From positions 1-44,654 of the forward strand of contig CAZWYN010000003.1 in assembly GCA_964638575.1 (NCBI GenBank): a stretch of DNA of 44,654 bases. Direction: 5' to 3'. The DNA comes from an uncultured Pseudomonadales bacterium. Lineage in GTDB: Bacteria; Patescibacteriota; Microgenomatia; UBA1400; MFAQ01. Within the stretch, counting starts at the first letter, position 1; the number at the start of each line of letters is the position of its first letter. Shown piece by piece: positions 1-44,654 of the stretch. The position numbers were made by a program, and so were the translations under genes. A model generated the notes under the pieces. That model saw only the letters and a program-made list of their open reading frames with translations. It did not search any database and had not been told where the DNA came from.

Positions 1-193
1 TTCAATCGAATCAAAAGTATGTCAAACTAAGAGGCAGTATATCATCTGAACCTAATTTTGTCAACATATGTTATATAGGTCTACTCAAGTATATCAATAT
101 GTAAACTAAGGCATCACCATTCCCCTTTCATCTTCCACCAAGAGATCTTCTTAAGCCGACAAAACATTCCAGGATCAGAATAACTTACAAAAC

Positions 194-241
194 ACCGGGA
201 ATCCCGGTAATCTTGACAAATGCCGGGAATCCCGGTAAAAA
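194..241 (+). promoter_or_regulatory. Two palindromic operator-like sites (CCGGGA-A-TCCCGG) flanking a TTGACA -35 box
   Basis: ACCGGGAATCCCGGT at 194-208 and CCGGGAATCCCGGT at 223-236; TTGACA at 213-218; weak -10 (TAAAAA) at 236-241, 17 bp downstream. Confidence 0.6.
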
Positions 242-307
242 ATGATCAACATTGTCCCTGATCACATGCAAGAATAGTTATTCCAAACAACTGTTAAACT
301 AATATAT

Positions 308-943
308 ATGCGTCTTACAAAAAGATCCTTTGTCATCATCGGGGTCACTTTTTGGCTTTCCGCCACCCTTCTAGCCTTCCTTCCCTCCTGGCCCCACCTC
401 TATTACCGTCTTTTTCCGCAAACTTCAGGCACACTTGCCTCTACAATCGCCTCAACTGTCTCCGCCGACTCTCTCCCTACATCTTTTCCATCATCAACTT
501 CTACCCTCGATGTTGTCCCGCCTCTCCCGGACACCGATCCTTCACTTCCCAAAGAAAATGGTCTCCTCATCGACAAAATTGGCGTTAAAGGAGAAATACA
601 CGAAGGTACAGACTGGGAAGAGATACTTAAACAAGGTGTTTGGCGCGTCCCCGAATTTGGTACCCCGGAAGACAGCTCTCTCCCCACCATTCTCGCCGCC
701 CATCGTTGGGGCTATCTCGACTGGTCCGCCGCTTTCCGAAAACTCAACTCCTTTTACAGTCTTCCTAACGTGGAAGTCGGTGACACCATCAAAATCAACT
801 GGGGTCAGCGTCAATATGAATACAAAGTTTACTCTGTTTCCTCAGGCACAAAAATCACCGATTACAGCACGGACTTAATTCTGTACACGTGTCAGCTATG
901 GAACAGTCCCATGAGATTTTTTGTGTACGCCAACAGGATATAA
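308..943 (+). CDS. Sortase family protein
   Basis: N-terminal TM helix; His in ILAAH, LILYTC catalytic Cys motif, downstream Arg (PMRFFV); extended -10 TGtTAAACT at 292-300. Confidence 0.85.
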   Translation: MRLTKRSFVIIGVTFWLSATLLAFLPSWPHLYYRLFPQTSGTLASTIASTVSADSLPTSFPSSTSTLDVVPPLPDTDPSLPKENGLLIDKIGVKGEIHEGTDWEEILKQGVWRVPEFGTPEDSSLPTILAAHRWGYLDWSAAFRKLNSFYSLPNVEVGDTIKINWGQRQYEYKVYSVSSGTKITDYSTDLILYTCQLWNSPMRFFVYANRI

Positions 944-971
944 AAAAACACCCTCTCTCTTTCACTATAGG

Positions 972-1000
972 TTGACAATTGTCTACCTATCTGTTACACT
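972..1000 (+). promoter_or_regulatory. sigma70 promoter (leaderless)
   Basis: TTGACA 972-977, 17 bp spacer, TACACT 995-1000, ATG at 1008. Confidence 0.75.
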
Positions 1001-1007
1001 CGCCCAT

Positions 1008-1436
1008 ATGAAATCAATTTTGCCTATCATCTTCGTCGTTCTCGTCCTCACCGGCGCGATCACCTATTCTCTGGCTAAAAGAGTTGTTCCTCAAAAACCG
1101 GTTGACAGCCTCGGTGTTCCGGCCAACGAGATTGAAGACGACAGCACCCTAACTCCAACTCCCACGGTAACCATCACCCCTACTCTTTCCGTTACCCCTA
1201 CTGCCATGCCCAAAGTTACCGAAAAGGAAATCACTAAAGGCGGCCAGTCAATTACCGCTTCCAAAACCGTCACCAAAACTACTATTTGTACTCCGGTCTA
1301 CGGCTCAGCCGATACCTGCACCGAGCACATTACTGTTGATACCGGTGCTGACAGCGCTGCCCTCTTCAACCTAGCTGGCATTGCTTACCTTGGTGGCCTT
1401 CTCTCCTTCGTCAAAGCCAAGACTTTAAAACACTAA
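1008..1436 (+). CDS. Pro/Thr-rich surface protein with LPXTG-like (VDTG) C-terminal sorting signal
   Basis: Start re-assigned to ATG 1008 (MKSILPII); N-terminal hydrophobic helix, TPTPT linker, VDTG + hydrophobic stretch + KAKTLKH tail; adjacent to sortase. Confidence 0.7.
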   Translation: MKSILPIIFVVLVLTGAITYSLAKRVVPQKPVDSLGVPANEIEDDSTLTPTPTVTITPTLSVTPTAMPKVTEKEITKGGQSITASKTVTKTTICTPVYGSADTCTEHITVDTGADSAALFNLAGIAYLGGLLSFVKAKTLKH

Positions 1437-1446
1437 GGCACTTCAT

Positions 1447-1500
1447 TTGAAACTTACCTCTGTCCTCGAGCCTAACTAGAGGACAGAGAGTAGATCTCAA
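1447..1500. repeat. Long intergenic hairpin (REP-like)
   Basis: CTCTGTCCTC 1458-1467 / GAGGACAGAG 1479-1488 with outer TTGA/TCAA; no U-tract on either strand. Confidence 0.5.
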
Positions 1501-1575
1501 AAGTCTACGCACTTTAAATTGGAAGCTAAAAAACCGCTAAAACGGAAAATTCAATTGTTCCAAAGGAGGAATAAA

Positions 1576-2061
1576 ATGACTAAAAGAGGTTTGTGGATTG
1601 TCGTTGCAATACTCGCATTAATTTTGCTTTGTATTGCCAGTATTTTTATGGGCAAGTTCCTGTTTGGTATATACCAGCAGTACAACTCTGCCCAAACTCC
1701 GGTTGCCGTCCAAACCTGCGACCCCATCCTCGTACCCATGGCCCCGGTTGCCGTTTGCGACCCTAGCACCGTCCCTTTCACTGATATGGGCGAGCTTGAC
1801 CCCTATGTCGTCACCATCATTGAAGGTCCTGCTATCTACGAATGGTGGACTGGTGGCACAAACGAAGGAGTTCAGCGCGTTGATGTCGGCGAGACAATTA
1901 CCATTCATGGTGTCAAAGGCCATTGGTGGACTCTCCCCAATCAGGCTGGGCTGGACTGTGCCTGGGACTTGCACGTAGGCAACTACGGAGCTAAACCCCA
2001 GCACGAAGGTAAAACCTACAACCAACTGGTTGTTCCGCCCCCGGCCGAATTTCTCAAATAG
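1576..2061 (+). CDS. Hypothetical single-TM secreted protein
   Basis: SD AAGGAGGA before ATG 1576; N-terminal TM helix. Confidence 0.7.
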   Translation: MTKRGLWIVVAILALILLCIASIFMGKFLFGIYQQYNSAQTPVAVQTCDPILVPMAPVAVCDPSTVPFTDMGELDPYVVTIIEGPAIYEWWTGGTNEGVQRVDVGETITIHGVKGHWWTLPNQAGLDCAWDLHVGNYGAKPQHEGKTYNQLVVPPPAEFLK

Positions 2062-2080
2062 CTTCCAATAGTACGACCAT

Positions 2081-2108
2081 CCCCTGAGCCTAGCTCAGGG
2101 GAGTTTTC
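2081..2108 (+). terminator. Hairpin, possible terminator or REP-like element
   Basis: CCCCTGAGC-CTA-GCTCAGGGG followed by AGTTTTC. Confidence 0.45.
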
Positions 2109-2172
2109 TCTTGAGGCTGAAACCCGACCTTAAAAGAAAGCTTAATGCTCATTCAAAAAAAAGGAGTGTGAA

Positions 2173-2340
2173 ATGGAAAAAAGCGTTGTCGTTTTTGCTG
2201 GCTCCATCAGCCTTGCCCTCGGATCGATCCTCATTTTTCTCCATGGAACCGATCCTCAGCCTCATTTTTCTCTTCCCGGACTCGTTTTTGTTGTTCTGGG
2301 ACTAATAGTCCTAGCCTACAGCACTAAAATGAAAAAATAA
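2173..2340 (+). CDS. 55-aa two-TM small membrane protein (not in ORF track)
   Basis: SD AAGGAG at 2161; MEKSVVVFAGSISLALGSILIFLHGTDPQPHFSLPGLVFVVLGLIVLAYSTKMKK; followed by terminator. Confidence 0.7.
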   Translation: MEKSVVVFAGSISLALGSILIFLHGTDPQPHFSLPGLVFVVLGLIVLAYSTKMKK

Positions 2341-2372
2341 ACAACATCCAGAGGTTCCTCCTCCTTTGCCAA

Positions 2373-2403
2373 GCCCCGACCTAATCCGTCGGGGCCTTTT
2401 TTT
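2373..2403 (+). terminator. Intrinsic terminator
   Basis: GCCCCGAC-CTAATCC-GTCGGGGC followed by C and a T-run. Confidence 0.8.
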
Positions 2404-2483
2404 ACTCTGTAGGCATAAATAATATCTTTTCCCCTGTAATACTTGACAAACGGATATCCACGTACTATCCTGTATATATCACT

Positions 2484-3365
2484 ATGAGACATACTATTAC
2501 CCAAAACACTCTCATCTCCGTCATTCTTCCGGTCTACAACGCCGGGAAGTATCTCGTGGAGGCCCTTGAAAGTCTTCGTTACCAAACCTATCCCCACTTC
2601 GAGGTCATTGCCATAGATGATGCTTCAACAGACGATTCCTACAAGATTCTCAAAAACTATGCCCGAATAGACTCCCGCTTCAAGGTATATCGCAACAAAA
2701 CAAATCTCAGGATCGCCAACACCCTCAATTTCGGTCTCACCAAGGCCAAAGGGCACCTCATCGCCCGCATGGACGCCGATGACATTGCCTTGCCTAGTCG
2801 TTTTCAAAAACAGGTTAATTTCCTCACCAATCACCCCGGTGTTGTCATTGTTGGTGGCCAATGTCTCACCATCGACAAAGATAGCCATCTTACAGGAAAA
2901 AAGCTCTTCCCCATAAACCACATCGCCATTCACGAGCTTATGTTCACCGCCAATCCCCTGCAACACCCTGGTATCATGATCAATCGAAGATTGTTACCTC
3001 AAGACTTCGTTTGGTACAATCCCCATCTCACTCCCGCCGAAGATCTCGATCTCTACTTCCGTTTAGGCAAATTTGGTCTTTATGCCAACCTCAAATCTAC
3101 TACCCTCATGTACCGCCAGCACGGAGACTCAGAAACCTTTAGAAACCCCAAACACACCTTCCATGTCACCCAAAAAGTTCGTCGTCTCGCCGTCAGCAAA
3201 TATGGCTACAAACCAAACTTAAAATCCAGACTCTTAGCCGGAACCCAGTCCCTCATCCTCTCTGTTATTCCCAGTGCCCTCATTTTTCCTCTCTACACTT
3301 TCCTTAGAGGCACCAAGATCAAAGAGAAACTCGAAAACCTCAACCTCCGTTTAGCCTCAAACTAA
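2484..3365 (+). CDS. Glycosyltransferase family 2
   Basis: ISVILPVYN, IDDASTD, ARMDADD, AEDLDL motifs; TTGACA(2443)-17-TATCCT promoter. Confidence 0.92.
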   Translation: MRHTITQNTLISVILPVYNAGKYLVEALESLRYQTYPHFEVIAIDDASTDDSYKILKNYARIDSRFKVYRNKTNLRIANTLNFGLTKAKGHLIARMDADDIALPSRFQKQVNFLTNHPGVVIVGGQCLTIDKDSHLTGKKLFPINHIAIHELMFTANPLQHPGIMINRRLLPQDFVWYNPHLTPAEDLDLYFRLGKFGLYANLKSTTLMYRQHGDSETFRNPKHTFHVTQKVRRLAVSKYGYKPNLKSRLLAGTQSLILSVIPSALIFPLYTFLRGTKIKEKLENLNLRLASN

Positions 3366-6300
3366 GGAATAAAGGGAGAGAACTTTTTCGCAAATACTTT
3401 TATAGGTGTAGGAGCATTCAGCGCCATATCTACCCTATACGTAAATTTCTCGGCTGGAGCCGTGTTATTCACTACCCCCATATCTCTATTCAAGTTTATA
3501 CCAGTCCACCCCACAAACGACCCTTGGCCATCAAGCTGAGTGTCCGTCTTATCGCAGGTTCCGAGCGGAGCCACCGCATCACTACAAGGGGCGCTTATAC
3601 TCTCCGCCACAAACCATCCCTGTGCCGTAGTCAAATTTGAATTAAAGATGATACTGTCTTTGGCAATTACTCCCAAGAACGCCCCGTTTGGTACTGTGAC
3701 ATTGTTGCTCACTGTTACATTTCCATCTACTAACAAAATTACTTTTTGTATTCCCGTTGGTCCGCTGTAATTTAAAGTTACGTCCCCCGTATGTTTGAAT
3801 ATCTGATATCCCCTTCCTCCGTCATCATAGCTGATAACTCCCCCATCCCACGCCGTGAAGGGAAACACATCCATTCTTGTTTTGTAAAAATTAAAGTCAT
3901 AGCGCAACCCCTCATAGAGACTCTGGATTCTCCACAAAGCACTGCTCACCCCCGCATTGGGATTACTCCCCAGCTCTGTTCCCTGCCAAACAAATCCATG
4001 ACTCAGTACCCCCACTCTTCCGTCCGCATTAGCCAAGATCAGTTTCTGGTTAGCTGCCGGGCTCACACTTGCGGGGACATAACTCTTTAATCCGCTCCTT
4101 GCATAAACGCTTCCGCCCACTGCCTGCCACCATCCGCTATACACTCTCCAAAAACCGGTATCTTTTGTCACCGTTTGTCCCTGGGTGGTCAAAGACACCG
4201 ATGCCCCCTGACACTGGAGTTTAACTCCGGACACTCTACCCGAGGAAATAAGGCTGGCATAATCAAAAGAATATGTTCCGTTGACTGTCGAGGCATAGAC
4301 CTGCTCGGTATAGTTTCCATTGGCATCGGTACTAACCGGTGCCGTAATTGCCGGCCACAAACCAAGAATATCAAACGCTGCACTACCCAATCGTAAGGGA
4401 GCATATCCTGGGTCTGTCCCAATAGTGGCCGGACATGAGGAAAGATCAGAAGCGTCAAACAAAGTTCCTTTAATCGTTCCTATACAATCCTCGGTGATCA
4501 CTCCGGCCACAGCTCCGGCTGCCGTACAGTTATCTGTTCCGCAGGTTTCTGTACATGTTCGAGTTCGTTTATGATTGCCATCACAGGCTCCCCATGCTCC
4601 AAGTACTGCTCCGCCCTCCACACACACCGTCCCCATTTTCTTCCAGCTTGGTCCACCCGGGTGCCATAACAGCTCGTTATCCTGTACCATTGCATAGTAG
4701 TTGTAGTTTCCGCCGGGAAAGTTAGTCGTCGTTACGTTAAACACCGAGGTCCAGTTGTTTCCCAGTCGAGTGTCACTGACGCTATTAATCCTTAATGTCC
4801 CCAAAGCATTTGTAAACGGCGCTACTGTACCCCACGGAGTAGGCGGGCTAGCCAATGTGCCTGTACAGGCCGCACCCGTATTGTTATTTGCCACATTAAT
4901 ATTTGCCCCACCATACGTAAATGCTCCGAAATAATTAGCATTATTGTGCTCAAAATTACTCCAGTTTGCACTCCCCGGATCAACACTACAGTTATTAAAC
5001 GCAAAAAAGACTCTTCGCAAATCGGTCGCGCCGTCGGCATCACTCGTCACCACCGTTAAGCTGGCATTACCATTAGACAGAATTGTCGAAGGAGATGTGG
5101 AAACAATTGTAGGAGCGTTGTTGGTCACACTAAAGCTCCAAATCGTTGACCAACCGGAAGCCGAAGGATTCGTATTGTCTGCTTTCACTTTCCAGTAGTA
5201 TGTTCTGGGTAACGAATCGGGGAAGGTATAAACTTGAGAAGTAGTTCCACTACCTACAGTAAAAACCGATCCTCCGCTGCAGGGATCACCGGCATTTGTA
5301 CCGGCACAGACTTGATAGTCTCTACTGGTCGAGCTGCTACACTCCGTCCCCCAGTTACTTATACCGTTCCAGGTTAATGTCACTGCCGTTCCTTTAACAC
5401 TCGCCCCATTAGCTGGACTGGCTAATGTTGGTGTATCCGGACCACTTGAACTACAACACGGCTCAGTAGCGGAACAACTAGTAGTTCCGCAAGATCCATT
5501 TGGAACAGTACCGCCAGGATAACCACAGGATGTTGGACAACTCTGTGCTGCCGGACACGAAATCCAATCACAACCATAATTGGTTACACATTCTGTTACC
5601 GCACACTGACCACCACCACTCGGACACTGGCTTTCAGTTTTATAGCCACAAGACTTTGGTATTCCATTACCTACACAAACATTACAATCACAGTTTCCAT
5701 TACCACCAGGTCCGCACTCCGTGCCGTTACCTGTACATGAGAAACCGGTAGTATCACAAACGCAAGCGTAGTCACCACACTCATAATCACCGTTGCATGC
5801 CGCATACACCGTTCCTACTATCGAAAAAGCTTTCCTAGAATTTGAAATTTTTATGATTACCGGCCTATTTTTCTCTTTTTGAACATAGCTTTTCAAAAAC
5901 TCCTTCATCCTTTCCTGTCTCAGGTATGACTCATACTTGGGATAGTAATTTACTAGTTCAAATAAGCTCTGTATCATTGTGTATTCAAAGCTTTGCGATA
6001 AAACCAAATCCCCGCCCTCAATTTCGTCTCTATTTATATAAATATATATATTCATTGTCTTACTACCCTCCTCATACCTCTGCCCAAAAGAAGATGCCAT
6101 TACTCCTTCCACTCCATAACCTCTCATATAACTTTGTTCCTTATCCGTATAAACCACATTTACTTTCTCGACCCTCACACTTGTAATTGGACTATCTAGC
6201 GACTCTCCCATTATCGGCATCCCAACCCCTCTTGTAAGACCTAAGAGTTTCAGATACTGCACCATCTTTATCTGATTGACAATCTTTATCTGTTTCCCCT

Positions 6301-6421
6301 CCACTTGCGAAACAACTTTAAAATCCACATACTGTCGAAAACTAAGGCTGATAAAAGTAGCAGTTCCAATAGCCGCCAAAGAAAGAAACACCAATAAATA
6401 TATGATGAATTTTCTTATCAT
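3362..6421 (-). CDS. Large membrane-anchored Cys-rich surface protein with FN3/Ig-like domains
   Basis: N-terminal TM; Cys/Gly-rich block; PTLASPANG...LTW...YYWKVKA (FN3-like); NNAPTI...DADGATDL (Ig-like). Confidence 0.7.
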   Translation of the reverse strand: MIRKFIIYLLVFLSLAAIGTATFISLSFRQYVDFKVVSQVEGKQIKIVNQIKMVQYLKLLGLTRGVGMPIMGESLDSPITSVRVEKVNVVYTDKEQSYMRGYGVEGVMASSFGQRYEEGSKTMNIYIYINRDEIEGGDLVLSQSFEYTMIQSLFELVNYYPKYESYLRQERMKEFLKSYVQKEKNRPVIIKISNSRKAFSIVGTVYAACNGDYECGDYACVCDTTGFSCTGNGTECGPGGNGNCDCNVCVGNGIPKSCGYKTESQCPSGGGQCAVTECVTNYGCDWISCPAAQSCPTSCGYPGGTVPNGSCGTTSCSATEPCCSSSGPDTPTLASPANGASVKGTAVTLTWNGISNWGTECSSSTSRDYQVCAGTNAGDPCSGGSVFTVGSGTTSQVYTFPDSLPRTYYWKVKADNTNPSASGWSTIWSFSVTNNAPTIVSTSPSTILSNGNASLTVVTSDADGATDLRRVFFAFNNCSVDPGSANWSNFEHNNANYFGAFTYGGANINVANNNTGAACTGTLASPPTPWGTVAPFTNALGTLRINSVSDTRLGNNWTSVFNVTTTNFPGGNYNYYAMVQDNELLWHPGGPSWKKMGTVCVEGGAVLGAWGACDGNHKRTRTCTETCGTDNCTAAGAVAGVITEDCIGTIKGTLFDASDLSSCPATIGTDPGYAPLRLGSAAFDILGLWPAITAPVSTDANGNYTEQVYASTVNGTYSFDYASLISSGRVSGVKLQCQGASVSLTTQGQTVTKDTGFWRVYSGWWQAVGGSVYARSGLKSYVPASVSPAANQKLILANADGRVGVLSHGFVWQGTELGSNPNAGVSSALWRIQSLYEGLRYDFNFYKTRMDVFPFTAWDGGVISYDDGGRGYQIFKHTGDVTLNYSGPTGIQKVILLVDGNVTVSNNVTVPNGAFLGVIAKDSIIFNSNLTTAQGWFVAESISAPCSDAVAPLGTCDKTDTQLDGQGSFVGWTGINLNRDMGVVNNTAPAEKFTYRVDMALNAPTPIKVFAKKFSPFIP

Positions 6422-6435
6422 TACTTAATCTTATC

Positions 6436-7941
6436 TCATTTATTTTTTGCGGCAAAAATATAGTGTGTCTTGATCCACAGAAGCGACTCTTCGAGAGTAG
6501 TAGTAGTACCTCTAGGTCTTAGCGTTTCAGTTCTTACGTCAAAATCAAAAAATATACTATCTTTATCTAAATCTTGATTACCTTTTCGCTCTACCAGTCT
6601 AAAACTCGTGTATGGCATCATTCCCAAGGCGTTTCTTAAATTTATTCCCGCGAAAGCGTAACCTTCAATAAGAGAAAAAGCCTCAGGTTCATCTTCTTTC
6701 AAAAATAAATTTTCATCAATGAAGCTCAATCTCACACCCAAGCCCGAATACATAATAAATTTTCCATCATCAAAACCATATCCTGAACTTATCGTCGTCT
6801 GCCCTGGAAAATTCATGTATAGTTCTCCATCCAGCCCACTGGTATATCTCATCTCGATACTCTTGACTTGATCTATTGTTAGTGTTTGTTCCGCTATCTT
6901 CCCCTCATCGTCTCTTAACATTATTTTCGCTGGATAATTGCCGGGATTAGCTACATACTCATCCAAACTCACATTCATCTTATTTTGGAAATTATATGTA
7001 TCCAAAAATGTATAAATAATTGCTTTTGCCAATAGTTCTCTTGCGCCAGGTTTGTTTTCATTGAAAAGAAGTGACTCAACTCCATATTTATCAAAAGTAC
7101 TCTTTGTTATTTTGTCACTTTCAAGCATCGAAAATTCCAAATCAAACTGGTATCCAGAATACTCAATTTTTTCACTTAACAATATCCTCTTTTGCTCTAC
7201 AGGTGCCACTTCCTGAGTCGCCGTCGCCTCCGTAGTTGGCGTAACCTCCAAGGTCGGTGTCTCACTTACTCCAGGTGCTGTTTCCGTCACTCCTGGTTGG
7301 AATGGTGTTTCCGTTATCCCTATATCTACCGTCTCTGTCACTCTTGGTTGTGTCTCGGTGGCCGTGGCGTTAGGTGTCACTATCTCCACACTAATTCCGC
7401 AAGCCGAAAGTACCATTCCCCCAATTATCACTGCGGCTGCCAGAGTTTTTTTGGACAGTACTCCGTGAATGACCTCATCCAGACTGGTATTTTCCCTTTT
7501 GTCACCTAGGATTTCTTCACGCACTTTCTCGATTTCCCTCTTGTAATCTTTAATCTGAAAAGCTACCGCCGGATATACTTCTTCGGCAATATCCGAAACC
7601 ACTTTCATCTTTGCTTCGGTCAAAGCCATTGAGTAAACCAGCTCTTCCTTGGTTGCTTTCTCGTCCAATGACCCAATTCCTTTTTGGTCAGCCACATCAA
7701 ATTTAATTACGTTCAGTCCTCTGTCAGACGACAAACTAGCCTGTATATCGGGAACCTTTCCTTCTTTAAACTTTACTGCCCCTATCCAACTTTCGATATC
7801 TTCATGGTCAAACTCTCCTTCTGTATTTGGGAACAGTTTTTTAGAGTCAACCTCCATGGCGGAAGCCATCTCCCGCACCAAACCGTCATATGTATGGCAA
7901 TATATCTTCTCTTCCAAAAAATGCTCAGTTCTGTTTTCCAT
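6436..7941 (-). CDS. Hypothetical membrane-anchored protein with internal lipobox-like LSAC and T/P/E-rich linker
   Basis: 501-aa ORF; KKTLAAAVIIGGMVLSACG followed by VTET-type repeats. Confidence 0.7.
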   Translation of the reverse strand: MENRTEHFLEEKIYCHTYDGLVREMASAMEVDSKKLFPNTEGEFDHEDIESWIGAVKFKEGKVPDIQASLSSDRGLNVIKFDVADQKGIGSLDEKATKEELVYSMALTEAKMKVVSDIAEEVYPAVAFQIKDYKREIEKVREEILGDKRENTSLDEVIHGVLSKKTLAAAVIIGGMVLSACGISVEIVTPNATATETQPRVTETVDIGITETPFQPGVTETAPGVSETPTLEVTPTTEATATQEVAPVEQKRILLSEKIEYSGYQFDLEFSMLESDKITKSTFDKYGVESLLFNENKPGARELLAKAIIYTFLDTYNFQNKMNVSLDEYVANPGNYPAKIMLRDDEGKIAEQTLTIDQVKSIEMRYTSGLDGELYMNFPGQTTISSGYGFDDGKFIMYSGLGVRLSFIDENLFLKEDEPEAFSLIEGYAFAGINLRNALGMMPYTSFRLVERKGNQDLDKDSIFFDFDVRTETLRPRGTTTTLEESLLWIKTHYIFAAKNK

Positions 7942-8205
7942 AAACTTATAATACTTTTATTCCCCTTCCAAGTCAATGTATCGTATGCGTTAACCACAAA
8001 TGCTAATGCCCACCAATTCTCCCAATTATGGATTGAGACTTACTTGCCCAATCTCAACGCTTTAAATTTCTTTAAAAGCCTCCTTGCGGAACCACAAAAA
8101 TTCGTTTTACGAGTCCAATTAAGAGAGTGCAGATTAGTAGAATTACAAACAGGACATTCTGTCTTTTTAACAATTTCAAAATTAGAATCCACAGAATTGT
8201 CGATT

Positions 8206-8544
8206 TTAATATATTAACTCAGATATCACTATATCTTTTGCTGAAGTGTTAGAAAATACTTTCTCTAATTTATCTTTAGAGACAGTATCATTACAGGTCA
8301 TAAGATCGATATGTATAGACGAATACTCGGGCCAAGTATGAAGTATTAAATGGGACTGAGACAAAATCCAAACTTTTGTTAAACCGTGGAGGGTAAATTC
8401 AAAGTCTGTTTCATGAACAACCTTAAGTTCCAAGTCTTTAATTACTTTCATACTAAGATTCTGGACGTGGACACGATCCGGAATAATATCGGCGTTTAAA
8501 ATAATCTTAACGGCAAAATGGTTATAGTATGGGAATTTATTCAT
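8206..8544 (-). CDS. speD: Pyruvoyl-dependent S-adenosylmethionine decarboxylase-like proenzyme
   Basis: GLT..ILSQSH..LHTWPEY..IDLMTC; cleavage site reads QSH instead of ESH. Confidence 0.8.
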   Translation of the reverse strand: MNKFPYYNHFAVKIILNADIIPDRVHVQNLSMKVIKDLELKVVHETDFEFTLHGLTKVWILSQSHLILHTWPEYSSIHIDLMTCNDTVSKDKLEKVFSNTSAKDIVISELIY

Positions 8545-9523
8545 TTGTGTAAAACTTCCCGTAAATCTCAGTCAGTTTGGTTTTTGGTGTCCAATCAAGA
8601 AGATACAACGAACTAGAACTGCCTATACTTTCTGCGCCAGTATATTTATTAAATTGAAAATACTTCGAATGAATTAGCAGTTCTTTATCGGTAATAATTT
8701 TCTGGATCTCGAGCTCTCTTTCCCGAGCTCTGTCGCTGTTCCCATAACAAAGGTAAAGCCTTGACGTGTATCTCTTTCTTAATAGCTCAATTCCACGATT
8801 TAAAAACAACGAAATACCGCTAGGGGTATACGGAGGATCAGTAAATACTGAGTCAAATTGAGATAGATAATCCTTTGGAAATGCAGAGCGCAAATCTCTT
8901 TTAATAACCTCTATGCCTAGATTGTATTCTGAAGAAATTTTTTCTATCAGTGAGGTAATTCTCGTGTCGATCTCGAAAACGGTAATTCTTTTGGCTTGCT
9001 TGGTAATACCAACCGCAATCGAAGTCAAGTCGTCATCACCCAAGAACACAACGCTTCTTTTGTAAAGATCCCCATTCTTCGCCATTTCCGATGCCCGTCT
9101 AGAAGTTGTGATTGCTGTGGCGGTAAACTGATCATACTGTCTATCAGGGATGGGCCTAATTTTTTGAATGTTCTCAAGTACCTCCCTAATTGATTTCTTA
9201 TCGATATTTTTAATTTTAGTTAGACTCTCAGTTACAAACTGATGTATTTGATTTTCATTATCTTTCAATTCAACCCTGCTAGTAGGTGGCATCAGAATTT
9301 CTCTGAAAAACTCAAGTATTCTCTTAAAATGAATTTCTGGGAAACCAAATTTTCTTAGGAGAAGTTTAGAATCAATTGATTTGTTCTTCGAAATATTATC
9401 CAGTAAGGCAAAAATATCTTTTTCCCTGATATCTAAAACAATACTGGCGTCAGAAATCTTTCTATTAAGTTCTTTTTCATCCATCGTATTTCTATTATAT
9501 CGCTTGGAATTGTTTGTGCTCAA
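8537..9523 (-). CDS. BpsA/DUF43-family aminopropyltransferase (branched-chain polyamine synthase-like)
   Basis: RP.PDRQYDQ, FLGDDDLTSIA, EID.R, TDPPYT motifs; overlaps the speD-like gene. Confidence 0.8.
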   Translation of the reverse strand: MSTNNSKRYNRNTMDEKELNRKISDASIVLDIREKDIFALLDNISKNKSIDSKLLLRKFGFPEIHFKRILEFFREILMPPTSRVELKDNENQIHQFVTESLTKIKNIDKKSIREVLENIQKIRPIPDRQYDQFTATAITTSRRASEMAKNGDLYKRSVVFLGDDDLTSIAVGITKQAKRITVFEIDTRITSLIEKISSEYNLGIEVIKRDLRSAFPKDYLSQFDSVFTDPPYTPSGISLFLNRGIELLRKRYTSRLYLCYGNSDRARERELEIQKIITDKELLIHSKYFQFNKYTGAESIGSSSSLYLLDWTPKTKLTEIYGKFYTNE

Positions 9524-10611
9524 ACTCTCAGTCTATTTCCTAATTTTATTGCTCTTTGGTATACATCCTCTAACAATACTTCATTTACTTTATTTTTTTC
9601 ACTCGAAGTATAGCCTCCACAAAGAAGACCTAGAAATTTGTACGTAGTATAAACTTCCATGAGATTAAACCTGTCAGAGAAACTAGGATCCAAAACTCCC
9701 GCATTTTTCTCCAATAGATGAAGGTATTTCATTAATATTTGTTCTCTATTAGAATCATCTATATATCCAGACTGTGATCCTTGTTCAAAAAAGTATGCCA
9801 TTTCCGCAGCTCTGTCACCAAAATGAATGTATTCAAAGTCAATTAGTCTTACCCCGTTTCTAGTTTTGAGAATATTTTCCGGATGTAAGTCCCCATGTAA
9901 TAGTGAAAAACTAGGAGGCATAGCTATATTTTTTATATGTGCAGAAAGATATTCTTCACCAGATCTAACTAGCTTACTAACTTTATCTAAAAATAATATG
10001 TCGAGATTGTTCATGTTTCTACCTATATTGAGTGAGTCATAAACCCTCCGATACCATTCAACCAACAGGTTAAAATATGAATCTTTGTGCAATAACATAT
10101 CGTCTACAACCGCATTTTTTAAGGCTCTAGGAGCTACTTCTAGTGGATTAAATTTCTGAGAGGTTGTTTTGTGTAATCCTACAATTGCTTTTAAAATATC
10201 ATTCATTAAAGAATCCGTAACCACCGGCTGTTTTTCTTTTGGTTTATCAAAATATCCCAATTGTTTACCCTCAATCCATTCGACCACTACTTCCCTGGTG
10301 TTACTATTAATGTATCTAACTTCGGGAAACAACCCTATATCATTTTTTAAGGCCTTAACTCTTTCAAACTCGAGAAACTTAGAATCCGTTTTTGCATGAA
10401 TGTATGCTAATTTGGAGCTGCTGTCACCAAGATAAAATATCGTAGTATCCGCCTTCGGTTTACAAAAAAGTTGCTTAACTATTTTTGGTGAAGCCTTTTC
10501 ACCTCGTTTAAGAATCATTGGACCAGAGCTAATTATCTTGATTCTTTCAGTTATTTCGACGTGTTTTTTATTATCCGATTCGTCTTTATGAATGTTGTAG
10601 GACATCTTCAT
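9520..10611 (-). CDS. Aminoglycoside phosphotransferase/choline kinase-fold kinase
   Basis: LLHGDLHPENIL and LIDFEY..GD motifs. Confidence 0.85.
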   Translation of the reverse strand: MKMSYNIHKDESDNKKHVEITERIKIISSGPMILKRGEKASPKIVKQLFCKPKADTTIFYLGDSSSKLAYIHAKTDSKFLEFERVKALKNDIGLFPEVRYINSNTREVVVEWIEGKQLGYFDKPKEKQPVVTDSLMNDILKAIVGLHKTTSQKFNPLEVAPRALKNAVVDDMLLHKDSYFNLLVEWYRRVYDSLNIGRNMNNLDILFLDKVSKLVRSGEEYLSAHIKNIAMPPSFSLLHGDLHPENILKTRNGVRLIDFEYIHFGDRAAEMAYFFEQGSQSGYIDDSNREQILMKYLHLLEKNAGVLDPSFSDRFNLMEVYTTYKFLGLLCGGYTSSEKNKVNEVLLEDVYQRAIKLGNRLRV

Positions 10612-10643
10612 TTTTATGATAAAATGTTGTCGTTAATTATATT

Positions 10644-11291
10644 ATGGGAAAAAGAGTATTAATAGTAGCTGCACACCCAGATGACGAAGTCCTGGGGTGT
10701 GGTGGAACGATTTGTAAGCTCGTCGAGGCAGGCAATCAAGTTTCCATACTATACTTATCTTCGGGAGATAACATCGAATCTATTCGGGAGGAGGAGGCAA
10801 AAGAAGCGTGTAAATTCCTAAATATTAATTCGTATTTTTTTCTTAGATTAAAGGGTTCAGAATTTGTGGTAAAACAGGAAAATATTAATCAAATAATTTC
10901 GGTGTTTTCAGAGATTAAGCCCCAAATTATTTATGTCAACCACGACGAAGATGCTGATTTTGAGCATCTCACTGCGAATAAACTCGTGAGCGAGTCACTC
11001 TGGAGATATAACGCACTTGCATCGAAGGATAATCGCATTATGGCACTCGTTCTGTATGAAGTACATAAACCAATGTCATCCTACAACTTGATCGAGGATG
11101 TTTCAATTGAAATGGACAAAAAAATGAATGCCATGACTATTTACTCTTCTCAGCTCAAAACAACACGATGGGATCTAGCCATAAAGGGATTAAACCAGTA
11201 CCGAGGATTGTTACACGACAATTTAAAATATGCGGAAGTCTTTCAAATCAAAAAGCTTTCATCAATTCTTCCATTGCTTGATTCTATGTAG
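10644..11291 (+). CDS. PIG-L/LmbE family N-deacetylase
   Basis: AAHPDDEVLGCGG, REEEA..AC; second motif DFEH (variant of HxDH); YAEVF C-terminus. Confidence 0.88.
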   Translation: MGKRVLIVAAHPDDEVLGCGGTICKLVEAGNQVSILYLSSGDNIESIREEEAKEACKFLNINSYFFLRLKGSEFVVKQENINQIISVFSEIKPQIIYVNHDEDADFEHLTANKLVSESLWRYNALASKDNRIMALVLYEVHKPMSSYNLIEDVSIEMDKKMNAMTIYSSQLKTTRWDLAIKGLNQYRGLLHDNLKYAEVFQIKKLSSILPLLDSM

Positions 11292-11350
11292 TTTTTTGAT
11301 TGAGTTTATTCTCGATAAGTTTCAAACACCGAAATATAAATAATCAAAGA

Positions 11351-12169
11351 TTACTTTCTAAGTTTAAAAACCTCCTGAACATGATATCCAAAAAGTGTAG
11401 TCATTTTCCAAATAAAGAGGTAAATTCCTGTTAAGATTCCCTTTTCTTTAGATGCGTCAAAAACGTATTTTCTAAAACTATCAAATACACCTTTAGGTTT
11501 ATCACGTACCCCAACTTCAACCCCAATCCTTCTGCCCACCCCATACCAAAAAGAGCTTTTAAGATCTGAATATATGCTAAGTGCAGGATGGTACACTACT
11601 GCCGTTGGGTTATATGCGATTTTGAGATTTGCTTTATTGACTCTCATATCAAACTCACTATCTTCTGACCAACATAGACTGGGATGAAAATAGAATCCAC
11701 CTATATATTCCCTAATTTTTTTTCTAAAAAGTAAGGGTGGCGAATAAGCACTAACTTTGTCTGATGTGTGATATTCTCGTGCCCTTGCAATAATAGAGGT
11801 CAGCCAGGAATTTCTACCAAACACCACCCTCCCTTTCGACAGTAGATTATTGCCTAAGTTAGTGTCCAATTTTCGTATAGTTTCTTTTTCAAAAATACAA
11901 TCTGAGTCCATTAACAAGATTTTGTTATACGAAGAATGTTCTATGCCATTGTTGTATGCTCTCGCAATACTAGCTTCGCTAATTTGGCATACTATAATGT
12001 GCAAAAAATTTTTGGAATTTTGCTCTTTTATTATATTTTTTACGAGTTTTCTTATATTTCTCGACGGCTTATTTAGAGATATAACTACCTCAACTTTTTC
12101 ATCGATAGATTCAATACAATTTTTCAACCTAAGATCATTACTGACTGGGATTACGATAGAAAGTTGCAT
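11351..12169 (-). CDS. Glycosyltransferase family 2
   Basis: LSIVIPV, AYNNGI, LMDSDC (DxD), SEDSEF motifs. Confidence 0.85.
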   Translation of the reverse strand: MQLSIVIPVSNDLRLKNCIESIDEKVEVVISLNKPSRNIRKLVKNIIKEQNSKNFLHIIVCQISEASIARAYNNGIEHSSYNKILLMDSDCIFEKETIRKLDTNLGNNLLSKGRVVFGRNSWLTSIIARAREYHTSDKVSAYSPPLLFRKKIREYIGGFYFHPSLCWSEDSEFDMRVNKANLKIAYNPTAVVYHPALSIYSDLKSSFWYGVGRRIGVEVGVRDKPKGVFDSFRKYVFDASKEKGILTGIYLFIWKMTTLFGYHVQEVFKLRK

Positions 12170-13860
12170 TATTTTGAAATTATAAAATCGCCGATTGCGA
12201 GATAATCGGTTTTATTAGAATAAAACGATCTAATTGCGTCGATCGGATTACAAACGATTGGTTCCCCTTTTCCATTAAAAGAAGTGTTCATTATTACAGG
12301 AAACCCACTTAATTTTTTGAATTCTAAAATTAAATTATAGTATTTTGGATTCGTTTCCCTTAAAACAGATTGAGGTCTGGTTGTACCGTCAACGTGTACG
12401 AGTGCAGGTAGTTTTTTATAATATTGTTTCTTTACATTGAAACCGACAATCATGAATGGGGAGAAAACTGAGTTTTCTAAATACTTATCCATTTCTTCTG
12501 CTATAAAACTTGGAGCTAGTGGTCTCCAATTCTCTCTATCTTTGGCTTCATTAAGTTTGTTATGCGTTTTTGGTAAACAAGGGTTCCCAAGAATACTTCT
12601 ATTACCCAATGCTCTTGGTCCAACCTCCATTGGTCCTTGAAACCAAGAAATTATTTTTCCCTGAAAAATAAGCTTTGCTATTACCTTAGTAATGTTGTTC
12701 ACTTTTTTATATCGTATAGAGTACTTATCTAGCACCTTTTTAATTTCCCTGTTGGAAAATTCTGGTCCCCAACTAGCACTTATTAGCGTCTTTTTGGGTT
12801 TATTTTTTGATAATAATAACGCTGCCCCTACTGAAACCCCAATATCATTAGGAAAAGGTGGAACAAATAGCTTATCGACTAAACCTGATTTAATTATTTC
12901 TCCATTCAACATGCAATTAAGTGCTACCCCTCCCGATAGACACAGGTTTTTACATCCGGTTTTACGTACGGCTTTATCAACTAGATGCAAAACGGTTTGT
13001 TCTAAAATCTTTTGTGCGGATGAGGCGATATTTTTATGTCTTTGGGTTAGGTGTAAAGACTCGCACAATCGTGAATTAGTTAAATTATATGTAACTCTGG
13101 GCACATTGCGATCTCCCATTCTGGATAATGCTCGCAACCACGTATCTGAAATCATTTCTTCTTTATCTAATCTTGGTTTGTTCTCTATTCTAATGTTCTC
13201 TCGCGGTTTGATGTTTACCTTATACCCATCGGTTGTTAGTTCAAATTCTCTGAATTTATAGATAGGCAATCCGTAAGAAGCCAAACCCATCGTTTTTCCT
13301 GCATTCATAAAATCAAAACCCAGATACTGGGTAATAGCGTCATAAAAAAATCCCAAAGAATCCTTTATCGGAAATTTTTTCAGAATATTAATTTTCTCGT
13401 TTTTTCCAAGTGCGACCGATCCAGAATCATCCTCACCTTGACCGTCAAGTGTTATGATTGTTGCTTTTTTAAACCCAGAAAAATAGTAGGTCGAAGCAGC
13501 ATGAGCGAGGTGATGGTCAACCAATTCAATTCGAGGCTGTTTTATATATTTGAAGTACTTTTTAGGAAAATATACTTCTGCTAAATCCTTTAATTTCGGT
13601 TCTTCAACTCCCGCATTCCCATACAATTTATTAAAGTTCCAGCCAACACCAACTATATCCACATCATCTAAGGTAATTCTTGCTTTTTTTAGACAATAAG
13701 CAATAGAATTATATGGCACTTTTCCAAAAGCATGTTTGCTCCTAATAAATCTCTCTTCCTCTGCCATAGCAACCAACTCTCCATTTCTCAGAAGACATGC
13801 AGAAGCGTCGTGCGTTCTTTTAAACCATCCATTAATGCCAAGAATATATTCTGTTTTCAT
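12169..13860 (-). CDS. O-carbamoyltransferase (NodU/CmcH/TobZ family)
   Basis: HDASACL..EEER, DHHLAHAAS, DGQGE, GGVALNC, GPRALGNRSIL, WRPLAP, HVDGT.RPQ, NTSFN.KGEP. Confidence 0.95.
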   Translation of the reverse strand: MKTEYILGINGWFKRTHDASACLLRNGELVAMAEEERFIRSKHAFGKVPYNSIAYCLKKARITLDDVDIVGVGWNFNKLYGNAGVEEPKLKDLAEVYFPKKYFKYIKQPRIELVDHHLAHAASTYYFSGFKKATIITLDGQGEDDSGSVALGKNEKINILKKFPIKDSLGFFYDAITQYLGFDFMNAGKTMGLASYGLPIYKFREFELTTDGYKVNIKPRENIRIENKPRLDKEEMISDTWLRALSRMGDRNVPRVTYNLTNSRLCESLHLTQRHKNIASSAQKILEQTVLHLVDKAVRKTGCKNLCLSGGVALNCMLNGEIIKSGLVDKLFVPPFPNDIGVSVGAALLLSKNKPKKTLISASWGPEFSNREIKKVLDKYSIRYKKVNNITKVIAKLIFQGKIISWFQGPMEVGPRALGNRSILGNPCLPKTHNKLNEAKDRENWRPLAPSFIAEEMDKYLENSVFSPFMIVGFNVKKQYYKKLPALVHVDGTTRPQSVLRETNPKYYNLILEFKKLSGFPVIMNTSFNGKGEPIVCNPIDAIRSFYSNKTDYLAIGDFIISK

Positions 13861-13861
13861 T

Positions 13862-15016
13862 TTAAATATTATTAACGCTTCTTATAAATTTAATTCTTTT
13901 ATTGATTTTCTTTTGGTATCTTTTGTAATTCAATTCCAGAAATATTTTCAAATTCTTAGATAATACGCTTTTTTGTTCGTTAAGGGCAAAAAGAAAATCA
14001 AGTCTTCGCTCTGCATGTAACGAATCGAAAGAATTAATGTATGAATTTTGTATTAACTTCTTCTTATCAAGAAAGGGGTTAACCTTAAAATTTTCAATCT
14101 CTATTCCTGCACAACAAAAGACCACCGCTCTGTTGATACACGCTTTGCATACACCACAGTTATTGCCAAAATAACAACTAACAGTTTCATTTACGGTTAA
14201 ATTATACTTTTTCTCCCACTTATTGTGCCAATATGCTAGTATTTCCGGTTTGGTTATATTCATAAATGGTGTTGTCACAGAAATATCTTTACCGTACAAA
14301 TTTGATAATATTTTTGAAGCTGATTTAAAAAATCTTTTACTCTTATCAGTATGGGTCGTGTTTATCTCCTCTTGGTGAGCACAAATCCAAATCTTAGATT
14401 TTTTACTTTTAGATAATGATAAAACCGAACCTGCAATGGCAGCAAATAAATAATTCCTTGCCGGAATTATTCCCAATTTCCACCGCTTCCAGTCCTGATC
14501 AATATATTCATTAATATCTATCATAATAATTAGCGGTTCAATATTTAGTTTTTTTAATATTCTTTTAACATAAACAATTTCTTCTTTTTCGTTTTTTTGT
14601 CCAAAACCTACATATACAGGTTTCACCTTAAGTTTCTTATCCAGAGCATATAATAAGCCGGCTGTGCTGTCAGCTCCACCACTAAACGAAAGAATTAAAT
14701 CGTAATCGTCCATACCATTTTGGAGAATATGATTATCCGATCCATCAAAATCTATATCTATGTTAAAGGTTCTTGGTGCAGCCCTTTTATCATTTAATAC
14801 ATAAGATAGAAACCGATTAAAAAAATATTTATCAACGAATTTTTTGCCCTTTATAACAATCTTATCGAATTCCAAATATCCCGCTAAAACAGTTAATAAT
14901 GCAAGTCTAACCGAAACATCTACGAGCTCGTTTTGCATACCACTTATTTTTACGTCGTCAATCTGTTTACCACCAATTTTACCCAACATCATATTAAGTT
15001 CTTCTTTTTGTGCCAT
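13862..15016 (-). CDS. queC: QueC-like PP-loop ATPase (7-cyano-7-deazaguanine synthase family), enlarged and divergent
   Basis: SFSGGADS PP-loop, IPARN, SCY...CGVCKACINR Zn site; ~100-aa N-terminal and ~80-aa C-terminal extensions. Confidence 0.8.
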   Translation of the reverse strand: MAQKEELNMMLGKIGGKQIDDVKISGMQNELVDVSVRLALLTVLAGYLEFDKIVIKGKKFVDKYFFNRFLSYVLNDKRAAPRTFNIDIDFDGSDNHILQNGMDDYDLILSFSGGADSTAGLLYALDKKLKVKPVYVGFGQKNEKEEIVYVKRILKKLNIEPLIIMIDINEYIDQDWKRWKLGIIPARNYLFAAIAGSVLSLSKSKKSKIWICAHQEEINTTHTDKSKRFFKSASKILSNLYGKDISVTTPFMNITKPEILAYWHNKWEKKYNLTVNETVSCYFGNNCGVCKACINRAVVFCCAGIEIENFKVNPFLDKKKLIQNSYINSFDSLHAERRLDFLFALNEQKSVLSKNLKIFLELNYKRYQKKINKRIKFIRSVNNI

Positions 15017-15806
15017 ACCAAATTAATTGATTTCTAATTGCTATTTTCCAACCTTCCTTATTGACGGCTTGTTGGACATTTAGCTTGTGAAGTTCAACAT
15101 CAGAGACTGTGTGACCCTCCGGCATTATCAAAATCTTTTGTTTTGGGAGTTGGCACTCCTCCACGATTGAACGAATCTCAACAAGATCTTCATTGTTTAC
15201 CACCACAAACTTAAACCACGAGTTTTTTAGAGCACCAATGTGTCTCAAGACATCGGGCTTGTATCTTAAACTTAGGTCATTTCCACTATTTTCTAACTTT
15301 GGTGAGCAATTAAATTGACATAATGATAATTCAACTCTTGGTAATATGGTCCCATTTGTCTCAATTTCTATATTCCAATCAGGAATAAGTTTGAGAAGTT
15401 CGACCACTTTGTCCTGTTGAAGTAATGGTTCGCCACCTGTTAAAACGAGTCTTTTGTTCGAATCTCTAGGATAACTTTCTGACCAAGCCTTGTTAATTTC
15501 GTTAACTGTATACAGGTAGTCCCAATCAACCGGTTCTTTCCAGTATTCAGACCTTGACTTATCCCAGGTGTATCCAGTATCACATTTCCAACCTCTCTTG
15601 AAACCACACGCTAGATTACAATAATGAAGTCGTAGAAATATTGCAGGCATCCCCACGGATCCGCCTTCTGCAGGCGTGAGTCCCTCTCCTTGTCTAGTCG
15701 AAAATATCTTGTCGCCACTAATTTTAAGTTCGTTTTTGTGAGGACTAATTCTAAGAAGATCCTCAGGCATTGGTTTGTGGGGTAACTTGTTTCTTTTATC
15801 TGACAT
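14994..15806 (-). CDS. queE: 7-carboxy-7-deazaguanine synthase (radical SAM)
   Basis: IFSTRQGEG, FLRL..CNLAC..CDT, LTGGEPLLQ, IETNGT, SPKL motifs. Confidence 0.92.
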   Translation of the reverse strand: MSDKRNKLPHKPMPEDLLRISPHKNELKISGDKIFSTRQGEGLTPAEGGSVGMPAIFLRLHYCNLACGFKRGWKCDTGYTWDKSRSEYWKEPVDWDYLYTVNEINKAWSESYPRDSNKRLVLTGGEPLLQQDKVVELLKLIPDWNIEIETNGTILPRVELSLCQFNCSPKLENSGNDLSLRYKPDVLRHIGALKNSWFKFVVVNNEDLVEIRSIVEECQLPKQKILIMPEGHTVSDVELHKLNVQQAVNKEGWKIAIRNQLIWYGTKRRT

Positions 15807-16248
15807 CTTTTTGTTTACAAATAACCAAACTTGTGGGTGTTTCCCAAAGTTTTACAGAATGTAACTTCAAACCTGTGCCAAAACGGTCTGCAAATAAAGG
15901 TTCAAGCTTCTTGAAGCTCCATGCGGCAATATTTTCGGCAGTAGTTGTAAAGGGAACAACAACATGTTTAAGTTCAGGATTTTTAGAAAATAATTTTACA
16001 AGTAACTTGTCTCTGTCCCAAATCATAAAACCGTGATCAAGGACGTCATGAATGTTGCTTAAAGCAATATCTTTTATTTCCCCAAAGTCAATCACCATTC
16101 CTTCATTAGACGATCCTTTTTTTGAGATTAAGTCTCCCTCTAAAATGATCTCCATTTTATATCTGTGGCCATGGATGTTTTTACATTTTGAATGGTGGTT
16201 CAATACACGATGACCCATGTCCCATTCTATCTGCTTGCTAACTTTCAT
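15796..16248 (-). CDS. queD: 6-carboxytetrahydropterin synthase
   Basis: GHRV...[30 protein letters not shown]. Confidence 0.95.
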
Positions 16249-16837
16249 TTTTAACCTCCATTCTTGAATCGGTATCTTGATAGAATTGTTTTACCAGATC
16301 TTGATCTCTTTCAAAGATACCTCTTTTTATACTTGTTTTTGTTAAAAATCCCTTTTTTTTGACACCGCGCATACTCACACATAAGTGTTCGGCTTCTATG
16401 TATACGATACTTCCATCTGGATTGACATATTTTTCAATCGCATCTGATATCTGCCTAGTTAAATTCTCCTGGGTTTGCAAGCGTTTCGAATATATATCAA
16501 CAATTCTTGCGAATTTCGACAGTCCAAGAACTTTACTGTTCGGAATATAGGCAATGTGAACTTGCCCGTAAAAAGGTATCATGTGATGCTCGCAAAGGCT
16601 GTAGAAATCTATATTGCATACCGTTACCAGGTCGGAGTATCCATTACTATCAAAAAGTTTAATTACATTTGAAACATTCTGACCATATCCTGATAGAAGC
16701 TCGGAGTACATTTCCACCACCCTCTTAGGGGTGTCCCTAAGACCTTCTCGATTGGGATCTTCACCATGAGCCAAAAGAACCTTTTCAATCAGGTTCTTCA
16801 AATCCTTTTTGTTTGATACCTCAATATTGTGTTTCAT
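16238..16837 (-). CDS. folE: GTP cyclohydrolase I
   Basis: [42 protein letters not shown]; start re-assigned to ATG 16837 (MKHNIE). Confidence 0.95.
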
Positions 16838-16838
16838 C

Positions 16839-16935
16839 GCAGGTTTTGTCGGTCCACACTTTCGAGTGGCAGACCTGCTACCGTTGCAAGTTTTAACGGT
16901 CCATCTCACTGGATGGCTGACTTGCCTACCGTAGT
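16839..16935 (-). ncRNA. Candidate tandem structured cis-regulatory RNA (two pseudoknot units) in the folE-queD-queE-queC leader
   Basis: Two ~47-nt direct repeats with compensatory changes in two stems; lies between an extended -10 promoter and the folE ATG. Confidence 0.7.
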
Positions 16936-16941
16936 ATTTCT

Positions 16942-16970
16942 ATTGTAACACCTTATGGGCTGTGGTTAAA
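16942..16970 (-). promoter_or_regulatory. Extended -10 promoter for the folE operon
   Basis: Minus strand TGtTACAAT at 16950-16942, weak -35 TTTAAC at 16970-16965; predicted start ~16935. Confidence 0.6.
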
Positions 16971-17034
16971 CTAGTGTACGCCGACCATCAGTATACTTTG
17001 TTTCTAAGCGCGTCAACTGGAATATAATATAGGC

Positions 17035-18057
17035 ATGAATCGATATTTTTCAACTTTCATAACTGGATTCCAGAAGGTAGTGGAATTAGAACTCAAGAGA
17101 ATGTTGGCAGACATCAAAATTCTCAAACTGTTAGATGGTCTTGTCATCTATGAAAGCACGTCAACTATACAAGATATTCAGAAACTGAGGTTTTTAAACA
17201 ATAGTTTTATCTGGCTTTCCCAATCCACATATCTTGATGGACAGAAGCCAGAGTCAGTAGTTGAACAATTATTAAGGATGTCAGATTTTAATCGTTCCCG
17301 CGAGGCCACTTCTCTTAAGTTTGTGAAGTTTTTTAGGGCTATTGTCTCCAAAGAGAATCAGACTATCCCAATAGATCGCTCATTGTTAGAGAAAATAGAA
17401 GCAAAAATATTTTATTCTACACACCTGAAAGTTCATAGGACATTACCAGATATCGAGTTTTGGTTTATCTTTAGAAAAGAAGAAATCTCTTTATTTGGAG
17501 CTAGAATTACTCCACTAGGAAAAGAAACAACTAGAAAATACAACAAAGGCGAGCTAAGACAGGAACTGGCACACCTCCTTGTTCTTCTCTCAGACCATCA
17601 AAAAGAAGATGTCATCCTTGATCCATTCGCTGGTTCTGGAGCCATTGTTTTAGAACGAGTTCAGTCTTTTCCGTATAAAAAGTTCTTTGCCGGTGATAAT
17701 AAAGAAGATTTGGTGGAAGAACTAAAACGAAAAACAAAATGGGGGCAACAAAAAATTATTGTCGAGAAACATGATGCTCTCAATCTCGACAATTTAGACG
17801 ATGGTTCAATCAATAAAATCATCACTGATCCACCTTGGGGATTATTTGAAAGGCCACAAGAAAATATGGTTGATTTCTACAAGAAAATGCTACTTGAGTT
17901 CTACAGGGTTCTTGTTGATGGTGGTATGACTATAATTCTAGTTGGCCAAGAAGCTGGATTTGAAGCAGCACTAACTGATTCAAATTTCAAGGTGGAAACA
18001 AAGCTAAGTATCTTGGTTTCTGGACAGAAAGCGAGCGTTTACAAACTCACGAAATGA
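17035..18057 (+). CDS. SAM-dependent amino-methyltransferase, TRM11/Trm14/RlmL (UPF0020)-like
   Basis: LDPFAGSGAI, IITDPPWG; probable THUMP-like N-terminus; TATAAT at 17023 (leaderless). Confidence 0.85.
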   Translation: MNRYFSTFITGFQKVVELELKRMLADIKILKLLDGLVIYESTSTIQDIQKLRFLNNSFIWLSQSTYLDGQKPESVVEQLLRMSDFNRSREATSLKFVKFFRAIVSKENQTIPIDRSLLEKIEAKIFYSTHLKVHRTLPDIEFWFIFRKEEISLFGARITPLGKETTRKYNKGELRQELAHLLVLLSDHQKEDVILDPFAGSGAIVLERVQSFPYKKFFAGDNKEDLVEELKRKTKWGQQKIIVEKHDALNLDNLDDGSINKIITDPPWGLFERPQENMVDFYKKMLLEFYRVLVDGGMTIILVGQEAGFEAALTDSNFKVETKLSILVSGQKASVYKLTK

Positions 18058-18072
18058 GATTTTATTGTAGCT

Positions 18073-19038
18073 TTACCCCCTCCTAAACATATCCGCCATT
18101 ATTTCATCCAATGGCACATGAGTGATATCGATATCATCAACTGGTAACTTCTCACTTACTGTCGCAATAACCCTTGCTTGGTCCTCTCCTGCGACCTCGA
18201 TGGTGTAGGTCAATGGTTTAATATCTATTACCTTTCCATACTTCTCTATTTCTTCCAATGCAACTTCTTCCGTAAAGATCAAGGTCAAGTATTTCCTATC
18301 ACGATACTTACTGGTCAGTTTTCCAATTGCATCATCAAACATTATCCTTCCGTGATTTATCACAATTACTCGATCGCATACTTTTTCAATATCTGCCATG
18401 TCGTGACTGGTAAGAATTATCGTCACCCCTTTTTCTTTATTAATCTTTTTCAAAAACTCACGAATATTTCTCTTAGCCACTACATCAAGTCCAAGAGTCG
18501 GTTCATCCAGAAACACGACTTCCGGATTATGCATAATTGCCCCAATTAATTCCATTTTCAATCGTTGTCCTAAAGACAGTTTACGAATTGGCATATCCAA
18601 ATTTCTTTCAACTTCCAAAATCTTTGCCAAGTTATCAACAGTCTTTACAGCCTCTTCATGCTTGAGATCGTAAATACTCTCAAACAAATCAAAACTCTGA
18701 CGGGCAGAAAGATCCCAGGACAGTCCGCTTTTATTCCCCATGACCAGTGCGATTTTTCGCAAAAAATTATATTTTCTCTCCACCGGTATTGTGTTTAATA
18801 CCCTCACCGACCCATTTGATGGATACAAAAGTCCAGTGAGCATTTTTAGTGTCGTTGTTTTCCCGGCACCGTTTGGACCCAAAAAGGCAACAGCCTCGCC
18901 TCTCTTCACTGAGAAAGATATTCCATCCACCGCAATCACTTCCTTGTTTTTTGGGATAAACAGACTGCGCAAGAATCCCTGTTTAACCGATACCTTAAAT
19001 TTTTTGGAGAGGTTTTTAACCTCAATAATTTTTTCCAT
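18073..19038 (-). CDS. ABC-2 type exporter ATP-binding protein
   Basis: GPNGAGKTT, LSLGQR, FLDEPT, SH; start re-assigned to ATG 19038 (MEKIIEV). Confidence 0.93.
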   Translation of the reverse strand: MEKIIEVKNLSKKFKVSVKQGFLRSLFIPKNKEVIAVDGISFSVKRGEAVAFLGPNGAGKTTTLKMLTGLLYPSNGSVRVLNTIPVERKYNFLRKIALVMGNKSGLSWDLSARQSFDLFESIYDLKHEEAVKTVDNLAKILEVERNLDMPIRKLSLGQRLKMELIGAIMHNPEVVFLDEPTLGLDVVAKRNIREFLKKINKEKGVTIILTSHDMADIEKVCDRVIVINHGRIMFDDAIGKLTSKYRDRKYLTLIFTEEVALEEIEKYGKVIDIKPLTYTIEVAGEDQARVIATVSEKLPVDDIDITHVPLDEIMADMFRRG

Positions 19039-19043
19039 ATTTT

Positions 19044-19874
19044 TTATGATGATGCTGATGAATAATGTCTCAAAGCAAATTTCCAAGCAACCACCTTCAG
19101 CCACAAAAATACCAACGCCAAAGCAATGATATAAATCAAATAATAGTAGTTGATGTTTTTTCCTAAAATAAATGACACCGATAAAGCTGTGCTGATAATA
19201 AACGGGATTACTGAGATACCGACATATTTTAACCATTTAGGATATCCCTCAAAAGGAATTGTGTCTCCAAACATAGTTAGCTCCACACTCAGATTTTTGG
19301 CTTGTTTACCTTCTCCTGTAAAGAAAGCCGTCATTGCGATAATAAATACAAAACAATGGATAATTATCTGCCCCAAGATGATACATAGGATTCCTGCCAT
19401 TACACCCCAAAATGGCATGGCCAATATACTCCATTTTCCTGACAAAATAATAAGCAGTGGAATTGTTGCCGGAAGTGCGCTAAATAAAAGCTCTCCCAAA
19501 TTAATATTTCTAAAAGATACGAACCATAATGCAGGCACCGGCTTTACAAGCCACAGATCAAGCTCCCCAGTGTTAATGCTGGTGTCCAGCCTTTCCGTAT
19601 TTGCCTGAGTGATCACAAACATCAGATAATAATTAACCTGAATAATCAAAGTAAAGAAGAGCATTTCCGCATAACCATAGCCGGCAATCATTTTTATCCT
19701 TCCAAAAAGTACGTCTAAAAAGATTAAATAAGTTGTCATATAAACAACCATTGATAACAGGTTCCCCCAGTTATTCAGTGAATATGCCATCGACTCTCTA
19801 AAACCAAACATCGTGCAAGATTTGATAATTACCCAACGGATTTTTATTGCCTGCTTAAATTCCAATCGCTTCAT
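19044..19874 (-). CDS. ABC-2 family transporter permease
   Basis: ~6 TM; I.TGELDLWLVKPV motif; operonic with ATPase. Confidence 0.85.
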   Translation of the reverse strand: MKRLEFKQAIKIRWVIIKSCTMFGFRESMAYSLNNWGNLLSMVVYMTTYLIFLDVLFGRIKMIAGYGYAEMLFFTLIIQVNYYLMFVITQANTERLDTSINTGELDLWLVKPVPALWFVSFRNINLGELLFSALPATIPLLIILSGKWSILAMPFWGVMAGILCIILGQIIIHCFVFIIAMTAFFTGEGKQAKNLSVELTMFGDTIPFEGYPKWLKYVGISVIPFIISTALSVSFILGKNINYYYLIYIIALALVFLWLKVVAWKFALRHYSSASS

Positions 19875-20640
19875 ATCGTTTTATTCCCTTTCTCCAAACC
19901 AGCCTGCTAACAAATAATAAAACTATCGCCCACACTATCGATACTCCCACCTGTAAATATAAGAACAAATCCACTGTCTTCGTTTGAAGTAAAGTTGCCG
20001 GTAAATAGGCATATGAGGCAAATGGCGACAACATCACAGGTATTTGATATGCAACAGGGAAAAAGGTCAATGGAATTAATGCCCCACTAAACACTTTAGA
20101 AATATGATTCACTACGTTTTTAATTCCCTTAGCCTCTGTCATCCAAAAGGCTCCGGATCCGATTATCGAGCCTTGGGCAAAACATATGACTGCGCCGGAT
20201 ATTACAACGACAAAAAATAATAAACCTGACACTATCGAAGTTGGTGGAAAAAGTATTATTCCAAATACTATTGATAAAAATGAAAAGGCTATTGAGATTC
20301 CTCTTGTTCCAAGTTGTTTAAAATACATAAATAGCACAGTATGTGTCGGCTGGATTAGATAAGAGCTAATCTTTCCTGCCTTGATATCATCAATTATCAC
20401 ACTCCCAAACTTCCCATAAAACGCGTCGATCAATTCTCTTACTCCATTGGCAACAAAAAAATAAGCGATTAGCTGTGAATATGTTTTCCCGGTACTACCC
20501 GTTCCTACCACGCTCCAAAACAACAAAATTCCGGCGAAAACTAATATCTTTGCGAATATCAAGAACCATACTTCAGTCCGGTAATTAGCTACCTGCAAAA
20601 AACCGACCGCCGCTGTTTTTGTATATGTGGCAAATCTCAT
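19855..20640 (-). CDS. ABC-2 family transporter permease
   Basis: ~6 TM; IKAGKISSYLIQP, FSGALIPL.FFP. Confidence 0.85.
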   Translation of the reverse strand: MRFATYTKTAAVGFLQVANYRTEVWFLIFAKILVFAGILLFWSVVGTGSTGKTYSQLIAYFFVANGVRELIDAFYGKFGSVIIDDIKAGKISSYLIQPTHTVLFMYFKQLGTRGISIAFSFLSIVFGIILFPPTSIVSGLLFFVVVISGAVICFAQGSIIGSGAFWMTEAKGIKNVVNHISKVFSGALIPLTFFPVAYQIPVMLSPFASYAYLPATLLQTKTVDLFLYLQVGVSIVWAIVLLFVSRLVWRKGIKRYEAIGI

Positions 20641-20694
20641 AACATAAATAGAATCTTGGAAACTAACTTCATTATAGATACTATCTATCTCAAA

Positions 20695-20877
20695 TCAAGA
20701 CCAATCCTGTCTCACTATCTCGTGTTTAAACCACTTCTCCTGAAACTCCGTTAGTTCTTCTATCTCCTTGTCGGTTATTGTTCTAACAAATAACCTGTTT
20801 TGTTCGTCCGATTTTCTTTGACTCTCTTTCCACAAACGAAAAATCGTCACACTCACAAACCCCAAACCTTCACACAA
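20695..20877 (-). CDS. Possible small hypothetical protein
   Basis: 60-aa ORF (TTG start) filling an intergenic gap; no recognisable motif. Confidence 0.3.
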   Translation of the reverse strand: MCEGLGFVSVTIFRLWKESQRKSDEQNRLFVRTITDKEIEELTEFQEKWFKHEIVRQDWS

Positions 20878-20925
20878 TCTATAATACTCACAGGCCTCTT
20901 CCCTAAATCGTATAATATAGTTTCA

Positions 20926-21675
20926 ATGCAAATAGTACTCGACGGCATTCTCACCAGCTATCGAACCATCAACCCTCACCAAAAGTACACCCTCCTTATC
21001 CTCCATGGTTGGGGGCAGTCTTCCCAACACTGGCAGACGGTTCTTGAGAACCTACCTAGCAATATCTCCGGCATTGCCCTTGACCTTCCCGCTTTTGGCT
21101 CCACTTCGACACTTCCCGGAACTCCTGGTGTCGGCGAATACTCTGACTTCGTCAAAAGTTTCATCCTTAAACTAAAGCTCAAAAATGTTATCCTTCTGGG
21201 ACACTCTTTCGGTGGTCAAATCGCCGTCGATTTTTCTCTTCGTTACCCCAAATTAATTAACCATCTTCTTCTCCTTTCCCCTGCCTGTATCCGCCAATCT
21301 ACGCCAAGAAAAAAATCAAAAATTGCCAAAACTTTCAAACCACTCCTTAAAACTCTTTCCCCTAAAGTTTACGACTATATTTTCTATCGAGTAGCTTCAG
21401 AAAACTACCTCAAATCTACTCCCACCCAAAAAGAAATTCTCAACAAAATCCTCTACCAAGACTATTCTTCAAAACTAGGAAACATTTCCGTCGACACTTC
21501 TATTATTTGGGGAGAAAAGGACACTACGATTTTCAACAGTAGCAAACTCCTTGCCGAAACCATTCCAAAATCACATCTCTTTGTTCTCTACGGTGCCGAC
21601 CACAGCCCTCACCTCACTTCCACCCAAAAGTTTATTTCTCTTCTTAATACCATTCTCAAAAATAATGCTTACTAA
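20926..21675 (+). CDS. Alpha/beta hydrolase
   Basis: LHGWG, DLPAFG, GHSFGG, WGEKD, ADHSPH; start re-assigned to ATG 20926. Confidence 0.92.
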   Translation: MQIVLDGILTSYRTINPHQKYTLLILHGWGQSSQHWQTVLENLPSNISGIALDLPAFGSTSTLPGTPGVGEYSDFVKSFILKLKLKNVILLGHSFGGQIAVDFSLRYPKLINHLLLLSPACIRQSTPRKKSKIAKTFKPLLKTLSPKVYDYIFYRVASENYLKSTPTQKEILNKILYQDYSSKLGNISVDTSIIWGEKDTTIFNSSKLLAETIPKSHLFVLYGADHSPHLTSTQKFISLLNTILKNNAY

Positions 21676-23050
21676 GGCAATTAAAACCCAGCTCACCATT
21701 CTCCAACAGGAGGGTTACTCTATTTCACGTTTTTTTACCTGGTGGCTTAGACACCCCACCTCTTTCACCATCTCCTCAAAAAAACCACTTGTTCTCACAT
21801 CCAAAGCTCGTTTCCTTCTTTTTTCATCTTTTATATTCTTTATTATTCTGTTTTCCATTTCCTTGTTTCTTAAACTATATCTTCTGTCTATCCTACTTCT
21901 CTTCTTTTTTATTTTTTCTCCCTTTCTTTTTCTATTTCTTGCCGTACTCCTCATCACCCCCTATGAAAAAATCAATCGCCAGATAACCAAAAATAAAACT
22001 ACGTTTACCCTCAATAGTCATAACTTAAAAATCATTGGCATTACTGGCTCATTTGGTAAAACCACGGTCAAAGATTTTCTTTATGAAATTCTTAACAGCT
22101 ACCAACAGACCGTCAAAACTCCCGAAAGCTACAACACAATCTTTGGCATCGCCAAGGTGGTTAGAATGGAGATCCTCCGCAAGACTAAGTTCTTTATCTG
22201 TGAAATGGGTGCCTACACTCGAGGCGAAATTGCCGAGATCACCAAAATGGTCAGTCCAAACTATGCTATTCTCACCGCCATTGGCTCTCAACACCTGGAA
22301 CGATTTAGGACTCTAGAAAATACCACCCTCGCCAAGTTCGAACTAGTAGACTCTGTCTCTCCCCAAAATACCCTCGTTAACCTTGACAATCCACACATAA
22401 GGAAGCATCTCTCTCTTCCCCAATATAAAGGGGTTAAAACTTATTCTCTTCTAGATCCTAAAGCTGATTTCTTTGTCGACAAATATATTCTCACTTCAAA
22501 AGGGATGTCTTTCCATGTTGTCTACAAAAAAACGTCACTGAATATCACTTCACTGGTATTTGGAACCAGTAATCTATACAACCTCTTAGCTGCCGTTTCT
22601 ATGAGCCTACTCCTCAATGTCCCCCCGGAAATTATAAAAAAAACCGCTGCCTCTATCTCGTCTTCGCCACACCGTCTGGAACTAAAAAAAATCAACAGGG
22701 CAACCCTCATCGACAACGCCTTCAGTTCAAACGAAGAAGGCTTTACTGCCATACTAAATGATCTCAAAAATCTCAAGGGTAAAAAGGTTTTACTCACTCC
22801 GGGGATAATTGAGTTGGGAGAAAGAACCTCGCCAATCCATCAAAGACTGGGTCAACTTTCCAGATCTATTTTCGATAAAATCATTCTCGTTGGTCACTCC
22901 GAAAGAACCAAATCCTTAGAAATCGGTATCGACAACTCCAATATTATTAGTTTCATTGATAATGACACCAATCTTTGGCCAATCATTGAAGACCTCTCCA
23001 AGAAATACGACTGGATTCTTCTGGAAAATGACCTTCCTGATACCTTTTAA
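21665..23050 (+). CDS. murF: Mur ligase, MurF-like with N-terminal TM helices
   Basis: GITGSFGKTT, SYNT..G, EMGA, QHLERF, PHRLE, IDNAFSSN, TPGIIELG, ENDLPD; convergent with ddl. Confidence 0.85.
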   Translation: MLTKAIKTQLTILQQEGYSISRFFTWWLRHPTSFTISSKKPLVLTSKARFLLFSSFIFFIILFSISLFLKLYLLSILLLFFFIFSPFLFLFLAVLLITPYEKINRQITKNKTTFTLNSHNLKIIGITGSFGKTTVKDFLYEILNSYQQTVKTPESYNTIFGIAKVVRMEILRKTKFFICEMGAYTRGEIAEITKMVSPNYAILTAIGSQHLERFRTLENTTLAKFELVDSVSPQNTLVNLDNPHIRKHLSLPQYKGVKTYSLLDPKADFFVDKYILTSKGMSFHVVYKKTSLNITSLVFGTSNLYNLLAAVSMSLLLNVPPEIIKKTAASISSSPHRLELKKINRATLIDNAFSSNEEGFTAILNDLKNLKGKKVLLTPGIIELGERTSPIHQRLGQLSRSIFDKIILVGHSERTKSLEIGIDNSNIISFIDNDTNLWPIIEDLSKKYDWILLENDLPDTF

Positions 23051-24207
23051 ACTTTTCCTCCCTTAAGTCCTGAGGTGGCAAACCCTTCCAAAATATTGCT
23101 TCCAAAAGTCTTAACCAAAGAGTCTTTTCCGCTTTTTTCTTCTAAAGCTAACGTCACCAACCTACTTACCAACTTCTCAAAAGATACCCCACTTGCTTCC
23201 CAGAGGTAAAAGGCCAAAGAACCTGGCATGGTGTTGATTTCATTAAAATATACTTTTCCTTCTTTGCTAACCATAAAATCGACCCGGGCAATTCCCTTTC
23301 CGTCAATTGCTCTAAAAAAGTCTATTGCTCCTTTTTCAATTTCTTTAATTATTTCCGGTTTTTGTTTTGCCGGAATTAATCTCCTTGAGCCTGCCATTCC
23401 ACTAGACTTTTTTTGTCCTTCATACTTATCCGCAAACGATAATGTCTTTCCGCTGCTTTTTGGTTCCTCGGTCATTGAACACTGATAAGGATTGTTACCC
23501 AATACTGAAATATTCACTTCGGAAAAATCATCCAGTGCTTCTTCAATAATTACTCGTCTGTCATAGCAAAAGGCTACCTCCAAAGCATCATCAAGTTCCT
23601 TCTGGTTATTCACTCTCGTCAAACCAATGCTCGACCCCAAACCGACAGGTTTTACCATTACCGGATATTTTATTTTCTTCTTCTCAATCAAACTCATTTT
23701 TTCACCCTTAATTAGCAAAATATCCTTTAATACCGAAAGCCCGCACGCTTCCGCTATCTTTTTGGCAATATATTTGTCGATTTTTATGGCACTTGCTGTC
23801 ACCGAACATCCCACATAAGGAATGCCTGCCATTTCCAGAAGTCCCTGTAAGGTTCCATCCTCTCCACCGTGCCCATGAATCACTGGAAACACTACATCTG
23901 GCTGTTTAACCGTCATTCCAAAACCCCACCAATTTTTCTCCATTAATCCGAAATTTGGGTCTGCAGACCAAACCACTTTTTTTCCTTTTTTAAGTAACGT
24001 CTTTATTCCTCGATATACTTCAGGTTTTAGAAAACTCTCGTCTCCCAAATACCAATTTCCTTCTTTAGATATATATACCGGCATCACTTCAAAACCAGCT
24101 TTCTTCAAAGCTTTCATCACCTGTAAGGCCGTTACGATAGCCACATCATGTTCTGGACTTACTCCGCCGTAGACTACCATGACATTTATCCTATTAGACT
24201 CATCCAT
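23047..24207 (-). CDS. ddl: D-alanine--D-alanine ligase
   Basis: GGVSPEHDV, HGHGGEDGTLQG, KPVGLGSSIG, ARVDF, NEINTMPG. Confidence 0.95.
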   Translation of the reverse strand: MDESNRINVMVVYGGVSPEHDVAIVTALQVMKALKKAGFEVMPVYISKEGNWYLGDESFLKPEVYRGIKTLLKKGKKVVWSADPNFGLMEKNWWGFGMTVKQPDVVFPVIHGHGGEDGTLQGLLEMAGIPYVGCSVTASAIKIDKYIAKKIAEACGLSVLKDILLIKGEKMSLIEKKKIKYPVMVKPVGLGSSIGLTRVNNQKELDDALEVAFCYDRRVIIEEALDDFSEVNISVLGNNPYQCSMTEEPKSSGKTLSFADKYEGQKKSSGMAGSRRLIPAKQKPEIIKEIEKGAIDFFRAIDGKGIARVDFMVSKEGKVYFNEINTMPGSLAFYLWEASGVSFEKLVSRLVTLALEEKSGKDSLVKTFGSNILEGFATSGLKGGKV

Positions 24208-24514
24208 TTTTCTTTTTTAACATATCATTTAATTTACAGATTGCCGCCGGTCTATTCTCTACCCCCGTTTTTTCGCAAAATGGTGGTCGATTCTCTGGGT
24301 AATCTTTACAGTTCCCATCTTCCTGAAGACGATTACATTCCAAAACTCTGTATACCTTTTCCCTATTTCCCAACATTCCAACATCAGTTTTCACTACTTT
24401 CAAAAAAGGATACTTTTCTATCAACTTTGCCACTTCTTCCCCCGACTGATAGAGTCTAAAATTGTTGCAGCAATTATTTTCACAATCAGCACAGTAGTTT
24501 TCATTCTCTGGCAT
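24200..24514 (-). CDS. YkgJ-like CxxCxxxCC Zn/Fe-chelating protein
   Basis: CADCENNCC ... C..L..DGNC..Y..RP..C. Confidence 0.75.
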   Translation of the reverse strand: MPENENYCADCENNCCNNFRLYQSGEEVAKLIEKYPFLKVVKTDVGMLGNREKVYRVLECNRLQEDGNCKDYPENRPPFCEKTGVENRPAAICKLNDMLKKKNG

Positions 24515-24582
24515 ATCTAAGATAATACCATGCCGACCACACTATGACCAAGGAAGGTGAATTCTAATGCTAAAATGCAGTC

Positions 24583-25617
24583 ATGAGCACCAACCCTAAC
24601 AACATCGCAGATGTTATCTTGGATAGCATTAAGCAATCCAAGAAGATATTGCTACACTGCCATCCATATCCTGATCCTGATAGCATTGGCTCTGTGTTAT
24701 CGATGGATGCAGCCCTATCAAAAATGGGGAAAAATGTCACGTGCATTGCGGGCGATTCTCAGTACCCAGATTATTTAAATTCACTGCCAAACCACGATAG
24801 GATACAAAAAAAATCTTACTCTGATATAGACCCGAATGAATACGATCTATTCATAATTCTAGATAGTTCTTCTCCTTCTCAAATTTCACAAAAAGAAGGG
24901 TTCGTTTTCCCAGAAGGAATGAAAACAATTGTAATTGACCATCATAAAACAAATTCAAAATTTGGAAACATTAATTTGGTAGATTCCGAGAGTTCTTCTA
25001 CGTCTGAGATTATCTATAAACTATTCAACACTTGGGGAGTAGAAATTGAACAGAATATTGCTCTCTATTTGCTACTGGGAATTTTCGCAGATACTGGAGG
25101 TCTTAAATATCCAAACGCTACACCAGAAACAATCAAAATATTTTCGGAGCTTTCATTAATTTACCCCAACTATCACCCATTTGTTTTTGAATTTGAAAAT
25201 AATAAAAAACCAGTTGAGCTGGAAATGATGGGTTTAGCCTTATCTAATCTTCGTAAATTTTATTCAGACCAAGTAGTTTTTTCTGTCGTTTCCAATAAGG
25301 AAATTAAAAATAGAAATATTTCCAAAGAGGACGCAATGGAAGGACTAATCGGCAATACTCTAAGATCTGTAGTTGGTTGGAGCGTAGTTGCAAGCTTAGT
25401 AGAAGCAGAACCAAATATAGTAACTGTAAGCTTGAGAACTCGTGACGAAAACTCCTATGATGTCAGTGTTATTGCTAAATCCGTTGGTGAAAACGGAGGG
25501 GGTCATAGAGGTGCAGCCGGAACAACTATTCACAAACCACTTGAAGAAGCAATAACTGATTTATCGCGTACAATTTCTGAATTTTATCCCGAGCTTGAAT
25601 ACCGCAAAACAATATGA
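24583..25617 (+). CDS. DHH/DHHA1 phosphoesterase (NrnA-like)
   Basis: HPYPDPDSIGS, ILD, IDHH, DTG, SLR, GGGH.GAAG. Confidence 0.92.
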   Translation: MSTNPNNIADVILDSIKQSKKILLHCHPYPDPDSIGSVLSMDAALSKMGKNVTCIAGDSQYPDYLNSLPNHDRIQKKSYSDIDPNEYDLFIILDSSSPSQISQKEGFVFPEGMKTIVIDHHKTNSKFGNINLVDSESSSTSEIIYKLFNTWGVEIEQNIALYLLLGIFADTGGLKYPNATPETIKIFSELSLIYPNYHPFVFEFENNKKPVELEMMGLALSNLRKFYSDQVVFSVVSNKEIKNRNISKEDAMEGLIGNTLRSVVGWSVVASLVEAEPNIVTVSLRTRDENSYDVSVIAKSVGENGGGHRGAAGTTIHKPLEEAITDLSRTISEFYPELEYRKTI

Positions 25618-26096
25618 ATAAAGAAAAATTGCCCTATCGCCAAAGTACCTTAGCAATTGTCGCCAATAACGATGGTAGATTCCTTGTTGTAAACAAAGAA
25701 GTCTACGAACCAGACAAATGGTGGTCATTCCCTGGTGGTGGCGTTGATGAAGGTGAAACACCAGAGAAAGCGGTAATGAGGGAGTTGGTTGAAGAATTGG
25801 AATCAGAAAAATTTCAGATTATTGGAAAGAGCAAAAATAAATACCAATACGAATGGCCCGATCATGTCATCGAGAAAACTTTTAAAGAGAAAGGTGAATA
25901 CTGGCGTGGAACGGAGCTGACTCAGTTTTGGGTTAAATTTAACGGAATCGAAGATGAAGTTAATCCAGGAGACGGAATTAGGACAATAAAATGGGTAACT
26001 CGTGACGAATTGAAAGACCATTTGTTATTTCCCAATCAGCTAGAAAATGCTGAGAGGGTAATTCATGAATTTTCCGAATACCTCTATCGTTCATGA
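25614..26096 (+). CDS. NUDIX hydrolase (RppH-like)
   Basis: Nudix box PGGGVDEGETPEKAVMRELVEEL. Confidence 0.9.
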   Translation: MNKEKLPYRQSTLAIVANNDGRFLVVNKEVYEPDKWWSFPGGGVDEGETPEKAVMRELVEELESEKFQIIGKSKNKYQYEWPDHVIEKTFKEKGEYWRGTELTQFWVKFNGIEDEVNPGDGIRTIKWVTRDELKDHLLFPNQLENAERVIHEFSEYLYRS

Positions 26097-26205
26097 CCAC
26101 ACCGCTCAACACATGGTTGTTCACAACTTCCTCATGACCAGGAATTTTGCTGGTCAGATGAAAAAACGCGGAAGGGTGATTGAAAAATTTATTTCAAATA
26201 AACAA

Positions 26206-27789
26206 TCATTCTGTTACTCCGTTAGCCTGCAAAAACACTTCCAAACGACATAAATTTCCAAAACAAAGATAGTGCTCTTTGACTATTTCTTTAATATTAC
26301 CCGCACGCAAAGCCTTAAGTAAATCTTCCGCTTGAACAACTCCCAATTTACCCAACACCGAGTTCTCCAGAATCTTAATCAAAATATCTTTTTTTTCATC
26401 CAAGAATCGATAAACTTGTTCATGGTAAGGTAGTTTTACCCGGTACTGCTCGGGAATGAATGCTTTTGTATTTCCAAAATATATTTTCTGTTTGTTGACT
26501 GTGTTTCCCTTTTTGTCTTTTGGCAGTCTTTGGGAAAGCCTTAACATAGGCAGGGTATCATAAGGATTGCTCGCCCATGTTTCCGTTTCCCAATAAATCG
26601 GAAAATAGCTTTGTTCTCCAACTGCCGAACCATATCTATTGCCATAAAACTTTGTCGATTTAGCCCTCTCCTCACTCACCAATCGATCATAGGCCGTTTT
26701 TGTATAAATATTTTCAGCACCCTCTTTGGCATATTCCTTGATAAATTTATGTTCATTCTTATTAATATCACCCAAGTACTCCGGAAGGTCACTCGCGTGT
26801 AAAAATTCATCTCCACCATTTCCGGTAAAACTCACCACATTCTTTCCAAACAGTTTTGCCTTTTCTCTATCGATTATCAAATACAAAGACAAAGAATGCC
26901 AGGCAGGAAAAAAATGAGTCGCGTTCCATTTCAAGTCTTCCTCGTCATGAAAAAATAAAATATTTGTTACGTCAAAAAACTTGCAGTTTACCCCATTGAC
27001 TTTCGACCATCTTGCCACGATATTCGGATCACTGTCATCATTGTTTTTTTTGGTATACCAGCTATACCCGGTAAAATCTGCCCCCAAATTTTTCATCAGA
27101 TAACCCACCATCATGCAATCAAACCCGCTCGAAAAATCACAAACGAGGGGTTTGTCTTTAAAATATTTCACCCTCTTCTTAATTGCTGTCATTAAGGTGT
27201 TTTCAATTTCTTTAGTGGCTTCAGTAGGACTCAAGTCCTTTCCGGGATTTGCAATTATTTCTTTAAGATCAACTAGTTCTTCAACCTGGTATTTCAAATC
27301 GCTTTCTATGGTCAGCAAACATCCGGCCGGTAGTCTGGAAACACCATCGATAAAGGTCTTATCTGTTTGGTAAATAAAATATTCTTGCAATAGATAATCC
27401 AACACCTCATCTTTATTTATTTTTGGTTTTTTTATTTCCTTAAAAACCTCATAAAAATCCGGAGAAAGGTAAAGCGCGTCACCTTCTCTCGCAAAATATA
27501 ATGGAAACATGCCCGACATGCCCACCATTACCTTCACCTCATTCTTTTTTTTGTTCCAAAGTACCATTAATAAATCTCCATCTATTAGGGCTATCTTTTT
27601 CTCTCCCCCGGCTATCATCAACTTCACTTTTTCCTCAAAGGATACCCCATCATAATCAACCTGATACCCCCAAGCTTTGTAATCGCCATCTTCATAGACT
27701 ACTTTTTCCGGCAACTCCCTTTCGGGCCAAACTGCCTCTAGATCCAGTCCACCACCAATTCTCTTGAGAGTTATTTTAGGAAAAACCAT
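26206..27789 (-). CDS. Asparagine synthetase-like ATP-dependent amide ligase (lasso cyclase-like, no N-terminal Cys)
   Basis: G.FPLYF, T.IDGVSRLPAG, FSSGFDC (PP-loop variant), TGNGGDEF, NPY. Confidence 0.8.
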   Translation of the reverse strand: MVFPKITLKRIGGGLDLEAVWPERELPEKVVYEDGDYKAWGYQVDYDGVSFEEKVKLMIAGGEKKIALIDGDLLMVLWNKKKNEVKVMVGMSGMFPLYFAREGDALYLSPDFYEVFKEIKKPKINKDEVLDYLLQEYFIYQTDKTFIDGVSRLPAGCLLTIESDLKYQVEELVDLKEIIANPGKDLSPTEATKEIENTLMTAIKKRVKYFKDKPLVCDFSSGFDCMMVGYLMKNLGADFTGYSWYTKKNNDDSDPNIVARWSKVNGVNCKFFDVTNILFFHDEEDLKWNATHFFPAWHSLSLYLIIDREKAKLFGKNVVSFTGNGGDEFLHASDLPEYLGDINKNEHKFIKEYAKEGAENIYTKTAYDRLVSEERAKSTKFYGNRYGSAVGEQSYFPIYWETETWASNPYDTLPMLRLSQRLPKDKKGNTVNKQKIYFGNTKAFIPEQYRVKLPYHEQVYRFLDEKKDILIKILENSVLGKLGVVQAEDLLKALRAGNIKEIVKEHYLCFGNLCRLEVFLQANGVTE

Positions 27790-27806
27790 AATTCACATTT
27801 TCTATA

Positions 27807-27959
27807 TTAATAATGAGGCCTTCGTCCTTCGGGATAACGGCTACTTTTTCTGTTACACTCTACCTCCATCGAAATCATTTCCTTCTTGGTTTTTTCCTGA
27901 CTTGCTACTTCTTCAATATTTATCTCTTCAGCTTTTTTTATTGTTTCAACTTCACTCAT
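27807..27959 (-). CDS. 50-aa peptide (not in ORF track), candidate precursor
   Basis: SD AAAGGAGGTGA; ATGA overlap with upstream stop; MSEVETIKKAEEINIEEVASQEKTKKEMISMEVECNRKSSRYPEGRRPHY. Confidence 0.65.
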   Translation of the reverse strand: MSEVETIKKAEEINIEEVASQEKTKKEMISMEVECNRKSSRYPEGRRPHY

Positions 27960-29221
27960 CCGAAATCACCTCCTTTCATATTAGGCTCCAATTTATTGGC
28001 TGAGGACATTACTGTTTCGACATCCACAATCGCATACAATAAGGATTTCAGCGGTCCAAATAATAGGTAAGTATTCAACATGTATAAGGGATTTTCCTTT
28101 TGGTTAGCACCCAAAAAACACTTGTTAAAAATCTCCGCGCTTAACTCCGGTAATTTTTTTGGGGTGTTACGGTAAACTTCCAACTCAAACAGGGCAATCT
28201 GTAAATCAATCAGTTTGTTTCCCAAATATGCCCCATAGACTTTTGGGGAATATTTTTTCAATAATCTCAACACAATTTCCGATACATTCTTCTCCTGAAG
28301 ATATCTTCCCTGTCCCAAATAATCGGCGCCTTTACTCATGTCCTCCATCATTAAAATTACATGACTAAATTCATGTATTAAATCCAAAATTTGATGCCTT
28401 GAATTAACCTTCTTTCGAATTGTCACCAAAAAAGAATCTGTCTCCGTCATATACTTTGTTGCTGCTCCATCTCCCAAAGAAACTTGTATCTTCTTTTTGT
28501 TTTTTCTTAACACTGGATAATCAGCAGCCATCAACTCCAGTAGTTCGTCGGCAGATTTAATTTTCAAAAATTCCTGAGCACAAATATAACAAGGTGCCGA
28601 AGAATACTCACTAAAAAATTCATCTTTCTTTACCACAATTTCTTTCACCTGCTCGTTACAATACTCAATGTATTTATCCAAATTGGCCAAAAAAAACTGA
28701 AAGGTTTCCTTGGGAATTTTGTCATTTACTAAATTAAACTCAACATAGTCTCTGTAGCCTTTCTTTACTGCCATAATATTTTTTGAATCGACCACCTTCA
28801 AATATTTTTTCTCAAAATCTGCAAACAAAGGTTCCTTAGTTTTCCAATATTTTTTCCGCTCACTAAAGGGCAATTTTACAAACAACTCTTCTGCTGTGTT
28901 CTCCAGTAAACTTTTTGGGGTCGATTGTAACAATTCCGCCAAAGATGACGAAGCAGGATTACTGCTATTTATTGAGACTTTTTCAATTGTTTTTTCCCCA
29001 ATATCGGTAATTATTTTTTTTCGAACACAATAAACTACATATGCTTCTAGAGATGCTATTTTTGGACCTGGAAGTTTTCCATATCTCTCAATCGCACTCC
29101 GTTTCTCCTCTTCGGCAATTAAAACAATGTCTTCAGCTGAGTCGGTTAAGTTGTTTTCCCGATAAACACTTTCATATTCGTGTGCAACTTGTTCAACTTT
29201 AATTTGACCATTATCAATCAT
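27956..29221 (-). CDS. M3 (oligopeptidase F)-like zinc metallopeptidase
   Basis: NIMAVKKGYRDYVEFNL, LIHEFSH (HEXXH), downstream E, ALFELEVY. Confidence 0.7.
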   Translation of the reverse strand: MIDNGQIKVEQVAHEYESVYRENNLTDSAEDIVLIAEEEKRSAIERYGKLPGPKIASLEAYVVYCVRKKIITDIGEKTIEKVSINSSNPASSSLAELLQSTPKSLLENTAEELFVKLPFSERKKYWKTKEPLFADFEKKYLKVVDSKNIMAVKKGYRDYVEFNLVNDKIPKETFQFFLANLDKYIEYCNEQVKEIVVKKDEFFSEYSSAPCYICAQEFLKIKSADELLELMAADYPVLRKNKKKIQVSLGDGAATKYMTETDSFLVTIRKKVNSRHQILDLIHEFSHVILMMEDMSKGADYLGQGRYLQEKNVSEIVLRLLKKYSPKVYGAYLGNKLIDLQIALFELEVYRNTPKKLPELSAEIFNKCFLGANQKENPLYMLNTYLLFGPLKSLLYAIVDVETVMSSANKLEPNMKGGDFG

Positions 29222-29244
29222 TTTGTAAATATATTCTAACTCAT

Positions 29245-29271
29245 AAAAAAGGAAGGGGTATTAACCCTTCC
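29245..29271 (-). terminator. Intrinsic terminator
   Basis: Minus strand GGAAGGG-TTAATAC-CCCTTCC followed by TTTTTT. Confidence 0.75.
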
Positions 29272-29288
29272 AAATTCCGAATAAAGTA

Positions 29289-29486
29289 CTACTTATCAGG
29301 AGTTACAACATTTTCAGGCGACTGGTTACACCCAACACCGGTTCCTGAAGAACTTTCAAATTGAAGACTCTTTTCAACGGCTTCTTGGGGTGTGAAGGAC
29401 ACTCTTTGATCAGCACTGATGTAATAAGTACCATCATCGTCCTGCTTCTTACCATCACCATCTTGCTTCTTACCAGGATCTGCCAT
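29289..29486 (-). CDS. 65-aa acidic peptide with GKKQD repeat
   Basis: SD AAGGAG before ATG 29486; own terminator. Confidence 0.65.
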   Translation of the reverse strand: MADPGKKQDGDGKKQDDDGTYYISADQRVSFTPQEAVEKSLQFESSSGTGVGCNQSPENVVTPDK

Positions 29487-29602
29487 CTCTTTTCTCCTTA
29501 TATCAGAATGTGCGTAGGTGAGACTCAATTGCTCACCCTCTTGTCATATTATAAGTTATACTGTCCATAGTGTCAATACTGCCAACAATGTTAAACTGAT
29601 TT

Positions 29603-32600
29603 GTGGCCAAGAATATTACCAAAGCAAAGCACCGCTTTCCTCTTCGAGAGCTTCGTCACCTAAGCAAACTCGTCACCCGTCTCTGGCCGGTTATTGCCCT
29701 CCTTTTTGTCACCCTTCTCCTCATCTTCTTAAACTACGAACCAAACACTTTTCTCACCGGCTGGGATAATCTTCACCCTGAGTATGACATCGCCGAAAAC
29801 CTCCGTAGAGCTCTTTTCTCCGTCTGGCAAGAATATCGTGGACCCGGACTACTTGGTGGCATGGCTCATGCCGCCGACCTTCCTCGTGTTCTTTTGGTCT
29901 GGATTCTTCTCGCCGCCAAACTCACCCCGGACCTAATTCGATATCTCACCACGTTCCTTCCTCTGGTTCTCGGCCCCCTTGGTGTCTACCTCCTTTTTTA
30001 CAATCATCTTTTCAAAGGCAAGCTCGACGCCAAAACCATTCAGTTTGCTTCCTTTCTTGGTGCTCTCTACTATCTCTTAAATCTCAACACTCTCCAGACT
30101 TTCTTCGTCCCTTTCGAAACTTTCACTTGGTTCTATGGTGCCCTCCCTTGGCTTTTGTACTTCACCATCACCTACCTTCAAAAACCCACCAAAATTAATC
30201 TCTTCGTCCTCTTCATTATGGCCTTCCTCTCCGCTCCCTCCTTTTATGTCGAGACCATTTTTCTCGTCTTCTTTGTCGCCATCCTTCCTTTCTTTGTCGA
30301 GTTTTTAAGACAACAAAAACACAAAGCTCAACATCTAAAAACCTCCGTTCTCTCCCTTTTTGCTCTTGTCATTCCCCATCTTTTCTGGCTCCTCCCCGTT
30401 GCTTTTTTTGTCATCACCAACGGCACCGTTCCTGAGCAAGCCAAAAACAATCTTCTCTCTTCTCCCGAAACCTATGCCCGGAATCTCCAGTTTGCCACCC
30501 TTAAAGACACTGCCCTTATGAAGGGATACCTCTTTAACTATCTCGACCTTGGCCAAGACAACAAGTACACCTATCTCCTCTCCGTCTGGCGCAGTCACCT
30601 TGACATCTCCATCATCAGTCTCCTTGGGTTCCTCTCCTTCGTTCTTGTTCTTACCGGTCTCTACTACTCTTTCAAAAAACGCTTTGCCTGGACCAAGTCC
30701 TTCGTTGCTCTTCTCGCTCTCTGTTTCTTTTTCCTCCTCGGAGGTGGTTTACTATTCAACAACAAAATTCCCCTCATCGGCGAACTTTTCCGTTCTCCCT
30801 TCACTAAGTTTTCCATTCCTCTCTCCCTGGCTTACTCTTTCTTTTTTTCCATTGGCACCATTTTTTTACTGGATATTTTTTCTTTTCTTCATACCAGACT
30901 AACCTACTACCTTACCCTCTTTACCGTTGCCTTTTCTCTCGTTCTCTTTATGTCTCCGGCTTTCTCCGGCAACCTCATCTCTCCCTCAATGCGCCAACGG
31001 GTACCTCAGGAATACTTTGATTTTTTTGCCTACATGAAAACCCAAGACAGAGCCACTCGTGTGGCCAACTTTCCCCAGTTCTCCTTTTGGGGTTGGGAAA
31101 GTTATGACTGGGGATATCGTGGTTCAGGTTTCCTTTGGTATGGCCTGCGTCAGCCTTTGCTGGATCGCGCCTTCGATGTTTGGGACAAAAACAGTGAAAA
31201 GTACTACGAGGAAATGAGTACCGCTCTCTACTCCGACAATCAAAATGCATTTGAAGGTGTCCTCGACAAATACTCAGTTAACTGGATCCTCATTGACGAA
31301 CATATTACTCTTCCTGAAAACGCTACCGACTCCGGTCTAGTTACCCTTAAAAAATACGTCACCAACTCCTCCAAATTTTCCCTGAATCAAAAATTCGGCG
31401 ACAAAATCTCTCTCTACCAAGTTGCTTTAAAAGATAAACCGCAAAACTTTATCTCCCTCCAAAGCCCCGCCGGAATCACCCGCCCCTTTGACTCTCTTTC
31501 TCTTCGCCCCAACACCGACTGGACCAAAAAGGGCGAATATCTAAACATTGCGTCCTCGACAGTCGGCAACGAAGGAGATACCCTCACCATCCCTTCTCTT
31601 ACCTCTTCCGAAACTCTTCTCCCTGTCCGTGTCGAGTACCAAAAACTGGGTAGTAGTCTCAACCTTCGTCTTACTCCCGTCATTCCTACAATTTTCCTGG
31701 ACAGTAGTCAAATAGATCTCCAAACCAACGCTCTTACTCTCGTCATTCCGGGAACTACCGGCACCGGTTTCATTCTCGAACTGGACAAAAACTACTTTGA
31801 ACTCCAGCTCCCGGCCGAGATTGATAGTTTCTCCGATTTCTATCCCCTCACGACCGTCTATCTCCCCAGTCACGATACCTTCTCTGTCTCTCTCTTCTCT
31901 AGCTCCGAAATCGCCTCGTACGACCTCACCGACAGGCTTAGTGAAGCCACTCCCGACCAGTGTTACAAAATAAAACCCAATCGCAAGGTCGAAAAAATCA
32001 CTACCCAAAATGGTATTTCTTTAATCGGCACCGACGTCGTTGGCTGTCTCTCCGCCCCTCTTCCGTACTCCTCCCGAGGTAATCTCATCTCCCTTGCTTT
32101 TACTTACTCCTCACCCACTCTCACCTCGGCCAGTGTCAATATCTCAGGGTCGGATCTCTCTGCCCAAAGTCTTCCCCAACCGCTCGAAACCAAAGAAAAA
32201 CCTTCTCGTGCCCGCATTTTCACTCCCTCTACCGGAGCTTTCCAGCAAGTAAACTTACTCCTCGAAGCCGGGGAGACCAAAACCGTCAAGGAAACAAACT
32301 ACGACAACATCGAGATCACCATCCTTCCCCTAATTTACTCCTCCAATACCTCTCTCCCGCTCATTCCTCAAAAAAACATCGTTCTCAAAAATAAGATTGA
32401 ACGTGTTCAGGTATCTCTTCTCCAAACAGACACCGAGCTCGACATAAATGAGACTCCGGAAGCCAACAGTCTCTTCCCTGAAAACCTTAACTGCGATCAA
32501 TGGAACGATGGCAAAACGGTCAAACAGGTCACCAAGGATGGTTTCCTCTACCAAAGTCAAAACGCTACCGAATGCGATATTTTAAGTCTTCGTCACCTAC

Positions 32601-33292
32601 CTCACACCCTCAACTATCTCCTCTCTTTCGATTACCGTTTTCAAAGAGGTCTTGCTCCGACTGTCTGTCTTGAGAACCACTCCTCCCGTCGCTGTGATGT
32701 CCACGAGCGTCTCCTCAAAACCAACCAAACCCAGTCTCTCATTCAGCCCATCACCAACCCCTCCGAAGCCCCTGGTTTTACTCTCCATATTTACAACCAA
32801 TCTTTTGGCAATCGCATCACCTCAAATCTCCTCAAGTCTATCTCCCTTCGCCCCATTCCTCTCCAGTTCCTCCAAGATATCTCCATCTCTTCTCCTATCA
32901 CTGACTCCCCATCACAGATCATAAGCTCCACCCATCCCTATCCCTTTCTTTACACCGCTAATATAGCAAACGGCCAAGGTTCACTCAGCCTCTATCAAAC
33001 CCAATCGCCCTCGTGGAAGGCCATACAGGTATCCGGAACAGACACCAAAATACCCTCATGGTTACTTTCTCTTATCACCCCTTTTGTCTCTCCTTTCTTG
33101 CCCAGGCTGGATCCAACCAATACCTCTTCGTGGCACAACTCCTGGAATCTGCCGGAAGGTAACTCCAGCCTCCTTCTTGTCTACCTCCCTCAGTATCTTG
33201 AGTTCTTTGGTCTCACCCTTTTGGTTCTCACCCCCATCGTTGCCCTCGTCATTTTCCTCACCCTTAATCGCTACCCAAAAAAAGACGAGTAG
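29603..33292 (+). CDS. Large polytopic membrane protein (GT-C/YfhO-like N-terminal region plus extracellular domains)
   Basis: >10 TM helices in first ~460 aa, GWDN early loop, FRSPFTKF, C-terminal TM. Confidence 0.7.
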   Translation: MAKNITKAKHRFPLRELRHLSKLVTRLWPVIALLFVTLLLIFLNYEPNTFLTGWDNLHPEYDIAENLRRALFSVWQEYRGPGLLGGMAHAADLPRVLLVWILLAAKLTPDLIRYLTTFLPLVLGPLGVYLLFYNHLFKGKLDAKTIQFASFLGALYYLLNLNTLQTFFVPFETFTWFYGALPWLLYFTITYLQKPTKINLFVLFIMAFLSAPSFYVETIFLVFFVAILPFFVEFLRQQKHKAQHLKTSVLSLFALVIPHLFWLLPVAFFVITNGTVPEQAKNNLLSSPETYARNLQFATLKDTALMKGYLFNYLDLGQDNKYTYLLSVWRSHLDISIISLLGFLSFVLVLTGLYYSFKKRFAWTKSFVALLALCFFFLLGGGLLFNNKIPLIGELFRSPFTKFSIPLSLAYSFFFSIGTIFLLDIFSFLHTRLTYYLTLFTVAFSLVLFMSPAFSGNLISPSMRQRVPQEYFDFFAYMKTQDRATRVANFPQFSFWGWESYDWGYRGSGFLWYGLRQPLLDRAFDVWDKNSEKYYEEMSTALYSDNQNAFEGVLDKYSVNWILIDEHITLPENATDSGLVTLKKYVTNSSKFSLNQKFGDKISLYQVALKDKPQNFISLQSPAGITRPFDSLSLRPNTDWTKKGEYLNIASSTVGNEGDTLTIPSLTSSETLLPVRVEYQKLGSSLNLRLTPVIPTIFLDSSQIDLQTNALTLVIPGTTGTGFILELDKNYFELQLPAEIDSFSDFYPLTTVYLPSHDTFSVSLFSSSEIASYDLTDRLSEATPDQCYKIKPNRKVEKITTQNGISLIGTDVVGCLSAPLPYSSRGNLISLAFTYSSPTLTSASVNISGSDLSAQSLPQPLETKEKPSRARIFTPSTGAFQQVNLLLEAGETKTVKETNYDNIEITILPLIYSSNTSLPLIPQKNIVLKNKIERVQVSLLQTDTELDINETPEANSLFPENLNCDQWNDGKTVKQVTKDGFLYQSQNATECDILSLRHLPHTLNYLLSFDYRFQRGLAPTVCLENHSSRRCDVHERLLKTNQTQSLIQPITNPSEAPGFTLHIYNQSFGNRITSNLLKSISLRPIPLQFLQDISISSPITDSPSQIISSTHPYPFLYTANIANGQGSLSLYQTQSPSWKAIQVSGTDTKIPSWLLSLITPFVSPFLPRLDPTNTSSWHNSWNLPEGNSSLLLVYLPQYLEFFGLTLLVLTPIVALVIFLTLNRYPKKDE

Positions 33293-33297
33293 ATAAT

Positions 33298-33327
33298 AAA
33301 AACCCCGGTAAAATACCGGGGGTGTTT
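33298..33327. terminator. Bidirectional terminator
   Basis: AAAAA-CCCCGGT-AAAAT-ACCGGGG-GTGTTT between convergent genes. Confidence 0.7.
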
Positions 33328-33328
33328 C

Positions 33329-33547
33329 TCAATCCAGACTCTTAAAGTAATACATACCGTATTGTTCGGGATGTCCATCGTTGGGCAATACATTTACGAG
33401 CGACCAACCGGCAGCACCGGCACAAGTCATCGCCTCAAAAGCAGACAATCCCATCAACATTCGTCTCAAAACCTCATCTAACACTTGAACTTTTGATACT
33501 TTTCCGGCACAGATTTCAAGAACCAAATACTTCCATTTCTCATCCAT
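33329..33547 (-). CDS. DUF4177-like small protein
   Basis: KWKYLV ... GAAGWSLV ... YYFK pattern; SD GAGGGAG. Confidence 0.6.
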   Translation of the reverse strand: MDEKWKYLVLEICAGKVSKVQVLDEVLRRMLMGLSAFEAMTCAGAAGWSLVNVLPNDGHPEQYGMYYFKSLD

Positions 33548-33657
33548 TTTTTCTCCCTCAAATAGACAATATTAACTACCAAAAAGCCTCACAATAGGGG
33601 TGATGACGTGCCTGCCCAACTCGTCATCACTCCCCACTCTGAGGCCTTTTGTTCTAG

Positions 33658-33773
33658 TTGACAGTAAATTTTTGTAGTGTTAATCTGTAGGTGGTTGATG
33701 GAAACTGTCCTTTCATTAACCACTGCAAAAAAGCATTGCTATTCGAGTTAGGCTACGGTAGTAATGCTTTTTT
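33658..33773 (+). ncRNA. Candidate sRNA (promoter, hairpin, terminator)
   Basis: TTGACA(33658)-17-TAATCT; 13-bp hairpin; AAAAAAGCATTGCTA/TAGTAATGCTTTTTT terminator. Confidence 0.5.
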
Positions 33774-34134
33774 CTTGCCTAGATTAAAGGCTAAAAAAAC
33801 TCACTTATTCCAGGTTCAAAATTTTAAGGTTTATCCGGTTTTATCGGCTGGCCACCACCAACTGTTGGCCCATTTTACCCATTTTGGCAATCTGAAAAGA
33901 CACGGCTCTACGGCCAAAACTACGGTTAACGCGAACCGATTTTTTACGAGAATTCACTAATTTGATGAGCAGTTTTATCATTAGTTTTTTAAATTTACTG
34001 GATCTATCTGAAAATATATCACACTCTGTCAAGCATATCAACCTATAGCCGATTTTAACCATACCCTATACTATTTTTAGCCTCAAATATACCCCCTACA
34101 GGTCTCCCCTTTTGTCGTGTATATTAAAGATAGA

Positions 34135-35454
34135 ATGTCCAAATCCACTACCGTCTTTTTCTGTAACAGCTGTGGCAACGAGTTTGCCAAGTGGTCTGGC
34201 CAGTGCCCCGCTTGCCATGAATGGAACACTCTCGTCGAAGCCACTCCTTTCTTGAAAACTCAAAGGGGCGGTACCAAAAAAGTCTCCACCAAACCCGCCG
34301 AGTCTTTCTCGATTAAAGACGCCCTCACCTCCCAGGTAGGCTATACCCTCTCCACCGGCATTGGCGAGTTTGACCGTGTCCTTGGTCCCGGAATCACCCG
34401 TGGTGGTGTCTACCTGCTTGCCGGCCAACCCGGTATCGGCAAGTCTACTCTACTGACCCAACTGGCCATCTCTGTCAAAAGTGATGTCTACTATATCTGT
34501 TCGGAAGAAAACCCAGCTCAAGTTGCCACCAGAATCAAACGCCTTAGTAAGAAAGAAACTCCCCACATTCACCTTTTAAACACCTCTCTCGTCGATAGCG
34601 TCTGTGAAACCATCGCTAAAAACCCTAACTCCCTCATCATCATCGACTCCATCCAGTCCGTTTACACCAACCAAAACGTCACCACCCCCGGATCTCCATC
34701 CCAGATAAGAGATAGCGCTTCGTTACTCATCCAGACCGCCAAAGAACACTCAACTCCCCTCATAATAGTTGGACACGTTACCAAAGATGGCAACATTGCT
34801 GGACCAAAAATGCTTGAACACATGGTTGATACAGTTCTTGAATTAAATGGCGATAGACAGCACCTTTTACGCTTGCTTAGAACCATAAAAAACCGCTTTG
34901 GTCCGACCGACGAAGCTGGTATCTTTCAAATGACCGGTAGTGGCCTAGAAGAAGTCAAGGATCCGGGTGCAATTCTTTTGGAAGGTCGCATTAAGAGTGC
35001 TCCGGGTTCCTGTCTTACCATGATTATGGAAGGGACTAGGCCTCTTACTGTCGAAATTCAAGCTCTTGTTGTTTCTTCTCCCCTCCCTATTCCGCGCCGA
35101 ATTGCCAAAGGTATTTCCACCAACCGTCTCCAGCTTATCTGCGCCATTCTCACCAAGCATCTCCACCTTCCCATCGGTGAAAAAGACGTCTTTGTCAACG
35201 TCACTGGCGGTTTAGACATCAAAGATCCGGGAGCCGATCTCGGTATCGCCCTAGCCATCATCTCTTCAGCCAAAGACACCCCTCTCCCCGAAAACTCCAT
35301 TTGTTTTGGCGAGCTTGGGCTTCTGGGAGAGATTCGCAAGGTTGGTTTCTCCGACAAAATGCTCAAAGAAGCCAAAGCCCTCGGCTACGACAAAATTTTC
35401 TCTCCGGACACTCACAAAACCATTCGCGCCATTTCTTTTTCTGGTAAAAAATAG
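34135..35454 (+). CDS. radA: DNA repair protein RadA/Sms
   Basis: CNSCG..KWSGQCPAC Zn finger, GQPGIGKST, DSIQ, KNRFG, Lon-like C-terminus. Confidence 0.97.
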   Translation: MSKSTTVFFCNSCGNEFAKWSGQCPACHEWNTLVEATPFLKTQRGGTKKVSTKPAESFSIKDALTSQVGYTLSTGIGEFDRVLGPGITRGGVYLLAGQPGIGKSTLLTQLAISVKSDVYYICSEENPAQVATRIKRLSKKETPHIHLLNTSLVDSVCETIAKNPNSLIIIDSIQSVYTNQNVTTPGSPSQIRDSASLLIQTAKEHSTPLIIVGHVTKDGNIAGPKMLEHMVDTVLELNGDRQHLLRLLRTIKNRFGPTDEAGIFQMTGSGLEEVKDPGAILLEGRIKSAPGSCLTMIMEGTRPLTVEIQALVVSSPLPIPRRIAKGISTNRLQLICAILTKHLHLPIGEKDVFVNVTGGLDIKDPGADLGIALAIISSAKDTPLPENSICFGELGLLGEIRKVGFSDKMLKEAKALGYDKIFSPDTHKTIRAISFSGKK

Positions 35455-35565
35455 GTGTCAGACTTGACTTTTTAGCCTCTCCGTAGTATTATAGGACTCA
35501 TTCTCAGCCCAACGACGGGCTTGCTCCTTAAATCCTTTTATATCGTCTGTCTTAGGAGATTTCTC

Positions 35566-36204
35566 ATGCAAAAGTTCCTGTTTTCCCCTACCGCCATTCC
35601 CAACGTTTGTATATCCATTTTTGACCAGTCAGGCCGCACCATCGCTCCGAATGAGGATAATGGTTTTCTCGGCGTTTTTCGCCACGGAACCAAAATCAAC
35701 CTGCACCTGGAGGTTAAAGGTGAACACAACTGTTTCACCCTCAACCCCCAAGGATTACAAAAGGTCCCCAAGGCAAAAAACGAACTAGGGTATACGAAGA
35801 ATTTCACTGTCAACTGCCAGACAGGCACCGGACAAATTGCCCGTTGGCCAGCTAACATGGTCTGTATGGAGACTCCCGGTCACTCGTATAACATTGGCCT
35901 TGCCAATCAAAACGGACGTTTTTTCTTCGTCATTGAGGAATACTCGCCCTCACCCGAGAACCTTCCCGAAGGCCTGGTCGTCTCCTTCTCCCTACTCCGC
36001 GGAGTAGGAACCGTGGCCTTCAAGTCTGGCTTTGATGCTCGGCTTCATTGGAAGGCCGTCCCCTTTAATCGCCATGTCGGACTGCGTCTTATGCAGACAG
36101 GCGACCTGCTTGAATGGGAAAAGAACGATCTCGTTGACCTAGGAGGAGATACTTCCTTCCGCTACGAGATTAAGAGGTGTAAAAACCTCAGCCTGCCTCA
36201 CTAA
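35566..36204 (+). CDS. Hypothetical protein
   Basis: TTGACT(35464)-17-TATTAT promoter, SD AGGAG, ATG 35566; terminator follows. Confidence 0.7.
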   Translation: MQKFLFSPTAIPNVCISIFDQSGRTIAPNEDNGFLGVFRHGTKINLHLEVKGEHNCFTLNPQGLQKVPKAKNELGYTKNFTVNCQTGTGQIARWPANMVCMETPGHSYNIGLANQNGRFFFVIEEYSPSPENLPEGLVVSFSLLRGVGTVAFKSGFDARLHWKAVPFNRHVGLRLMQTGDLLEWEKNDLVDLGGDTSFRYEIKRCKNLSLPH

Positions 36205-36211
36205 AGTAAAA

Positions 36212-36238
36212 AGCCCCGCTAACCCGGGGCTTATTTTT
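36212..36238 (+). terminator. Intrinsic terminator
   Basis: AGCCCCG-CTAACC-CGGGGCT followed by TATTTTT. Confidence 0.75.
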
Positions 36239-36240
36239 AT

Positions 36241-36327
36241 TTGACACAATTTGTAATATATGCTACAAACAGTTAGCTCTACAATGCAGGTTGTAAGCTA
36301 GAGACCCCCGCAAGGAGGTCTCTTTTT
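36241..36327 (+). ncRNA. Candidate sRNA 1
   Basis: TTGACA 36241, TGcTACAAA at 17 bp; hairpin 36274-36300; GCAA-loop terminator 36300-36327. Confidence 0.45.
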
Positions 36328-36346
36328 ATATACCCAAACTACCCCC

Positions 36347-36457
36347 TTGACAAACTTTGTATTATATATTACAGTTATAAATAGCTTGATGAGCAATCAT
36401 CAAGTCAGAAAGTTACGCAAGTGATTTTCGCAAGGAGCCTCCGCAAGGAGGTTCTTT
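36347..36457 (+). ncRNA. Candidate sRNA 2 with three GCAA-tetraloop hairpins
   Basis: TTGACA(36347)-17-TACAGT; hairpins at 36384-36405, 36408-36429, 36434-36455. Confidence 0.55.
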
Positions 36458-36458
36458 G

Positions 36459-36938
36459 TTATTCCAAAGGCGCTACTTTTATCTTGTACTTGATATTTTT
36501 TACTTCCTCCAAATCCACGTCACTTGTCAGCTGTCTTGCCAAATCGCTCTCATCTACATACCACAAAAACGTTCTTATTGCTTTTTCATCAAGCTTCCCG
36601 CCGGAAAAACAGCCTGCCATCCACATCCACCAGACTCTCTCGGAGTCGGTAACTATATTTGATAGGTAAACATTGTCCAGCTTCATTTCATAACTAATAC
36701 TTGTCGACTTAGGATCTCTCATAAAAGCAACGAACAGTGCCTTCTCGACTACCGTCCTTTGATTCCAATCAATTTCATCACCGCTAAAAGCTTCATCAAC
36801 ATCCATAAATTTAACCTCCGGAAAAGCTTCTTTCCAACTTTCTATGTCCCCCAGTGCCCCCTCGTCATTTGCCCTGATAACGATCTCTATTTTTTCCGAA
36901 TTAAAATCAACTGGTGCTGGCCTTATTTTTTCGTTCAT
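36459..36938 (-). CDS. Hypothetical protein
   Basis: 159-aa ORF, SD GAGGT, fills gap. Confidence 0.65.
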   Translation of the reverse strand: MNEKIRPAPVDFNSEKIEIVIRANDEGALGDIESWKEAFPEVKFMDVDEAFSGDEIDWNQRTVVEKALFVAFMRDPKSTSISYEMKLDNVYLSNIVTDSERVWWMWMAGCFSGGKLDEKAIRTFLWYVDESDLARQLTSDVDLEEVKNIKYKIKVAPLE

Positions 36939-36960
36939 ACCTCGATTCTACTACATCTAC

Positions 36961-37004
36961 TTGACAGTTCATACATAAAAAGATATATTCGAATAATCGA
37001 ATAT
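36961..37004 (+). promoter_or_regulatory. sigma70 promoter with inverted-repeat operator
   Basis: TTGACA(36961)-17-TATATT; ATATTCGA-ATAA-TCGAATAT at 36985-37004. Confidence 0.7.
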
Positions 37005-37473
37005 GTATAAACACATTTTTAAACTCCACACCGACTTTCTAAAGAGTCTCGCCCACCCCAAGCGCCTGGAGATAATTCATCTTCTCCGAGATCAGTCCCT
37101 TTCCGTTTCTGATATTCAAAACATGCTTGATTTACCCCAAGCTAACCTCAGTCAGCATCTCCAGATTCTCCGCGAACACAGCGTCGTCAGTTTTAAGAAA
37201 AAAGGCAAACAAATTAATTACCGTATCACCGATCCCAAAATTATTATCGCCTGTGATCTCCTTCGGGAAGTTTTGGTAAAGCAACATACCAACACCAAAA
37301 TAAAAAAAGAGCTCACTTCCCACCTTACCGACATCATTCCTACTTTCATCGACCCTGTTTGTGGTATGAAGCTGTCAAAAAAAACCGCCGCTTTCTCTCT
37401 ATCATCCAAAGGCACCGCCTACTATTTTTGCGCCTCCGGTTGCTACCACAAATTCAAAAGAGCTGTAAACTAA
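37003..37473 (+). CDS. ArsR/SmtB regulator with C-terminal YHS domain
   Basis: LKSLAHPKRLEI..NLSQHL HTH; DPVCGM...YYFCASGC. Confidence 0.9.
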   Translation: MYKHIFKLHTDFLKSLAHPKRLEIIHLLRDQSLSVSDIQNMLDLPQANLSQHLQILREHSVVSFKKKGKQINYRITDPKIIIACDLLREVLVKQHTNTKIKKELTSHLTDIIPTFIDPVCGMKLSKKTAAFSLSSKGTAYYFCASGCYHKFKRAVN

Positions 37474-37503
37474 GTTAGTATTTGTTAAACAAAAGCACGA
37501 TAT

Positions 37504-39750
37504 ATGAATATAAAAACAACTCTTCCCGTCAATGGCATGGACTGTGCCTCTTGTTCAAACATTGTCAATCGGGCCATCATCAAAACCCCGGGGGTAATAA
37601 AAAGTAATGTCAGTATCGCTACTAATAAAGCCAACATCGAGTTCGATTCGAATAAAACTTCTCTCGAGACAATCAACAAAAACGTCAAGGAATTTGGTTA
37701 CAGTCTAGAAGTTCCATCTAGTGGCGATACGAAGAGTGAAATGGAAAACCACATGCACCACTCCGACGCCCAGCACACTGCTATGCTCAAAAACCAAGTT
37801 AAATTCCTCTTTCCTGTCTCTCTCATTGTATTTATCCTTATGCTCTACGACGCCATCGGTCGGGTTTTTACCCAAATTCCTCCTCTCCCAATCCCAATGA
37901 CGGTTTTCAATTTTATTGGACTAATTCTCGCTTCCATTATTCTCATCTTCTTCGGGCGTGAATTTCTCGCCTCCATTCCCCGCTATATTAAAACCGGGGT
38001 CGCCAATATGGATTCTCTCATCGGTATCGGCTCGGTTACCGCTTATGTCTACTCTCTCTTTATCTTTTTCTTCCCTGCAGTTGCCGCCTCTCTCCAACTC
38101 CCGGAAACTACCTACTTTGATGTTGTCATCGTCGTTATCGGTTTTATCAAGTTTGGAAAATATCTTGAGGCCAACTCCAAACAAAAAACGGGTGAAGCCA
38201 TCAAGAAACTACTTCAGCTGGGAGCCAAAACTGCTCTTGTGGAACGAAAAGGTAAGGAAATGGAAATCGATATTTCTGAAGTTAAAGTTGGTGACATTGT
38301 CATTGTCAAACCAGGTGCCAAAGTTCCTGTTGACGGCAAAATTACCGAAGGTACTACCTCCATAGACGAGTCCATGATTACCGGTGAACCTATCCCTGTC
38401 GACCGCACCGTAGGTGAGTTGGTCGTCAGCGGTACGATAAACAAACAGGGCTACATCAAATTCAAAGCAGAAAAGGTTGGTGCCGATACTTTACTTGCCC
38501 AAATTATCAAAATGGTTGAAACTGCCCAAGGTTCCAAAGCTCCAATCGAAAAACTTGCCGATACCGTTTCCGCTTACTTTGTCCCTACAGTTCTCATTCT
38601 CGCTGTTTTGTCCTTCATTGTCTGGATTGCCTTTGGAAATCTGTCCTTGGCCATCTCCGCCTTTGTAGGTATTCTCGTTATTGCTTGTCCCTGTGCTCTC
38701 GGCCTCGCCACCCCAACAGCCATTATTGTCGGAGTCGGTAAGGGTGCCGAGAACGGTATTCTGGTCAAAGATGCCAGTGTTCTGGAAAAACTTCATGCCA
38801 TTGATACCGTTGTTTTCGACAAAACTGGCACCATCACTCTCGGTAAACCCCAAGTCACCGACATTATCACCAAGTCCGACATGAATAAACAGAAACTTCT
38901 TTCCATCCTTTATTCTTTGGAAAAAAAATCAGGCCACCCACTAGCCTCAGCCATTGTTGACTATGCCAAAAAACAAAACGTCTCTCCTCACACTATTCAG
39001 CACTTCAAAGAAATTCCGGGCAAGGGTGTCGCTGGGCAATTTGCCACCAAACATTACTTAGCGGGAAACCTCACTCTCCTCAAGGATCACAAGATAGATT
39101 TTGACATGGAAGAGATTAACGAATTCACCAAAAAGGGCATGACTCCGGTATTTTTATTCTCCGAAAAAAAACTTCTCGGTATAGTTCTCATCTCCGACAC
39201 TCTTAAGGCGGAATCCACCCAAGCCATCGCCGATTTGCACAACCTAGGCATCAAAACTGTCATGATCACAGGAGATGATCACGATACCGCCGCCTTCATT
39301 GCTGCTCAAGCTGGTATTGACAATATCTACGCCCAAGTGCTTCCCCCGCAAAAAGCTCGCATTGTTGAAAAACTCAAAGCCGAAGGCAAAAAAGTGGCTA
39401 TGGTTGGTGACGGCGTCAATGACTCACCGGCATTGGCCTCAGCCGATGTTGGCATCGCCATGAGCACCGGTACCGATGTCGCCATCGAGTCCGCCGGCAT
39501 TATCCTCCTTCATGGTGACATCGCCAAAGTTGCCAAGGCCATCAAGCTATCCAAAGCCACCATGAGTACTATCAAACAAAATCTTTTCTGGGCCTTCTTC
39601 TACAACATCATCGGCATCCCAATAGCCGCCGGTCTTCTCTACCCCCTCTTCGGCATAATCTTAAATCCCGCCATTGCCGGCGCCGCCATGGCTTTCTCCT
39701 CAGTTTCCGTCGTTACCAACTCCCTTAGATTAAAATCAGCTAAGATATAA
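37504..39750 (+). CDS. copA: Cu(+)-translocating P1B-type ATPase
   Basis: GMDCASC HMA domain, TGE, CPCALGLATP, DKTGT, HP, GDGVND, YN, MAFSS. Confidence 0.95.
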   Translation: MNIKTTLPVNGMDCASCSNIVNRAIIKTPGVIKSNVSIATNKANIEFDSNKTSLETINKNVKEFGYSLEVPSSGDTKSEMENHMHHSDAQHTAMLKNQVKFLFPVSLIVFILMLYDAIGRVFTQIPPLPIPMTVFNFIGLILASIILIFFGREFLASIPRYIKTGVANMDSLIGIGSVTAYVYSLFIFFFPAVAASLQLPETTYFDVVIVVIGFIKFGKYLEANSKQKTGEAIKKLLQLGAKTALVERKGKEMEIDISEVKVGDIVIVKPGAKVPVDGKITEGTTSIDESMITGEPIPVDRTVGELVVSGTINKQGYIKFKAEKVGADTLLAQIIKMVETAQGSKAPIEKLADTVSAYFVPTVLILAVLSFIVWIAFGNLSLAISAFVGILVIACPCALGLATPTAIIVGVGKGAENGILVKDASVLEKLHAIDTVVFDKTGTITLGKPQVTDIITKSDMNKQKLLSILYSLEKKSGHPLASAIVDYAKKQNVSPHTIQHFKEIPGKGVAGQFATKHYLAGNLTLLKDHKIDFDMEEINEFTKKGMTPVFLFSEKKLLGIVLISDTLKAESTQAIADLHNLGIKTVMITGDDHDTAAFIAAQAGIDNIYAQVLPPQKARIVEKLKAEGKKVAMVGDGVNDSPALASADVGIAMSTGTDVAIESAGIILLHGDIAKVAKAIKLSKATMSTIKQNLFWAFFYNIIGIPIAAGLLYPLFGIILNPAIAGAAMAFSSVSVVTNSLRLKSAKI

Positions 39751-39756
39751 TCTCCC

Positions 39757-40782
39757 ATGCAAAATACTAACTTACTATTCATCTTCCTCACCGGCCTAAC
39801 TACCGGCGGACTCACCTGTCTCGCTATCCAGGGGGGACTTCTTACCTCGGTAATCGCCAATCAGGAAAACAGTCTGGTTAAAACCAATAAAACTCTACCC
39901 ATCGTCTCCTTCCTCGCTGGTAAACTTTTAATTCACACTCTCTTAGGCTTCCTTCTTGGCGCCCTCGGCCAAACCTTGACACTTTCTCCCATTACCAGAG
40001 GTTGGATTCAGATCGCCATCGGTATTTATCTTTTAGGCATCGCTGGCAACCTTCTTAATCTCCACCCATTTTTCCGCTACTTTGTTATCAAACCCCCCAA
40101 ATTCCTGGTCCGCCTAGCCAAGAATGAATCTCAAAGTCAGTCTCTATTTGCCCCCTTTCTCCTGGGCCTATCAACCGTCTTTCTTCCTTGTGCCGTCACC
40201 CAAGCTACCGAAGTTATTGCCATCGGCACTGGCAACCCCCTATACGGTGCCGCCATTATGTTCGCCTTTATTTTAGGTACCTCACCCACTTTCCTGCTTT
40301 TTGGCTTCCTTCTTAACTCCGGCGCCAAAGCTTTCCAAAAGTATTTTCCTAAAATTGCCGCCGCTACCCTTATTGGTATGTCCATTTACTCCATAAACAA
40401 CGGTGTCGGTTTGACTGGTTCTGTTTACACCATCCAAAACTTCTACCTCGCCGCTGTCAATCCCTCGGTACTCTCAGCAAGTACCGATGATACCAATGCT
40501 CCGATTAAAGATGGTATCCAAAACATCTCCATCTCTGTCAATAATGGAGGCTACTCCCCTAACTCCCTTACTCTAAAAAAAGGCGTTCCTGTCCGTCTCA
40601 CCCTTAAGACTGTCAATGTTCAATCTTGCTCACGCTCTTTCACCATTCCTACACTCAACATTCAAAAACTTCTCCCGGAAAATGGGGAAACCGTCATTGA
40701 GTTCACTCCCAAAAAACTTGGTGCCCTTGTCTTTTCCTGCTCCATGGGTATGTACACCGGACGCTTCAACATTATCAATTAG
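39757..40782 (+). CDS. TauE/SafE (DsbD_2)-like membrane protein with C-terminal cupredoxin domain
   Basis: TCLAIQGGL, LPC, multi-TM; GYSP..KKGVPV..C..FSCSMGMY.G. Confidence 0.85.
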   Translation: MQNTNLLFIFLTGLTTGGLTCLAIQGGLLTSVIANQENSLVKTNKTLPIVSFLAGKLLIHTLLGFLLGALGQTLTLSPITRGWIQIAIGIYLLGIAGNLLNLHPFFRYFVIKPPKFLVRLAKNESQSQSLFAPFLLGLSTVFLPCAVTQATEVIAIGTGNPLYGAAIMFAFILGTSPTFLLFGFLLNSGAKAFQKYFPKIAAATLIGMSIYSINNGVGLTGSVYTIQNFYLAAVNPSVLSASTDDTNAPIKDGIQNISISVNNGGYSPNSLTLKKGVPVRLTLKTVNVQSCSRSFTIPTLNIQKLLPENGETVIEFTPKKLGALVFSCSMGMYTGRFNIIN

Positions 40783-40796
40783 TTAGTCTTAAAACC

Positions 40797-41042
40797 ATGT
40801 TCAACTTTTCTAAATCAAAAAAACAAAACGAGGATTTAAAAACCGTTACACTAAAACTTTCCGGTCTTCACTGCACTTCCTGTGCCACAAACATCGACCT
40901 CACTCTCGAGGATACACCGGGGATTTCCTCATCCGACACCAACTACCAAAAATCCGAGGCCAAAATTACCTTTGATCCAGTTAAAACCGACCTTGACTCC
41001 ATCAGGAAAATCATCACCGATCTCGGCTATCAATCAGAATAA
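40797..41042 (+). CDS. copZ: HMA-domain copper chaperone
   Basis: GLHCTSC, I..LGY. Confidence 0.85.
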   Translation: MFNFSKSKKQNEDLKTVTLKLSGLHCTSCATNIDLTLEDTPGISSSDTNYQKSEAKITFDPVKTDLDSIRKIITDLGYQSE

Positions 41043-41045
41043 AGA

Positions 41046-41198
41046 CTACTTGTCCTCGCCTTTGACGTCTTTTAGGTAGCTTTTGAACTCTTCCCAAACT
41101 TTCTTCCAGTCTCCACCCGCTGCCTCAATCTCTTTGAAGATGGTTTCTACATCCACGAGGATTTGATCCTCTTTTACAATCATTTTAGTTTTTGCCAT
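41046..41198 (-). CDS. 50-aa hypothetical protein (not in ORF track)
   Basis: MAKTKMIVKEDQILVDVETIFKEIEAAGGDWKKVWEEFKSYLKDVKGEDK; fills gap between copZ and rpsA terminator. Confidence 0.6.
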   Translation of the reverse strand: MAKTKMIVKEDQILVDVETIFKEIEAAGGDWKKVWEEFKSYLKDVKGEDK

Positions 41199-41229
41199 AT
41201 CTATTATTTTATACTTATTTATTAATACC

Positions 41230-41257
41230 AGAAGCGGGCACTTATGCCCGCTTCTTT
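41230..41257. terminator. Terminator hairpin downstream of rpsA
   Basis: AGAAGCGGGCA-CTTA-TGCCCGCTTCT. Confidence 0.7.
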
Positions 41258-41265
41258 CCTAAATA

Positions 41266-42396
41266 TTACTTGTATGCTACTGGAACCTCAGTCAGTACTA
41301 CTCCCAGAGACATTCTTCGAGCTTTGACGTCGATCATTTCCACAAAAGCTTCCACTTTATCGCCCATCGCAAACTCTTTGTCTGCCGGTTTCTTGGAAAT
41401 ATGAATCAAACCATCGACTCCTTTTTCAAAGTTGACGAAAATACCGTAAGGGGCAATACGTACAACCTTACCGGTGTGTTTGGTACCCACAGCATAATTC
41501 TTTTCTATTTCTTTCCATGGATCATCAGTCATCTGTTTGATGGATAGGTTAAGTTTTCCGGCTCCTTTATCGATTCCGATAACCTGAACCTTAACGTCTT
41601 TACCCACCTTAAACATTTCGTTCGGATCTTCCACTTTCTCCCATGAAATCTCAGAAATATGGATGAGACCTTCAACCCTTGCTGTCTCGCCTTCCTTCTC
41701 TTTATCCTTCATTGGAACATTGACGGTCACGAACACACCAAAAGGCATGATTCCGGACACGGTTCCCTCAAGTTTGTCACCCACGGTTACAAGTTCCAAA
41801 GCTTCACCCTTTTTGGCAAGAGATTCTGAGTCGGACACCATCTTCTCGGAGAAGATTAATCTGTTTTGATCCTTATCTACTTCAATCACCCGGACCTTAA
41901 AGGTCTTGTTTAGAAGTTCCTCCATATTGCCCAAAAACTTCTCCCCAAACTGTGATGTTGGTACAAATCCGCGAATCTCGCCCACCTTGACCACCATACC
42001 GCCTTTGTTAACCTCAACACCGGTAACTTCCACTTCTTTTTCTTCTTCCATCAGCTTCTTAAAGCGAGACCAGCGATTTTCATCGGCAGCCTGTTTAAGA
42101 GAGAGGATTATCTGTCCCTGATCGTTTTCTGGGAACTTAACGTAGGCTTCGGTTTTGTCGCCTACCTTAAGGTCGGCCAGCACATCGTAGGCCTCCACCA
42201 AGTCTTCACCGGTAACGACACCTTCCGTCTTGGCTCCGATATCTATAAGAACCATCTTTTTGCCAATCGAGGAAACCACACCTTCCACCTTTTGACCCTT
42301 TTTCAAGGCTCCGGGGAACGCACTGGCACCCTCCATTAGCTTGTCCATAACGGACATGGACTGTTTAGTAATAACTTCTGTTTGAGCTTTGCTCAT
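41266..42396 (-). CDS. rpsA: 30S ribosomal protein S1 (four S1 domains)
   Basis: DIGAKTEG, NKGG..RGFVP.SQ, FGVFV..EGLIHISEISW, LSIKQ..DPW; start re-assigned to ATG 42396. Confidence 0.92.
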   Translation of the reverse strand: MSKAQTEVITKQSMSVMDKLMEGASAFPGALKKGQKVEGVVSSIGKKMVLIDIGAKTEGVVTGEDLVEAYDVLADLKVGDKTEAYVKFPENDQGQIILSLKQAADENRWSRFKKLMEEEKEVEVTGVEVNKGGMVVKVGEIRGFVPTSQFGEKFLGNMEELLNKTFKVRVIEVDKDQNRLIFSEKMVSDSESLAKKGEALELVTVGDKLEGTVSGIMPFGVFVTVNVPMKDKEKEGETARVEGLIHISEISWEKVEDPNEMFKVGKDVKVQVIGIDKGAGKLNLSIKQMTDDPWKEIEKNYAVGTKHTGKVVRIAPYGIFVNFEKGVDGLIHISKKPADKEFAMGDKVEAFVEMIDVKARRMSLGVVLTEVPVAYK

Positions 42397-42533
42397 TTTA
42401 ATAAAAATTCCTTTCCTGTCTTTTCGACTCACATATTGTACCACAAAATGCCCTCTTCTAGGCTCGTTCCCTTGACTGTCGCCGATAATACTGATAACAT
42501 ACCCCAGAACTTTAAAACACCAAAGGAGGCACT

Positions 42534-43007
42534 ATGAAATACAAGATTGGAATTGATATTTTGATCTTTATTGTTGTTTTCATCCTCTACGTTGCCATCG
42601 GTATGATTGTCGATTTATGGAGCCTCAATACCTTTGATATTGGACCCCACGAAATCCGTTCCGTCTCCTATATGGACACGGTGACCATACCTGAGTCCAA
42701 CATCACTATCACCAGTCAAGACTATTTTGAAATTCAGAATCCTGTTTCCAAAGAAATCACTCTTCCTGAAGTTATTCCCCCATCCATCGGAGAAACCAAC
42801 TCTCATTTTGTCATTAAGAGTCCTCCTCCGGGGAAATATATCCTTCTGAAAGCCTCGGCCAATTTTTACTCGGAAACACCGACCAAAATCACTGTCCGTA
42901 GGGATATAGAAGAAGAAATCGCTTATTCCCTGTTGATTCTGATCACCACGATTCTTGCCTGGGGACTAGCCTTTCTCTTCATAGCTTTTATTTTCCTTGA
43001 CGTCTAA
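42534..43007 (+). CDS. Hypothetical membrane protein (N- and C-terminal TM)
   Basis: SD AAGGAGG; two hydrophobic helices. Confidence 0.7.
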   Translation: MKYKIGIDILIFIVVFILYVAIGMIVDLWSLNTFDIGPHEIRSVSYMDTVTIPESNITITSQDYFEIQNPVSKEITLPEVIPPSIGETNSHFVIKSPPPGKYILLKASANFYSETPTKITVRRDIEEEIAYSLLILITTILAWGLAFLFIAFIFLDV

Positions 43008-43016
43008 TCGGTTCTT

Positions 43017-43045
43017 GCCCGCCACCTCGGCGGGCTTTTTTATTT
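43017..43045 (+). terminator. Intrinsic terminator
   Basis: GCCCGCC-ACCTC-GGCGGGC followed by TTTTTT. Confidence 0.8.
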
Positions 43046-43046
43046 C

Positions 43047-43583
43047 CTAAATTCTCGCATAATCATCCCTCAGTCTCACAATATCTTCTTCATCTGATGG
43101 CATATTTGCGTTTACGCTCACCCAAATCTCAGCTACTAATCCCCAACCTTCTCCCCCAATCAGTCTGTGCCTTTCTCTCACTCCCAAACTTATATTTTCT
43201 CCTGACGTGAAGACTTGTGTTTCTACCGGCTCCTCATCCTTATTACTCCTTTTCACTTTTACCTCTCCGGCTACCACTCTCCATTCCTCAGACCTTCGGT
43301 TGTGATACTGCCAAGACAGTTTCTCACCCGGAGCCACCAACAAAAACTTAGGGCTCAAGTTAAATCTACTCTTCAAAAGCTTCCCTTTTATTTCCGGGAA
43401 AAAAATATCCACAAACATTTCAATCCTTTCATCATCAATTTTCCAGTATGCTCCCCAAGGTTTGTCGTCATTAATCTCCAAAGCCTCAAAACCCAGATTA
43501 TAAACCCATCTCTCCACCTCATTCACCACCTCCGACTTTGTCTCTTCAACTCCTAAACAAATCTCATCTCCTGTTTCTTTCAT
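43047..43583 (-). CDS. Cupin protein (type II mannose-6-phosphate isomerase C-terminal-like)
   Basis: KPWG, PG.KLSWQYH.RRSEEW, HRL, EIW, SDEEDIVRL.DDY. Confidence 0.85.
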   Translation of the reverse strand: MKETGDEICLGVEETKSEVVNEVERWVYNLGFEALEINDDKPWGAYWKIDDERIEMFVDIFFPEIKGKLLKSRFNLSPKFLLVAPGEKLSWQYHNRRSEEWRVVAGEVKVKRSNKDEEPVETQVFTSGENISLGVRERHRLIGGEGWGLVAEIWVSVNANMPSDEEDIVRLRDDYARI

Positions 43584-43601
43584 TTTCCAAATATATCATC
43601 T

Positions 43602-44057
43602 TTATGCCTCCACTAAAATAGGCGCTGAAAAATTTTTCTCCGCCACTTGTTTAAGAAACAGCTCCACTGTCTTATTCATATCAATCTTTCTTGGTAGTCC
43701 TTTTACTCTCCTAATGGGCTCCATTTCCCCATCAGGACCATACACTACCCCAAACCAGCTATCTCTCGGATTAAAATATCTGTCTTTGTACGGAGGCACA
43801 ATTAACCTAAAACTAATTACTCCGTCTTTAACTTCCTGTTGTAACACAAAAATTTGGTTATCTTCTTTATACAAAGCAATTTCAACTGAGCTATCATCTG
43901 CTCCCTCAAAACCCAAATCGGAAAATACAAAGAACTCCTTACCGTCCAGACTATCCAAACTCCACGAACCATTCCAGTTTTCCTCTACCCATCTCTCATC
44001 TGCAAATCCGTTCAGTAGTTCTTGAGTGACCCCATTGATTTCCAATTCTTTACTCAT
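43602..44057 (-). CDS. Hypothetical protein
   Basis: 151-aa ORF in apparent operon. Confidence 0.65.
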   Translation of the reverse strand: MSKELEINGVTQELLNGFADERWVEENWNGSWSLDSLDGKEFFVFSDLGFEGADDSSVEIALYKEDNQIFVLQQEVKDGVISFRLIVPPYKDRYFNPRDSWFGVVYGPDGEMEPIRRVKGLPRKIDMNKTVELFLKQVAEKNFSAPILVEA

Positions 44058-44059
44058 GG

Positions 44060-44554
44060 TTATATCCTAACACAGGCTTTAGACCACATCCCTAATTTTT
44101 CATTTTTTGCCTTCTCTTCAAGCTTTTTAAGCCTGTCAAAATATTCTTTACCGGGTCTAAGATCATCATGAACCTCACTCGCGTCATATGCTACTGCCGC
44201 TCCAGTCGCCACCAGTATTTCTTCCACACTCTCTCCATCCACATATACTCTCGCCAAAATTCTGCCATATCCATCGTAACCCTTTCGATCAAAAGTAATT
44301 TTCTTTGTCGTTAATTCTTGTTCCAAAATTTTTGTCGCCTCGTCAAAATAGCACTTACCCTGATCGGGAGAATCCACTCCCCACAATCTCACTTTCCACT
44401 CGCTTCCATCCCGAAAATTTGTTACCCAAAAAGTATCTCCGTCCACGATCCTTTTAAATACTAATTTTTCAAATCTCAGTCCTGCCAAAAAAACTTGAGC
44501 AAAAATCAGTCCTGCCAAAAATATTCCTATCATCAACCACCCTATTTTTTTCAT
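44060..44554 (-). CDS. Thermonuclease (SNase) family protein
   Basis: Signal/TM; VDGDT, VRLWGVDSP, DGYGRILA.VY, AK..KLGMW. Confidence 0.92.
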   Translation of the reverse strand: MKKIGWLMIGIFLAGLIFAQVFLAGLRFEKLVFKRIVDGDTFWVTNFRDGSEWKVRLWGVDSPDQGKCYFDEATKILEQELTTKKITFDRKGYDGYGRILARVYVDGESVEEILVATGAAVAYDASEVHDDLRPGKEYFDRLKKLEEKAKNEKLGMWSKACVRI

Positions 44555-44580
44555 CTGTTTTAATAATAACTCCTTAAGAT

Positions 44581-44616
44581 AACAAAAAACCCCACATTGC
44601 TGTGAGGTTTATTGTT
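44581..44616 (-). terminator. Terminator downstream of 5S rRNA
   Basis: AAACC-c-CACA/TGTG-a-GGTTT stem with A-run on plus (U-run on minus). Confidence 0.6.
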
Positions 44617-44617
44617 T

Positions 44618-44654
44618 GCCCGGCGATGATCTACTTTCGCAATCAGTTTCCCAA
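44618..44654 (-). rRNA. rrf: 5S rRNA, 3' end (truncated by window)
   Basis: GCCCGGCGATGATCTACTTTCGC resembles the reverse complement of the bacterial 5S 3' half (GCCTGGCGGCGTCCTACTCTCGC-type). Confidence 0.8.

Follow-up and report, generated by a model that had tools for sequence, protein, structure and literature searches.

A frequently tandem leader RNA at 7-deazaguanine operons of Candidate Phyla Radiation bacteria as a candidate new class of preQ1 or preQ0 riboswitch

The closest described systems to the element reported here are the preQ1 riboswitches, of which a 2024 review counts three classes (PMC11625349). Among the open problems named in this review are riboswitches that act on an mRNA lacking a Shine-Dalgarno sequence, and deazapurine aptamers in tandem. 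The transporter gene yhhQ is under several preQ1 riboswitch classes according to one report (PMC5372724), and tandem aptamers are expected to steepen a response according to a survey (PMC9481103). Here we describe a small RNA element that occurs as two tandem units in front of a folE-queD-queE-queC operon in the window, by which we mean the whole 44.6-kb stretch of DNA that was analysed. Overall, its sequence, relatives and genomic setting indicate that it is probably a riboswitch of a new class, one that senses preQ1 or preQ0, turns translation OFF and acts in cis as a 5' leader RNA. If this is confirmed then the motif would add a structural class to the preQ1- and preQ0-sensing riboswitches, would constitute a natural case of both open problems, and would rank among the first regulatory RNAs to be defined in bacteria of the Candidate Phyla Radiation (CPR), a group in which, to our knowledge, gene regulation has hardly been described.

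A sequence-only reading of the window had placed the two units on the minus strand between 16932 and 16839, and both the sequence and these coordinates are as it gave them. Unit 1 (16886..16932; 47 nt, scoring 57 bits with covariance model R2) runs on this strand from S1a ACGGU (16932-16928) through L1 AG (16927-16926), S2a GCAAGU (16925-16920) and J CAG (16919-16917) into a hairpin (16916-16901) with arms at 16916-16912 and 16905-16901, which is followed by S1b ACCGU (16900-16896), L3 UAAA (16895-16892) and S2b ACUUGC (16891-16886). A linker of a single A (16885) leads to unit 2 (16839..16884; 46 nt, 55.9 bits with R2), in which S1a ACGGU (16884-16880), L1 A (16879), S2a GCAGGU (16878-16873), J CUG (16872-16870), a hairpin (16869-16854), S1b ACCGA (16853-16849), L3 CAAA (16848-16845) and S2b ACCUGC (16844-16839) follow in the same order. 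Such a linker of 0-1 nt is seen in 9/9 full tandem loci. Unit 2 does end 1 nt before the start codon, with G 16838 alone intervening between it and the AUG of folE (16835..16837, minus strand), and no Shine-Dalgarno-like sequence is present between the motif and this AUG. The extended -10 that had been noticed is also recovered by a consensus scan, which gives a promoter-like site (16942..16969, minus strand) composed of a -35 TTAACC (16969-16964), a 16-nt spacer and a -10 TACAAT (16947-16942) with a TG at 16950-16949, and a predicted start near 16935, about 3 nt ahead of unit 1. The two units differ by genuine compensatory pairs, specifically GCAAGU/ACUUGC versus GCAGGU/ACCUGC in S2 and U-A versus C-G in the hairpin. 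A pattern derived from the two units has exactly two matches in the window and none in 100 dinucleotide-preserving shuffles (0/100), and a scan of the 728-kb genome with this pattern gave no sites beyond these two. The sequencing runs that contain the locus are all of DNA or of unknown type, with no RNA run among them.

A covariance model seeded with the two units of the window, a check that the sequence-only reading had proposed, finds 16 other loci using models R1 and R2. This gives a total of 26 units, plus one degenerate copy, in 17 loci including the window, with seven of the loci having a single unit and ten being tandem, the first unit being degenerate in one of these ten. The motif is present in 2/80 FolE-anchored genome loci (R1, R2), in 7/80 metagenome loci, in 8/132 genomes of one CPR order when searched without an anchor, and in one genome of the window's own family. 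Of the seven metagenome loci, five came from R1, while L088 and L096 were initially spotted by eye and score only 11.8 bits with R2. The sampling is narrow and partly biased, with most units coming from one order and with the metagenome and genome-contig loci having been reached via FolE, hence necessarily being folE leaders. No match was obtained in 150 other genomes of the window's order with either R1 or R2, and R2 applied to a 151-genome sample of the class of genome G151 returned only two genomes, both already known. False matches of the model reach 29.5 bits, a score exhibited by a match in a 151-genome sample of the window's phylum (G534, R2) that was rejected as lying antisense inside a coding sequence, as was a ninth match in the 132-genome order (L306 in G247, 22.7 bits). 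In viral contigs, a degenerate pattern matched at least 118 stretches, and none of the 80 listed loci that were scored with R2 proved real. An exact pattern for the long L010 type matched 12 among 285 genomes of the order of G152, only G152 being real, and its reversed control matched at least as often; a pattern for the short variant described below gave three matches in 401 genomes, all in GC-rich coding-like sequence, and six in its controls. The motif is also absent upstream of similarly close FolE (57-64% identity) in L007/L090, L009, L087 and L094.

All units share one order of elements, which is a conserved 5' word (A/G)(C/U)GGU(A/G), helix S2 enclosing a hairpin, the likewise conserved word NCC(G/A) directly 3' of this hairpin, UAAA(A), and the S2 3' strand. 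Unit length is 41-59 nt, with an S2 of 5-6 bp and a hairpin of 4-6 bp that spans 13-20 nt and has a loop of 3-10 nt. A short form is found in two folE leaders (G156, G854) where the partner of GGCU comes directly after S2a, and by its sequence this is a hairpin-less 33-nt variant with the predicted fold of a plain H-type pseudoknot. Covariation was counted in alignment A8, whose 24 rows include the false L306 row and unit 2 of L305 with a misaligned hairpin, and per-column statistics are for the 23 rows that remain when L306 alone is dropped. The covariation counts omit the long-type units of L010, L096 and L088, whose helices were read by eye, and MAFFT alignments (of 13 early units and of the three long units) misplaced helices and were excluded from counting. 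In A8, five of the six S2 pairs and all five hairpin pairs change on both sides, and 87.7% of the cells are paired versus 74.5% in shuffles (0/500 reach the observed value) and 23-40% when the partners are slid. RNAalifold independently predicts S2 and the hairpin with 9/10 pairs compensated. Relatives with compensatory changes thus exist, as the sequence-only reading had anticipated, and S2 and the hairpin covary strongly; the units are a conserved structured RNA, with a protein repeat and chance both ruled out.

Conservation is also evident in bases that are left unpaired by these helices. Specifically, G3, G4 and U5 are present in 23/23 rows, CC in 22/22 and AAA in 23/23, and column 14, which is located 5' of the hairpin, is C in 18/23. 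Such conserved unpaired bases are typical of a binding core. The pairing of the 5' word with the CC word, stem S1, is weakly supported by covariation among the 23 units. In the relatives, pair 2-59 is C-G in 6 units, U-A in 4 and C.A in 12, pair 5-56 is U-A in 16 and U.G in 3, and a G at position 1 accompanies an A at position 60 in 5/6 cases; the four U-A cases at pair 2-59 all come from related genomes and may represent a single event. The element order and the A-rich loop fit the H-type pseudoknot that had been proposed, but its S1 has only one covarying pair and a C.A mismatch in 12/23 units. The claimed invariance of CGGU/ACCG is true inside the window, but across the relatives only GG/CC is invariant. 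An inter-unit helix ACCGUU/AACGGU is possible because both units carry the same S1 words, but the suggestion that it acts as a switch gains no specific support, relatives conserving it no better than the within-unit pairing. Two further ideas were dropped, namely a tRNA-like or TGT-substrate mimic, where no UGU is common to the hairpin loops (read by eye), and a Shine-Dalgarno role of the AGG in S2a, on account of its distance.

The position of the motif is constant. In 17/17 loci a -10 box is located 4-12 nt upstream of the motif and an AUG 0-2 nt downstream, and, of 16 gene starts read by eye, just a few show a GGAG/GAGG-like stretch. Control of translation initiation, as the sequence-only reading suggested, would fit this placement at the predicted mRNA 5' end with an abutting start codon in every locus. 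In the mechanism that we propose, the 5' word would pair with the CC word as S1, giving an H-type pseudoknot that has a loop 1 of 1-2 nt, that accommodates the hairpin where S1 and S2 meet, and whose A-rich loop 3 occupies the minor groove of S1. The ligand would occupy the three-way junction of S1, S2 and the hairpin, near the nearly invariant unpaired C, and would lock the pseudoknot. The locked form would bury the sole single-stranded A-rich stretch (-7 to -16) together with the bases up to -1 and, with the start of this Shine-Dalgarno-less mRNA buried, the 30S subunit would not be loaded and the operon would be OFF when precursor is plentiful. In the tandem loci a second aptamer located 0-1 nt upstream would share this one expression platform, and would probably sharpen the response by stacking or cooperativity. 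The second unit is evidently optional, because single-unit versions are common (7/17 loci).

In every genome searched the motif is confined to que-type operons, which occur in several arrangements. It precedes folE-queD-queE(-queC) in 13 loci, queE-queC in one locus, and in three loci a leader ORF, a T-fold gene, a Vut_1/YhhQ transporter gene (E 1e-45) and queC. The latter three have no folE, and no cluster genes within ~1.5 kb downstream. Their leader ORFs are 26-42 codons long with a stop that overlaps the next start (AUGA); here the gated AUG would open the leader ORF, and control would pass to the next gene by translational coupling because of this overlap. The nine best QueC matches among the 132 genomes are those of the eight motif genomes and of G156, which has the short variant. 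Covarying helices that surround a conserved unpaired core, and genes of one pathway in different operon arrangements, are what is looked for in a riboswitch candidate, and both are observed here. Because the motif also precedes queE-queC and the folE-less T-fold/YhhQ/queC genes, the common denominator of its regulon is 7-deazaguanine (preQ0/preQ1). Accordingly, among the ligands that had been guessed from the window, GTP, a pterin or the cluster product fit less well.

In the window, the operon starts with folE, coding for GTP cyclohydrolase I (16238..16837; Pfam PF01227, E 4.1e-68; NCBIfam FolE over cut-off), and continues on the same minus strand with Pfam/NCBIfam-assigned queD-like (16248-15796), queE-like radical SAM (15806-14994) and long QueC-like (15016-13862) genes, these last three reading frames (13862..16248) overlapping or abutting. 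Matches to QueD, QueE and QueC are clear in Pfam or NCBIfam yet fall below the NCBIfam equivalog cut-offs, indicating that the products are divergent members. TGT and QueA are present in the window's genome, and therefore preQ1 is used on tRNA. The operon forms part of a larger biosynthetic cluster in three loci (the window, L008 and L010), and is continued there by carbamoyltransferase, glycosyltransferase, PIG-L, DegT and DHQS-like genes. This is an unusual CPR gene cluster, coupling 7-deazaguanine synthesis to aminoglycoside-like sugar chemistry. A canonical QueF was sought in six motif genomes and none was found. This, together with the larger cluster, leads to the view that the effector could be preQ0 or another deazapurine and not preQ1. 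In its most specific form, our proposal would be a fourth 7-deazaguanine riboswitch class, borne by CPR bacteria, in which two stacked pseudoknot aptamers cooperatively gate Shine-Dalgarno-independent initiation in response to preQ0, this effector being favored over preQ1 because carriers have no canonical QueF and several operons feed a secondary-metabolite-like cluster. We regard this combination as speculative and rather doubtful. If the preQ0 and tandem reading is true, then the motif would be the first deazapurine sensor with tandem aptamers, and the first class of riboswitch known chiefly from CPR bacteria.

The nearest alternative is that the motif is a very divergent member of preQ1-I, with the same H-type pocket but with an additional hairpin within loop 2 and a P2 of greater length. 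Both RNAs are small leaders upstream of genes for queuosine-precursor synthesis or transport, share the order P1a-L1-P2a-L2-P1b-A-rich L3-P2b, in which loop 1 is short and loop 3 A-rich (AAA in 23/23 rows of the motif), and have a 3' helix strand that adjoins the translation start; the 33-nt hairpin-less variant also speaks for kinship. The motif furthermore has its unpaired conserved C in the loop-2 equivalent, where preQ1-I has its specificity C (PMC11625349). This preQ1-I cytosine is located in AC/UC directly 5' of the P1 3' strand, however, and no AC/UC precedes the S1 3' strand of the motif, where the hairpin 3' arm is found instead, and the core words ACGGUA and ACCR differ from the preQ1-I consensus as described (PMC11625349). 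The motif also differs from preQ1-I in having a 13-20-nt hairpin inserted at the helix junction, in its units being 41-59 nt versus a compact ~34 nt, and in having an S2 of 5-6 bp that, for about half of the units, is predicted to form on its own. In translational preQ1-I some of the Shine-Dalgarno sequence is located in the 3' strand of P2, whereas S2b of the motif (ACCUGC, ACUUGC) is not Shine-Dalgarno-like. The Rfam PreQ1 model (RF00522) matched in 0/132 genomes of the motif-rich order, with a positive B. subtilis control, and even at E 10 matched neither the leader, the loci of nine relatives nor the short variant. We therefore consider membership in preQ1-I to be unlikely, common descent of 35-45-nt RNAs being something that sequence cannot decide.

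Sensing of a different ligand, such as 7-carboxy-7-deazaguanine, queuine, GTP or guanine, a pterin, or the deazapurine/aminoglycoside-like cluster product of the window and L008, appears quite unlikely. It draws on the observation that the gene after most known instances is folE, which is responsible for the GTP-consuming first step, on the operons of the window, L008 and L010 that run into cluster genes, and on the six motif genomes with no canonical QueF. Against it, given the three T-fold/YhhQ/queC loci and the queE-queC locus, nothing but a 7-deazaguanine intermediate is shared by all the operons, and the placement of a precursor transporter gene under the motif speaks for a base that can be salvaged (preQ0/preQ1) and not for GTP or a pterin. 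A trans-acting RNA-binding regulator that recognizes the ACGGU/CC/AAA core and blocks initiation is very unlikely. Conserved unpaired bases near a start codon would fit such an RNA operator equally well, and a dimer could bind tandem units, but no gene for an RNA-binding regulator recurs beside the motif across the three operon types, the genomes are 0.6-1.1 Mb with few regulators, and the pathway-specific regulon is the same as that of known preQ1 riboswitches.

We also considered a constitutive structural leader that functions as a 5' stabilizer, or as a fixed damper or enhancer of translation, with no sensing. Messenger RNAs are commonly protected by 5'-terminal structures, which lends this explanation some appeal, and in 14/26 units, each taken in isolation, minimum-energy folding predicts S2 plus the hairpin, with alternative GGU:ACC pairings competing with these helices in the remaining ones. 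Since S2 and the hairpin are predicted without ligand in these 14, a ligand-induced change is something that we infer. A stabilizer would, however, have no need of unpaired bases that never vary, of a set distance (0-2 nt) to the AUG or of confinement to a single pathway, and the presence of the motif at que-type operons only, across all genomes searched, makes this explanation highly improbable. Finally, a transcription factor might act directly after the promoter with the repeats as its operators in the DNA, but this can scarcely be credited. The repeats do lie within ~100 bp after the promoter, and ACGGTA is nearly palindromic with TACCGT. However, the helix arms covary while sequence and spacing vary, which fits RNA pairing and not contacts between protein and DNA, and strand and AUG register are constant in every locus.

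We also compared the motif with the remaining known families. The Rfam check that the sequence-only reading had proposed gave no Rfam 15 family matching the window at gathering score, and with E values up to 10 the leader matched only a frameshift site and a miRNA (E above 6). In the leader and the loci of nine relatives, all matches were to unrelated families and had E values of 0.06 or worse, those in the relatives' loci overlapping no motif unit, and preQ1-II and preQ1-III models gave no match there at E values of up to 10. A tRNA was the sole match in nine folE loci that were motif-less or divergent, and the G156 leader gave nothing relevant. Literature searches, supplementary motif lists aside (which could bear on novelty), turned up no description of such a motif, of a preQ1-IV class or of a CPR riboswitch. 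The motif's small size, its 33-nt variant and its occurrence in single and tandem forms make it convenient for studies of pseudoknot folding and cooperativity.

The THF-II (folE motif) riboswitch is located upstream of folE. The motif has no Rfam match to it, and its additional presence before operons of queE and of yhhQ/queC makes folate a less likely ligand. PreQ1-II and preQ1-III resemble the motif more, as these are pseudoknots with an embedded extra hairpin that exert translational control over que and transporter genes (PMC11625349). They differ from it in being of HLout type, in their size of ~80-100 nt, in having helices P1-P4 or P1-P5, and in burying a Shine-Dalgarno sequence, with preQ1-II being confined to Bacillota, whereas in the motif the hairpin is placed between S2a and S1b. 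The motif is moreover often tandem, while the survey reports no tandems for preQ1-I, II or III (PMC9481103). In this respect it is like the tandem glycine and guanidine-II riboswitches, which likewise have two head-to-tail aptamers at one regulated start, and from which the motif differs in its fold and in its presumed ligand.

The window carries, on its minus strand from 16932 to 16839, a 47-nt unit and a 46-nt unit in head-to-tail order. A single A separates them, and the second is followed directly by the G-AUG of a 199-codon ORF coding for FolE (Pfam E 4e-68). Downstream of folE lie QueD-like, QueE-like and long QueC-like genes whose frames overlap or abut. A pattern derived from the units matches the window exactly twice, at the units themselves, matches none of 100 dinucleotide-preserving shuffles, and has no further match elsewhere in the window's genome (728 kb, 50 contigs). 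Both compensatory differences between the units described in the sequence-only reading are present: A-U is replaced by G-C in the outer helix (S2), and U-A by C-G in the hairpin. A promoter-like site, with a TG-extended -10 TACAAT and a -35-like TTAACC, is predicted at 16969-16942 (minus strand), so that the transcript would start about 3 nt ahead of unit 1. The genome measures 729 kb at 93.7% completeness, and its match to the 16S rRNA model is broken into five separate pieces (G000:C19:13234-15513). We read the small genome and the fragmented 16S match as signs of a CPR bacterium, and the split match suggests insertions in the rRNA gene, which are often reported for CPR bacteria.

The motif is not a known RNA. 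The leader had been put forward as a candidate new riboswitch. No Rfam 15 family matched the window at the gathering score, and searching the leader at E values up to 10 returned only two irrelevant families, both with E > 6. Rfam likewise gave no relevant family at nine motif-bearing loci elsewhere, and the PreQ1 model (RF00522), positive on its B. subtilis control, had no match among the 132 genomes of the order richest in the motif. A literature search yielded no description of such a motif; the available text of a 2024 review counts three preQ1 riboswitch classes (PMC11625349).

Relatives were sought with covariance models, as the sequence-only reading had suggested, and 16 loci beyond the window carry the motif. 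A model built from the window's two units, run on 80 FolE-found loci in contigs from one genome per species, recovered the same tandem in a Candidatus Shapirobacteria locus (L008, whose FolE shares 62% identity) and, more weakly, one unit at L010. Among 80 metagenome FolE loci, it found the motif at L089, L091 (tandem), L092, L093 and L095; L088 and L096, added by eye from the metagenome leaders, have a longer form resembling L010. The motif is missing at four equally close folE genes (L007, with the same sequence as L090, L009, L087 and L094). A second model from ten units, run without a gene anchor on all 132 genomes of the L008 order, matched nine genomes, eight of them real; the match in G247 was discarded as it lies antisense within a 415-codon ORF. 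Seven of the eight have two adjacent units, and the other has one good unit after a decayed one. Nothing real was added by 151-genome samples of the L008 order's class and of the window's phylum (one false match in the latter), nor by 151 genomes of the window's own order. Within the window's family, G856, whose FolE shares 61% identity, carries one unit, the same in sequence as the L095 unit, and this query found no FolE in five same-genus genomes. Altogether, 26 units and a decayed one are spread over 17 loci, of which 10 are tandem (counting the decayed one) and 7 single. The window tandem and the L008 order share unit-specific S2 words, GCAAG in unit 1 and GCAGG in unit 2. Given these retained words, the lack of a FolE match to this query in the same-genus genomes and the lack of the motif elsewhere in the order sample, operon and leader may have been acquired together by horizontal transfer.

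Every one of the 17 loci has a -10-like box 4-12 nt ahead of the first unit and an AUG 0-2 nt past the last S2 3' strand, with 0-1 nt between tandem units. The motif is a leader RNA that holds a fixed place between promoter and start codon and combines two covarying helices with a conserved core. In a 24-row model-based alignment, which includes the false G247 row and a partly misaligned row (L305), changes on both sides occur in 5 of 6 S2 pairs and in all 5 hairpin pairs. Standard pairs fill 87.7% of cells, relative to 74.5 +/- 1.2% in 500 shuffles, none of which reached the observed value, and shifting the 3' partners by 1-3 columns lowers the share to 23-40%. RNAalifold, predicting its own structure, arrived at these two helices as well, and 9 of its 10 pairs are compensated. 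The S2 words are GCAAG/CUUGC, GCAGG/CCUGC, GUAGG/CCUAC, AUAGG/CCUAU and ACAGAA/UUCUGU, with GUUGGG/CCCAAC in the long form. For unpaired positions, counted on 23 rows, the 5' word reads A/G, C/U, an invariant GGU (23/23), then A/G. Column 14, directly after the S2 5' strand, is C in 18 of 23 units and has its C one or two positions off in the other five; CC follows the hairpin in 22/22, U61 is present in 19/22, and the AAA stretch in 23/23.

The proposed pseudoknot stem (S1) would pair 5' ACGGU with ACCGU after the hairpin, and since it is absent from the model's structure the alignment was not fitted to it. Its GG/CC core does not vary. At pair 5-56, 16 units have U-A, 3 have U.G and 3 are unpaired; at pair 2-59, 7 rows (6 without the false one) have C-G, 4 have U-A and 12 have C opposite A. 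An A at position 1 goes with U60 in 12/17 cases, and a G there with A60 in 5/6. All four U-A cases at pair 2-59 are first units in genomes that are related to each other, and a single event may explain them, so on the aligned sequences S1 is plausible and not proven. Its geometry is sensible, with loop 1 (1-2 nt) crossing the 5-6-bp S2 and the A-rich loop 3 (4-10 nt) running along the 4-5-bp S1. Some independent support comes from a short leader variant ahead of two folE genes, one in the L008 order (L330, G156:C8, about 6822-6857, minus) and one in the window's family (L328, G854:C56, 2105-2150, minus). Its form (n=2) is UCGGCUAG(C/U)AGAGCC, 11-26 nt, UCU(G/A)C, one nucleotide and AUG. GGCU, an A and the S2 5' strand are followed directly by AGCC, and the S2 3' strand comes 11-26 nt on; the inserted hairpin is absent. 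One S2 pair covaries (C-G/U-A) between the two, and the variant could form a plain, minimal H-type pseudoknot. Three further pattern matches were attributed to chance, leaving two examples.

The motif is specific to genes of 7-deazaguanine synthesis and uptake. The next gene is folE in 13 loci, a count inflated by the FolE-anchored searches, and queD and queE follow wherever the sequence is long enough. The unanchored search is the fair sample: among its eight genomes, folE-queD-queE follows in four, queE-queC in one (G203), and in three (G231, G240 and G220) an ORF of 42, 42 or 26 codons starts 1-2 nt past the motif (L301 1594-1722; L302 1371-1499, minus; L305 1418-1498, minus). The N-termini of these short ORFs (MKNY.., MKH..) resemble the first codons of motif-bearing folE genes. 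In the two loci examined, L301 and L305, the short ORF's stop overlaps the next start as AUGA, and it looks like a leader peptide relaying control via translational coupling. The gene that follows (106 codons; L301 1719-2039; L305 1101-1421, minus) codes for a T-fold protein whose QueF and GTP-cyclohydrolase-I matches are weak (E 1e-5 to 4e-4, below cut-offs), and it is succeeded by a Vut_1/YhhQ-family transporter gene (E about 1e-45) and queC. This protein is the best QueF-like match in G231 and G220, both of which have QueA, and so is a candidate divergent preQ0 reductase or new T-fold enzyme. YhhQ is implicated in preQ0 transport, and the available text of one study places yhhQ under several preQ1 riboswitch classes in other bacteria (PMC5372724). 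At a cut (E 2.4e-22 or better) set post hoc with the match list in view, the top nine QueC matches of the 132-genome order are those of the eight motif genomes and G156, which has the short variant. TGT and QueA stand side by side in the window's genome, and so it makes queuosine-type tRNA. Neither in this genome nor in five further motif genomes did a QueF reach its cut-off; FolE itself or the T-fold gene gave the best matches.

The window operon sits within a larger cluster (8206-16837, minus; 10644-11291, plus) that also codes for a NodU/TobZ-type carbamoyltransferase, a GT2, a PIG-L deacetylase, an APH-like kinase, a BpsA-like aminopropyl transferase and an AdoMet decarboxylase (8206-8544, Pfam). 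The L008 genome's cluster (G151:C21, 223-9693) has a DHQS/Fe-ADH_2-like enzyme, PIG-L, a DegT aminotransferase, GT4, a GFO/IDH/MocA oxidoreductase, a methyltransferase, QueC and a large radical SAM enzyme, and at L010 QueC precedes a carbamoyltransferase. We take these sets to resemble aminoglycoside gene sets; 7-deazaguanine synthesis here looks coupled, in CPR bacteria, to a pathway of aminocyclitol/aminoglycoside type. The window's QueC-like protein (13862-15016, minus; 384 residues) has its QueC domain from residue 108, and the roughly 100 residues by which it is extended at the N-terminus match no Pfam family; the L010 and G151:C21 QueC proteins have 253 and 224 residues. The AdoMet decarboxylase gene is linked to the cluster. 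At five loci (L007/L090, L088, L094, L010 and L096) the frame ending just upstream of folE resembles AdoMet decarboxylase, judged from an HTWPE-like stretch read by eye in the DNA. Two minus-strand ORFs (3362-6421 and 6436-7941; 1019 and 501 residues) have no Pfam match with an E value of 0.001 or lower.

No Shine-Dalgarno sequence precedes the motif-adjoining AUGs, and only a few of 16 upstream sequences at window gene starts, read by eye, have one, indicating that initiation in this organism mostly uses A/U-rich unstructured leaders. We propose that the core would bind preQ1 or preQ0 where S1, S2 and the hairpin meet, and that the conserved C at this junction may be the counterpart of the specificity cytosine described for preQ1-I in the available text of PMC11625349. 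Binding would lock S1 and dock the AAA stretch into it, closing off the one A-rich landing site that is single-stranded (-7 to -16), along with the bases up to -1, and blocking initiation. In tandem leaders the upstream unit, 0-1 nt away, would share one platform with unit 2 and could stack on it, giving a steeper response; at the three leader-ORF loci, control would reach downstream genes through translational coupling. Folding of isolated units predicts S2 plus hairpin in 14 of 26 without ligand, and in the remainder GGU of the S1 or S2 5' strand competes for ACC of either 3' strand, swaps that could represent the ligand-free state. The inter-unit helix once suggested as a switch is one of these swaps and gains no support of its own.

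That the motif is a real, conserved cis-regulatory RNA we regard as nearly certain, and that it is a preQ1/preQ0 riboswitch acting on translation initiation is our favoured reading, held with some confidence. The motif shares with preQ1-I its regulon, element order, A-rich loop 3 and a 3' helix near the start; however, it has no score with the family model, lacks the AC/UC before the P1 3' strand, involves no Shine-Dalgarno sequence and has an inserted hairpin. Descent as an extreme offshoot of preQ1-I, rather than independent invention, we consider unlikely. A riboswitch for another ligand is somewhat less likely still. A leader bound by a protein, which could also have a conserved core, is improbable, and a constitutive element more so. 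A DNA operator, set against helices that covary, can practically be dismissed. Finally, Table 3 of a tandem-riboswitch survey (PMC9481103) places preQ1-I, II and III among the classes never in tandem, in contrast to the tandem arrangement at 10 of 17 loci here. We consider this motif a candidate new class within a known sort of system.
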